64,000 bases of DNA from Heptranchias perlo (Eukaryota): assembly GCF_035084215.1 (NCBI RefSeq), contig NC_090331.1, forward strand, positions 97,154,001-97,218,000, read 5' to 3'. Shown piece by piece: positions 1 through 64,000 of this stretch. Each line of letters opens with the position of its first letter. Position 1 is the stretch's first letter. The notes under the pieces are model-generated. The model had not been told where the DNA came from. It searched no databases and saw nothing but the letters and a program-made list of their open reading frames with translations. The position numbers were made by a program, and so were the translations under genes.

Positions 1-150
1 GAAAATGCTGAAAACACTTAGCAGGTCAAACAGCATCTGTGGAGTGAGAACAAAGGAGTTAACATTTCAGGCATGGGCCTTGACAAAGAATCCGTATCTG
101 AAACGTCCACTCCTCTATTCTCTCCACAGACACTGCTTGACCTGCTGAGT
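1..150. repeat. Fold-back (inverted-arm) element, probably Penelope-derived
   Basis: Arms AGCAGGTCAAACAGCATCTGTGGAG and CTCCACAGACACTGCTTGACCTGCT are inverted, with a degenerate TTGACAAAG...CTGAAACGT core between them. Confidence 0.6.
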
Positions 151-519
151 GAAATAAATAGAAGTTACAACACGAAAACAGACCATTCAGCTCAACCAGT
201 CCATGTCAATGTTTACCCACCACACGAGTTAACATTTCTGATCACATTTACCCACCCTGTTCCCATATTTCCTCAACTCCTTTCCCTTCATCCACCTATC
301 CAATCTAATCTTATATGTTGACACAGTTTCTGCCTCAACCACTAATCAGGCAAGTATCCTGATGAATCTGTGTTGTATCCTCTCTACAGTCTCAATATCC
401 TTCCTATAATGTAGAGCCCAATACTGTACACAGTTCTCTAATTGAGGTCTTAAGTTTCCAGTTTTTAAAAATCAGATCTCCCCTGCGGCCAGCTTTAGTG
501 AATCTGGCAAGTTTACTTT

Positions 520-683
520 CAGAAATAAAAACAGAAATGCTGCAAATACACAGGTCAGTCAGCATTTATAAAAAGACAGGTTATGACGTTTTGGGTGTAT
601 ACCCTTCATCAGTTCTGTCATGATCTTTCTTTTCCCTTTTCAGATGTTGACTGCTCTGCTATGTATTTGCAGTTTTCCTTTTA
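520..683. repeat. Fold-back element with a decayed hammerhead core
   Basis: Inverted arms GCTGCAAATACACAGGTCAGTCAGCAT / ATGTTGACTGCTCTGCTATGTATTTGCAG. Minus strand 585-612 reads CTGATGA-A-GGGT ATAC ACCC-AAAA-CGTC. Confidence 0.6.
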
Positions 684-2191
684 AAGTTTCCGTTTGGATT
701 GCCGTCTGCTGCAAGACCTGCTCTTCAGGAGCCAGCACACCATCACAGCACAAAATCAATATCAAAGCAACTTGTAGCAGTGGTGATTATGGTAAGTTTA
801 TTTTTGAATTCACATATTTTAGAAGTTGAAGTTGAGCGCACTTATGGTACACCCAAGAGCTCCATGCCTCAGTAGCCAAACTAAATCCATACAACTAATT
901 TAATTACTTGTTGGAAGCAGTTGTTTCCAAGGGAGATCGACATAGGCAAAAGAGAATTGGAACTGATTTGCAGTTTAGACTTCAAATTCCCTTGACTGTT
1001 ACTTTACCATTCAAATAATTGAGAGATTGATCAGTCTACACTCTCACAATGGAGTTCAATTTAATTAAAACATTTAATGAATTTCCTGTAGGAGCAATTT
1101 CCAGTGATGTCACTAACAGTAAAAAGCCCATTCATAGTTTATGTGGGTCCCAGAGCAGCAACTGTGTCCATGTGCGTCCTACTGAGGAATGTGGGTTTGA
1201 CATTTGTAAGTAACTGTATAAAAATAACCTAAAGCAATGTTACACCATGAGCCAGTTCAACTTCAGACTGTGATTCTTTTTAAACATCATGGGGTTTAAT
1301 TTCCTATAGTGGTGGGGTTTAATTTCCTCTGCTGGCTCACTGTATGATGTCCTCAGGTTTCTATTAAAATAGCACAAAAGGAATGTTCAGTAAACACATT
1401 CAGCAGTATGTTACCAAGGAAATTAAATTCTTATGTGGATGTAGGCTACGTTTCAATAATATGGAATGTAAGGCAACTTTATGGTCAAGACATGTAGAGC
1501 AGGAGCTGAAAGAGATTTGCCAGTTATCACCAGGGGGGTGTTCCATGTGATGAAGCACAAGAGACTTTGCAAAACTGGATATAACTTGCATCAGAGATTG
1601 AATGAATGAACAACGTTAAGTCACACCATTTAAACAGTAGGAATGTGACACAAACATTAAACTAAGTAGGAGTAGGCGACAGATAAAGGTGGTTGGAAGG
1701 GTGCTGTGGAAACTTTGTTCCACAGCTTGCAGCATATCTGTATGCAGAGAACGACAACATGAATTACTATTGCTTGGAAATTGGTGTTGGGTTCTCTATC
1801 GGCCTCCCTTCTCTGCTTCTCCCTTTCCCGTCCTTTTTTGCTTTCCCCCCCCACTACAACTATTACCTGTAGTTCTTTGAAGGTTTGATTTGGCAGCAAC
1901 TAGTGCACAATATGTAAATTGGTAATTGGTACAATGACTGTATATTTTTGGGGGGGTTTTTTGCCAAATTTCTTTCCTCCTTTTAGAAGAGTTTTAAAAC
2001 TCTTGCTGGGTTACAGTGCAACCTTGTAGTTCCACCACATGGCCAAGTAGTAATGGGCAGGCTACTCATTACCAAGCCCAATCCTGTCCTCACCCGATGT
2101 CCATCCAGATGAATGTCCAACAGGGCTGGTGGATAACCATCAAGAGTAGGAACTCTGGTTGATTTTCCCCTCCCTAACTCAGTACAGAACA

Positions 2192-2322
2192 TGATGTGGA
2201 GATGCCGGTGATGGACTGGGGTTGACAATTGTAAACAATTTTACAACACCAAGTTATAGTCCAGCAATTTTATTTTAAATTCACAAGCTTTCGGAGGCTT
2301 CCTCCTTCCTCAGGTGAACAAT
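2192..2322 (-). mobile_element. Solo Penelope pLTR fragment (131 bp) with 10-bp TSD
   Basis: Near-identical to 33430-33556. Flanked by the direct repeat GTACAGAACA (2182-2191 and 2323-2332). Confidence 0.88.
2280..2318 (-). ncRNA. Minimal hammerhead ribozyme motif
   Basis: TTCAC-CTGAGGA-A-GGAGG AAG CCTCC-GAAA-GCTT-GTGAA. Confidence 0.8.
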
Positions 2323-2844
2323 GTACAGAACAGAAATGAAACCTGATACCATTTCTACTTGTAGTTTCTCTTGCCTGGTGTTGGTCACCTTCAACTAGCT
2401 CTTTGAGGATTACAATGAAATAAAATTGATTTCAACTGCCTGCCTGAACAAATATCAGTTAATTTATTTCAGACCAGTCTGGTTGAAACCCAGTTCCTTC
2501 CCATATAGCTACCAATCCCAGTGAATTGTACATAAGATACTACACGCATGCAAGTACACGAGAAGGATAGAATTCAATTAAAAGGTTCAAGCGATGTAAC
2601 AAAAATGCGTGGTTTGTGAATATCACCTGAACCATGAATTCAATTACTGCTTGACAATTATTTAATAAATAGGATACATTTTTTTTAAAAAGAGTTCTTC
2701 AACTAATGCTTACTTTCTTGCTGTTATGCATAAGGACACTGAAGGTATTAACATTGACTAGGACAAACGTCCCAATTGATTGCACATTATATAAAGTGCT
2801 GTGATATTACAAGATATGGTGTAGGGCAATAATTTACCATTTAT

Positions 2845-4178
2845 ACACTATCTGCTATATATTAATGACCTGGACTTGGGTATACGTGGCATAATTTCAA
2901 CGTTTGCAGATGACACAAAACTTAGAAATGTAGTAAACAGCGAGGAGGATAGTAACAGACTTCAGGAGGACATAGAGACTGGTGAAATGGGCAGACACAT
3001 GGGAGATGAAATTTAATGCAGAGCAGTGTGAAGTGATACATTTTGGAAGGAAAAATTAGGAGAGGCAATATAAATTAAATGGTACAATTTTAAAGGGAGT
3101 GCAGGAACAGAGAGACCTGGGAGTTCACATACAGAAATCTTTAAAGGTGGCAGGACAAGTTTATACGGCTGTTAAAAAAAATACAGGATCCTGGGCTTTA
3201 TAAATAGAGGCATACAGTACAAAAACAAGGAAGTTATGCTAAACGTTTATAAATCATTAGTTAGGCCTCATAGGAACAGGAGTAGGCCATTCAGCCCCTC
3301 GTGCCTGCTCCGCCATTTGATAAGATCATGGCTGATCTGTGATCTAGCTCTATATACCTGCCTTTGGCCCATATCCCTTAATACCTTTGGTTGCCGAAAA
3401 GCTATCTATCTCAGATTTAAATTTAGCAATTGAGCTAGTATCAATTGCTGTTTGCGGAAGAGAGTTCCAAACTTCTACCACCCTTTGTGTGTAGAAATGT
3501 TTTCTAATCTCGCTCCTGAAAGGTCTGGCTCTAATTTTTAGACTGTGCCCCCTACTCCTAGAATCCCCAACCAGCGGAAATAGTTTCTCTCTATCCACCC
3601 TATCCATTCCCCTTAATATCTTATAAACTTCGATCAGTTGGAGTATTATGTCCAATTCTGGGCACCATGCTTTAGGAAGGATGTCAAGGCCTTAGAGAGG
3701 GTGCAGAGGAGATTTACTAGAATTATGCCAGAGATGAGGGACTTCAGTTCTCTGGATAAACTGGAGAAGCTGGGATTGTTCTCCTTACAGTAGAGAAGGT
3801 TAAGGTGAGATTTGATAGAGGTGTTCAAAATTATATGGGGTTTTGATAGAGTAGATAGGAAGAAACTGTTTCCATTGGCAGAAGAGTCCGTAACCAGAGG
3901 ACACGGATTTAAGATAGCTGGCAAAAAATCCAGGGGGGAAATTAGGAGAATTTTTTTTACACAGCCAGTTGTTATGATCTGGAATGCACCATCAGAAAGG
4001 GCGGTGGCAATAGTAACTTTCAAAAGGGAATTGGATAAATACTTGAAAGGGAGAAATTTTCAGGGCTATGAGGAAAGAGCAGGGAGTGGGATCAATTGGA
4101 TAGCTCTTTCAAAGAGCCAGCACAGGCACGATGGGCCGAATGTCCTCCTTCTTCTGTGCTGTATCGTTCTATGATTCA
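2845..4178 (+). mobile_element. CR1 LINE 3' fragment, interrupted by a nested CR1
   Basis: Degenerate YINDLD...FADDTK, LNVYKSLVRP and IEVFKI..GFDRVDRKKLFPL segments, plus CR1 3'UTR with a TTCTATGATTC tail. Confidence 0.85.
3269..3637 (-). mobile_element. CR1 3' end nested in the opposite orientation
   Basis: ORF LIEVYKILRGMDRVDREKLFPL...FYTQRVVEVWNSLP plus 3'UTR. It splits the host at GTTAGGCCTCA|...|GTTGGAGTATT. Confidence 0.85.
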
Positions 4179-4552
4179 TTACTGTTGGGACAGTACTTTT
4201 CCAATATTTTTTGCCTGGCACCTTCAATGATAATATATGACCTGTATGTCGAACAGAATTGTTTTTTAAGGTAATATTACTGGCACATTTTCACTCCAGA
4301 TATTTTTCCTTCCATGTTTTAGGTTACTTTTATAGGTGAGCCCTTGTTCTCTACAACCTCAAGTGTTTTCACTTGCCCTTATAACTTTCATCGCCTGCCT
4401 GGGATAATGAGCAGAGAAACCTTCTTTACATTACCTCAGCTACAAGTTCCATCCTGTGCCTCCACAGGATCCTGCTCATCTTTAGAAGCCAGTATAGAAA
4501 AGCTATACTAGACCTTGTTTAAGACTTTTATTATCAACAAATCTGTTAAACA

Positions 4553-5370
4553 ATAACAACAGCTTGCATTTATATAGTGCCTTTAACGTAGTAAAACATC
4601 CCAAGGCGCTTCACAGGAGCAATTATCAAACAAAATTTGACACCGAGCCACATAAGGAGATATTAGGACAGATAATGAAAAGCTTGGTCAAAGAGATAGG
4701 CTTTAAGGAGTGTCTTAAAGGAAGATGGAGAGGTAGAGAGGCAGAGCGGCAGAGAGTTTAGGGTGGGAATTGCAGAGCTTAGGGCCTAGGCAGCTGAAGG
4801 CACGGCCGCCAATGGCGGAGTGATTAAAATCAGGGATGCATAAGAGGAACGGAGCGAACTCAAGAGGGTTGTAGGGCTGGAGGAGGTTACAGAGTTAGGG
4901 AGGGGTGAGGCCATGGAGGGATTTGAAAACAAGGATGACAATTTTAAAATCGAGGCATTGCTGGACCGGGAGCCAATGTAGGTCAGCGAGCACAGGGGTG
5001 ATGGGTGAACGGGACTTGGTGTGAATTAGGATACGGCAGAAGAGTTTTGGATGAGCTCAAGTTTATGTAGCGTGGAAGATTGGAGGCCGGCCAAGGAGAG
5101 CATTGGAATTATCAAGTCTAGAGGTAACAAAGGCATGGATGAGGGTTTCATCAGATGAGCTGATGCAGGGGCGGAGAGGGATGTGTTGCAGAGGTGGAAG
5201 TAGGTGGTCTTGTTGATCGAGTGAATATGGGGTCGGAAGCTCACCTTAGGGTCAAATAGGACGCCAAGGTTGCGAACAGTCTGGTTCAGCCTCAGAGAGT
5301 GGCCAGGGAGAGGGATGGAGTTGGTGGCTAGGGAACGGAGTTTGTGGCGGGGACCAAAGGCAATGGCTTT
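4553..5370 (-). mobile_element. L2 LINE 3' fragment
   Basis: NQTVRNLGVLFDP..SF.PHI....YFHL and LQ...LHKLELIQNS motifs; tail AAAGGCACTATATAAATGCAAG-(TTG)n. Confidence 0.8.
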
Positions 5371-6267
5371 ATCAGTAATAAATAAAGGAAATGACAACAG
5401 TAACACAAATTTTGTTGTTAAACTTTACTAGTTCCCTCAAATAATAGAAAATAATATATATTTTGCAACTCTTGTGCCAAGCTATATTGCAATTGATTTT
5501 TTTTACATAGTAATTCTTTATCCTTTCCTCACCAACTATAAAAGTTATTTAGCTTAACTAATTCTCTTCTGAGATTCAAGACTGACAAGTCTCTCTTTGA
5601 AGGCTCCGGATCAAACTTTCAGATAGACCTGATAAATACCTTCAAAACAGTGACTTGGGATTCACAAATTTAAATAACTGACTGTTAAAAAGGATCTGCC
5701 AATTAAGCACATATTGAATGTTTGTATTTGAAATCAGAGGCCTGGCTTCTCCCTGGAACACTTGCTTTTCAGACAAACTGACAGATCAAAATGACCTGGA
5801 ACATTCTTTAGTGACAAAAGCTATTTTCACCCCTTATGCACCACGTCAGAATTAAAGAAGCTAATACCAAGGAAATTTTAGACAAAAATGTACTGATTTC
5901 TACTGTTCCCCATTTTGCTCACCTTCTGCTTTCTCCAGGGCACACACATCCTGCAGCTACGAAGGCGGGCAGTGTTCTGCGCCGAAAGCATTGTTTACGC
6001 TGCTCTTGAACTAGGAACTGGGAAGCATGTCACAGTGACTCTCTGATTTTCCTTTGCTTGCTGTTGGGAGATACCAAGTCTCTGTCTGGCATCTCCACAA
6101 AATGATGCAGCAGAGATTGGGAAACAAATCTCAGTTGTGTCACTCTATAGCACTGCCACTGATGCTCCTATGTGCTGTTCTACCCTACCACAAAACAACT
6201 GGAACTGTATGTCTCAATGCAACACATTTCTAGTAATAGAAGGAACATCAAAAGGTAAAATGTAATT

Positions 6268-6548
6268 TGGGCAGGTGTACTAAGCCATACCAGCAGGTCC
6301 CAGGATCAATTCTGTGCTGAATTAACTGATCAGCTGAGAAAGCACTCAAGAGCCTCAGTGGCCCTGGGTAAAATTCAGTCACAGTTGCTACTCAGTTACC
6401 CCTGCTTGGAAATATCAACAGAAGACAGAATCAGGCTAGACTGCGATGCTCCCCACAAACGATTAGCCTGCTACCACTCAAGCTCATCAGTGAGAAACAG
6501 GCACTCGGCCAAAGTACCAGAGGGCTGGGAGCACCTGTTTAACTGCAC
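6268..6548 (+). mobile_element. Old SINE-like dispersed repeat; related copies in reverse at about 2000-2180, 12470-12770, 24885-25175, 61500-61775 and 62620-62960
   Basis: Shared motifs such as CAAGTGGCCATTCT and GCCCAATCCTGTCCTCACC recur across the copies, which are strongly diverged. Confidence 0.5.
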
Positions 6549-7011
6549 CTCAGTAAAAGTCAAGACAGGAGGGGGAAAATATAGAAGAAAAAAATATGCA
6601 AGTTAGATTCTCTTGTTGATGGGTCGGTGATTTTTGACTGACCATATTCAATGCCACGGAACAGGAAAAGGGACCATGAGAATGCTTTCCTAATAAGCTG
6701 ACACCATGTTCTAAGGCAAGATTTAGTATCCAATATTTACTGCTACTTAATCCTTTTCGCTCCCTTTGCAAACATGTTAGACGACAATTAAAATCAGTAC
6801 AGGATGACTGTATCTTTGGTCATAACATTCACAGACATGTCTCAGCTGTTTTAACATCCAGAAGAGAGGAATGTCAAACTCTGACCAAGGGAGATATTTA
6901 AAATTAACTGAAGACAAGACTATCTCAAAGCAACAAGTAATGGTGCAAAAATAAAAAATCAGAAGTTATTAAAGGCATTTCTTTGCTCACTATCTTGCAG
7001 AAAGAAACAGT

Positions 7012-9245
7012 GGGGAGAATTTTAACCCCCAAGAATGGGTGAGTTGAGGGCAGGTAGTTAAAATATTTGATTTTTGGAGCACGTCCGCAGTCCGGCTCCT
7101 TCGCGCCTTTTGGATGCGTGTGAGGAACCAAGTCACCACAGTCGGGACCTTAATTAGTTCAGGCGGGCGGGTATTTATAATATCCGTGTAAGACGTTAAG
7201 TAGGTCTTTTTACATTGAATTTGACTTAACTTTAAAGTTAATGCCTCTAATGCGGGTTTCCTGGGGCTTGTGAATCTCGGCAGTGAAAAGGAGGCGAGAA
7301 GGGCAGAATAATAAGTGCCTTTATTTCACAGTTTGTGGGCGAGGAGGGTCAGGAGTGTTCCTTCCAGGCCCAACAAACTTACCTACCACAATCAGACCCC
7401 CCCCCACTCTCCCCCAAGGATGTCCGAGCACATCCCGCAGTCTGAGACCTCTCCCCACCCCCACCCATGTCCGAGACCCTCCCACCGCCCCTCGTGTCCG
7501 AGACCTCCCAGGCCCCCCCCCCTCCACCACTCGTGTCCGAGACCCCTCCCGACCCCCCCATCCGTGTCCGAGAGCCCCCCCCGACCCCCCCACCCGTGTC
7601 CGAGAGATCCCCCCGACCCCCCCACCCGTGTCCGAGAGACCCCCCGACCCCCCCACCCGTGTCCGAGAGACCCCCCGACCCCCCCACCCGTGTCCGAGAG
7701 CCCCCCCCGACCCGTGTCCGAGAGCCCCCCCGACCCCTCCCACCCGTGTCCGAGAGCGCCCCCCGACCCCCCCCACCCGTGTCCGAGAGCGCCCCCCGAA
7801 CCCCCCCACCCGTGTCCGAGAGCCCCCCCCGACCCGCCCCCACCCGTGTCCGACAGCCCCACCGACACGCCCCCACCCGTGTCCGACAGCCCCATCGACC
7901 CGCCCCCACCCGTGTCCGACAGCCCCCTCCGACCCGCCCCCACCCGTGTCCGACAGCCCCCGACCAGCCCCCACCCGTGTCCGACAGCCCCCTCCGACCC
8001 GCCCCACCCGTGTCCGACAGCCCCCTCCGACCCGCCCCCACCCGTGTCCGACAGCCCCCTCCGACCCGCCCCCACCCGTGTCCGAGAGCCCCCCCCGACC
8101 CGCCCCCACCCGTGTCCGAGAGCCCCCCCGACCCGTGTCCGAGAGCCCCCCCCCGACCCGCCCCCACCCGTGTCCGAGAGCCCCCCCCGACCCGCCCCCA
8201 CCCGTGTCCGAGAGCCCCCCCCGACCCGCCCCCACCCGTGTCCGAGAGCCCCACCCCCCGGCCCCCACCTGTGTCCGAGAGCCCCACCCCCGGCCCCCAC
8301 CCGTGTCCGAGAGCCCCACCCCCGGCCCCCACCCGTGTCCGAGAGCCCCACCCCCCGGCCCCCACCCGTGTCCGAGAGCCCCACCCCCCGGCCCCCACCC
8401 GTGTCCGAGAGCCCCACCCCCCGGTCCCCACCCGTGTCCGAGAGCCCCACCCCCCGGCCCCCACCCGTGTCCGAGAGCCCCACCCCCCGGCCCCCACCCG
8501 TGTCCGAGAGCCCCACCCCCCGGCCCCCACCCGTGTCCGAGAGCCCCACCCCCCGGCCCCCACCCGTGTCCGAGAGCCCCACCCCCCGGCTCCCACCCGT
8601 GTCCGAGAGCCCCACCCCCCGGCCCCCACCCGTGTCCGAGAGCCCCACCCCCCGGCCCCCACCCGTGTCCGAGAGCCCGACCCCCCGGCCCCCACCCGTG
8701 TCCGAGAGCCCCACCCCCCGGCCCCCACCCGTGTCCGAGAGCCCCACCCCCGGCCCCCACCCGTGTCCGAGAGCCCCACACCCCGGCCCCCACCCGTGTC
8801 CGAGAGCCCCACCCCCCCCGGCCCCCACCCGTGTCCGAGAGCCCCACCCCCCGGGCTCCCACCCGTGTCCGAGAGCCCCACCTCCCGGCCCCCACCCGTG
8901 TCCGAGAGCCCCACCCGTGTCCGAGAGCCCCCCAGCTCCACCCACACACAAGGCCGTGTTCTCACCCCCTCCACAATTGCCCCCCACCCACCCAACCTCC
9001 AAAGACTCCAATCCCACCTCTGCCCCGGCTCCTTTCCCACCCAATTGGCAGCCCGCCTGTTAATTGGGCAAGCTGCCGGGCGCGACACCCGGATGTAAAA
9101 TTTTTATCATTCAATTGAGTTGTGATTGCAGATTCCGACCCGCTAACTTCACTTCCGGGTTTTGTGTTCGGTAAATTTACCACGCACTCTTCTGGGCTCC
9201 GAATCAAAATCCAGGCACATGACTCCCTCACTAGGATTTTCCCCC
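7012..9245. mobile_element. Harbinger-like MITE with an expanded internal minisatellite
   Basis: Imperfect TIRs GGGGAGAATTTT / GGATTTTCCCCC and a 3-bp TSD AGT (7009-7011, 9246-9248). The left arm is homologous to 17092-17500. Confidence 0.65.
7461..8933. repeat. C-rich minisatellite, about 30-31 bp unit CCCCACCCGTGTCCGAGAGCCCCACCCCCCGG
   Basis: Dozens of tandem copies of the near-invariant CACCCGTGTCCGA core with variable C tracts. Explains the six stop-free ORFs. Confidence 0.97.
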
Positions 9246-9596
9246 AGTTCTCTCTTGCTCTTATACCCACACACTTCTGAAGTTTTGCCTCCATACGTTG
9301 ATAAAGGAGTAAGCTTTCCATATGCAGCCAGAGTTGCTGTTACTCTCCCTTCCCTTATTCTATTCTTGTATAGAATAAGTTATTTCCCACCAAGTATTTA
9401 GCTTGATTAGACACCCCACTCAAGATTCTCTCACCATGCAACCCGCTCACCGTAACTGTAATATCCCCCAGTACAGCATTTATCATCAGTAAATGCAGTA
9501 CTCCCAAGAACAGTATTTTTGTCTCTTTAATGTTGAAACAGAAAGGAAGGGAGGAAGGAAAGAAAAGAGTTGCATTTATATAGCGCCTTTCATAAC

Positions 9597-9880
9597 AACA
9601 ATTTGCATTTATATAGCACCTTTAATGTAGTAAAATGTCCTAAGGCACTTCACAGGAGTGATTATCAAACAAAATTTGACACTGAGCCACTTAAGGAGAT
9701 ATTAGGACAGGTGACCAAAAGCTTGGTCAAAGAGGTAGGTTTTAAGGAGTGTCTTAAAGGAGGAGAGAGAGGTGGAGAGGAGGAGAGGTTTAGGGAGGGA
9801 ATTCCAGAGCATAGGATCTAGGCAGCTGAAGGCACGGCCGCCAATGGTGGAGCGATTAAAATCCGGAATGCGCAAGAGGG
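9597..9880 (-). mobile_element. L2 3' end inserted into the tail of a DeuSINE
   Basis: Near-identical to 4555-4845. The flanks GCGCCTTTCATAAC and AACCTCAGGACATTTCAAAGCGC reassemble a SINE tail. Confidence 0.75.
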
Positions 9881-10180
9881 TAACCTCAGGACATTTCAAA
9901 GCGCTTCACAGCCAATTAAGTATTTTTGAAGTGTAGTCACTGCTGTAATGTAGGGAAACGCAGCGGCCAATTTGCGCAAAGCAAAGTCCCACAAACTGCA
10001 ATGAGATAAATGGCCAGATGATCTGTTTTAGTGATGTTGGCTGAGTGATAAATGTTGGCCAGGACACCAGCACTCCTTTAGAACTGCCAGATTTTGTGAT
10101 CAAGTCTCTGCAGCAGGGCTTGTACCCACAACCTTCCGACTCCAAGGTGAGAGTGTTAGCACTGAGCCAAGGCTGACACC
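9881..10180 (-). mobile_element. DeuSINE (SacSINE1-like); further copies at about 10230-10510 (-), 11280-11610 (+) and 57990-58340 (+)
   Basis: Deu-like core TTTGTGGGA.CTTGCT.TGCGCAAATTGGC.GC..CGTTTCCCTACATTACA.CAGTGACTACACTTCAAAA and an L2-type tail. Confidence 0.65.
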
Positions 10181-10664
10181 TATTAATATAGCACCTTTTC
10201 ACATCTGTCTAGAATGACTTTTTATTCATAGCAAAATCCCACAAACAGCAATTAGACAAGTGGCTAATTAATCTGTTTTTGAGGGTGTTAGCAAGGGAAG
10301 GAATGTTGAGAAGGCAGAAATTCCTGCTCTTCTCTAAATAGTGCCACAAAATCTTTAATTCCCATTTGAACCACCATAACAGACAGAGAGGGCCTTGGCA
10401 ATGCAGCACTCCCTCAGAATTAGGTTTAAGTATGTGCTCTAGTCCTGGAGCGGGGCTTGAACCAACAAAATTCTGACTCAGAGGTGAGGTGTGCTGCAAA
10501 CCGAGCCAAGCTTCCAGATTTTTTCCAGCTGCTACCAGGGAGTGGTGGACTGTAATGTATCCTATGCAGTAATGTTCCTTCAATTTTTGAGATCTTGTTA
10601 TTAAACATGTTCTGTCATTCCCCCTGAAGTCCTTCCCTTTGGAAAACAAGCTGTAATTACCATC

Positions 10665-11068
10665 ATAGGAACATTAAGAACAGGAGAAGGACATTCAGCC
10701 CCTCGAGCCTGTTCCGCCATTCAATTAGATCATGGCTGATCTGTACCTCAATTCCATTTACCCGCCTTTGCTCCACATTCCTTGATTCTCTTACCTAATA
10801 AAAATCTATCGATCTCAGTCTAGAAAGCTTCAATTGACCCAGCATCCATAGCCTTTTGGGGAAGTGGGTTCCAGATTTCTACTACCCTTTTTGTGAAAAA
10901 GTGCTTCCTGATTTTGCTCCTGAATGGCTTAGCTCTAATTTTAAGGTTCTGCACCATCATTCTTGATTTCCCCACCAGAGGAAATAGTTTCTCTGTATCT
11001 ACCCTATCGAATCCTTTTAACATTTTAAACATCTCGATCAGATCACCCCTTAATCTTCTAAACTCAAG
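10665..11068 (-). mobile_element. CR1 3' end
   Basis: MFKMLKGFDRVDTEKLFPLVGKSR...FFTKRVVEIWN plus a 3'UTR like that at 3269-3637. Confidence 0.85.
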
Positions 11069-13908
11069 GGTATCGCATTGGCCCAGAGAGCTGACTTTGT
11101 TTTAGTTTTAGCTGTTGCAAGAGAAATCAAGATTTCCAGTGATCTGATCAGCAGTAGTACCACACACCTTCCTTTCTTGCACAGCTACTCAGATATAAGT
11201 GAATAATCACATGCCACACAGATGCACGTGTTTAGTGCTTTCATCCAGGTATAATCCCCAGTTACCGCTAAGAAACAATGGCAGCACTCTCATCTCCGAG
11301 ACACAAGGTTCTGAGTTTTAAGTTCTACTTCAGGACTTGAGCACATTAATTCAGGCCAATAGTTCAGTGCAATACTGTGGAAGTGCTGTTTGTATCCTTC
11401 AAATAGGCTGTTAAACCAAGGCCCCATCTGCCTGAAAACAGAATAACTGGTCATTCATCTGTGGGACTTTACTGTGCACAAATTTGCTGCCACATTTGCC
11501 TAAATAACAACTGTGACTACACTTCAAAAACATTCACTGACTGTGAAGGGTTCGAGACATCTGAAGGATGTGAAAGTCAGTATATAAATTCAAGTTCTTG
11601 CTTTCTTTCTTACTGTTTTATCTACCACCAGCAGGAAAATTGCATTTATTATCCCACAGACAATACATAAGTTTTAAAAAAATGTACAAGATGCAGTTAA
11701 AAAATAATTTTCAAATCTTTCAAAAAATTTTTTGTACAAAAGAAGTTACTGTTGGATGTAATTCCTGCTGCTAGTAAACCAGTAACAAAGAATTGTTTCT
11801 GGATGGTTAAAATAGCCAATTAGACAGCTGTTTCCATCTAGAAGATATAGCAATTTAATGTGTGAGAAACCCATAATTTAAAATTGTAATATTGTAACAG
11901 GCCATCAGACACAAAAGATTCTGTATGGAGCCTGGGTTACTTGGCAAACACATCAAAGGAAAGAAACAGTAATCATGATTTAAGCAGCAATCTACTTCCA
12001 GCTTGTTTTCTAACGGGAGTTTGCAAATTACGTCGACCAGAAACTCTGATCAGTTATATATATGGCAGGCTGCATATCTAATATCCCTATTGTAAGCAGA
12101 AAACTCAGCATCAGTGCCCCAAACTATCTAATATTTCAGAATGCAGCCCTTGTAGAAACTGCAGAAAAGCACCTTTATGTTGTTTACCTGCCAACATTAA
12201 CTTTAACAGAACAAATTAAAAATGTAGAGAAATTCAACTTGTAATAGTGCAACTTAAAAAATGAACAAGGGCACTATTATTTCTCCCTGTATGGATACAC
12301 TGAAATTCAGACTCAATGGTGGGTGTTTTTATCTAATGAAAAAGATCTCAAGGTTACCTTGCCCTTCAATAAAGCTGTCTACCCTCAACTGTAACCTACT
12401 CAACACCCATGTGTTCATCATGATTCAGATAGCAGTTACTAAGGACGGTATTTTGTAATACCCCTTCCTCCTCTCCTAAAGGTAATCACTCTTGCTGGCG
12501 TACAGTTCCCAGTCTCCAGGGTTCTCCCCAGTACCTCGCCCCAAGTGGCCATTCTTCATGTGTCAGCAGGTTATTCAACTGCAGGGGAAACGATGGCCAA
12601 GCCCAATCTTATCCTCACCTGATGGGACATTAAGGCCAATTGAGTGCCCTACTGCTGCCTGGACATGATCAGCTACTTTAGCAGAGATCAGGGCTCGAGT
12701 ATGAGACCTCTTTGGTCTGTATGGCTAAGCTACTCATTCAATAAACTCACCAAACCATCAGAGGACTCAGTAAGTTCAATTAATTCTGGCAAACTCTGTA
12801 AACCTTAAACTAAACAGCATATTAAACATTAACATTGGAACTGGCACAAAATATCAATGTAAGATTCTGGTGGCCAAATTTCCATTCATGTTTGAGTATC
12901 CATACTTCTAAGTGTAACTATAAAAGAAGAGCATTTCCAGAGTGTAAGGGAAGGCAGGCAGTCCTTTTATTTCACTCTGGTAACTTATGCCACAACTCTA
13001 TACCCTTAAACTAAACAGCACATTGTGGCATAAGTTAATGATTAAGATGTAAACAGGATTATTAAATATCAGTTTCAATAAACTTCTAGCCTTCTGAAAT
13101 ATTCCACGCAACAGTAATTATTTGTCTCTCCCCCCTCATTAATGCAAATTATGAGAAATTTACATTAGGCAGCATTTATATTTACTAAAAGGAATCAGCA
13201 TCTAGCCTAAATCAAACTGTCTCTTAAGTGAATAATGAATAAGAAAAGCTACATACCTGAATGGTATAGTCTCCACTTTAAAATGAATCCACAAGGGACA
13301 TGGCATTTTGCCCACATTCTTTACATTGATTACCCAGAAGACACTGTTAATAAATTCAGCCACCAGGAACAATGTTTAGAGGTAAACTTAACCTTTGCTA
13401 TAAGCATGCCATTTATGAGCCAAGCACTTTTCGTGTTAATGTAAGGGACTGTCATATAGCCAAGGCCCTCAATTAATACACAATCCCCACCATACAACTA
13501 CTGCAACTAACAGGGTCCATTTTGTGCACCTACTCATAAATTGCATCTATGCATCATTTTAATGTTAAAACACAGCTATAAATATGCAGAGATGGAGTGC
13601 AAACAGTTTATAGCAATGCAACTGTTTGTGAATGGGAACTCTTCCTGGTTACAAGGTATTCAGGAAAAACAGGAAACGGAAAAAAGAGGGGATGGCAGTA
13701 TTGATCAAAGATACTGTTACAGCACTGGAAAGGGATGATGTACTTGAGGGGTCAAAGACAGAATCTATTTGGTAAGAATTAGAGAATACAGGAGCTATTA
13801 CTATACTACTTTTTATGCCGTGGTGTTCCCCAGGGGTCAGTATTAGGACCACTGCTCTTTCTGATACATATTAATGACCTGGACTTTGGTATAGAGGGTA
13901 TAATTACT

Positions 13909-16900
13909 AACCGCATCCCGGCTCCAACTCGACCACTTCTGGGTTTAACCCAGGCAGGTTTCTATGCATGTGGACAGCAGATACCAGGGGCAGGATTTTA
14001 AAAGGGAAAAACGGGTGGGTTGAGGGTGGGAGGGGGTAATCAAAATCATTGTTTTTGGGAGCAGACATCCCGGCCGGAACCTGCACATTTTTGAATGAGA
14101 CTCAGGCAAATCTGTGTGTGTGCGCACATCAGTCACCAGTAAGTCCTGCCCCCATTTAAATTTGGTGGGCCGATAATTAAAGGGGCAAATGTACCTCATT
14201 AAGGTACTTAAGGTAGTTTATGTTTTGTGTATTGGATACTTAAAAAGATTTTAACGTTACCTGGCAGCTTCTGATTCACGCATGGTGAAACCAGATTAGG
14301 GAAAAATAGACAAACTAAATCAAATAAAATTACATTGCCCATTGTAAAAAAAAAAGTAAATAAACATACCTAAAAAATAATGTTGCCTGGACCACTCCCC
14401 CAAACCTCCGGGGACCCCACTCTGATCCCGGGGGTGAGCAAGATCGCTGGGGGGGGGGGGCAAGATCGCGGGGGGTTAAGATAATGAGAAGGAGGGTAAG
14501 CTCCCAGGAGTGGGACACAGATCACGTCAGAAGGTTTGCCTGAGAGGCTGGGGGAAGCACTCCTGCTCCTCCTGGCCCACAAGCAGTGCTGGGAACACAC
14601 TTATCCGCTGGATCCGGCATCTCCTATCTCCCTTTAGTTGCTGCGTTTCCCGTGGAGGATGAAGTGTGTATGAGATGGTTTTTTAGACCAGTACGTTGAG
14701 GAGCCAACCAGGGAACAGGCTATCCTAGATTGGGTATTGTGCAATGAGAAGGGGTTAATTAATAATCTTGTTGTGCGGGGTCCTTTAGGGAAGAGTGACC
14801 ATAACATGATAGAATTCTTCATTAAGATGGAAAGTGAAGTAGTCCAATCTGAAACTAGAGTCCTAAATCTAAACGAAGGAAACTACGAAGGTATGAGGAG
14901 TGAGTTGGGAAGCTTCATTAAAAGACATGATGGTGGATAGGCAATGGCTAACGTTTAAGGAACGAATGTATGAATTGCAACAATTATACATTCCTGTCTG
15001 GCACAAAAATACAAAAGGAAAAGCAGCCCAACCATGGCTAATAAAAGAAATTAAGGGTAGTATTAGATCCAAAGAGGAGTTATATAAAGTTGCCAGAAAA
15101 AGTAGCAAGCCTGAGGATTGGGAGCAGTTTAGAATTCAGCAAAAAAGGACCAAGAGATTGATTAAGAGGGGAAAAAGAGAGTATGAGAGTAAACTTGCAA
15201 GGAACATAAAAGTGGACTGTAAAAGCTTCTACAAGTATGTAAAAAGAAAAAGATTAGTGAAGACAAATGTAGGTCCCTTACAATCAGAAATGGGAGAATT
15301 TATAATGGGGAACAAGGAAATGGCAGAGCAATTAAACAAATACTTCACGGAAGAGGACACAAATAACTTCCCAGAAATGCTAGGGAAACAAAGGTCTAGT
15401 GAAAAGGAAATTAAAGGAAATTGGTATTAGTAGAAAAAATAGTGCTGGAGAAATTAATGGGACTGAAAGCTGATAAATCTCAAGGACCTGATAATCTGCA
15501 TCCCAGAGTACTAAAAGAGGTAGCCATGGAAATAGTGGATGCATTAGTTGTCATCTGCCAAAATTCTATAGATTATGGAATGGTTCCTGCAGATTGGAGG
15601 GTGGCAAATGTAACCCCACTATTTAAAAAAGGAGGGAGAGAGAAAACAGGGAACTACAGACTATTTTCCCTACTACTAACATCAGTAGTAGGGAAAATGC
15701 TGGAGTCTATTATAAAGGATGATTTAACAGGACACTTAGAAAACATCAATGGGATTAGACAAAGTCACCATGGATTTATGAAAGGGAAATCATGTTTGAC
15801 AAACTTACTGGAGTTTTTTGAGGATGTAACTGGTAGAATAGATAGGGGAGAACCAGTGGATGTGCTTTATTTGGATTTTCAGAAGGCCTTTGATAAAGTC
15901 CCACATAAGCACATGGGATGCGGGTAATATACTGGCATGGATTGAAAATTGGTTAACAGACAGGAAACAGAGAGTAGGAATAAATGGGTCTTTTTCGGGG
16001 TGGCAGGTGCAGCAAGCAGGTAGGAAGGCAAATGGTATGTTGGCCTTCATTGCAAGAGGATTTGAATACAGGAGCAAGGATGTCTTACTGCAGTTATACA
16101 GGGTCTTGGTGAGACCACACCTGGAGTATTTTGTGCAGTTTTGGTCTCCTTACCTAAGAAAGGATATACTTGCCATAGAGGGAGTGCAGCGAAGGTTCAC
16201 CAGACTGATCTCTGGGATGGCAGGACTGTCATATGAGGAGAGATTGGGTCGACTCGGCCTGTATTCACTCGACTTTAGAAGAATAAGAGGGGATCTCATT
16301 GAAACATAAAATTCTGACAGGGCTAGACAGACTGGATGCAGGGAGGATGTTTCCCCTGGCTGGGGGGTCCAGAATGAGGGGTCACAGTCTCAGGATACGG
16401 GGTAGGACATTTAGGACTGAGATGAGGAGAAATTTCTTCCCTCAGAGGGTGGTGAACCTGTGGAATTCTCTATCACAGAAGGCTGTGGAGGCTAAGTCAC
16501 TGAATATATTTAAGAAGGAGCTAGATAGATTTCTAGACACAAAAGGCATCAAGGGGTATGGGGAGAGAGCGGGAATATGGTATTAAGATAGAGGATCAGC
16601 CATGATCATATTGAATGGCGGAGCAGGCTCGAAGGGCCGAATGGCCTACTCCTGCTCCTGTTTTCTATGAGCTCTGGGAAACCTGGCCCACAGCCATTCC
16701 ATTCAAATGGCTGTTAAAATCTGTGGAACGCAGCCTCATTAACACGTTAAAATCACTTACCCTCCTCTCCAGAGCGGGTTACTCGGCCGACCACCAACCC
16801 GTCACAGTAAAACTGGAAGTAGGTGCGTTCGTGGCAGGTTACGGTCGGGTTTCACATTTTTAACAATTTAACACCCCACTCGACCCTCTGCCGCCTGTCA

Positions 16901-16920
16901 TTGTGGGGTTAAAATTACCC
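13909..16920. mobile_element. MITE-family copy (related to 7012 and 17092) split by a CR1 insertion
   Basis: The left arm ACGGGTGGGTTGAGG...GATAATTAAAGGGGCAA.TGTACCTC is shared with 17115-17300. The right end is GGGGTTAAAATTACCC. Confidence 0.55.
14655..16668 (+). mobile_element. CR1 LINE ORF2 remnant with frameshifts and internal deletions
   Basis: [68 protein letters not shown] and FFPQRVVNLWNSL motifs, plus 3'UTR. Confidence 0.92.
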
Positions 16921-17091
16921 ACCTTATTGCTCCACCAGGCATTGCCTTTACCCACTAAGCCATCAGGAGATGTTTTTAAAAATTGCACTGCCTGATAATC
17001 AGTTTTTTTCCTTACGTATACCACAAAGAATGCAGATATGACTTGTTTATCATTCAAGTTACAATGTGAAAACTGGCATGACCCACACATT

Positions 17092-17877
17092 GGGGGTAAC
17101 TTTAACCCCCAAGAACGGGTGGGTTGAGGTCGGGTGGGAGGTTAAAATAAACTTTTTGGAGTGGGACCGCATCCTGGCTCCAATGCGCCCACTTCTGGGT
17201 TTAACCCAGGCGTGTTTGGATGCACACGCAATAGACACCCTGAAGTCCCATCCCCACTTAAAGCCGGCGGGCTGATAATTAAAGGGGCAATGTACCTCTG
17301 AGATACTTGAGTTACTTAATTCTTTGAGTATTACAAAAGTAAATTGAATTTAACCTTATCTGTTCGGGTTTCCCATTGCTTCCGATTCACGTCAGGTGAA
17401 AGCAAGCGGGAAGGGCTGATCCACGAGGTCAGGGCCTTTACTGCACTGCTTGTGGGCCCGGAGGAGCAAGAGTGCTTCATCGAGGCCTAACAAACTCACC
17501 TGGCCGAAAGGACCCCCGCGATCGTCCACAACTCCCCCCCCAACCAATGTAGGACCCCCCCTGATGCTGGACTCCCCGATGCCATCCACGTCCCCCAACC
17601 TACCCTCACCCCACCCCCCCAACTCTGATTTTTTTTCCAGGGCCCATGATCTCTCTCTCCCTCCCGCCCCCCTCTCTGATTCGCGGCTCCTTTCACTTCT
17701 GACAGGCAACCAGCCTGTCAATCTGGCTGCCTGGCGCGTGGGTAACCCGGAAACACAAATACTCACCTTCAAGTGAGTTGCAATCGCACATTGAGATGCA
17801 CTCGTTTAGCTTCCAGGTTCGTCATGCAAATATCTAGGGAATGGCTGGGTTCACGTCTCCCAGCTAAAATCACGCCC
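17092..17877. mobile_element. Harbinger-like MITE
   Basis: TIRs GGGGGTAACTTTAAC / GCTAAAATCACGCCC, a 3-bp TSD ATT and a short C-rich centre. Confidence 0.7.
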
Positions 17878-18169
17878 ATTGACTTTATAACATTAAACTT
17901 TGTCAAAGGTTTATTTCTCATCCCATTTATTTTAAAGATACTCCACTGCAAAAGTTAACTATCAGTAACACAGAGTTTGTGCATTTGCAACACTAACCTC
18001 TGCCCTTCACTCATGGTTTCAGCATCGCAAGTACACAAGCCACGCGTTATTTATATCAATAATGTCTTCAAAATGACAACCAGTATTTCACAAGTAGAAT
18101 ACTTCCGTTTCTAACTACAGTTTTTTTTAAATGGAATTTGATCATTTGGCCAAAAAAGTGTAGATGATA

Positions 18170-18400
18170 CAGTGGGTCAGACACTGATCTTTACTTCTAG
18201 CAACTGGGTTCATATCAGCTCAAACTGATGAGATGCAAGTCTCCTCTGTCTGCTGGCTGTAAGAGTCCGATATGAAATGAGTTTGGGAAGTTTCAATCTA
18301 GTACCTAATGAGTGTGGGCATACAGCTGAAAGCTGCCCATAATTTGGCACTAGATATCTGAAATGGGAAGTGTTCCAACTGCTAACACTAACATTGCTCA
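18170..18400 (+). mobile_element. LF-SINE-like fragment
   Basis: TATGAAATGAGTTTGG and CATAATTTGGCACTAG resemble the LF-SINE core. Similar to 33330-33429 plus 34590-34720. Confidence 0.45.
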
Positions 18401-18500
18401 CCTTGATGAGCACAAGATTCAAAAGGTAAAAAGCTGGAAGCTTTGGCCACAAATCAAAAACTTTTTTTCTGCTGCACTTATTTTAAGCATTTTAACTCAC

Positions 18501-18690
18501 CTTTCTGCATGCAGTATAAACAGAACTGAAAAGTCCGCGTTTATGGTGTATCCGGAGAGGCCTAGTTCTGGCTGATGTGTCATCTGTAGAAAGCAGCCGC
18601 TGTGCAGTCCTGTCCAGGTGCCTTTTCTTAGACAGAAGTTCCTCAGAACCAGAACTGTTTGAAGAGTTAGACTCATCGTCACCTAAAACA
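18501..18690 (-). CDS. KANSL1L: KANSL1L coding exon 6 (190 nt) containing the WDR5-interaction-like SARTRP motif
   Basis: Encodes (S)VLGDDESNSSNSSGSEELLSKKRHLDRTAQRLLSTDDTSARTRPLRIHHKRGLFSSVYTACRK|GTGAGT. The only phase-compatible acceptor is GTTAG|T at 18691/18690, so the 5' boundary is less certain. Confidence 0.85.
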
Positions 18691-20019
18691 CTAACAGCCG
18701 CAGTTATTTTAAAATATTGTGCAACCTAGACAAAATAAAAGAAAATTATTTTCTTTCATGAGAAAGGAACTATTTGAAAATAATATATTTCCATCACAGG
18801 TCAAATGTAGCAGAAGTGGTCAATTTTAGCCTCACAATGCTGCCCAGTCACTCTATTGCATTTAACATGCATCATAGAGCTCCACTGTAATTTGAGACTA
18901 ATTTTCCATGGGTCTGATGGCACCACAACAAACATAAAATCATTTTCAAATTTATGCTCCGTATTGTACATTAATATTTAAATAAAATGCAAGTGAAGAT
19001 ATCACAACCTGATCGAACCATAACCTGTGGATTCAAAGAAATGAGGAGACTGGAAGCACCAATCTTCCTATAAATTGATCTTCTTAAAAAAATCCTCCAC
19101 TCCTTCCAGAAAACAACTTTGTGAATAGTCACACCTTCATTTAGCACACTTATCAAAGTTCTTGTTTTATATGATGTTGCAGCCAAACAAATTGGGGAAA
19201 GTAGACTGGTAGGCAATCCGCTCTGAAATTAACTCCCCCCCCAACCCTAGCACAAATTATAGAGAACTCTGCTGTTGTGCAATGGTGCTACTGTCTTCTT
19301 CACAGCAAATCAAAGTCTCATTATTTTAGTAGAGCTAATCTCTACAACAGGATTCTACACAATTACTTTCCATCTGTTCTGGAGTAGAAATCAAGTCAAA
19401 AAGAGAATATCTTGTTTTGGTCATTCTTTCCCTTTACATGGAACCTTAAGAACTTTCTGTACAGAGAAGTGACAGCAACATGGAAGCATTCTTAATCTTT
19501 TTTCAAATTAAAAAATTGAAACCTTTAATTCTGCAAGTATACATTCAGTTCATAGTGTACTGATTGTTGTACAATGGTTTGCAAGGGCATACATTTATGT
19601 ATTAATTGGAGTTACTTACATATCTGCATAGTACAGTAGTACAACTAGTGAGGATACACCACTCATACAACAAGCAACCAGGCCTTTGTTTATGGAAGTT
19701 ACTGGGCAATTACAGGGTGGGGGGTGCAGGAATGGGTGCCATCTCTTGTCCCTCCATGTTGGATAGCCTGGTTCAAGGGTGAGGAGGGAAAGTCCATGGG
19801 CATGGCAGGGCATCAAGAAAGGAATCCCAATTGCTTGCCCAACTTCAGGCATAGTCCATGTACTACAAATCTCCCAAATACACTTTTATAACATTTTAGA
19901 CCTGTAATTCATCGTCTGTGAAATGCTTAGGGACATCTTCAGAACATGAAACTCAAGTTCTTTCGTTCTTTTGTTGGGAGGAGGGGGAAAACACACGTTC
20001 TTGCTGCAAGTAGTAAACT

Positions 20020-21175
20020 AACTTTCAAAAGGCATTTGATAAAGTACCACATAATAGACTTGTTAGCAAAATAAAAGCCCATGGGATTGAAGGGACAGTG
20101 TCAGCGTGGATACGAAATTGGTTAAGGGACAAAAAGCAAGGAGTAATGGTGAATGGTTGTTTTTCAGACTGGAGGGAAGTATACACTGGTGTTCCCCAGG
20201 GGTCAGTATTAGGACCACTGCTCTTTTTGATATATATTAATGACCTCGACTTGGGTATACAGGGTATAATTTCAAAGTTTGCAGATGACATGGAACTCGG
20301 AAATGTAGCAAACAATTGGAGGATAGTAACAGACTTCAGGAGGACATAAACAGACTGGTGAAATGGGCAGACACATGGCAGATGAAATTTAACGCAGGGA
20401 AGTGTGAAGTGATTCATTTTGGTAGGAAGAATGAGGAGAGGAAATATAAACGAAAAGATACAATTTTAAAAGGAGGGCAGGAACAGAGTGACCTGGCGGT
20501 GTATGTACACAAATCTTTGGCAGGACAAGTTGAGAAGGCAGTTAAAAAAGCATATGGGACCCTGGGCTTTATAAATCGAGGCACAGAGTACAAAAACAAG
20601 GAAGTTATGCTGAACCTTTATAAAACACTGGTTAGGCCTCAGCTAGAATGTTGTTTTCAATTCTGGGCACCACACTTTAGGAACGATGTCAATGCCTTAG
20701 AGAGGGTGCAGAGGAGATTTACTAGAATGGTACCAGGGATGAGGGACTTCAGTTATGTGGAGAGACTGGAGAAGTTGGGTTTGTTCCCCTTAGAGCAGAG
20801 AAGGTTAAGAGGAGATTTGATAGAGGTGTTCAAAATCATGAATGGTTTTGATAGAGTAAATAAGGAGAAACTGTTTCCAGTGGCTGACGGGTCAGTAACC
20901 AGAGGACACAGATTTAAGGTGATCGGCAAAAGAGCCAGGGGCGACATGAGGAAACATTTTTTTACGCAGCGAGTTATGATCTGGAATGCACTGCCTGAAA
21001 GGGTGGTGGAAGCAGATTCAATAATAACTTTCAAAAGGGAATTGGATAAATACTTGAAGGGGAAAAATTTACAGGGCTACGGGGAAGGAGCAGGGGAGTG
21101 GGACTAATTGGATAGCTCTTTCAAAGAGCTGGCACAGGCACAATGGGCCGAGTGGCCTCCCCCTGCGCTGTACCA
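20020..21175 (+). mobile_element. CR1 LINE 3' portion (RT domain)
   Basis: [50 protein letters not shown] motifs and 3'UTR. Confidence 0.92.
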
Positions 21176-23685
21176 TACCAAACTTGCCTGTTCCAGTGGG
21201 CCCGGTGTCCATGTAAGCTGAGCTAGAATCAGCTTGAATGTTTTAACAAACTGTACATTCACAAAGTTTTATTTCAGTTTATTCCACGGGTTCACATTTC
21301 TAGCGACTCATCATTACATAGACTGTACAGCACAGAAACAGGTCATTTGGCCGAACAGGTCCATGCCAGTGTTTATGCTCCATACGAGCCTTCGTCACTT
21401 CAGCTTAGCATGTAGATTCTGAATTGAAGTGTACTGTTCTCATGCCACCAGCTCCTGATGTGTGGGTCTCATGCAACCATTGGAAACAACACTTTTTAAA
21501 GACAATGTCCAGGAAGGTCTTTTTGTTTTAAATTGGAACTTCTCCAACTTCAGATGTAGTCCATATATTACCTGCTCAGATCGAAAAATCTCTCATAGAC
21601 GCTTCTACATGTTTTATTCTTGAGTCATTGGCTGTGAATTGCTTTGGGATGTCCTGAGGACATGAAAGGCACTCTGGTCCAGAATGTTGTCGTACTTTTC
21701 AGTTCAACAACAGGGTAATAGCCGTGTTGCGCCGGGATTTTTTGAGGAATGGGCACGACATGCGCTGATTTTAGCAAGACCTCACTACACGTGAATTTCA
21801 TCAATCATTTGCACCACACCCAAGTACGTCTGTCGAAATCTCACTTAGCTCATTAACATAGTTCCACCTACATGCAAAAGCCAAGAGAACGCAAGTTCTC
21901 AACAGACGTAAGTTTATGTCCAAAATTTTAGGCACAGCAAGATTCCAAGTCACTGAGGGTGACCTTTGGAGTGTGAAACAGGCGATATCGATCGACGGAC
22001 TGTTATACACGGAGTATGATTTTCCTTGCCATTGACTTCAATGTGTGTAGCGGGGTAACGAGTGGCAGATCTGATATCGCCCATTTTAGATTATCACCAA
22101 AAATTAAAATTACCCCCGCTAGTTCTGGTGTCTTATAGCATTTTTTAAAGCATTTTTAAAATTTCTGCTTACTGAGACCTGCACTGTATTTTCTATATGC
22201 TTTTTTATGGCATCAGAATCTGTTACATTGAAAAGAGAAAACCTTCCATAATTGCATTTTCTCAAACATGCTATGCATAATGTGCATAAATGATAGTTTG
22301 ATGGTTTCAAACCTTAATTTTCATAAGATAAAGAGGGATTTAAAGAAGGAAGATGGCGTTTGTTCTGAGCTTTCCTCAGGCCCTGATTACACTGATTTCC
22401 GCTTGTTTTCCATCAGTTTTTATGTTCTGGTGTATGCTAATGAGATTCTCAGGAAATTTTGGCGTAAGTTGTCATTGGCAAGATCGGTGGAGAAGCTGGG
22501 GTAAATGTCAGCACAAGTCAGGTCGAGGAAATTCCAGCCCGGTATAAACTCAAGTTCTTTCTTTCTGGAAAATTTAAAACAAAGGGGACTTCCCGGCCAA
22601 CATCTGGCTTTTGTGGGCCCGGTAAACACACAGCTCTGATTGCAGCCTGATCCCCATGATGTGCATGGAAATGTCATAATATGATGTCGGTGTGTACATA
22701 CACCATACTCCAGGATCTACTCTACAACTCTGCTCACACAGAGACTGGCTGCATTATTCACAAATAAATGCGGGATAGCAACACGGTTAAGTCACTCTCC
22801 CGAAACCTGATCCTCAATATATAACTACCTTCAGAATCGAATCTGCTGGTTCCTCACAAAGAACCTACCAACTTCTACTTTATCTATTCCCTTCACATGT
22901 TAAAACACTTGAATTGTGTTCAACCCAATCTTCCTTTTTCTAGTGAATCAGTTGAGCTTTCTGAGTCTCAGCACATAGCTCGATGATCTAAGTTCCGTAA
23001 TCATTTTTGTTGTCCTTTGTACTCTTTCCAGTGCTGTATGTCTTTCAGAAGGTACGGTGACCAGAAGAAAATGGAACAGTCCAAGTGTTGTTGGGTAAAA
23101 TGCAAGTACATTTGCACATGGTGGACCATGGTTTATATATAGTCATGGGCTGGTCCAGATTTTTCTGGACAGGACTATTTGTACATCTTCTTTAAATCAA
23201 CCTGTATATGTTCTAAGTTTAACAGTGTACCTAACAATCATATAGTCTTCCAGAAAGCTCTTCAGCACCATCATCACAACAAATCTTCCAACCACAGCAT
23301 TCCAGACAGGGCACTGAAACAACATAGTCTCAAAGGCCCCCTCACAATACTGAGATTTGGGGTCAGCACAGACTCTCCCGGATAGACCAGAAGATTTAGA
23401 AGGTATAAATTCAGTTAAACTCCTTATCTTTTCAGCTCAAGGACGTGCATTTTTGACCCCCTACTTAGAATCAATCTAACACCACAAAGAACTCTGAAAC
23501 TGGTTTGCATGGGTCAGTAATTCTAAAGAGTTGCATTTGATTAACATTACTTAGGCAACAACAGCATGACATTCTGTATTACAACAGAGGTAACTGTTAA
23601 CCATCTGTGAATCACATTCCTATGTAGGAAATGCAAAATGAGTTACCAATGCAGCTGTTAGAGACAAATTAACATGTATTCCTAC

Positions 23686-23798
23686 CTGCAGATGATGCCA
23701 TCAAGACGGCTGCATGGCTTACAGGAGACAGGAGAAGAAGCAGGAGATAAATTGAGCGGAGGAATCAAACTGTTGACTGATTCTGTTAGCTGTGCACT
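23686..23798 (-). CDS. KANSL1L: KANSL1L coding exon 5 (113 nt)
   Basis: CTACAG|AGT GCA CAG... encodes SAQLTESVNSLIPPLNLSPASSPVSCKPCSRLDGIIC, then AG|GTAGGA. Matches the KANSL1L SAQLTE..NSLI.PLNLSP.SSP motif. Phase 0/2. Confidence 0.92.
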
Positions 23799-23924
23799 CT
23801 GTAGACAATTAATAAATAATCCTTTCAACCTCTGTCTCTAAGAGCACGATTCTGTGTATGTGAAGCAAATACCTAAACAGCATTTTCCAGCTTGAACTAT
23901 CCTTAATTGTTTTAAACTGAAGAT

Positions 23925-24360
23925 AGAATCATAGAAGTTTACAACATGGAAACAGGCCCTTCGGCCCAACATGTCCATGTCGCCCAGTTTATACCACTAA
24001 GCTAGTCCCAATTGCCTGCACTTGGCCCATATCCCTCTATACCCATCTTACCCATGTAACTGTCCAAATGCTTTTTAAAAGACAAAATTGTACCCGCCTC
24101 TACTACTGCCTCTGGCAGCTCGTTCCAGACACTCACCACCCTTTGAGTGAAAAAATTGCCCCTCTGGACCCTTTTGTATCTCTCCCCTCTCACCTTAAAT
24201 CTATGCCCCCTCGTTATACACTCCCCTACCTTTGGGAAAAGATTTTGACTATCTACCTTATCTATGCCCCTCATTATTTTATAGACTTCTATAAGATCAC
24301 CCCTAAACCTCCTACTCTCCATGGAAAAAAGTCTCAGTCTATCCAACCTCTCCCTATAAG
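23925..24360 (-). mobile_element. CR1 3' end
   Basis: YRERLDRLRLFS...FFTQRVVSVWNELP plus a TTCTATGATTCTAT tail. Confidence 0.88.
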
Positions 24361-24498
24361 ATAATTTTACAGAACTCAGTTTCTTTATCTTAACCATTTA
24401 ACATGTTTTTTTGAACAATTGATTGTGACTGTAATGCTACTGGCTGTGCAAGTAATCAACTGGTTCCAGCTTTAACTTATTAGACATTTCCTTTCTAC

Positions 24499-24696
24499 CT
24501 GTTTATCTATATTCCTTAGAAGGAGGGAAGGACTGCTTGGTGACATTTCCAAATTGCATTCCAGGGTTGAATCCTTTATCTCTGCAGGAGTTTTATTATT
24601 CTCGGCTGCGCTTAATAAAGCTGCTGCTTCTGTCAACCGCATCTGCTGTTTCATAATGTTTTTGGAAGGCTGTGAATCGTCCAGGATCACCATTCC
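24499..24696 (-). CDS. KANSL1L: KANSL1L coding exon 4 (198 nt)
   Basis: GTCTAG|GGA ATG... encodes GMVILDDSQPSKNIMKQQ...LEMSPSSPSLLLRNIDKQ|GTAGAA. The EMSPSSP.LLLRNI.KQ motif is KANSL1L-type rather than KANSL1. Phase 0/0. Confidence 0.92.
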
Positions 24697-25176
24697 CTAG
24701 ACAACAACATTTACACAGAAATAACTGGAGTAAGGAAGCAGTTGGCTGTATCAACTAGTTTCAAGCGAGCAATCTTTCCTCATTAGCTAACCAAGTAACC
24801 TCCAAAACATTGTTCTGAAAGATGAAACACCACACATGGCAGATTACATAAGAAATTAAAAACACTAAAATTAGCTTATACCGCCCAAGTGACCAGTCTA
24901 CATGTGTGATGCTGGACAATGAGTGATGAAAGACCACTTACTCTAAGGACCCAATCTGGTCCTCATACAATGTCCACATAGTCACACTTTCCAACAGGAA
25001 TCACTGGGTAATAATCAGAATTAAGAGCCCTGGCTGTTTTTTCCCTTCCTAGCTCAGGTGTGCTGAGGACAATTAAAATACCCCAACTGCAACATTGACC
25101 AAGAACAGTTAACTCAATACAGACCAGGATTGATACCTGGAATTTACCTGATCTATATGGCTTAGAACCACACCAT

Positions 25177-26690
25177 GTGTATAGAAAGTGCAGGGGTGAA
25201 ATTAAAAAGGAAATTAGGAAAGCAAAGCAAGGGCATGAAAAAATACTGGCAAGTAAAATCAAGGAAAACCCAAAGATGTTTTATAAATACATAAAGAGCA
25301 AGAGAATAACTAAGGAAAGAGTAGGGCTTATTAGAAACCAAAAAGGTAACCTATGTGTGGAGGCGGAAAATGTGGGTACGGTTCTTAATGAATACTTTGC
25401 GTCTGTCTTCACAAAAGAGAGGGACGACGTAGAGATTATTGTTAAGGAGAAGGAGTGTGAAATATTGGATGGGAAGTATTAAAGGGTTTAGCAACTTTGA
25501 AAGTAGATGAATCACCAGGCCCGGATGAAATGTATCCCAGGCTGTTAAGAGAAGCAAGGGAGGAAATAGCAGAGGCTCTGACCATCATCTTCCAATCTTC
25601 TCTGGCTACAGGTGTGGTGCTGGAGGATTGGAGGACTGCTAACGTTGAACCGCTGTTTAAAAAGGGAGAAAGGGATGGACTGAGTATTTATAGGCCAGTC
25701 AGTCTAACCTCGGTGGTGGGCAAATTATAGGAATTAATTCTGAGAGACAGCATAAATTGTTATTTAGAAAGGCACGAGTTAATCAAGGACAGTCAGCAAG
25801 GATTTGTTTAAGGAAGGTCGTGTCTAACTAACTTGATTGAATTTTACGAGGAGGTAACAAGGAGGATCGATGAGGGTAACGTGTTTGATGTAGTCTACAT
25901 GGATTTTAGGAAGGCTTTTGACTAGGTCCCACATGGCAGACTGGTCAAAAAAGTACAAGCCCATGGGATCCAAGGGAAAGTGGCAAGTTGGATCCAAAAT
26001 TGGCTCAGTGGCAGGAAGCAAAGGGTAATGGTCAGAGTGTTTTTGTGACTGGAAGGCTGTTTCCAGTGGGGTTCCGCAGGGCTCAGTACTAGGTCCCTTG
26101 CTTTTTGTGGTATATATTAGTGATTTGGACTTGAATGTAGGGGGGATGATCGAGAAGTTTGCAGATGATACAAAAATTGGTCGTGTGATTGATAATGAGA
26201 AGGAAAGCTGTAGACTGCAGGAAGATATCAATGGACTGGTCAGGTGGGTAGAAAAGTGGCAAATGGAATTGGATCGGTTGGGGTTGTTTTCTTTGGAACA
26301 AAGGAGGCTGAGGGGAGGTCTAATTGAAGTGTATAAAATTATGAGGGGCCTACGTAGAGTGGATAGAAAGGACCTATTTCCCATAGCAGAGAGGTCAATA
26401 ACCAGGGGACATAGATTTCAAGTAATTGGTTGAAGGATTAGAGGGGAGCTGAGGAGAAATTTTTTCACCCAGAGGGTGGTGGGGGTCTGGAACTCACTGC
26501 CTGAAAGGGTGGTAGAGGCAGAAACCCTCAACTCATTTAAAAAGTACTTGGATGTGCACTTGAAGTGCCGTAATCTGCAGGGCTACAGACCACATGCTGG
26601 AAAGTGGGATTAAGCTGCATAGCTCTTTTTCGGCCGGCACAGACACGATGGGCCAAATAGCCTCCTCTGTGCTGTAACTTTCTATGATTT
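25177..26690 (+). mobile_element. CR1 LINE ORF2 remnant with an internal deletion
   Basis: [38 protein letters not shown] and KFADDTK motifs, plus 3'UTR. Confidence 0.9.
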
Positions 26691-27436
26691 CAAGATGTGG
26701 TGCACTTTCCCACTGAACCAGCAGAGGAATGCCAAATAACTTCAAAAAAAAACAGTCACAGCCTTTTTAAAAAAAAACTATACATGAGTAAAACTTGCTA
26801 ACTCTGTCATGCAAGTTTGCAAAAGTTACTTCATCTGGATAAATACCTGAAGAATCCCGCTGTCACAAATTTTTTTTTACAACACTTGGCACTATACTGT
26901 TAAAAATGAAAATAGAAATGCAGCCTTGGCTGTACGTGAAACGAGTTTGAGGAGTCTCAATCCGACTGCTAATAATGAGCATGGACCTACAGCAGAAAAC
27001 TACCTCTAATTTGGCAGTAACTGGCAAAGTCATTCAGATAGGATGTTTGATGTGGGAAATTGTCACATTAATCTAGTAGAAAGCACTCTTCAGAGGATGG
27101 GGATGAGGCAAATTGTTGGGGCAGTGTAGAGGGAGCTTTATTCTGCATCTAGCTCTGTTACACCTGTTACCCGAGAATGACTGATGCCAATACAGGGTGC
27201 CTGAATTTATGAAAAAGAAAATGCAGCTGGTGGCACGATGCTTTAGTGTACAGAGTGACAGAATGCAGATTTGTGCGCATGACCCACACAGGATGAGTTC
27301 ATGTTCTCAGATTAGCTGGCACAGGCAAGGGCAAAGGAAGCGTCCAGCCTGTCTTGTCAATATAAAAGATCACGTTAACCATTTTCTTTAAATTTGTTTA
27401 ATTAATACCACAATTTCTGCTAGTTTTCTATTTTAC

Positions 27437-27578
27437 CTTTGCAGCACGTATATGCCTGTAGATATCGTTTATCTGTCGTATCCTATACTCCAGCTCTGAT
27501 ATTTGGGCTTGAAGCCACGTCCACCGGCTTGCAATTCCAGCTCGATCAATGGTCCATCTCCATTCTGACCTGTGCTTA
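27437..27578 (-). CDS. KANSL1L: KANSL1L coding exon 3 (142 nt)
   Basis: TTTTACAG|T AAG... encodes (I)[47 protein letters not shown], the hallmark conserved KANSL1-family segment. Starts in phase 2, matching exon 2; donor AAG|GTAAAA. Confidence 0.95.
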
Positions 27579-30064
27579 CTGTAAAACAAGATGAGGTATT
27601 TTAATTCCTTTTATTGCAGGTAATAACATTTTACCCATCTCTGCTCTATTAGCTGTTGATATTTTGTCATTAGCTCTATAAACTAGTATTTTTCAAAATT
27701 TAAAACACTATTTGGATTGTAGATATAAAATTTATGTCATGTGTCATAAAGGTACTAGAAAAATGTATATAAAACAAGTCTCATTAGGTATAATGCACCA
27801 AAAATACTGCATTAGCAGTTTAGAAATGCAGATCTGACAGCTAATTTAAAATGTAAAAGAACAAATCTTTGATGCATCACTTTCATGTATAAAGGTGAAT
27901 ATTTTGTTAAATGGCTTGGTGAAATGAATATTTATCGTTTCCCTATATTAAAAATACTTAATTCCTACTGAGGACTATAAAGTATTGGTAATTGTTAAAG
28001 ATCAGTGCTTTATCAAAAATGCCAATCCTCATGGGAGACACGGGATTCGGTCATCAAAACCTGTCGCACTCCTACACAACAGAGAGGGCTTGTGACTTGT
28101 AAAAAATCAGGTTTCAAATCACCAAGAGACAATTTCAAGTCAAGAAAGGAGAGATGATTTTAGACCTGCCTGGGGCAGACCTCTTCTCACTGAATACTGG
28201 CTTGTGTGCACATGTAGATTTTGAAATGAGACAATAGCTGCTGTTGGAAAAGCTCATTGTAGCACTGATGATTGTTCAAAATACCTCATCTCCTAACAGC
28301 AGTATTTCTAAAGCTCTATGGGCGGAAAATCAATCAGGATTTTGCAGAACAATGTAGGCAAACAACCTACTGTTTGAAGAAGGTTTAATGTTCCACAAAT
28401 AGTGCAAGGAAGACCGGACACAAAACACATACAAAAGCAATTTGCATACCTAAAGAAGTTCAGAGCCCAGAAATAACCTCCCCCCTTATGCCTCTCCACC
28501 AAGACAATGGCCCAATATTAACACTCAGGAGGGACTGGAGCGGGGAGGCGATAGCGAGCGACATCCGCGCAAGATCATGGGACGCGTGGGAATGTCCGAT
28601 TTCAGCATGAATGCCTCATTATCATTTTACTTCTGGGTTACGTGTCTCCACTGAGCGGGGGCCAGAAAGGGAACTCGAAGGTGGTCATCCTCTGCAACTG
28701 CTCCCTCCTTCTTCAGACTCATTCTCTCTCTCCAGGCTCCATTCTGTTGTCGCTCTATAGACCATGTCTTGCTGTTCCAGCACCAATCTCTTTATGACTC
28801 AAGTTGCTCCTGTTCTTATTTTTCCCCATGCTGCTCCTGCTCCAGCTTTATTCCAGGCTGCTCCTGGTGAGTTTTCTCAAGCTCTACCTGTTGTTTTTCA
28901 CTCTCCAACTTGCTCTTGCTGTTCTCATTTGTCCCAAGTGATAGCTATTCTTTTAACTACATGGCCTCCAGAGGAATGGGTTTAGTCATATGCTTTGTCA
29001 TCAGCTTCCAATGCATGGATCTCACGCATTTAGCAGCAACCCCAGCGTAACTAGGTGGATTTGCTAAAGCCAGCTACTGCTTTCAAACTTTAGGAGCTGG
29101 CAGTACCACACTCCACTAACTCCAATATAGAAGGAACTGAAAAGCGGAGTTGGAAAAATCCTGGGTTTTGTACAATCACATTTGTAAATGTGATGTGTCC
29201 ACATTCTGTGTAGTGGAATGTAAATTAATCAAAATCAATGCTTTTATTTCCTAGTGCATGTAACAAAGGGTAATTCAGCCCCTTATGTTTTTCGCTTCTG
29301 TGCTGTATCATATTTGGCCACTGCTCAGTTCCAGTTCTATCTTTTTCCAGATCCTTACCCTACCAATCTCTCACACAAATTTGCTGCTGTGATCAGCAAA
29401 CAATCCCCTTCAAGATAACCCATACAGATATATATCAACAAACAAAAGCAAAATAAATTCACCATCAACATACTGGATTCTGCCCAAAACAGTGAAGAGC
29501 TGAAGTGCTAGATTAATGTATCATAGAGCACCAGCTTGATTGTATTGCTCTGGTGTACTGTGACAACCAATGGCTTTCGAGTAAAAGGGAGCTGTTACAC
29601 CAACCTTCCAATACTTAAGCACTGGCCGACAAAAGATTAAAAAATAACAAACATTTAAAGACACGGGAGATGGATTAAAAGAATTACCTAGCATAAAAGT
29701 AAAGGGACATTACAGCAAATTTTGTTGGAACAGTCAACTAGATAGTTTTACTGATTGTCAAATGTCATAGGTCAGAAGTGAGTGCTTAATGAAGATAGGC
29801 TTTAAAAAAATTAAACCATGATTTTTCTCCAGATCTTAAATATTTGGCTCCAACTAATGAGCTGTGCCCACCCCTGCCTTTGGGATTACACCAGTACCAT
29901 CAAACATCCATTTGAGTGAGGGAGGTTAGTGTCATTTTTGTACTCATTTACACACGACACCAACATTTTCCAAATTTTTTTTTACGTTGTTATTATTACC
30001 AATTCAGATATAGCACAAGTTAGTTAGAGTAAAATAATCTTCTCTATATGGTCTCCCCCAAAAT

Positions 30065-30585
30065 AATTGGTTAGGCCGCAGTTAGAATGCTGTGTCCAGT
30101 TTCAGGCTCCTTACAAGGCCACAGAGAGGCTACAGAACAGATTCACTTAGATGATAAATGGGACGAGAGGCTTTAGTTATGAGGAAAGACGAGGGAAATG
30201 TGACTCGTTAGAACAGAGAAGGTTAAGAGAAAATCTGATAGGGGTATTCAAATTATGAGGAGTCTTGATAAGATAAATAAGGAAAAATTATTTCCACTGG
30301 TTGGTAACTAGTCAGCATCAATTTATCATCACAAGAATAATGGGAGAGAATTTTTTTTTTTACATAGAGGGTTGTTAGCTCACGGAATGCCCTACCAGAA
30401 ACAGTGGTGTAAGCGGAATCCATAATGGCTTTAAAAGTGAAGTGGATAAATATTTGAAAACAGAAAGAGTTTGGGGCAAAGGCACGGAAATGGGAGTAAA
30501 TGGACAGTTCTGAAATTCAGAGAGCTGGTGCAGGCACAATGGGCTGCATGGCCTCTTTCTGTATTGCAAAATTCTACAATTCTGA
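30065..30585 (+). mobile_element. Degenerate CR1 3' fragment
   Basis: GTTAGGCCGCAGTTAGAATGCTGTGTCCAGTT and AGAAGGTTAAGAG motifs, and a CR1-type tail. Confidence 0.7.
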
Positions 30586-30847
30586 TGTCTCTTTCAAAAA
30601 TTAGTAAGAATTAAACTGTAACACGATCACAAATTTTATCATGCATGTGTATTAATACATTGCCACCTAGATCTTCCGACTGGTGGTATTTTCTTGCCAG
30701 TGTTAACTCATATGGGTTACCAACAGTGCTAAATAACACCAATCAAAAAACCAAGATGTGCATCTTATCATCAATCTACAAAATACCTACATCAAGCTTT
30801 CACTGGTGTAATCTGAGTTCACTATACTATTTTATATCTAAAAGTAT

Positions 30848-32563
30848 AACAACTTGCATTCATATAGTGCCTTTAACTTAGGCGCATCACAAAGACAAAA
30901 ATGTATATTGAGCCAAAGGAGATATTAGGAAGGGTGACTGAAAGCTGGGTCAAAGAGGGTTTTAAGGGGTCTTAAATGAGGGGAGGGAGGTGAAGGCAGA
31001 GGGATTTAGGTAGGCAATTCCAAAGCATGGGGCCTTGACGGCTAAAGACATGGCTGCCAATGGTGGGGTGAAGGGAGGGGGGGTTGCACAAAAGACCAAC
31101 AGTCAGAGTAATCAAGAGGTCAGCAAATATGGAAGTGATAGATGAGTAGAATCATCAGCAAAATTGAAGCCCATGGAATAAAAGGGGCAGTGGCAGCTTG
31201 GATACGAAATTGGCTAAGCGACAGGAAACAGAGAGTAGTGATGAACGGTTGTTTTTCAGACTGGAGGAAGGTGTACAGTGGTGTTCCCCAGGGGTCGGTA
31301 CTAGGACCACTGCTTTTCTTGATATATATTAAAGACTTGGACTTGGGTGTACAGGGTATAATTTCAAAATTTGCAGATGACACAAAACTTGGAAGTGTAG
31401 TAAACAGTGAGGAGGATAGTAATAGACTTCAAGAGGACAAAGACAGCCTGGTGGCATGGGCAGACACAAGGCAGATGAAATTTAATGCAGAGAAGTGCGA
31501 AGTGATACATTTTGGCAGGAAGAACGAGGAGGGGCAGTATAAACTAAATGGTACAATTCTAAAGGGGGTGCAGGAACACAAAGACCTGGGGATATCTGAG
31601 CACAAATCTTTGAAGGTGCCAGGGCAGAATGAAAAAGCGGTTAAAAAAGCATGTGGGATCCTAGGCTTTATAAATAGAAGCATAGAGTACAAAAGCAAGG
31701 ACGTTATGCTGAACCTTTATAAAACACTGGTTCGGCCACAGCTGGAGTATTGTGTCCAATTCTGGGCACCGCACTTTAGGAAGGATGTGAAGGCCTTAGA
31801 GAGGGTACAGGAAAGATTTACTAGAATGGTACCAGGGATGAGGGACTTCAGTTATGTGGAGAGATTGGAGAAGCTGGGGTTGTTCTCCTTAGAGCAGAGA
31901 AGGTTGAGAGGAGATTTGATAGAAGTGTTCAAAATCATGACGAGTTTAGATAAAGTAAATAAAGTGAAACTGTTCCCATTGGGGGAAGGGTCAAGAACCA
32001 GAGGACATAGATTTAAGGTGATTGGCAAAAGAACCAAAGGTGATAAGGAAACACTTTTTTACGCTGTGAGTAGTTATGATCTGTAATGCGCTGCCTGAAA
32101 GGGTGGTGGAAGCAGATTCAATCGTGGCTTTCAAAAAGGAATTAGATAAATATTTGAAGGGAAAATATTTGCAGGGCTACGGGGAAAAAGCAGGAAAATG
32201 GGACCGACTGGATTGCTCTTACAAAGAGCTGGCACGGGCTCAATGGGCCGAATGGCCTCCTGTGCTGTATGATTTTAGGACCTGGTATGGGATAGGATAA
32301 GAGCAGCAGTTTTCTTTAGAAGGGAGATCGGCCAGGAAAACATTGGAATAATAGCGTCTGAAGGTGACAAAGGCATGGATAAAGGTTTCAGCAGCAGATA
32401 GGCTGAGACAGGGGTGGAAGCGGGCGATGTTGTGGACGTGAAAGTAGGCAGTCTTTGCGATGGAGGGGATACAGGGTCGAATCAAATAGGATAGTGAGAT
32501 TACAAACAATCTGGTTCAGCCTGGAACAATGGCCAGGGAGGGGGATGGAATCAGTGGCAAGAG
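30848..32563 (-). mobile_element. L2 fragments (30848-31120 and 32290-32563) separated by a CR1 insertion
   Basis: Both pieces match successive parts of 4553-5370. Confidence 0.7.
31140..32275 (+). mobile_element. CR1 LINE 3' portion (RT)
   Basis: 314-aa ORF with [26 protein letters not shown] and [10 protein letters not shown]. Confidence 0.92.
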
Positions 32564-33429
32564 TTATCTGAAAATTATCTGACTTCTTGTGTCCTCATTG
32601 AACTAAGAAATACAATAATCAACTGGGTATTATAGTCTTTTAAAATTAACTTTCTGTACAAAATGATAATCCAGTATTTTAATAATGATGAATTTAAATC
32701 CAAATTTGGTTTCAAATCTACAAAATGAAACCAAAAAGTTAAAACTGAAAAAGTTGTTTGCAGCCTGGAATAGTGTTATTTATAGTTAAAAAAACACACA
32801 CACAGCAGTCCTGTATCCCTTGGGTTAATTTAATGAATTATAAACTACGTTCCCATGCTCAGGTATTCCCAAATTTTCCAGTAACATTCTCAAATATGTC
32901 TTGTATCAGTTACTGCACTACTGTGCAAACAGCTTTGGAATGCTTTCTATTTGCACAGAACTTTTAAACTTTACTTTAACTGGGGACAGTTATAGAAAGT
33001 GGAGGCTCATGGGTTGACTAACTGCACTCGTTTATAATTTATTTCTTATTCAAGCAGTGTCAGAGCTCTCTGAATCCTCTCTCCTGAAAGTCGAGGGCTC
33101 TCACAGGCCTCTCCAAACCCAATAGATATAATACATATAAACATATGCAGAGATATAACATTTTGATTGGTTCCAGTTCCTTCATACAGTAAAGCTAGAA
33201 AGCATCAGTGCCAGAGTTTTTCATTAATTTACATGTTAACTTGTCCTGTTACAAATTAATTAAAAAAAATCTTGTTAACAGTTCAAATGCACAAGCATAT
33301 CTCTTTATAATATGATAATCTTCGGTGACGAAGAGGCTGGGTGGCACACTATCCTTTCATCTGTGACCTTTGTTCAAACTCAGCATGGGCTGATGCCAGG
33401 AAGTCTCTTTGGTCTGCTGGTTGTAAGGG

Positions 33430-34589
33430 TGATGTGGAGATGCCGGTGATGGACTGGGGTTGACAATTGTAAACAATTTTACAACACCAAGTTATAGTCC
33501 AGCAATTTTATTTTAAATTCACAAGCTTTCGGAGATTTTCTCCTTCCTCAGGTAAATGTTTCAAGATCTCCTTGAAGCCTACGCATTTATACATATTGAA
33601 TAATACATGGTGTTTACAGACTGCCCCTGCAACTGCCCGTTGCCAAGGCAATCACCGTGTTCAGACAGAGAGGTGTCAGCTGCAGAACCCCCGAATACAC
33701 ATTCAACAAAAAAACAAACAGGGAAAAAAAACAGAGAAAAAAAAACACAGAGAGAGGCAGAAACATCCGGAAGGCAGAGAGAGCCAGCAAATGACCCATT
33801 ATATTAAAAACAGATAACATTTGTTCGCTGGTGGGGTAACGTGTAGCGTGACATGAACCCAAGATCCCGGTTGAGGCCGTCCTCATGGGTGCGGAACTTG
33901 GCTATCAATTTCTGCTCGACGATTTTGCGTTGTCGTGTGTCTCGAAGGCCGCCTTGGAGTACGCTTACCCGAAGGTCGGTGGATGAATGTCCATGACTGC
34001 TGAAGTGTTCCCCGACTGGGAGGGAACCCTCCTGTTTGGCGATTGTTGCGCGGTGTCCGTTCATCCGTTGTCGCAGCGTCTGCATGGTCTCGCCAATGTA
34101 CCATGCTCTGGGGCATCCTTTCCTGCAACGTATGAGGTAGACAACGTTGGCCGAGTCACAGGAGTATGAACCATGCACCTGGTGGGTGGTGTCATCTCGT
34201 GTGATGGTGGTATCTGTGTCGATGATCTGGCATGTCTTGCAGAGGTTACCGTGGCAGGGTTGTGTGGCGTCGTGGACGCTGTTCTCTTGAAAGCTGGGTA
34301 GTTTGCTGCGAACGATGGTCTGTTTGAGGTTGGGTGGCTGTTTAAAGGCGAGTAGTGGAGGTGTGGGGATGGCCATAGCGAGGTGTTTGTCCTCATTGAT
34401 GACATGTTGAAGGCTGCGGAGAACATGGCGTAGTTTCTCCGCTCCGGGGAAGTACTGGACGACAAAGGGTACTCTGTTGGTTGCGTCCCGTGTTAGTCTC
34501 CTGAGGAGGTCTATGCGATTTTTTGCTGTGGCCCGTCGGAACTGTCGATCGATGAGTCGAGCGTCATATCCCGTTCTTACTAGGGTGTC
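33430..34589 (-). mobile_element. 5'-truncated Penelope-like retroelement (RT C-terminal end, GIY-YIG endonuclease and 3' pLTR)
   Basis: The uninterrupted ORF 33804-~34588 contains PFVVQYFPG, PLLAFKQPPNLKQTIVRSKL, C..C..C, NVVYLIRC...YIGET.QTLRQRMNGHR, PVGEHF and GLNRD, diagnostic of the PLE linker and GIY-YIG domain. Its terminal part is shared with the copies at 2192 and 38558. Confidence 0.92.
33518..33556 (-). ncRNA. Minimal type I hammerhead ribozyme motif in the Penelope pLTR
   Basis: TTTAC-CTGAGGA-A-GGAGA AAA TCTCC-GAAA-GCTT-GTGAA: CUGANGA and GAAA cores, 5-bp stem II, palindromic AAGCTT stem III, closing stem I. Confidence 0.8.
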
Positions 34590-36771
34590 ATGTGTTTTGG
34601 GCTTGGACCCAGTCTCAACCCAGTTCCTGGTGGGCAAATGTCCACATCACAAATCTGTCCTAATTTAGCAGTAAACTGCCAATCTCACAAAGAATCTACA
34701 AGGATGACTGATGTGGCAAAATGGAAAAGTGTCACACCAGCAAGTAAAGAAGGCCCTTCTGGTTGGAGTTACAATTGTAGGGCAGTGCAGAACAAGGTTT
34801 ACTCTTCACCTGATCTGGGACGGCCCAATTCTAACACCAAGTGCTTGAGTGAGAAACCATTCCAATTCCTAATGCCAACATTCCACACCTTGCTCAGCAC
34901 AAAAGTCAACAAAACATGATTTTACAAAATCTGCCAATAACAGCGAGCAATATGGTAAGTGAGGAGCATGACTAATTGCATTTAAAGGAAGCTAGACCAA
35001 TCTACTAGCAGGTACATTTTGATGATATAAATGCAAAGTTAAGCAAATACAAACTGAAAATGTACATGATAAAGCGATGTCCATTAGCAAAAGAGGAAAA
35101 GCATTTGGCTTTGAGTGTGGACCACTAGCTGAAGTCAATGTGAAGTTAGCAACAAGGTAAATCATGTAGTGGGATGTACATTAAGATATATGACTATGCC
35201 AAAAAAGCTCTTGTAATCTTATATGGATCACTGGTGTGGCCACATCTGGAACAGAGGTGGGGAGAATTCCAAAACTACCACAAGACTGACTCTGGGACTT
35301 AGTGCTCCCAGAACTAAGCCAATTTTTATTACGGAAACAGAGGACACCTGACCTAGATTTTTAAAATGCTGTTGAGAAATGGACAATGTAGATACAGTGT
35401 TATCTAAAGCTACTCAGACTGCAAGCAGAGAAGTAGGCTACAAGTATAAAATTAAACAAGATTTGAGATTAAATGGATTTCCCCTCCTATGGGATAGTGG
35501 GTATGTGGAATATATTCTCAGCGATTAATGCGGCATCAATTAACAACTCTAAAATAGCTGATGAATATGTTTAGGAATAGGATTGAGGGTTAAAAGGATA
35601 AGTACAGTAGAGATGATTGAATGCTGTGTAGAATATGATAGTTCTTCAACTACGAATCAACATGCTATGGATGGCAACAATGTAGGATATAAGCTTGGAT
35701 TTAGATTCTGGCGCTTTACCTATATTGGGACAAGAAACACTGCAGAACTTTTCCTCAGGAGATTGAGCGGTTGTAAAGATTCCATGATAAAATAGATAGT
35801 ACATGGAAAGAATGGGATGCTGAGATTGATTAACCTTTTCCTGTTCCCACATTCACTGTGCAAGGTAGTTTCATAAACAAGGGAAAAATAATAACTTGCA
35901 CAAGTGGCGGACTTTGTCCATAAGTTCAACTTGTGCATAAGTGCAGCTTTAAAATTAGAAAAGAAAATGGCCTCTCCTTACAGATTTAGACAGCAATAAA
36001 GGAGCTACAGGACCAGTAAGTGCTGGTAAAACTGCTGCAGAGTAGAATGGCAGGGCTTGAATCATCAATCTCAAAGAAGACATACTTTTTGCTACCGCTG
36101 CCATGGCTGTTGCCACCACCAGTTTATAGTGGCAGAAGCAGTCATTGGGTCTTCCAATTTTTCAAAACTCACAGAAGAGCCATGTTTCTTTTAAATCACT
36201 GTTACAGATTTGCCACATTTATGGAGGCAAACAGGGACCAAATTATGTGGTTGTTCATTTTCCATTAACTATATAAATGGGTTATCATTTTCAAATTAAA
36301 ATCAACACACCAATCAAACAAAGATGGTTCTCTGCAACGCACAAAATAAAATTCTTCTGAGGTTCTGAGGCATAGGAAAGGATTTATTTTTTATGATTTC
36401 TTGTGCAGGTGATTTAGCTTTTAAGAACTGATGTGTGATTTTCCACGATCGCTAACTTAAAACATCTTCTTGAGATGCATTTCATTACTACTTTTTAACT
36501 GTTATAAATTGTCAAATGCAGGCTTTTCGCACACAGTTCGTTTGCTGTTTTCCTCTACACCTGGTTACTCGTACAGCCGTTGGTAAGTTCCCTTCTGACT
36601 TATCTTTGTGGCTCCTCTGCAGTTGTGTAATCAGTAACCAGATGCAGAGAAAAAAGGTCCAAAGTGTGTGAAATGCCAGCTTGTGTAAAAAGCCTGCAGT
36701 TGACAAATTCAAAGTAGTTATGAAATATATCAAGATGATATTTTAAGTTAGAAACATGGTCAGTCTCTCCT

Positions 36772-37745
36772 GAATCACAGAAAATTTATGGCACAGAAGG
36801 AGGCCATTCGGCCCATCGTGTCCTCACCGACCGTAAATGAGCCACCCAGCCTAATCCCACTTTCCAGCACTTGGTCCGTAGCCCTGTAGGTTACAGCACT
36901 TGAAGTGCACATCCAAGTTCTTTTGAAATGAGTTGAGGGTTTCTGCCTCTACCACCCTGTCAGGCAGTGAGTTCCAGGCCCCTACTTCCCTCAGGGTGAA
37001 AAATATTTTCCTCAGCTCCCCTCTAATCCTTCTACCAATCACTTTAAATCAATGCCCCCTGGTTATTGACCTCTCTGCTAAGGGAAATAGGTCCTCCCTA
37101 TCCACTCTATCGAGGGCCCTTCATAATTTTATACACCTCAATTAAATCACCCCTCAGCCTCCTCTGTTCCAAAGAAAACAACCCCAGTCTATCCAAACTT
37201 TCCTCATAGCTAAAATTCTCCAGTCCTGGGAACATCATCGTAAATCTTCTCTGTACCCTCTCTAGTACAATCACATCTTTCCTGTAATGTGGTGACCAGA
37301 ACTGTAAACAGTACTCAAGCTGTGGCCTAACTAGTGTTTTATACAACTTCTAGCATAACCTCCCTGCTCTTATATTCTATGCCTCGGCTAATAAAGGAAA
37401 GTATCCTGTATGCCTTCTTAACCGCCTTATCTACCCGTCCTGCTACCTTCAAGGATCTGTGGACATGCACTCCAAGGTCCCTTTGTTCCTCTACACCTCT
37501 CAGTATCCTCCCATTTATTGTGTACTCCCTTGCCTTGTTTGCCCTCACCAATGCATTACCTCACACTTCTCTGGATTGAACTCCATTTGCCACTTTTCTG
37601 CCCACCTGACCAGTCCTTTGATATCTTCCTGCAGTCTACAGCTTTCCTCCTCACTATCAACCACACGGCCAATTTTTGTATCATCTGCAAACTTCTTAAT
37701 CATGCCCCCTACATTTATGTCCAAATCATTAATATACATCACGAA
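36772..37745 (-). mobile_element. CR1 LINE 3' portion
   Basis: YINDLD...KFADDTKIG and [12 protein letters not shown] motifs. The 3'UTR is the same subfamily as 26270-26690. Confidence 0.9.
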
Positions 37746-38557
37746 ACTGAGTGTCTCTCATCGCCAGTGCACTGGTGCATTTTTTTTAGTCCTGTACTAT
37801 TGTAATATCTCAGAACACTCACCCGATCAAATGACTATGTTTTACACCGAGTGAACTGTATAAAATTGCACATCATCAGCCATTGAATACATGGACTGTC
37901 CACTACTCAAACACTTAAAACATTTGCCCAATTAATTCCACAAAAGTGTCTATTGGGGGAGGGAAAAGTAACATTCATTCTTAATATGAAGAACACGGTG
38001 TCAAATGCTGCACAGAAACTCTGGTTTAATATGCTTTTTATGAGTTATAATACTTTTGACAGGGTGCTTCTTACATTCTGATTATGCAGAGGCCAGTGAA
38101 ATTGCTTAGCTCAACTACTGTTCCTTGGACCAACACTTCAAAACCATCACATCTCCTGTCCAAGACAACAGTAAGAAACATACTCAAATGATTACAGCAA
38201 AATGTTATTAAGTTTATTGTATTGTCTGTACATCCACGTGCTTGCACTATGTAACTAAAGAGAATGCTGCTAAAATTCTGCTGCAAGTGTTTCTTCTACA
38301 ATTGACAACCACACAACTAACAAAGTTGCAATTAAGTTACAAGTTAAGCATGGGGAAGGATTTTATTGCACCAGATTTTATTTTATTAAATACAATTACT
38401 TACTGGTAACTGAATGAACTAAAGAAAACCATTAATTAGTGCTCCAGGACCCAGTAGCAAAGTGCACTGTGCTATGCTACAGGATTGGTAAGGACAGACT
38501 TGATCTGCCACTCCAGTTTCAACTGTGCTGATGTAGGCAGAGGCTGAGCAGAGACTA

Positions 38558-38655
38558 CACATCGTTCACCTGAGGAAGGAGGTAGCCTCCGAAAGCTTGT
38601 GAATTTAAAATAAAATTGCTGGACTATAACTTGGTGTTGTAAAATTGTTTACAAT
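38558..38655 (+). mobile_element. Solo Penelope pLTR fragment (about 98 bp) with 13-bp TSD
   Basis: Reverse complement of about 2226-2320. Flanked by TGAGCAGAGACTA (38545-38557 and 38656-38668). Confidence 0.88.
38565..38603 (+). ncRNA. Minimal hammerhead ribozyme motif
   Basis: TTCAC-CTGAGGA-A-GGAGG TAG CCTCC-GAAA-GCTT-GTGAA. Confidence 0.8.
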
Positions 38656-41600
38656 TGAGCAGAGACTAGGCACTGCTCCAGGCAGGAATGGGAAAAATAA
38701 GAGTCCGAGAAATTGCTGCTTCTCTTCCAGAACTTGGCGCAGGAGATGTGCAGTATTGAGAGACTGTCATGTTTCAGGAAGCTTTGATCATTTTTGCACA
38801 GCAGGATTTGGAGGAGTGTTACATTTAAATATTGGGTTTTTAAAACAAAATATGCTAAAAAAAACCTCCAATATGAAAGGTGTTAAAATGTTAACAGGTC
38901 AGGAAATGAGGTTGTTTCCCCAAAGACTGAAAACAATATACAATTCATTAGCCTGTCTCAGTAATCCATAAAGACCACACATCCATTGTGTTAGGAGGTC
39001 CCTAGTCCCAGCGGATTATACTGCAAAGGTCCTCTCTCTGGTTGTAAACAAAGAGAGAGAAAAAGCGAAACAGGCAGATTTTTAATCAGAAAGTTGCAAG
39101 TGCAAGCTTTGGTCAGGTGCAGAAAGTCAGAATGCAAGAGAGTATTTAGAAATAATTTTAAGTCAGGCAAGATAACCCATTAATAATAATTATTTTTTAT
39201 TAATAGGCAAAGAAACATTGTGCTGATTGAAGTAAATGACTCTGACCATAACTGTATGCACATTTGTTGTGAAATAAAACAGCTTAATAATCCTCTTACC
39301 AAGTGTTTTTGCGAGCCACCTTGGAAAGACTGGAGACATGGATTATTGGGGGGGGCATGTGCAAAAGTCACAAATAATCAGTTCAGATCACAAGGGAGTA
39401 GTAATGTTACACCCCTGGGTTACACCATTGTATAGTTATTGGGCAGTATGGGCACACCCCTCAACGTAAAATTGCTTACAGGAATGGCTAGCACCGCTGT
39501 ACCCAAGAGACTATCTAAGGCAAGATCCAGGCTTGTACCAGAGAACAATGACAATAGAGAGAAAAACACAAGGATTGTCCTCACACAGGAAAATTGAAAT
39601 CCCACAACTTTTTCATGTGTATTTGTAATTTTCCCCAAACTAAAATTATCCTGAAATTAACAACAAATGTTGAAACTTTGTGTTCCCGAATTGGATCTAA
39701 ATGTTATTTAATTTGAGAGAGTAATTTTTGTAATTAAATTCAAAGAGTAATAATATAAAATACACCATAGGACTGGAGCAGTCAAGTTTTTTGTCTTTGC
39801 GGGCCACTTAAGTGCATACCATTGGAGCCTCACGGGTTACATACAAGTTTGAATCATTGTTGAGTTTGATTTACACACACCAGAAGCTGCAAGTAGCACA
39901 GATCGTGGTGTCCTTAATTAGGATTTATGAAAGTGAGGAAACAGCACCCAAGAACAGATTTTTCTAAACCGCTGTGTCAATAAAATTCAAACAGCAAATC
40001 CTAAGAAATATAAGTGCAAAAAGAACTGAGGCTAGGCTTCATGGGCCAGATTCTCATGGCTTGTTGGCCTATAGACAACAGCTTAGACACCCCATGAGTA
40101 GGTTAATCCCAAACCCAAATTTCATAAATCAATGCCTAATCCATATGATGGGAGATGCAGCGAATGCAATGACTAGAAGCTAAGAAAATACTCAGGAGTT
40201 GAATATAGTGAACAGACTCCTCTAATAGTCCAAATCTAAACAATGTGTTATAGCTGAGAATATTTCTGCAAATGATCCAATATTATCCAAAACCTTTCTA
40301 CAATGCTGATCCATTCAAAAAGCTCTTGAAAGAGTAACAGACATGGGCAGTAGTCTAGTGGCTGAAGCAAAAGAGAAACTGGTGTCAACACCTGTTTGAC
40401 AGGCTGTAATGTCAAGCTGCCAATTTGATTAACCTGTGGTGCTTTCTCTCGTGGAGTTGGAGCAGCAGTTGCACATGGTCAATGAAATACCAATCACTTC
40501 TGCTTCCTAAACAATGACTGACAATAAAAAGAATGTTCTTTATTGTTGGCACTTTGTAATTTCTAACAGATGGACTTGTGCATTTTTCTTTTTAAGTGTT
40601 TTGATAAATGTATAAATTGTTGGTCATCAGCTGGAGATTATATACATAACACATCTGTCTGAACATGTACAACTTCGTTATGCCAAGTAGGGACATATAC
40701 ATATGACATCTTAAGTGTAATATACCAATTAAATAATCAAGTATGATGTAGCCCTTTTAAGTACTGCCTGGGAACTCTTGTTAGAGAGTTCACTTGAAAA
40801 CTGGTTAATTTCACCTTATCAACAATTCAGTGTGGTAGCAGGCAGCACAGACTAGTCCCTCCACAAGGTTCTGCAAAATGTCATAGTTTGTCATCTCTGA
40901 AGTATCAAATAATAAGAATCAGTGTATTGGTAACTATCTATTTGCACCCAGAATGTAAAATTAACAGTAGGATAAACAAGGAATTCCAGTAGTTTGACAG
41001 TGAGTACTGAATCTATATGATTTTTCTTATTCTTCAAATTTTTACCAAGTGTTACTGGGAGGTTATTGAACAATAAAGGGTCCTTTAATACTCCCACCTG
41101 CTCAGGAAGTGTCTTCACACACTTGGCTGTGGTATTGTGAACCCTATTTTTGTTTTAGTTGATTGAGAAGCTATTTAAAATTTTTGCCTAACTTTGTAGT
41201 ACAGTAGCTCTAATATTTGAAAATACTTTTAAAAAGTAGTTCATTACCTGCTATGGTACTTTTAAGTGTTAAGAGGCTTTGGCAAAGGATAATGGTTTCC
41301 ACTGGGATATCTATTCTGCTGCTTTCAACAAGTCCATTAAGAGTATGAAAAACTACCCTGTATCAGTGGAAGAGCCTTCACATGAAAAGGTTTTATGTAC
41401 CCTTGATTTGCTGAAGCAAAATGTAAAAGAAATGGAACAAACTAGGTAGTTCTGTGACAATTAGTTAGTGGGTGCAAAGGCTCATCTCCACATTAGACTG
41501 CTGTTTCCAATTTACATTTTTGGTTGCTCTGCATCTATGTGTGGTGGGTTGATCTCTTTGAAAACAATAGATGCTTGAGAAAATTATGTTCAAAAGAGAA

Positions 41601-42989
41601 AACTAGCTGGAAATTGGAGCATAGTTGCTAAGATGGAGCTAGGCTTAGTGCCATTAAGGACCCTGCTCAGATACTTTTTGTGGGGGAAGTAGTCTAAAGA
41701 GGCATGCCCTGAGGGAATTTGGTACCTAATTAAAACCCCTGGATTTGTCTTTGGGAAGCAGCCAAGTTATCCAAGTCAGAACGAACAGCAGGGAATGACA
41801 AGCTTTCCTTTTTAAAATACTTTTAACACTTTGAAATATGACATCTTAAGTGTAAAGGACATGTGTCAGACACAAGCCAGACGGGTGGATATTAACCATT
41901 TCTAAGTGAGTATCTGCTCTGGGCAACTGAATCCTGTGAAACTTTATCCATTTGGACAACTAGTGAGCATGAAAGCAAATGATTTGAACAGCAAGCAAAA
42001 GAACATCCTAACTGGTACCACTTTCACCAACCCACTATCTGGCAGCCATTAGAGAATAACTAGAGAACATTCCTGAAATCAGACTTTGAAGTTAATCAGA
42101 ATGTTTGCAATGGGAAATGAACACATTTCTCTCTGCCCTCCCACCGCACCCACCAGAAAATGTGAATACCAAGTGTCAGCAAGTACTGTTAGGTTAAAGA
42201 TAAAGCACAAAACCCCCGTAACTCTTCACCTTCAATCTGAGTTAACCCCAAACTCAGAACATGCCGTACTACACCAATGAGAGTTCATCAATTTTTTTTT
42301 TGAGTAGGAATTTTCTTATTCATGTCTCTCTCTCTGTGAGACAGGTTATTTTGTGCATGTCATGAATTATGTTAGTTCCCAACTAGGAACTGGATTGAGA
42401 TTGTTCTAAACTAAATTTCACCTCACTCATCTCATCATTCAAACATGTCTGAGGGGTGAACGAGCAACATGCAAAATCACTGCATCACCCAGCTGTATAT
42501 ATTAAAAACAGTAAACTGCAGGCAAATATCAATTAAAAAATGTCATTGTTTTCTTGACAAAGAAGAAACAATGAATATAAAATTACTTTTCAATAAAGCT
42601 GTTACTCATTTTTCATCCTGTATCACGGCCACTCACCTTAAGCTTGCACTCTCTAGATAACTTTTTTGTTCAAGGCAATCAACTCAATTAAAACTTGTAT
42701 TTCAGTAGAGGGTTCCAGCTTGCAACAGCACAGAGAGCATACAATCCACAAACTACCTCTGACCTCGGATTTCAATGTTCCCAAGTGGCCTGACTAACAC
42801 AAGGTGCTATAGGTATGAAAGAAACCTCTTCTCAGAAACACATATCTACTACACTCCAATATCCTGAGCGTTGATATGTTGAACTTCTCCAACTAGATGC
42901 TTTGACTAGTATACGTACAATGCAGCAGATATGTAAAAGATTCATTCGGATGTACTTTCACTGGGATAAACTTTAATGTAGATTTTCAT

Positions 42990-44012
42990 GCCAAAAAGAA
43001 TAGTAAGCCTGAGCATTGGGAGGGTTTTAGAAATCAGCAAAGGATAACCAAGAAATTGATAGAGGGAGAAAATTGAATGAGAGTAAACTAGCAAGAAATA
43101 TAAAAACTGATTGTAAGAGCTTCTACAAGTATGTAGAAAAAGATTAGCAAAAGTAAACATGGGTCCCTTGGAGGCAGAGACAGGAAAAATTATCAGGAAT
43201 AAGGAAATGGCAGAGACATTAAACAAATATTTTGTATCTGTCTTCACAGTAGAAGACACAAATCATACCGGAAATAGTGGGGAAGCAAGGGTCTAATGAG
43301 AGGGAGGAACTTAAAAGAAATTAAGATTAGTGAAGAAAAAGTACTGGAGAAATTAATGGGACTAAAAGCTGACATCCCCAGTACCTGATGGCCTACATCC
43401 TAGGGTTTTAAAAAGAGGTGACTGCAGAGATAGTGGATACATTGGTTTTGATCTTCCAGAATTCCCTAGATTCTAGAATGGTCCCCGTGGATTGGAAGGT
43501 AGCAAATGTAACCCTGCTATTCAAGAAAGGAGGGAGAGAGAAAACAGGGAACTACAGTCCAGTTAGCCTGACATCAGTAGTAGGGAAAATCTATTATTAA
43601 TGACCTAGTAACAGGGCACTTAGGAAATCATAATATGATTAGGCAGAGTCAACACTGTTTTATGAAAGGGAAATTGTGTTTGACAAATCTGTTAAGAGTT
43701 TTTTGAGGATGTAACTAGCAGGGTAGATAAGGGGGAACCAGTGGAAGTAATATATTTGGATTTTCAAAAGGCATTCATTCGTTAAGGTGCCACACAAGAG
43801 GTTGTTACACAAGATTAGAGCTCATGGGATTGGGGGTAATATATTAGCATGGATAGAGGATTGGTTAACAGACAGAAAACAGAGAGTAGGGATAAACGGG
43901 TCATTTTCAGGTTGCCAGGCTGTAACTAGTGGGGTGCCGCAAGGATCAGTGCTTGGGCCTCAGCTATTTACAATCTATATTAATGACTTAGATGAAGGGA
44001 CCGAGTGTAATG
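42990..44012 (+). mobile_element. CR1 ORF2 internal remnant
   Basis: VPVDWKVANVTLLFKKG and [21 protein letters not shown] motifs, with many frameshifts. Confidence 0.88.
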
Positions 44013-45371
44013 TATTGCGCTTTCCAACACTCACTTGAGATGTCAATTGTTCAAAAAGAAGTTTAGGAGATTGGTCAGGCAGGATCTACCTCTGATGACA
44101 CTATGAAGGCTGTCATGTCCTAGGATATTTTCAAATAGGTACTCAAATTTGTCTTGCACTATCGATTCCATTATATGCCATTTGTACATTTTGCAATGAA
44201 CTTTCTGGGTGTTGTTATGCAGAGTACATGAAGTTGTATGGACATGAAAAATGAAAACAAATGCAACATTTGAGAATGCAGCAAAACTGCCATTAACCAC
44301 CACAATGAAGGCAACCCAAGGCAGATAAATCAAGTCCCCATATATTTGGTCTGACAAAGATTTTAGCTTCAAGTATAGATAAAATCCACATTTTTTTCAC
44401 TTTCTAAGTAAGGTATTCTGGACAAAAAGAAATGAAAAATCCAACACCCTCTGATCTCCTGACCCAGTGAAATATCAAGAGTTGTACGATAGTAACGTCT
44501 ACTAGATACTGGACATCCAGATAGCTCTATCTTGTCGGATCGGAGTCTGGAAGAAAAAAATTCAACTAAAACACTCAATTGTTTTTTTTTTAAGCTTGTT
44601 TATGCAAAACTCAGACCAACTCCCACAGAAGTTCTTCCAGATAATACACTTTGTAACTAGCACCAGCCAGAATACCCGATTGAAAAGAGTGCCAAATCAA
44701 ACGAAATGTTCCAGTTCTACCCTGATTGATGAACAGCCACCATGCTGGAAGATCCACTCTACAGATTAACTGGGTTAAAGACTGGCATGGTGAACAGATG
44801 AACTCAGAACAGATGTGAGAATATCTTTTATTTCAACAACTAGAAAATTGTTACAGATAAGTGGAATATGAATTAGAAAAGTAATGTATGATTAATTTAC
44901 AATTAAAGTTAGTTAGTTCAACTGTAAAACAACCCAATACATCTTTATCTAATGACTGCTGTCATTCTGTGTAAACAATAAACAGGATTAATCAAACATT
45001 ATCCCATCACCACAGAACGTATTTGAAAATTAAAATATGGTTTCTCATTCCTATTCAGATTTAAGAAGTCATCCATCAAAGCATGTATGTGAGGAGTGGA
45101 TGGGAGAAAAGAGGAGATGCCATATCACACAGCCAAGGTGGTCCTGATCCATACTCTATAGAAAGGTCTTCAGATGCCTCCAAGGAGCACTGAACAACTA
45201 CATCTAGGAGAGGTGTGGAGGGCAGCTCCTCCACTGTAAAATAAAAACTATTTTTTTCCTTCTCCTTGTCCTTTTAAAATATTGTGAATCTACAATTGCT
45301 TCCAGCTCTGACAGGTCCACACCAGAAACATTAATCGTCTGTTCTCTCCAGACGCTGACTGACCTGCCGAG

Positions 45372-46260
45372 TGAAAGGACTAAGTAGAAAGCCACTCTGC
45401 TCTGCCAACTGCCCCAATACCAGCGCACATCTGGGTGTTTCCAGAATACACAATGGCATTGATACCAATGGCATGATTCAGCAGGCATATACCTTCCTCT
45501 ACAAGATCCTGGGAGGTTGGAAGAGGGGTCTAAAGGCTGAATTGTGTGACTGACATGCCCCTCACATTCCAGTGTAAGCCCTCCCAAAAGTCTTGCAGGC
45601 CCTGTTGAGGATCTTCTAAAGCATCTTCCTTCAATGTGGGCTCCCATGCCTGGATGGAAACTGTTCAGAGGCTACAATCATCAGTAGATTCCTCACAATC
45701 CAGAGCCGTGTCACTGCTTTCATCGATGGTCATGGCCTCCTCGGTGGACAGAGTAGTAGAAAACTCATCTGTGGAAAAGGACAATATGTAAATATTTTTC
45801 AGTTGCTGTCCTCATAAGTAACTGGTGACAGACTGCCACAGATGCTATAGCAGAGAAAGAGGGCTGCAATTACTACACAAAGCATTTTGGTAACACATAC
45901 CACAGACTGCAGTCAGCATGCTGCTTGCAGTACAATTTATACAGAGTGCTTTCTAACTCTTTTCACTGCATTGAGAAACTACATGGAAGGAATAAATGTA
46001 CATTAAACTTACCAGATAGATAGGATGGCACGAACGAAGTTTATTCCTCTGGGGCCAATTTGAAGACATTTGCTATTCTATCTTCTGGCCAAGATTTTTG
46101 TTTGATGAGACTGCCGCTTCATGATGCACTTTCAGCCCATGGACACTGAAGTCCATTTCTTTAAGACACCCTTTCAGGTCATTAGTTCATTTCCTACACT
46201 GCTGTGGCCTTCAAAGTGTTGCTACTTTTGTTCACAATCATGGCGCATAAATAGAGCCGT
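45372..46260 (-). pseudogene. Possible decayed Myb/SANT-like gene of a PIF/Harbinger transposon (two exons)
   Basis: Frameshifted reading LCAMIVNKSSNTL/RPQQCRK*TNDLK resembles the Myb/SANT trihelix R..QC.KRW.DL motif. Donor G|GTAAGT at 46013/46012 and acceptor TTTTCCACAG at 45769/45768, followed by an acidic, Ser/Thr-rich frame. Confidence 0.35.
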
Positions 46261-46509
46261 CCCTCAGGAATAGTCAGTATCATCTATGTGCTGAGAAATG
46301 CATTAGTATGTTTGCAAAACTGTTTAAAACAAAATTTAGGTGCAGAGAAACATGGTCAACAGTTCTTCCCTTGCAGTTATCATTCAAATTTTCTGCTGGG
46401 ATTATAAGTATTATCTTCTAAACTCACTACCTAAAGTAACTTCAAAAATGTAGCACCCCTGTTTGGTTGCCAAGTCACATAATTATTGCTACATAAACAA
46501 AGAGCAAAA

Positions 46510-46868
46510 AAATTGCAGATACTGAAATCAAACAAAATCAGAAAATACTAGAAACATAGCATCTGTGGAGAGAACAGACAAGTTAACGCTTCAGGTAAGA
46601 ACCAGTGTCAGAACTGGAAGACATTACAGACGAATAGCATTTAAAAACAGAGGGAGGGAATACACACTTGAATGACGCCCACTTTACAGGTCATTCCAGT
46701 TCTTGTGTGCCAGCTCGCGCGACCTTCTCTTTGTTTTTTTCCCAATGTTGCTCTGTAATTTATTCTAGTTCTGACAGCAGGTCCATATCTGGAATGTTAA
46801 CTTGTCTGTTCTCTCTACAGACGCAGACTGACCAGCTGAGTGTTTCCAAGTTTTTGTTTTGTTTCAGA
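46510..46868. repeat. Fold-back element of the same family
   Basis: GCATCTGTGGAGAGAACAGACAAGTTAACGCTTCAGG is inverted against CTGGAATGTTAACTTGTCTGTTCTCTCTACAGACGC. A half copy lies at 45302-45372. Confidence 0.6.
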
Positions 46869-48517
46869 TCTATTGCTACACAACAATCTAAAGGGTCTTC
46901 ACACTGACAAGTCAAAACATCACTTCAATGCTGTACAATTAAAGTAGGTATATTTTACAAAACTGAATTATCCTGTACATATAATCCTACTGATAATCAA
47001 AATTGTTCAATTTGCAATCAGTTGGCAAAATTTTTTTAAAATATACAAAACCTAGACAATAACTACCAAGTCACTGAGCAACATTCCATCACAATTACTG
47101 TCAGACCACGAACATTCATCATGGCAACTTATGTTGCTAAATTCATTAACCACATTGTGATTTTCATATCAATTGACCTTCACAGAGATATATAGAAAAA
47201 CATGCAGTGTCTGGTGAGACAGAATTCACTACACCTGCCAAATAAGAAGATATTCTGCAATGGGATCTGAAACACATGTAAACACTTTAAAACTTACAGA
47301 CTGAGCATTTCATCCATTACAAGCATACACTGCAGTATTCTCACTGGGTTTATTTAACATGTTGGTACCAATGCACAATAGGCAAAATAAGCCAACAGAC
47401 TTAGAATTCACATCAAATTACTTCTCTCAAACATCACCAGTGACAAACTATAATCACTGTTTTGAATAGTTTGCAATCAGCAGACTTAAAGAAGGCTCTT
47501 GCAAGCAGCGTGTGCCGCAGTTGTATTGGACTAGCGGTCCAAGAGCAGTAAGTGCAGAGTGCAATTTGCAGTCAAACACTGGAATTGGTACTGCGGATGA
47601 AAAAACACACTCTAGCCACCAGAAGAAAACTGTTTTGCGTACGCATGCTTACACATTTCGAACTCCATGTGCAAGGCTCCACTCTCGGTCAGTACATTAC
47701 TGTTTCGAGGGTGCAGGCTGGAGCATGTTTTCTCAAAACATGAAGGAGACTCTTCTCCAGTGCCTAGGAGATCCAAATGAGCACCTGAACATTTTCTAAA
47801 CCCAGCTTGAAACCGCACCAGAGTTACACTCACGTGGTGTTAAACTCAAAAAGTGCAAAACAGCTTTCCTGTTGTCCCCAAGATCCAGGACTTGAACCAG
47901 GAGTTATGCTGTCATTTCATGTTGATGCACAGCAGTAACACAAACTGCTGGTGTAACTGCCTCCTTGATATACATGCTACTTGTGTAAAAAAAAACTGTT
48001 TCTAAATCAGCTCCAAACCTTTCCATTCCTAGTGACTTCAAAACATCATTTTAGTCAACCCTTTTTTCTGACCCACAGTGTTACAATAACCAGTTTTGCT
48101 AAGCCTCATGACCACCATATAGCACTTAGTTTATCCTGAAATATCCAATATTCTACAATTAAAAATATTCCAATGTGCTAACGATATTTAAAGCTGCTTA
48201 TTATTTGATAGAATCACTATTATAATGATTCGACAATCTATAGTCCATAAAATTTTTATACAAAAGTCTTTATTGATGTTTCTGTGCTCACTAAACTATT
48301 TCCCATTCTACCTATACTTAATCTCATGAAAGTCTTTCTGCCACGTCAAAGTGACCTGATTTACAGGAGCTCCCACTGGTGTGCAGCCTGTCAATTTGTG
48401 GAAGAAAAATTATAAAAAGGCTCCAGCAGGGTACATGCTCTGATGTGAGTTGCAGCTAATCCACTTGGCTGGAATTAAGGACTGAAAAGACAATACAATG
48501 TCAACAATTCTACTTAC

Positions 48518-49707
48518 ATTGGCGTATTCCTCTTCAATGAAATCTCTTCACTATCCAAATCCTCATCTGTGCTACTATCCGTTTCATCGGAATCCACACC
48601 GTCTTCTACGTGCGATAGCAGTGCTTTTGAAAAAGACGTACACTCGTAGAGTTCAGAGTTGATGGGATTTGGAATGAATCCAGTCTGCACACTGTCACCT
48701 TGCCTTAATCCAGCAAAAAAGGAAGGCTTGGGTTTTGAACTGTCAAATGTGTTTGGTGCCTTCTGCCTTTGCTGGTATGATTCTATCAACTCTTGCATTT
48801 TGTACTTAACATGGTGCTCAACATGCTTTGCCTGTATTATCTGCAAACGTTTTCGAAGTCTGCTGGCCTTTTTAGCTAGCTCTTGCTGTCTGCCAAGGCA
48901 CTCAAGCAGCTGAGTATTCATTTCAGTTTCCCTTGCACTTGTGGAATTACCAAGTCGTTTTTCTTGTTTTCTCTGGTGGGCCGATTGCCTGGCACTACTC
49001 AATAAATTTCCGATCTGAATGGCATCCACTGCTGGTACAGTACCCCAAATGTTGTTTGCTTTGGTTGGTTTCAACTCTGCCTTTTGATTTGAAGTTATGC
49101 CATCAGGAGCGTTGAGGTTCACTGAAACTGAATCACAGGCCAAATTCATCTCACTAGCAGCGGTTAATACGCCCTTACACTTCAAAGGACTGTTTTTCTG
49201 GCAGCTTAAGCCTTTCATACCATTTTTATTACTACTTAGCTTTGCTTCAGGTATAACATACTTTTTGCTAGCATTAGAAGCAGATGCTTGCTTAGTTCTA
49301 TCACAAGATAAATTATTTTTGGTAAGAATGACTGGAGAGTTTTTGCTAAACAATTTCTTCCTACTAGTAAGGTTATAGTTTAAAGACAACATGTCCAATA
49401 GAGAATTAGTACTGGTTAACAAGGCTGCTTTATTCGGGATTGAGGAGTGTACTATCGCCGATCCATAAGGTACGTGTTTCAAATCAGTTGCATCACTGTC
49501 GAGCCCATGTGCTGCACATGGATAAGCAAGTTGAGACCAAGCAGATTGTGTGTCACAATCCCCATTTAACTTCTGCTCTGCAGTGGTGTCATTCTTGTAC
49601 ATAAATGTGTCAGGCTCAATGGAACTGGAAGGTAAGGAGGATGACGACAGCTGGAATCCATGTCCCTCTGTGACTGTTTTGGTGAGAGCAGGAGGCATTG
49701 TAGCCAT
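48518..49707 (-). CDS. KANSL1L: KAT8 regulatory NSL complex subunit 1-like, first coding exon (exon 2; 5'UTR part extends to 49750)
   Basis: Reads MATMPPALTKTVTEGHGFQLSSSSLPSSSIEPDTFMYK...RQQELAKKASRLRKRLQIIQAKHVEHHVK...VDSDETDSSTDED, matching the KANSL1/KANSL1L N-terminus, coiled coil and acidic DSD.T.SS motif. Acceptor TTCCGTAG|G at 49751/49750; donor AT|GTAAGT at 48518/48517 (1190 nt, phase 2). Confidence 0.93.
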
Positions 49708-50277
49708 GCAGCGTTTCCCCACCAATCCCAGTGCAATAAAAACGTTGCTCCTACGGAAGAGAATGAACAAAAACTCAATGGCACAGTAAAATATCTGAAC
49801 CCCTCTGTTGATATAAACCAAAGATATATTTAGACTTTAACAAGTTGCTTCCAGAACTGTTCTCCTGTTTATACCTCTAATCCCTCAACACAAACATCTC
49901 AAGGTATGCAGTCAAAGTTAACGGCAAAACACCATTCTGTGACTAACTTAGATGCAATTTCTTCAGTTTAAAATGCCTGTCTATATATTGCATCTGCTTG
50001 CTATGTAAACTTTATTCACATCTTTTGCAGATTATCATTGGTTCCGAAGTGTCACAAAGATGGCTCTATTAAAAAAAACATTTATAGAATGATTGAATTT
50101 ACCATGCTAATGGGTGGAGATAACTTATATGAGCACTAAGGATAATTTTCTTGCCCAGAAAATCATAATTAACTTCAAATGCAGTTAGAAATCATTTTCA
50201 ACCCTTTAAGCAGAAGTATGCTCCAAGGATCTTAAATACACCCTCATTACCACACTTTATGTTTTAAACCAACTTAT

Positions 50278-50716
50278 TAGGGGTGAGGGACTTCAGTTAT
50301 GTGATGAGACTAGAGAAGCTGGGATTGTTCTCCTTAGAGCAGAGAAGGTAACGGGGAGATTTAATAGAAGTGTTCAAAGTCATGAGAGGTTTTGATAGTT
50401 TCTCCTTATTTACTCTGTTTCCAGGGGCAGAAGGATCATAAACCAGAGGACACGGAGGTAATTGGTAAAAGAACCAGAGGTAAGATGAGAATTTTCTTTA
50501 CGCAGCAAGTTATGATGTGGAACGCACTGCCTGAAAGGGCGGAGGAAGCAGATTCAACAGCAACTTTCAAGTGGAAATTGGATAAAGACTTGAAGGGGAG
50601 AAAACTGCAGGGCTATAGGGAAAGTGCAGGGGAGTGGGACTAATTGGATAGCTCTTTCAAAGGCACAGGCACGATGGACCGAATGGCCTCCTTCTGTGCT
50701 GTAAGATTCTATGATT
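50278..50716 (+). mobile_element. CR1 3' end
   Basis: FFTQQVMMWNALPER motif, CR1 3'UTR and tail. Confidence 0.85.
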
Positions 50717-50830
50717 AGAGCCAGCCCAAGGACAGGCACTTTGTGCTGAAACATTACGATGGCCAGACAGAATTCTACTTTGCAGTGTAGAAAACTAAAC
50801 AATGCTTGTCCCCCATCAATTTCAAGTCAT

Positions 50831-52225
50831 TTTTTTTTATTCGTTCACGGGATGTGGGCGTCGCTGGCAAGGCCGGCATTTATTGCCCATCCCTAATTGC
50901 CCTTGAGAAGGTGGTGGTGAGCCGCCTTCTTGAACCGCTGCAGTCCGTGTGGTGACGGTTCTCCCACAGTGCTGTTAGGAAGGGAGTTCCAGGATTTTGA
51001 CCCAGCGACAATGAAGGAACGGCGATATATTTCCAAGTCGGGATGGTGTGTGACTTGGAGGGGAACGTGCAGGTGGTGTTGTTCCCATGCGCCTGCTGCC
51101 CTTGTCCATCTAGGTGGTAGAGGTCGCGGGTTTGGGAGGTGCTGTCGAAGAAGCCTTGGCGAGTTGCTGCAGTGCATCCTGTGGATGGTGCACACTGCAG
51201 CCACAGTGCGCCGGTGGTGAAGGGAGTGAATGTTTAGGGTGGTGGATGGGGTGCTAATCAAGCGGGCTGCTTTATCTTGGATGGTGTCGAGCTTCTTGAG
51301 TGTTGTTGGAGCTGCACTCATCCAGGCAAGTGGAGAGTATTCCATCACACTCCTGACTTGTGCCTTGTAGATGGTGGAAAGGCTTTGGGGAGTCAGGAGG
51401 CGAGTCACTCGCCGCAGAAAACCCAGCCTCTGACCTGCTCTCGTAGCCACAGTATTTATATGGCTGGTCCAGTTAAGTTTCTGGTCAATGGTGACCCCCA
51501 GGATGTTGATGGTGGGGGATTCGGCGATGGTAATGTCGTTGAATGTCAAGGGGAGGTGGTTAGACTCTCTCTTGTTGGAGATGGTCATTGCCTGGCACTT
51601 ATCTGGCGCGAATGTTACTTGCCACTTATGAGCCCAAGCCTGGATGTTGTCCAGGTCTTGCTGCATGCGGGCTCGGACTGCTTCATTATCTGAGGGGTTG
51701 CGAATGGAACTGAACACTGTGCAGTCATCAGCGAACATCCCCATTTCTGACCTTATGATGGAGGGAAGGTCATTGATGAAGCAGCTGAAGATGGTTGGGC
51801 CTAGGACACTGCCCTGAGGAACTCCTGCAGCAATGCCCTGGGGCTGAGATGCTTGGCCTCCAACAACCACTACCATCTTCCTTTGTGCTAGGTATGACTC
51901 CAGCCACTGGAGAGTTTTCCCCCTGATTCCCATTGACTTCAATTTTACTCGGGCTCCTTGGTGCCACACTCGGTCAAATGCTGCCTTGATGTCAAGGGCA
52001 GTCACTCTCACCTCACCTCTGGAATTCAGCTCTTTTGTCCATGTTTGGACCAAGGCTGTAATGAGGTCTGGAGCCGAGTGGTCCTGGCGGAACCCAAACT
52101 GAGCATCGGTGAGCAGGTTATTGGTGAGTCAGTGCTGCTTGATAGCACTGTCGACGACACCTTCCATCACTTTGCTGATGATTGAGAGTAGACTGATGGG
52201 GCGGTAATTGGCCGGATTGGATTTG
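50831..52225 (-). mobile_element. Young 5'-truncated non-LTR retrotransposon of a second CR1-group family (RT domain, A-tailed)
   Basis: Intact 386-aa ORF with [33 protein letters not shown] and FADD. Short 3'UTR with AATAAA and a poly(A) tail. Confidence 0.9.
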
Positions 52226-53519
52226 ACTGGAACCCATCTATGAGCCTGGAAGGCACCCATCTGAAACTGGGGAAGGAAAGAAATATTACCGGCTGAGCAT
52301 CACTCCGTGCTCAAAAAGCTGGGAAGTTTCTGCGGATAGGCAGCTCTGGATTGCCTCACAGATCAGACTAAAGGACTGGCTATGGAACTGTTCTGGGATA
52401 TAGGCAGCTACTCCCGTCGTCAAAGTGACCTGGGAATGAAGGCAACCCAAAATAATAGAACTCTATTGGACAGCAAATTCAATCATATTCAAAGAAAAGT
52501 AATAGATCTATTTAATCTTGCATATTATTTTCAGATAGAGCTAGCAGCATATCAAGCACTTTGAACAGAAAGCACGTTATTTTTGATTATTACATTTTAA
52601 CTTCACGATTAAATATTTCACTTTTTTTCCTATGCCTCTAGCATCCCACCATCCATTCTGGAGATGGGACCCACAACTTGAAACAGTGGCTTCCAATTCC
52701 CTGGCTGATTATTCACTGAAATCAAAGCTTAGGACATTGTAATGTGACCTGGTGATGTCATGGAAGCAACCAGATCAAATCAATGACTTAAGACAAGTTA
52801 TATAATTCCAAGCACAGTGGCATTCCTGGCACCTACAAGGGCCATCATTGGGAATTTGGGTGGACTACACAGCCCCATCCACTGGCAAACTAATACTATT
52901 TCCCAAGATTGACATAATAGGTGTGTCAATCATTACAGCAAAGTCAAGATGATGCAGGGAGACAAACTGGTCATATGAATTCTCCAAATCAAATTTATTA
53001 AAATAGTACCCTCAACAGTTAATAATTACATTTAGAACAAATGTGACATCAAGTTTTGGCCTTTATGCAATTTGTACTAAATATTTATATAACAAACCTC
53101 AGGACTTCTGACTGAGAATACATATTTTCAAAATTGTAAAACCAATAGTGTTGACTCCATGTTTCTGTGGAATAATTTATCACATTTTAATTAGATTTTT
53201 CTCCTGATTTATAATAATTTCATACTATCAAACTAATTGGACCAAATCTTATCAAAAGGCATCTTTCAAAGATTCATTTGATTACAGTAATCAAAGATGA
53301 CAAAAGATTATTTTAAATCTATTTTCCCCCAACTATGTTCCAAATACAAATTCAGCAACTTCCACTTTTAATGTAGAAAATATTCCACACGTATAATTTA
53401 TAGTACTAGTCAATGAGACAATTCTACACTGCAAATACTAAAGTAGGCAAACTGGGAGCCGCTGAGTAGAGATTTACTGCACTAAACCCTCAATTGTTTT
53501 TGTGTTTATATTCTATATT

Positions 53520-53695
53520 CCATAGAATCATAGCATGTTACAGCACAGGAGGCGGCCATTCGGCCCATCGTGCCTGGGCTGGCTCTTTGAAAGAGCTATC
53601 CAATTGGTGCCTTTCCCCACAGTCCTGTAAAATTTCCCTTTTCCAAGAGTTACTACTGAATCTGCTTCCACCGCCCCTTCAGGCAGCGCATTCAC
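53520..53695 (-). mobile_element. CR1 3'UTR fragment
   Basis: Reverse complement of the 3' end seen at 4000-4178 and 50520-50716. Confidence 0.75.
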
Positions 53696-53699
53696 GGCC

Positions 53700-54650
53700 A
53701 ATTTTCTCCTCTCCGCTGCTTGCTGGGGGTACAGTCCCACTGGTGCCTGGCGTGAGCGCCCAACTAACTCACAGTCAGCCTGGACTAAGGGGCGGGGGCG
53801 GGGGGGCATCGCAGCTCCAGTCCCTGGCTCAGTGACACAGGGCACAAGAGGGAGGGTCGCCCGATGGCTCAGCCACCTACTCACCGATGAGCGCTGACCG
53901 ATCCCTGCCGACGGAGGCTGGGCGGGAGAGTGAATAAACCTTCCCACGTGAGCCTGCCGAGCCAGGCCCCGCCCTCGGGGCTCTCTTCACCGCCTCGCGG
54001 GGAGGCGCGGGGGGGGGAACGGACGTGTCTCGCCCTCGGGCTCTTCACCACATAAACACTCCGAGACCTCAGTCTCCCCACAAAAAAAAAACCCCGACTT
54101 TTCACATTAAAAGAAAAGTTCCGGCTACAGAACGAAAATATCCGCGACTTTTCCACACTTTATATATATTTAAAAAATTAAACACACTTCGATGTTTCCG
54201 TGACTGGAGAAATGGCGCCTGTTGTTTTGCGAGAAGCTTCGCTGTCTGCCTCCCTCACTGAGTGACGGATCAGCGACCGACTGCCTCCCGCTCGCTCCCA
54301 CTCTGACTGTTGTTGTTGTTGTCGTCGTCGTCGTCCTCGCTTCCCCTCTGTCATCATCACAGCGGGGGCGGGACAAACGGGTCACCCAGCAACGCACTTC
54401 TGATTGACGTTCCGCGCTAGCCAACCGCGCACTCCCCGCCCCCCCCCCCCGTCACTTTCACGAACTGCCCAATCGTCACGGCGCGGCTGGGAAGGGGGGG
54501 GGGGGGGGCGGAACGGAACGTCAAACCTGCCAATCACCGCCGACTCCCGCCCTCTGCCCACGCCCACAGGAGCAGCGTATGTGTAATCAGCCCCGCCCCT
54601 CCAGCTGTGATTGACAGGCCGTCACTCACCTGTTCAGCACTGAACTCTCT
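53700..54650 (-). promoter_or_regulatory. KANSL1L: CpG-island promoter and non-coding first exon region of KANSL1L
   Basis: Sharp rise in GC and CpG content. Several GC boxes (GGGGCGGG near 53790 and 54365, CCCCGCCCC near 54590), CCAAT boxes (near 54469 and 54529), a YY1-like AAATGGCG (near 54210) and an E-box CACGTG (near 53945). Candidate minus-strand donors CG|GTGAGT (53885/53884) and CA|GTGAGG (54259/54258). Lies about 4 kb upstream of exon 2. Confidence 0.8.
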
Positions 54651-56242
54651 TTCAAAAGTGGTGCAAGGATCTCATTTCGATTTAATGAAATATGGGTTGA
54701 AACTCCCACATTGTGGATTTGTTCTGGGTTTTTCAGACGAAGTTGGGCTTCCCCAGCATCTGTTCAGGTAAAACTGGCAAACGCTGTTGGAAATGTGAAT
54801 AAATCGATTCCAAAACTAGACATTTTCTACCACCTGACACACAGCATACGCTAAATGCAAACTATTTAAATAAAATGTTAACCATTAGAAATAAATGTAT
54901 ACATTTTTTAAAAAAACTAACAAAATATGACAATTTACAATTGCAATTAAATCCTACTTTAATTTTAGGATACAAAAATCAGCAGTAATTCTATTTAATA
55001 CTTTCGTTTTAATTTTCATTGTGCTTGCGAAATATGTATTTTCCCATCAATTTAAAACATACAAAGATTCTGAACAGCGCCAATTCCTTCATTAGAATTG
55101 TTTTTTTTGGCATGAGAACTTTGTTACATTTTTAGTGCGTGAAACAGCAGCGCACCTGCTTGTATCTAGTTTTATTACAACATAAAAAAATAAATCCTAC
55201 AACCTAATTACAATGAAAAATCCGACGGAGAGCCATTAAGTTTTAAAAGAGTTAGTGCATAAACACTCCATTTACAATCACATTGGCTCCGTGTTGAGAT
55301 TGATCGGTCTTAGATTCAGGTATACAAGGTACATTGTAAATTGTGGAGCTTTGGCACCATTAAAACTCACTCTAATAAATGGATCACTTTCTCCAAAAAA
55401 TCAAACCCGTTTTAAACTATTTTTCCACTGAAAAGGAATGTGAATTTCAGTAGAAACTAAACAAATCCTTTAAAAAAAACTAATTTGTGCTAAATATTAT
55501 CGAAGTTTATGTCTCATTAAGAAAAAAGTTAAAAAACTATCAGGGACAAATCATTAATGAGCACTGGCAAACGTAAGAGTTTTACTTTACTCATTTAATT
55601 TCTCCTCTTGGCTGTTCTGAGGCGTCCCTGGGCAGTGAAATGTGGCTCAATTGATAACTAACGGATTTCTGTGGATTCCGTTAAAGAATAGGACATAAAA
55701 CCTAATCGTTCTTTAAAATCCGTTCAAATTATTCGTTCCACCGCCTGGTTCTGATCAGATCTCAGCAGCAGATCAAAACTTAAATGAACCGGAAAATAAA
55801 CGGATCCAAATCAACAGGAATATTTTTTCAGCCAGCAAATGTTTCGCCACATTGTGTGATGGTGACCTTCCTACACACACATAATGGCACCCCGCCCTCT
55901 TCAACAAGAGGACTGGATCCCGCTTTATCTAATGAGTCCAAGTGTCAGGGAATGAAAATCATGAAACACACAAGGGGGAAAGGTAAGAGGTGCAAATCAT
56001 CCATTAGTGGCTGGAAACTGGGATTATTAATGCACAACCCCCCTCGACATCACCCACTCCCTCACCCGGGTGGCCCTGGAGAGGGATCACATGCATGCTT
56101 GAGGCCTTCTTCAACCAGCGGGCACCTCAGGTGTTAACTGTCATTGAACATGAGAACGAGATTTTTATTTTGTTCTATTTTGCACATCATTCAGTTTAAT
56201 TAAGTGATCTACAAGAGTGTTTTTTAGTGGTGCCCTCCTCAG

Positions 56243-57329
56243 AGTCAATGGGAATCAGGGGGAAAACTCCCCAGTGGCTGGAGTCATACCTAACCCAAAG
56301 GAAGATGGTAGTGGTTGTTGGAAGCCAATCATCTCAGCCCCAGGACATTGCTGCAGGAGTTCCTCAAGGCAGTGTCCTAGGCCCAACCATCTTCAGCTGC
56401 TTCATCAATGACCTTCCCTCCATCATAAGGTCAGAAATGGGGATGTTCGCTAATGATTGCACAGTGTTCAGTTCCATTCGCAACCCCTCAAATAATGAAG
56501 CAGTCCGAGCCCGCATGCAGCAAGACCTGGACAACATCCAGGCTTGGGCTCATAAGTGGCAAGTAACATTCGCGCCAGATAAGTGCCAGGCAATGACCAT
56601 CTCCAATAAGAGAGAGTCTAACCATCTCCCCTTGACATTCAACGGCATTACCATCGCCGAATCCCCCACCATCAACATCCTGGGGGTCACCATTGACCAG
56701 AAACTTAACTGGACCAGCCATATAAATACTGTGGCTACAAGAGCAGGTCAGAGGCTGGATATTCTGTGGCGAGTGACTCACCTCCTGACTCCTCAAAGCC
56801 TTTCCACCATCTACAAGGCACAAGTCAGGAGTGTGATGGAATACTCTCCACTTGCTTGGATGAGTGCAGCTCCAACAACACTCAAGAAGCTCGACACCAT
56901 CCAAGATAAAGCCCGCTTGATTAGCACCCCATCCACCACCCTAAACATTCACTCCCTTCACCGGCGCACTGTGGCTGCAGTGTGTACCATCCACAGGATG
57001 TACTGCAGCAACTTGCCAAGGCTTCTTCGACAGCACCTCCCAAACCCGCAACCTCTACCACCTAGAAGGACAAGAGCAGCAGGCACATGGGAACAACACC
57101 ACCTGTACGTTCCCCTCCAAGTCACACACCATCCCGACTTGGAAATATATCGCCGTTCCTTCATCATCGCTGGGTCAAAATCCTGGAACTCCCTTCCTAA
57201 CAGCACTGTGGGAGAACTGCAGCGGTTCAAGAAGGCGGCTCACCACCATCTTCTCAAGGGCAATTAGGGATGGGCAATAAATGCTGGCCTCGCCAGCGAC
57301 GCCCACATCCCTGAACGAATAAAAAAAAG
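56243..57329 (+). mobile_element. Second copy of the same young LINE family, inverted relative to 50831-52225
   Basis: 346-aa ORF nearly identical to the C-terminal part of the 386-aa ORF, with the same 3'UTR and A tail. Confidence 0.9.
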
Positions 57330-58727
57330 ATTGAGGGGGCACGTGTAATACTATTTTCTGTACTGGCGACACTGGGTTACCCAGTGTCACCCTTTTTGGT
57401 CCAATTAAAATATTCCCATCTGTTCAAATCACAGGTAGCTTTTAGCCCTACACTCCACACCTCTTTGCCATGCTATCTCCCAATCTGCAAAAAGCCTCTT
57501 CTAAACTTATCTCTTTGGTCCTGCCATTCATCACCTCCGTTAACTTTCTCTTTACCTCCTGCCCTGCATCACCTTCCCCCCTGGACCATCCCAAGTTACA
57601 TGATGTGAAAGATGCTACATGAAAGTTAGTGGTTGTTATAAGTGAGATTGTTTTCATTGTTCCTTCAGCAACAATTACTGATACTGTTGTTTCTATTACC
57701 AATCTGCTAATAAAAAAACTTTGATTTAGTTGAAGCAGAGTCCAATTCACTAACTTGAAGCCTGTGCAGATGTGGCTGTAGCTTCTGTCAGATGCTGACT
57801 GACGTGCAGTGTATTTCCAGGATTTGCAGTCTTTTCTTTCAATTTACTGTAAAATTAGCACTTTCTAGTGTTATACAGCTCAAAATGTTCTCTCCAGATA
57901 CAATTCAAGGCTGGAAAGAATCTAAAATTGTATCGCTGGCCATTTTCACAGTTTGGGACAATGTTTGAAGATTTCGCCCACCATTACACTTCACTGAAAT
58001 CTGCCCAGGACTCGAGCACAAAATCTAGGCCAACACTCCACTGCTACTATCAATGAGATGTTACAATGAGGTCCGATCTGCCTGTTCCTGGTTCAAGTGG
58101 ATGTTAAATGGCACCGTTCAAAGAAAAGCAGGGAGTTCTCCCGATACATTGTCACCATTCCTCCCTCAAACACCACCACCAAAAAACAGATTCACTGGAC
58201 ATTGGTCCAGTTACTGTTTGTGGAATCTTGCTTAGTTGTCATGTCTGCCCACGCAACAACAGTCTCTACACTTCAAAGTAATTCATTTATGTGAAGCACT
58301 TTGGAACATTTGAGACATGATATGGTGCAATATAAATGCATTTTTTAAAAACCGATAACACAATCAATTCAAGCTACAAATATTAAGCTTTTAAAAAGCA
58401 ACCTATAAATATTAACATATGTATAATTACAATAACACTCAATGTCATAGGTACTTACGACTAGCCTTTTGTGATAGTAAATTCTATATTCCTACTGTCG
58501 GAGTGACTTCACACACTGCAATGTTTTTATTATGTACCTGAGAAAAACAGTGCGTCAAACCACAAGACTGTGAAATTCAATATGTAAATTCCACAATGTT
58601 AAATTACCAAATGATCAGACAGCAATAATAAATATCCTCCATGTTTGTAAAGAACATCTTAAATCAAAGTAATGGCTACGATTTATTGCAAAACTTACAA
58701 GGTTCTGATATTTGTATTGAGGCTGGA

Positions 58728-58918
58728 AATATTATAGCACATAATTTTATAAACATTTTCAATTCTTTTCATCTTGGAGGCTGCGATGTGGTGCAATATA
58801 ACTGGGTACAACAGCCCAGCAATATAGTAATGAGGGAAGGGACAAATGTCTCAAGACCATAGCAGCCTCCAAGATGAAAAGAATTGAAAGTGTTTATAAA
58901 ATTATGTGCTATAATATT
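58728..58918. repeat. 61-bp inverted repeat (2 mismatches) with a 69-bp spacer
   Basis: 58728-58788 against the reverse complement of 58858-58918. Confidence 0.9.
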
Positions 58919-60177
58919 CAAAACAGAAAAACTTATTTCATTTAGGTTGTGACAACCAGATTTAGATTCTTCAAATAGAACAATTTTTACTTCCACTCCC
59001 AACACTCCCAAATTTAATCCACTTTTGTTACTGGGCAGTAGTCTGAATGTGTTGCACAGACTGAATAACGTGTGTTATTTGGGATCACATTCCCAATGCA
59101 GTTACCCGATGTGAAATCTGAAAATTATGCATTCCTGTGTAAACGTTCCGCTTCTCAGAAAAACAAGGAAGTGGAAGTGTCAGTGGGTCTTTAATCTGAA
59201 GAGATGGTGAGGCAGGAATGGAATATCAGGGAGGGGTGGGAAAGCAGCTGTGTCGTAAAAGGGAAAGGAAAGAAATGCTGGGTACAACAGCCCAGCAATA
59301 TAGTGATGAGGGAAGGGACAAATGTCTTGAGACCAGAAAGGGGGAGCCACTAAACTTTTATTTTAAAGATTAATACTAAAGGCTTTAACGCTAAAGAGAT
59401 GAAGTAAGCCAGCCAAGCTAACTCCTGTAGAAAGGTTCCAAGACAAGGGCTATCCTCTGGTAGGAAAGATGGTCCTGCTGAAGAGAGTAGCAACTATAAA
59501 GCAAACAGTGAAAGCGAGGCATCCCAATGGCACAGTATATTGGTGTACAAGGACACTGAGTAAAAAGATGCGGATCACAACCACGATTTCTCATGTGGTT
59601 TGCTCCTGGTGTTGGCCAAGTGCCAAAAAGATAATGGAATTTAAGAGCTATTTTGATCCTCTAGTTGCTCAGTCAAATTAAGGCAAAGACTCAAGTCAGT
59701 CGAGTGGAGCCCCTTGGAACATATCCATTAATTCTTCAGTCAGTTTCAGATCATAAATTAGGAACAACCTAAACTGATATAATCTTTTCAAGTAAGAAAT
59801 ACAATAAATAACCATTGTAACTGCCCTGTGTGTTTTCAGCCTGCTTGTCTAGATGCAGGTTATAATAGATTGGTTTGATAAATTTTGCTTCTTACACAAA
59901 TTTTAATTTGGAGAAATCAAGATCATTTGTTCGCTCATGGCTGTAGCGATAGTTCTGGCTGCTGATGGCTCTATTTGATCCAGCGAGGTCGCATGAGTTC
60001 AAATTACACTGTGTTCAGAACCAACACCATTTTTAACCGTAGTGGGTTATTTTTGTGATATACCCTGGAGTAATTTAGCCAATCAGCAATAACCATGATA
60101 CATTACAATTTAAAAAAATTCATTCTTGGTATGTGTACGTCGCTGGCAAGGCCGGCATTTATTGCCTATCCCTATTT

Positions 60178-60557
60178 AGGAACATATGAAATAGGAGCAG
60201 GAGTTCGCCATGTGGCCCCCACGAGCCTGCTCTGCCATTCAATCAGATCATGGCTGATCTTCGACCATGATCATGACTTTCCCGCCCAATCCCCAAATCC
60301 CTTGATTCCCCTGGAGTCCAAAAATCTATCTATCGCAGCTTTGAATGTACTCAACGACTGAGCATCCACAGCCCTCTGGGGTAGAGAATTCCAAAGATTC
60401 ACAACCCTCTGAGTGAAGAAATTTCTCCTCATCTCAGTCTTGAATGGCCGACCCCTTATCCTGCGACTATGCCCTCTAGTTCTAGACTCTCCAGCCAGAG
60501 GAAACAACCTTTCAGCATCTACCACGTCAAGCCGCCTCAGAATCTTATACGTTTCAA
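60178..60557 (-). mobile_element. CR1 3' end inserted in a fragment of the second LINE family (60115-60177 and about 60565-60590)
   Basis: ERLFPLAGESRTRGHS...FFTQRVVNLWNSLP. The flanks match the second family's 3'UTR. Confidence 0.8.
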
Positions 60558-60619
60558 AGAAATTAGTCGTCCTGAAGGTGGTGGTGGGTGGTCTTAGCTG
60601 TTTGATACAAATTAGGTTT

Positions 60620-60805
60620 TTTTAAAAATTCGTTCATGGGATGTGGGTGTTGCTGGCGAGGCCGGCCTTTATTGCCCATCCCTAATTGCCCTTGAGAAGG
60701 TGGTGGTGAGCCGCCTTCTTGAACCGCTGCAGTCCGTGTGGTGAAGGTTCTCCCACAGTGCTGTTAGGTAGGGAGTTCCAGGATTTTGACCCAGCGATGA
60801 TGAAG
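60620..60805 (-). mobile_element. 3' end of the second LINE family
   Basis: FIIAGSKSWNSLPNSTVGEPSPHGLQRFKKAAHHHLLKGN plus 3'UTR. Confidence 0.85.
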
Positions 60806-63514
60806 TGATTTGCTGGGCTACTTCGAGGGCTGTTAAGAGTCAACCACGTCAATGTGGAACTGGAGTCACGTGTGGGACAGACCAGATAAGGACATAAGTT
60901 TTTTTCCCTAAAGGACATTAGTGAGCCGGATGGGTTTTTAATACAATCCAATCACTTCATGGTCACTTTTATTGATAGCAGCTTTTTATTTCCATTTTTT
61001 AAAAAATTGAATTTAAATTCCTAAACTGCTGGTGGGATTTGAACTTGCGTTCTCTGAATTATTAGCCCAGGCCTCTGGATGACATATCTAGTAACATAGC
61101 CACTGCACTACAGTATCCTATTTAACATTAGTAGATATAGTTTATGTAATTACTTTACCACATATGTTGGTTTCTCATTTTCTTTTGTTTTCCTTTCGCT
61201 GGGAATTCATGCCAAGTCGGTCTGAGTTTTTAAAAAACACACACAATCGTCTGTGGGTCTGTCACCTCAGTACAGAAACAGCCAGTGACATTTGTCTGTG
61301 TTGAAGTTTGTTATTCTGTGACAGCTGAGCTCTACAGAATCCAGAAGTTTGTAGTTCATACCATGAAGGTTTTCATAAGCATCATGTCTGCCTCCATCTC
61401 ACCAGGAATTATTACCTTTAAAAAAACCCTTGCACACAAGTCCTATCATCATCAAAAGCCAGTCTACATGCTTCTTTTTGCCTCACCAATTTTCTTCATT
61501 TGCTGGTTCCAGGGGCACTAGTTATCCTCCAGTCACTTGCCCAAGAGGCTGAGTATTTAAGTATGAGTGAGTATTGACAGGTTCTCAGACCACAGGGTCA
61601 TCACAGACAAGTCTGATCCTGTCCTCCTCCAACATCGAACACACGCATTTCCGGCAGGGAGTCACTGCATAGCAAAAAGCAACAGGAAGTCTGGCTGATT
61701 TTTCCCTCGACAACCAAGGGCACTAAGGCCAACTGTAATGTTATTAACTTCCCACCAGCTAATTCAGTGCAGATTGTGGGCCTAAAAACTTTAAAAGCGT
61801 TTTATTTTATAACACAAACATCACTTAAACTTAATCTTCCCTCTACACATGATATAAAGTCGATGGAATAAACTATTTCATAAGCAATGTTTACAACTCA
61901 CTTTGCTTCCTCCAGACAGCAATTCAGTTAGTCCCCCAATAAACCAATCATGCATTCCACATTTAAACTGATTAAATTACTTTCAATGAGTACAGTTTAA
62001 ATGACCCAATTCCAGATCAGAATGTTAATCTATCGGCAGCCTTGTTTATTGATTGAGAAGGAAAATTTCATCTTGGAATTGGAACACCATTGCAGAATTG
62101 GTTTCTGCTTTTAATGGTTCATTAAATGTTGTGTTTCTGAACATGTACTTATGGGAATTAAAACAGGTTGTATGGCCATCTTAAAAATTCTCCTTCATGT
62201 AATTTAATCCCCAAATCAGTGTTAGGTGACTAGAACCTTTATGTAGTCTCAACCTCTAATCTTTTCCATCTGGAATCCTGTGCAGACTAAACATCGGCAT
62301 TCCTTTTAATCCGGCCAAACGCAAAGACTATAAATTTACAGTAAACAGAATAGAAGGCACTACTACATAGTAATAAATGTTTATTGAAATCTCAAAGTAA
62401 ATATATCATTGAATATAAAAATCAGTTTGATCAAATATATGAATTCAAGAATTCTTTTTACAGCAGCTGGAAATTGAGAACAATGTCCCTGACATTCAAG
62501 AATTCTGTCACATTGCAATTAGTCTGCGTGGAAGAGCAAATGTGTCCCATAGGAAAGGAACAGACCATCAGCATTTTGGGAAATTAGATTTTTTTTTGTC
62601 AATTTTCTTTCTTTTTGCCTCCTCCGAGCTACAGTTCAACAGGTGCTGCTCACCATCCAGTAACTCACCTCACATGGCCATTCTCCTTCTATGAGTCTAG
62701 GCAGTGAGTGTCAGCAGGCTATCCCACATGGAGGGCACAAGAACAGAGGTCCACGCACTCACTCACAGACGCACTCACTCACTCTTTCCAGCACGGGTCA
62801 CTGGATAGCAATCAGGAGCAAGACCCTGGCTGATTTCTCCCTTTTAGATTAGGTGCACTTTAACTTAACCCCCCATATTTCCACTCCAACGAGGCAAAGA
62901 CTAAGAATTAAACTAGGACTGTACACCTTACTTGGCTCAAGTCAGCTACTGAGGGAGCTTTCAAATTTCAACAGTCTACATAGACTGTTTGTTTAATCAT
63001 AGCATGCCTGCATGAGCACTCAGTTCAACTCAGTCACAAGGTTGAGCTGAGCCCAAGTTATCATGCTGCATGTTTAAGAAAACAATCCATGCCAAATTTG
63101 AAAAACTACTGTTTCATTCTGTTACAGTTCTATCAGAACAGTGTCCATTAGCACAGTGTCATTAAAATGAATGTGCACACAAACGTACACAGAAATATAA
63201 AACTCAGAAAAGAAACTTCAATGGGTCAGTGTTAACAAGTTCCAGCTTTCTTCAACATTAATACATCATTTAGTTTGGCTGCTTTAACAGTTCAGCCAGA
63301 AAGGTAAAAGAAACACTCCATCTTGGTTCAGTGCCTCAACAATAAAACACAAATGCTTAGACAGGCTTTACCAAGCAGAACATCTCGCAGTTGGCTCTTG
63401 AAACCATCAACAAGTCTGGCTGTTGCTATCACAGTTCCACAAACAGCAAGTAAACAAAAAGTACATGGGATGGTGTACATCTAAGGCACATAATAGTGAT
63501 TCTGCATTCAAATC

Positions 63515-64000
63515 CGGACACGTGGCACATGAAATTTAACACAGTGATACATTTCAGTAGGAAGAATGAGGCGAGGCAATATAAACTAGAGGGCACAATT
63601 CTAAAAGGGTACAGGAACAGAGAGATCTGGGGGTTTATGCACAAATCGTTGAAAGTGGCAGGGCAGGTTGAGAAAGCAGTTGAAAAAACTTTCCCTGATC
63701 CTGGGCTTTATAAATAGAAGCATAGAGTACAAAAGCAAGGAAGTTATGATGAAACTTCATAAAACATTGGTTTGACCACAACTGGAGTATTGTGTTCAGT
63801 TCTGGGCACCACACTTTAGGAAAGATGTGAAGGCCTTAGAGAGGGTGCAGAAAAGATTTACTAGAATGATTCCAGGGATGAGGGACTTTAGATATATGGA
63901 CAGACTAGAGGAGCTGGGGTTGTTCTCCTTGGAACAGAGAAGGTTGAGAGGACCTCTCAACCTCTCAATCATGAGGGGTCTAGACAGAGTAGATAGAGAG
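63515..64000 (+). mobile_element. CR1 fragment running off the window
   Basis: WHMKFN, KSLKVAGQVEKAV and GAGTATTGTGTTCAGTTCTGGGCACCAC motifs. Confidence 0.85.

Follow-up and report, generated by a model that had tools for sequence, protein, structure and literature searches.

Minimal hammerhead motifs of a probable Neptune-type Penelope-like element in KANSL1L introns of the shark Heptranchias perlo are likely latent and dimer gated

Minimal hammerhead ribozymes (min-HHR) in the pLTRs of metazoan Penelope-like elements (PLEs) were described in 2014 (Cervera and De la Pena, PMC4209133), and, according to the accessible portion of that report, single minimal motifs exhibited no cleavage in vitro and dimers were cleaved weakly. 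The available sections of a study of the green anole (PMC11167929) indicate that the motif of this species cleaves only with the protein of the element and is dispensable for insertion in vitro, that unprocessed RNA is the main insertion substrate, and that reverse transcription starts at two internal sites. One of nine Xenopus dimers is given as cleaved in the accessible text of a recent retrozyme preprint (bioRxiv 2026.07.22.740005), which covers one chondrichthyan and reports no PLEs other than Neptune and Poseidon from vertebrates, while a Zn-finger linker (CX2-5CxxC) between the reverse transcriptase (RT) and the endonuclease is ascribed to Neptune, and shared with Nematis, in the available part of a further preprint (bioRxiv 2021.04.23.441226). 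In the accessible text of PMC11167929 and bioRxiv 2021.04.23.441226, two 3′ ends, fold-back pairs, and tandem units are listed as PLE hallmarks, and what PLE hammerheads do is regarded as unclear to date. With regard to promoters, a predicted TATA box with an initiator has been noted in rotifer pLTRs (PMC3846280) and an internal, TATA-less promoter in the Drosophila element (PMC2377424), as far as the available sections of these papers extend. A literature search combining shark, Penelope, and hammerhead ribozyme, in which few subscription papers were covered, returned a single paper, in which the word shark merely describes a shape; sharks are not named in the accessible text of PMC4209133, and the supplements of that paper and of the retrozyme preprint may list cartilaginous fish.

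The stretch of Heptranchias perlo DNA analyzed in this study (64,000 nucleotides; here termed the window) had originally been predicted to contain three hammerhead ribozymes in a Penelope terminal repeat inside the gene KANSL1L. It is proposed here, with a probability of approximately 70%, that the motif represents the minimal pLTR hammerhead of a young Neptune-type PLE, that it is latent and dimer gated, cutting a minority of transcripts, probably with the help of protein, and that the three copies are passengers. As this kind of ribozyme is already known, the motif itself is unsurprising; the family is of modest value as a test system, combining an intact frame with tens of thousands of nearly identical copies whose insertion ends can be counted.

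The three 39-nucleotide motifs are located, as predicted, at positions 33518 to 33556 (minus strand; type A promoter, A-U as the closing pair of stem II, sense to KANSL1L), 2280 to 2318 (minus strand; type B, sense), and 38565 to 38603 (plus strand; type B, antisense). The copy at 33518 consists of stem I TTTAC/GTGAA, the core CTGAGGA, an extra A, GGAGA-AAA-TCTCC, and then GAAAGCTT; both of the other copies harbor stem I TTCAC/GTGAA and a stem II in which GGAGG and CCTCC enclose AAG or TAG. We take the motif to correspond, in hammerhead numbering, to C3-U4-G5-A6-G7-G8-A9, an extra A, stem II, G12-A13-A14, A15.1-G-C-U16.1, and U17, from which a cut is predicted after GAAAGCUU, i.e., between 33523 and 33522 (minus strand), between 2285 and 2284 (minus strand), and between 38598 and 38599 (plus strand). 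The cut site proposed originally, as a prediction, agrees with this standard numbering. The core boxes CUGANGA and GAAA...UH are present in all three motifs, in the type I order of helices I and II, as are an extra nucleotide separating positions 9 and 10.1, a G10.1-C11.1 pair, and a palindromic 15.2-16.2, features named in the available text of PMC4209133, and the identification as a minimal type I hammerhead is thus upheld. A search with Rfam hammerhead models, applied to the window and to positions 33490 to 33590, gave no hammerhead family at E values of up to 10. Stems I and II occur in the minimum-energy fold of each motif with z-scores of -1.05 to -1.40, so that folding energy by itself is not above chance; what is above chance is the exact core in register coupled with membership in a repeat family (39,542 matches, compared to 0 for a reversed-pattern control). 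A six-letter palindrome does exist where stem III would be expected, but helix III of the active dimer would comprise AGCU only (A15.1-U16.1), as the palindrome also includes core A14 and the cleavage-site U17. The flanks of approximately 90 nt that had been considered invariant are so downstream (approximately 88 nt in two copies and 55 nt in the 38565 copy, whose shared flank stops at 38655) but not upstream, where the 33518 copy bears no relation to the others and differs in promoter type.

The presumed single terminal repeat proved to be three separate insertions, namely, one 5′-truncated copy and two solo pLTR fragments. The truncated PLE (33430 to 34589, minus strand), which encompasses the frame end, 3′ UTR/pLTR, hammerhead, hairpin, and tail, is 99.7% identical over 1,160 bp to a full-length 3,081-bp unit (locus L061), and its portion of the frame (33804 to 34586, minus strand), representing the C-terminal part with a CX4CxxC linker and a GIY-YIG-type endonuclease, is open up to the stop. 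A TATA-box-like motif at 33582 to 33591 (minus strand), the putative promoter with a start approximately 30 nt downstream, is retained across all subfamilies, although the spacer between it and the hammerhead is not. Compared with loci L076, L174, and L179, this spacer (33557 to 33591, minus strand) is scarcely alignable, although the coding parts differ by only 1 to 8% at fourfold sites; promoters may have been swapped, or this region may turn over rapidly. Tail-less insertions end at the 3′ base of a hairpin with a 7-bp stem and a 4-nt loop (33467 to 33484, minus strand), beyond which an optional 36-nt tail (33431 to 33466, minus strand) corresponds to the sequence directly 5′ of the ATG of the frame in the full-length unit. 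The equivalent hairpin of the sister branch displays a two-sided A-U to G-C change with G-U intermediates (L174 and other sister loci), and some sister-branch variants disrupt it. When a target-site duplication was sought at the ends of the 33518 copy, none was clear, the best being 6 bp. The solo insertions consist of 131 bp with the tail (2192 to 2322, minus strand), bounded by a 10-bp target-site duplication (2182 to 2191 and 2323 to 2332), and of 98 bp without it (38558 to 38655, plus strand), bounded by a 13-bp duplication (38545 to 38557 and 38656 to 38668). That the 38565 copy might start with a permuted tail, marking a circle junction, was considered and rejected, its first bases being those of the normal type B variant.

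In the 3,081-bp unit, the TATA-like box is followed after 39 to 47 nt by the core of the hammerhead, and the hammerhead after a further 47 nt by the hairpin; then come the 36-nt tail, the ATG, the 902-amino-acid frame, and the 3′ UTR. The unit occurs in tandem elsewhere in the genome. Its frame is intact and contains RVT_1 (42 bits; cutoff, 29.6), a DKG motif, the CX4CxxC linker, and a predicted GIY-YIG-type C terminus, the endonuclease call being based on the motif and a cluster lead, as 31 to 34% of the members of the nearest clusters (at 0.96) carry PF01541. A Pfam search of the endonuclease piece from the window copy and from the 902-amino-acid frame gave no endonuclease match, and a search of solved structures retrieved nothing related under an E value of 0.24. 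The family exhibits the features of EN+ PLEs, i.e., one frame with an RT plus a GIY-YIG endonuclease at its C terminus (the latter by motif and cluster lead), partial tandems (pLTR), inverted 5′ copies, and an optional tail of 30 to 40 bp; together with the 99.7% match to an RT-endonuclease unit, these hallmarks bear out the original assignment to a PLE with a pLTR hammerhead. The CX4CxxC linker, which marks Neptune or Nematis, points to a Neptune-type element. The downstream anchor has 47,612 exact matches genome-wide, and intact-core motifs number at least 39,542 in the branch of the window (approximately 12 per Mb) and 27,079 in a sister branch; the tail-frame junction accounts for 674 exact matches. 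All 40 scored matches to the 211 bp around the 33518 motif are 100% identical, from which the family is judged to be young and, given the intact frame, recently mobile, as had been anticipated. At fourfold sites of the endonuclease, types A and B differ by 1 to 3%, and both differ from the sister branch by 4 to 8%.

Constraint on the fold was assessed in the first 100 anchor matches, picked irrespective of the motif, among which 78 possessed a whole motif, whereas 22 were truncated within the motif or beyond it. The loop-closing fifth pair of stem II is paired in 76 of the 78 whole motifs (G-C in 38, A-U in 20, and G-U in 18) and is A.C in 2. The G-C to A-U swap that had been described as compensatory is, therefore, real, separating subfamilies with a G-U intermediate, but in the sister branch, for which the search pattern fixed the core, a hand count of 100 listed motifs found this pair mismatched in 42 (A.C in 29, G.G in 12, and G.A in 1), the remainder being A-U (40), G-C (9), C-G (7), G-U (1), and one insertion. 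The other four pairs of stem II displayed no two-sided change. Among sixteen hand-chosen haplotypes, 93.1% of cells were paired, compared to 30 to 54% in slid controls; two-sided change occurred at only 1 of 10 pairs, a result equaled by 407 of 500 shuffles; one-sided wobble changes occurred at 4 pairs; and the fifth pair was open in 3 of 16. Recurrent variation in the branch of the window affects seven positions, comprising stem I wobbles (two positions, U-G and G-U), N7, the fifth pair, and loop II, with none in the core, and all seven are tolerated (P = 0.0001 to 0.0004 under a uniform null with terminal pairs free, the positions having been picked after looking). Core changes were observed in 4 of the 78 motifs, every one at the CpG C11.1-G12. 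Because the subfamilies are close (1 to 8% at fourfold sites), an invariant core is weak evidence by itself, and synonymous divergence was rejected as a neutral yardstick, being too low to reveal constraint. Apart from the fifth pair, the fold appears to be constrained, and stem II seems to require four pairs, the fifth being optional.

Insertion ends were mapped in the first 5.5 Mb of one contig, with a few segmental duplicates retained. Two 3′ ends were apparent, one at the hairpin base and the other at the end of the tail, which was present in 49 of 100 copies, and 20 fold-back pairs were counted among 80 merged sites. Once the fold-back arms had been merged, the sites numbered 76, of which 48 were short. 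Among these short copies, 18 of 48 start 29 to 31 nt past the first T of the TATA-like box with the hammerhead whole (8 of 16 whole-motif copies of type A and 10 of 21 of type B). This interval lies 8 to 10 nt ahead of the core in type A but 15 to 17 nt ahead of it in type B, and the 5′ hot spot thus tracks the TATA box rather than the stem; the two solo copies of the window begin 9 to 12 nt before the core, falling 3 to 7 nt short of the hot spot of type B. A splice acceptor was rejected as the source of the hot spot, since AG is absent there in both types. We infer that transcription starts approximately 30 nt past the TATA-like box and that the short copies are run-off copies of an uncut leader, for which the 18 copies with a whole motif indicate uncut templates.

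A genome-wide search for a sharp peak of 5′ ends at the predicted cut found none. Starts exactly at the cut, with two nonmatching bases before, numbered 109 among the 47,612 anchor copies (well under 1%), compared to 31 at 4 nt upstream and 150 at 2 nt downstream, approximately 39 of 100 listed examples of the last appearing to be point changes. When 30 of the 109 loci were read by eye, 5 were found to be fold-back junctions formed via stem I microhomology and 1 an internal deletion, and of 70 examined among the 674 junction-bearing near-full-length copies, 1 starts at the predicted cut. The 3.5-fold excess at the cut over the position 4 nt upstream (109 versus 31) could reflect some cleavage; overall, the ends of the insertions are suggestive of a TATA-driven transcript in which the motif stands at the head and is mostly uncut, which agrees with the in vitro result, in the accessible part of PMC11167929, that uncut RNA is the main template. 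That transcription would start just upstream of the ribozyme is a specialist detail and is silent on KANSL1L.

Such ends are also what would be seen if the motif were conserved as a structure, i.e., a protein-binding or translation-control element of the leader, with a negligible cleavage rate in every context. The AGCU duplex of a dimer is weak, at -2.5 kcal/mol, and the dimer folded without constraints does not adopt the active structure; furthermore, eight of nine Xenopus dimer constructs remained uncleaved (available text of bioRxiv 2026.07.22.740005), and hammerhead mutants had no effect on insertion in vitro (accessible sections of PMC11167929). Variation that hits N7 and spares the catalytic positions is, however, the pattern to be expected if catalysis were selected for; moreover, the anole motif is cleaved when protein is present (same sections), and circularization would restore the junction, leaving no ends at the cut. 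We regard a purely structural role as quite unlikely and retain a latent, dimer-gated ribozyme as the preferred reading.

The same reasoning, whereby a cut and religated circle leaves no ends at the cut, makes the lack of a peak compatible with the model of Cervera and De la Pena, in which the ribozyme routinely makes RNA circles, tandem or multimeric insertions arise by rolling reverse transcription, and unit-length RNA is cleaved as a rule. Two neighboring 3,081-bp units show 0 differences, many near-full-length copies reach past the inferred start into the preceding unit, and a 404-bp unit with 10 hammerheads lies within a single 13-bp target-site duplication, all of which such a model would accommodate. 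Read-through of a tandem master, template jumps, or later unequal crossing-over would, however, yield the same structures, the 404-bp junction is found at a single locus (9 of 9 matches), and the short copies that end near TATA+30 require linear, uncut RNA; routine circle formation is, on balance, unlikely. The 404-bp array itself (L267:557-4382; G000:C2, approximately 21,272,856 to 21,276,681) consists of an internally deleted derivative of the element with 10 intact hammerheads, in which 7 of 8 internal units are identical and the junction is unique to the locus. It looks like a newborn retrozyme array; the idea of a 404-bp retrozyme family that propagates itself was rejected, as only one locus is known to carry the junction. 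At L258:1250-1700, a second deletion derivative, likewise short, carries two hammerheads 256 bp apart, with the tail and the first approximately 90 bases of the frame between them.

The host gene was correctly recognized as KANSL1L on the minus strand: a 397-amino-acid frame at 49707 to 48517 (minus strand), its first coding exon (48517 to 49707), is 100% identical to the Heptranchias perlo KANSL1L protein, and mapping of that protein placed five coding exons inside the window, the others being 27577 to 27437, 24696 to 24499, 23801 to 23688, and 18695 to 18498 (minus strand), with eight more to the left of it. The gene thus runs past position 1, the condition originally attached to the 2280 copy, and this copy is consequently intronic and sense, being located in the intron following the exon end at 18498, while the 33518 and 38565 copies share the intron following the first coding exon. 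A Pfam search of the KANSL1L exon gave no match. A GC-rich region near 53,500 to 54,800 is probably the KANSL1L promoter, and on either side of it are inverted 3′ parts of LINE RTs, 95% identical to each other (50831 to 51938 and 56243 to 57328). The window also contains a GC-rich tandem repeat of approximately 1.5 kb with a period of approximately 33 bp and long simple-repeat open frames on both strands (7440 to 8931) and an imperfect palindrome of 190 bp that is 76% self-complementary (58728 to 58918).

Two of the window hammerheads are sense and one is antisense to KANSL1L, and the 80 kb to the left of the window hold two more motifs, one per direction, giving three sense and two antisense motifs in the 144 kb examined. 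Approximately 18 kb left of the window (L066:1593-2275), a KANSL1L intron contains two further copies of the family, oppositely oriented and separated by 370 bp, which probably represent one fold-back insertion. The suggestion that sense copies could cut KANSL1L pre-mRNA, altering its splicing or output, may draw on the intact cores of the three sense intronic copies (two in the window and one to its left) and on the conserved intronic hammerheads of amniotes (available text of PMC6155905). It is, nonetheless, very improbable: lone monomers lack helix III, and single minimal motifs were uncleaved in vitro in the accessible portion of PMC4209133; the sense pair of the window lies 31 kb apart in different introns, and with the closest sense partners 20 to 31 kb off and exons between, pairing is unlikely; and the insertions are nearly identical to a family of tens of thousands of scattered copies, which also indicates that they are recent. 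The local density of 5 motifs in 144 kb, compared to approximately 12 same-branch copies per Mb genome-wide, is unremarkable, as the window was chosen for its motifs. Nothing suggests a host-gene role for the three insertions, which appear as passengers in introns.

In the mechanism proposed for the latent, dimer-gated ribozyme, transcription would begin approximately 30 nt past the TATA box, a start that would place the hammerhead at the capped end of the element RNA, with a repeat of it at the 3′ end. The element protein would nick DNA and prime reverse transcription at an internal site of the RNA, either the hairpin or the end of the tail; priming in the 3′ repeat would produce long 5′-truncated copies, such as that at 33518, and priming in the 5′ leader, with run-off at the RNA 5′ end, would produce solo copies of 100 to 135 bp, such as those at 2280 and 38565. 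A single motif without a closable helix III would remain off, while two motifs may pair via AGCU, probably assisted by protein, and excise unit-length RNA in a minority of transcripts, which may then circularize and template tandem insertions. It is because two motifs can pair through AGCU and cut that the motif is proposed to be under selection. A wider interpretation, that the ends in this family chronicle how a vertebrate Neptune element propagates, in which the uncut leader of a TATA-driven transcript with a latent hammerhead generates tens of thousands of 100- to 135-bp mini-insertions and dimer-gated cleavage and circularization of unit-length or deleted RNAs generate tandem copies and new retrozyme arrays, the 404-bp array with 10 hammerheads being an example, is possible but doubtful; if true, the function of PLE hammerheads would become directly testable, owing to the intact frame and many young copies.

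Compared with described systems, the shark motif appears, from its sequence, to share each feature listed for min-HHR in the accessible text of PMC4209133, and the family, with at least 66,600 copies in two branches, exceeds the 4,000 and 9,000 copies given there for coelacanth and Xenopus tropicalis, respectively, although search methods differ. The Schistosoma families of the same text possess a helix II of 7 to 8 bp, whereas that of the shark motif has 4 to 5 bp. The Poseidon element PAc of the green anole (Frangieh et al. 2024), as described in the available sections of PMC11167929, likewise has a hammerhead near the frame start, two reverse transcription start sites that bound the tail with a stem-loop at the start site (predicted from sequence in the shark), and no sign of ends at the cut. 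In PAc, however, the start codon falls within the hammerhead and the tail within the frame, whereas the hammerhead and tail of the shark element lie fully upstream of the ATG, and the shark element also carries the Zn-finger linker, which is absent from Poseidon. Non-LTR retrozymes, as defined in the accessible text of bioRxiv 2026.07.22.740005 by at least two tandem units each with a hammerhead, are also PLE-derived type I hammerheads, and the 404-bp array at L267 alone corresponds to this definition, the window copies being dispersed monomers or solo copies with target-site duplications. Finally, an intron location is shared with the hammerheads of amniotes (RECK and others), but these, according to the available portion of PMC6155905, are old, conserved, and canonical, whereas the shark copies are recent, minimal, and identical to their family.
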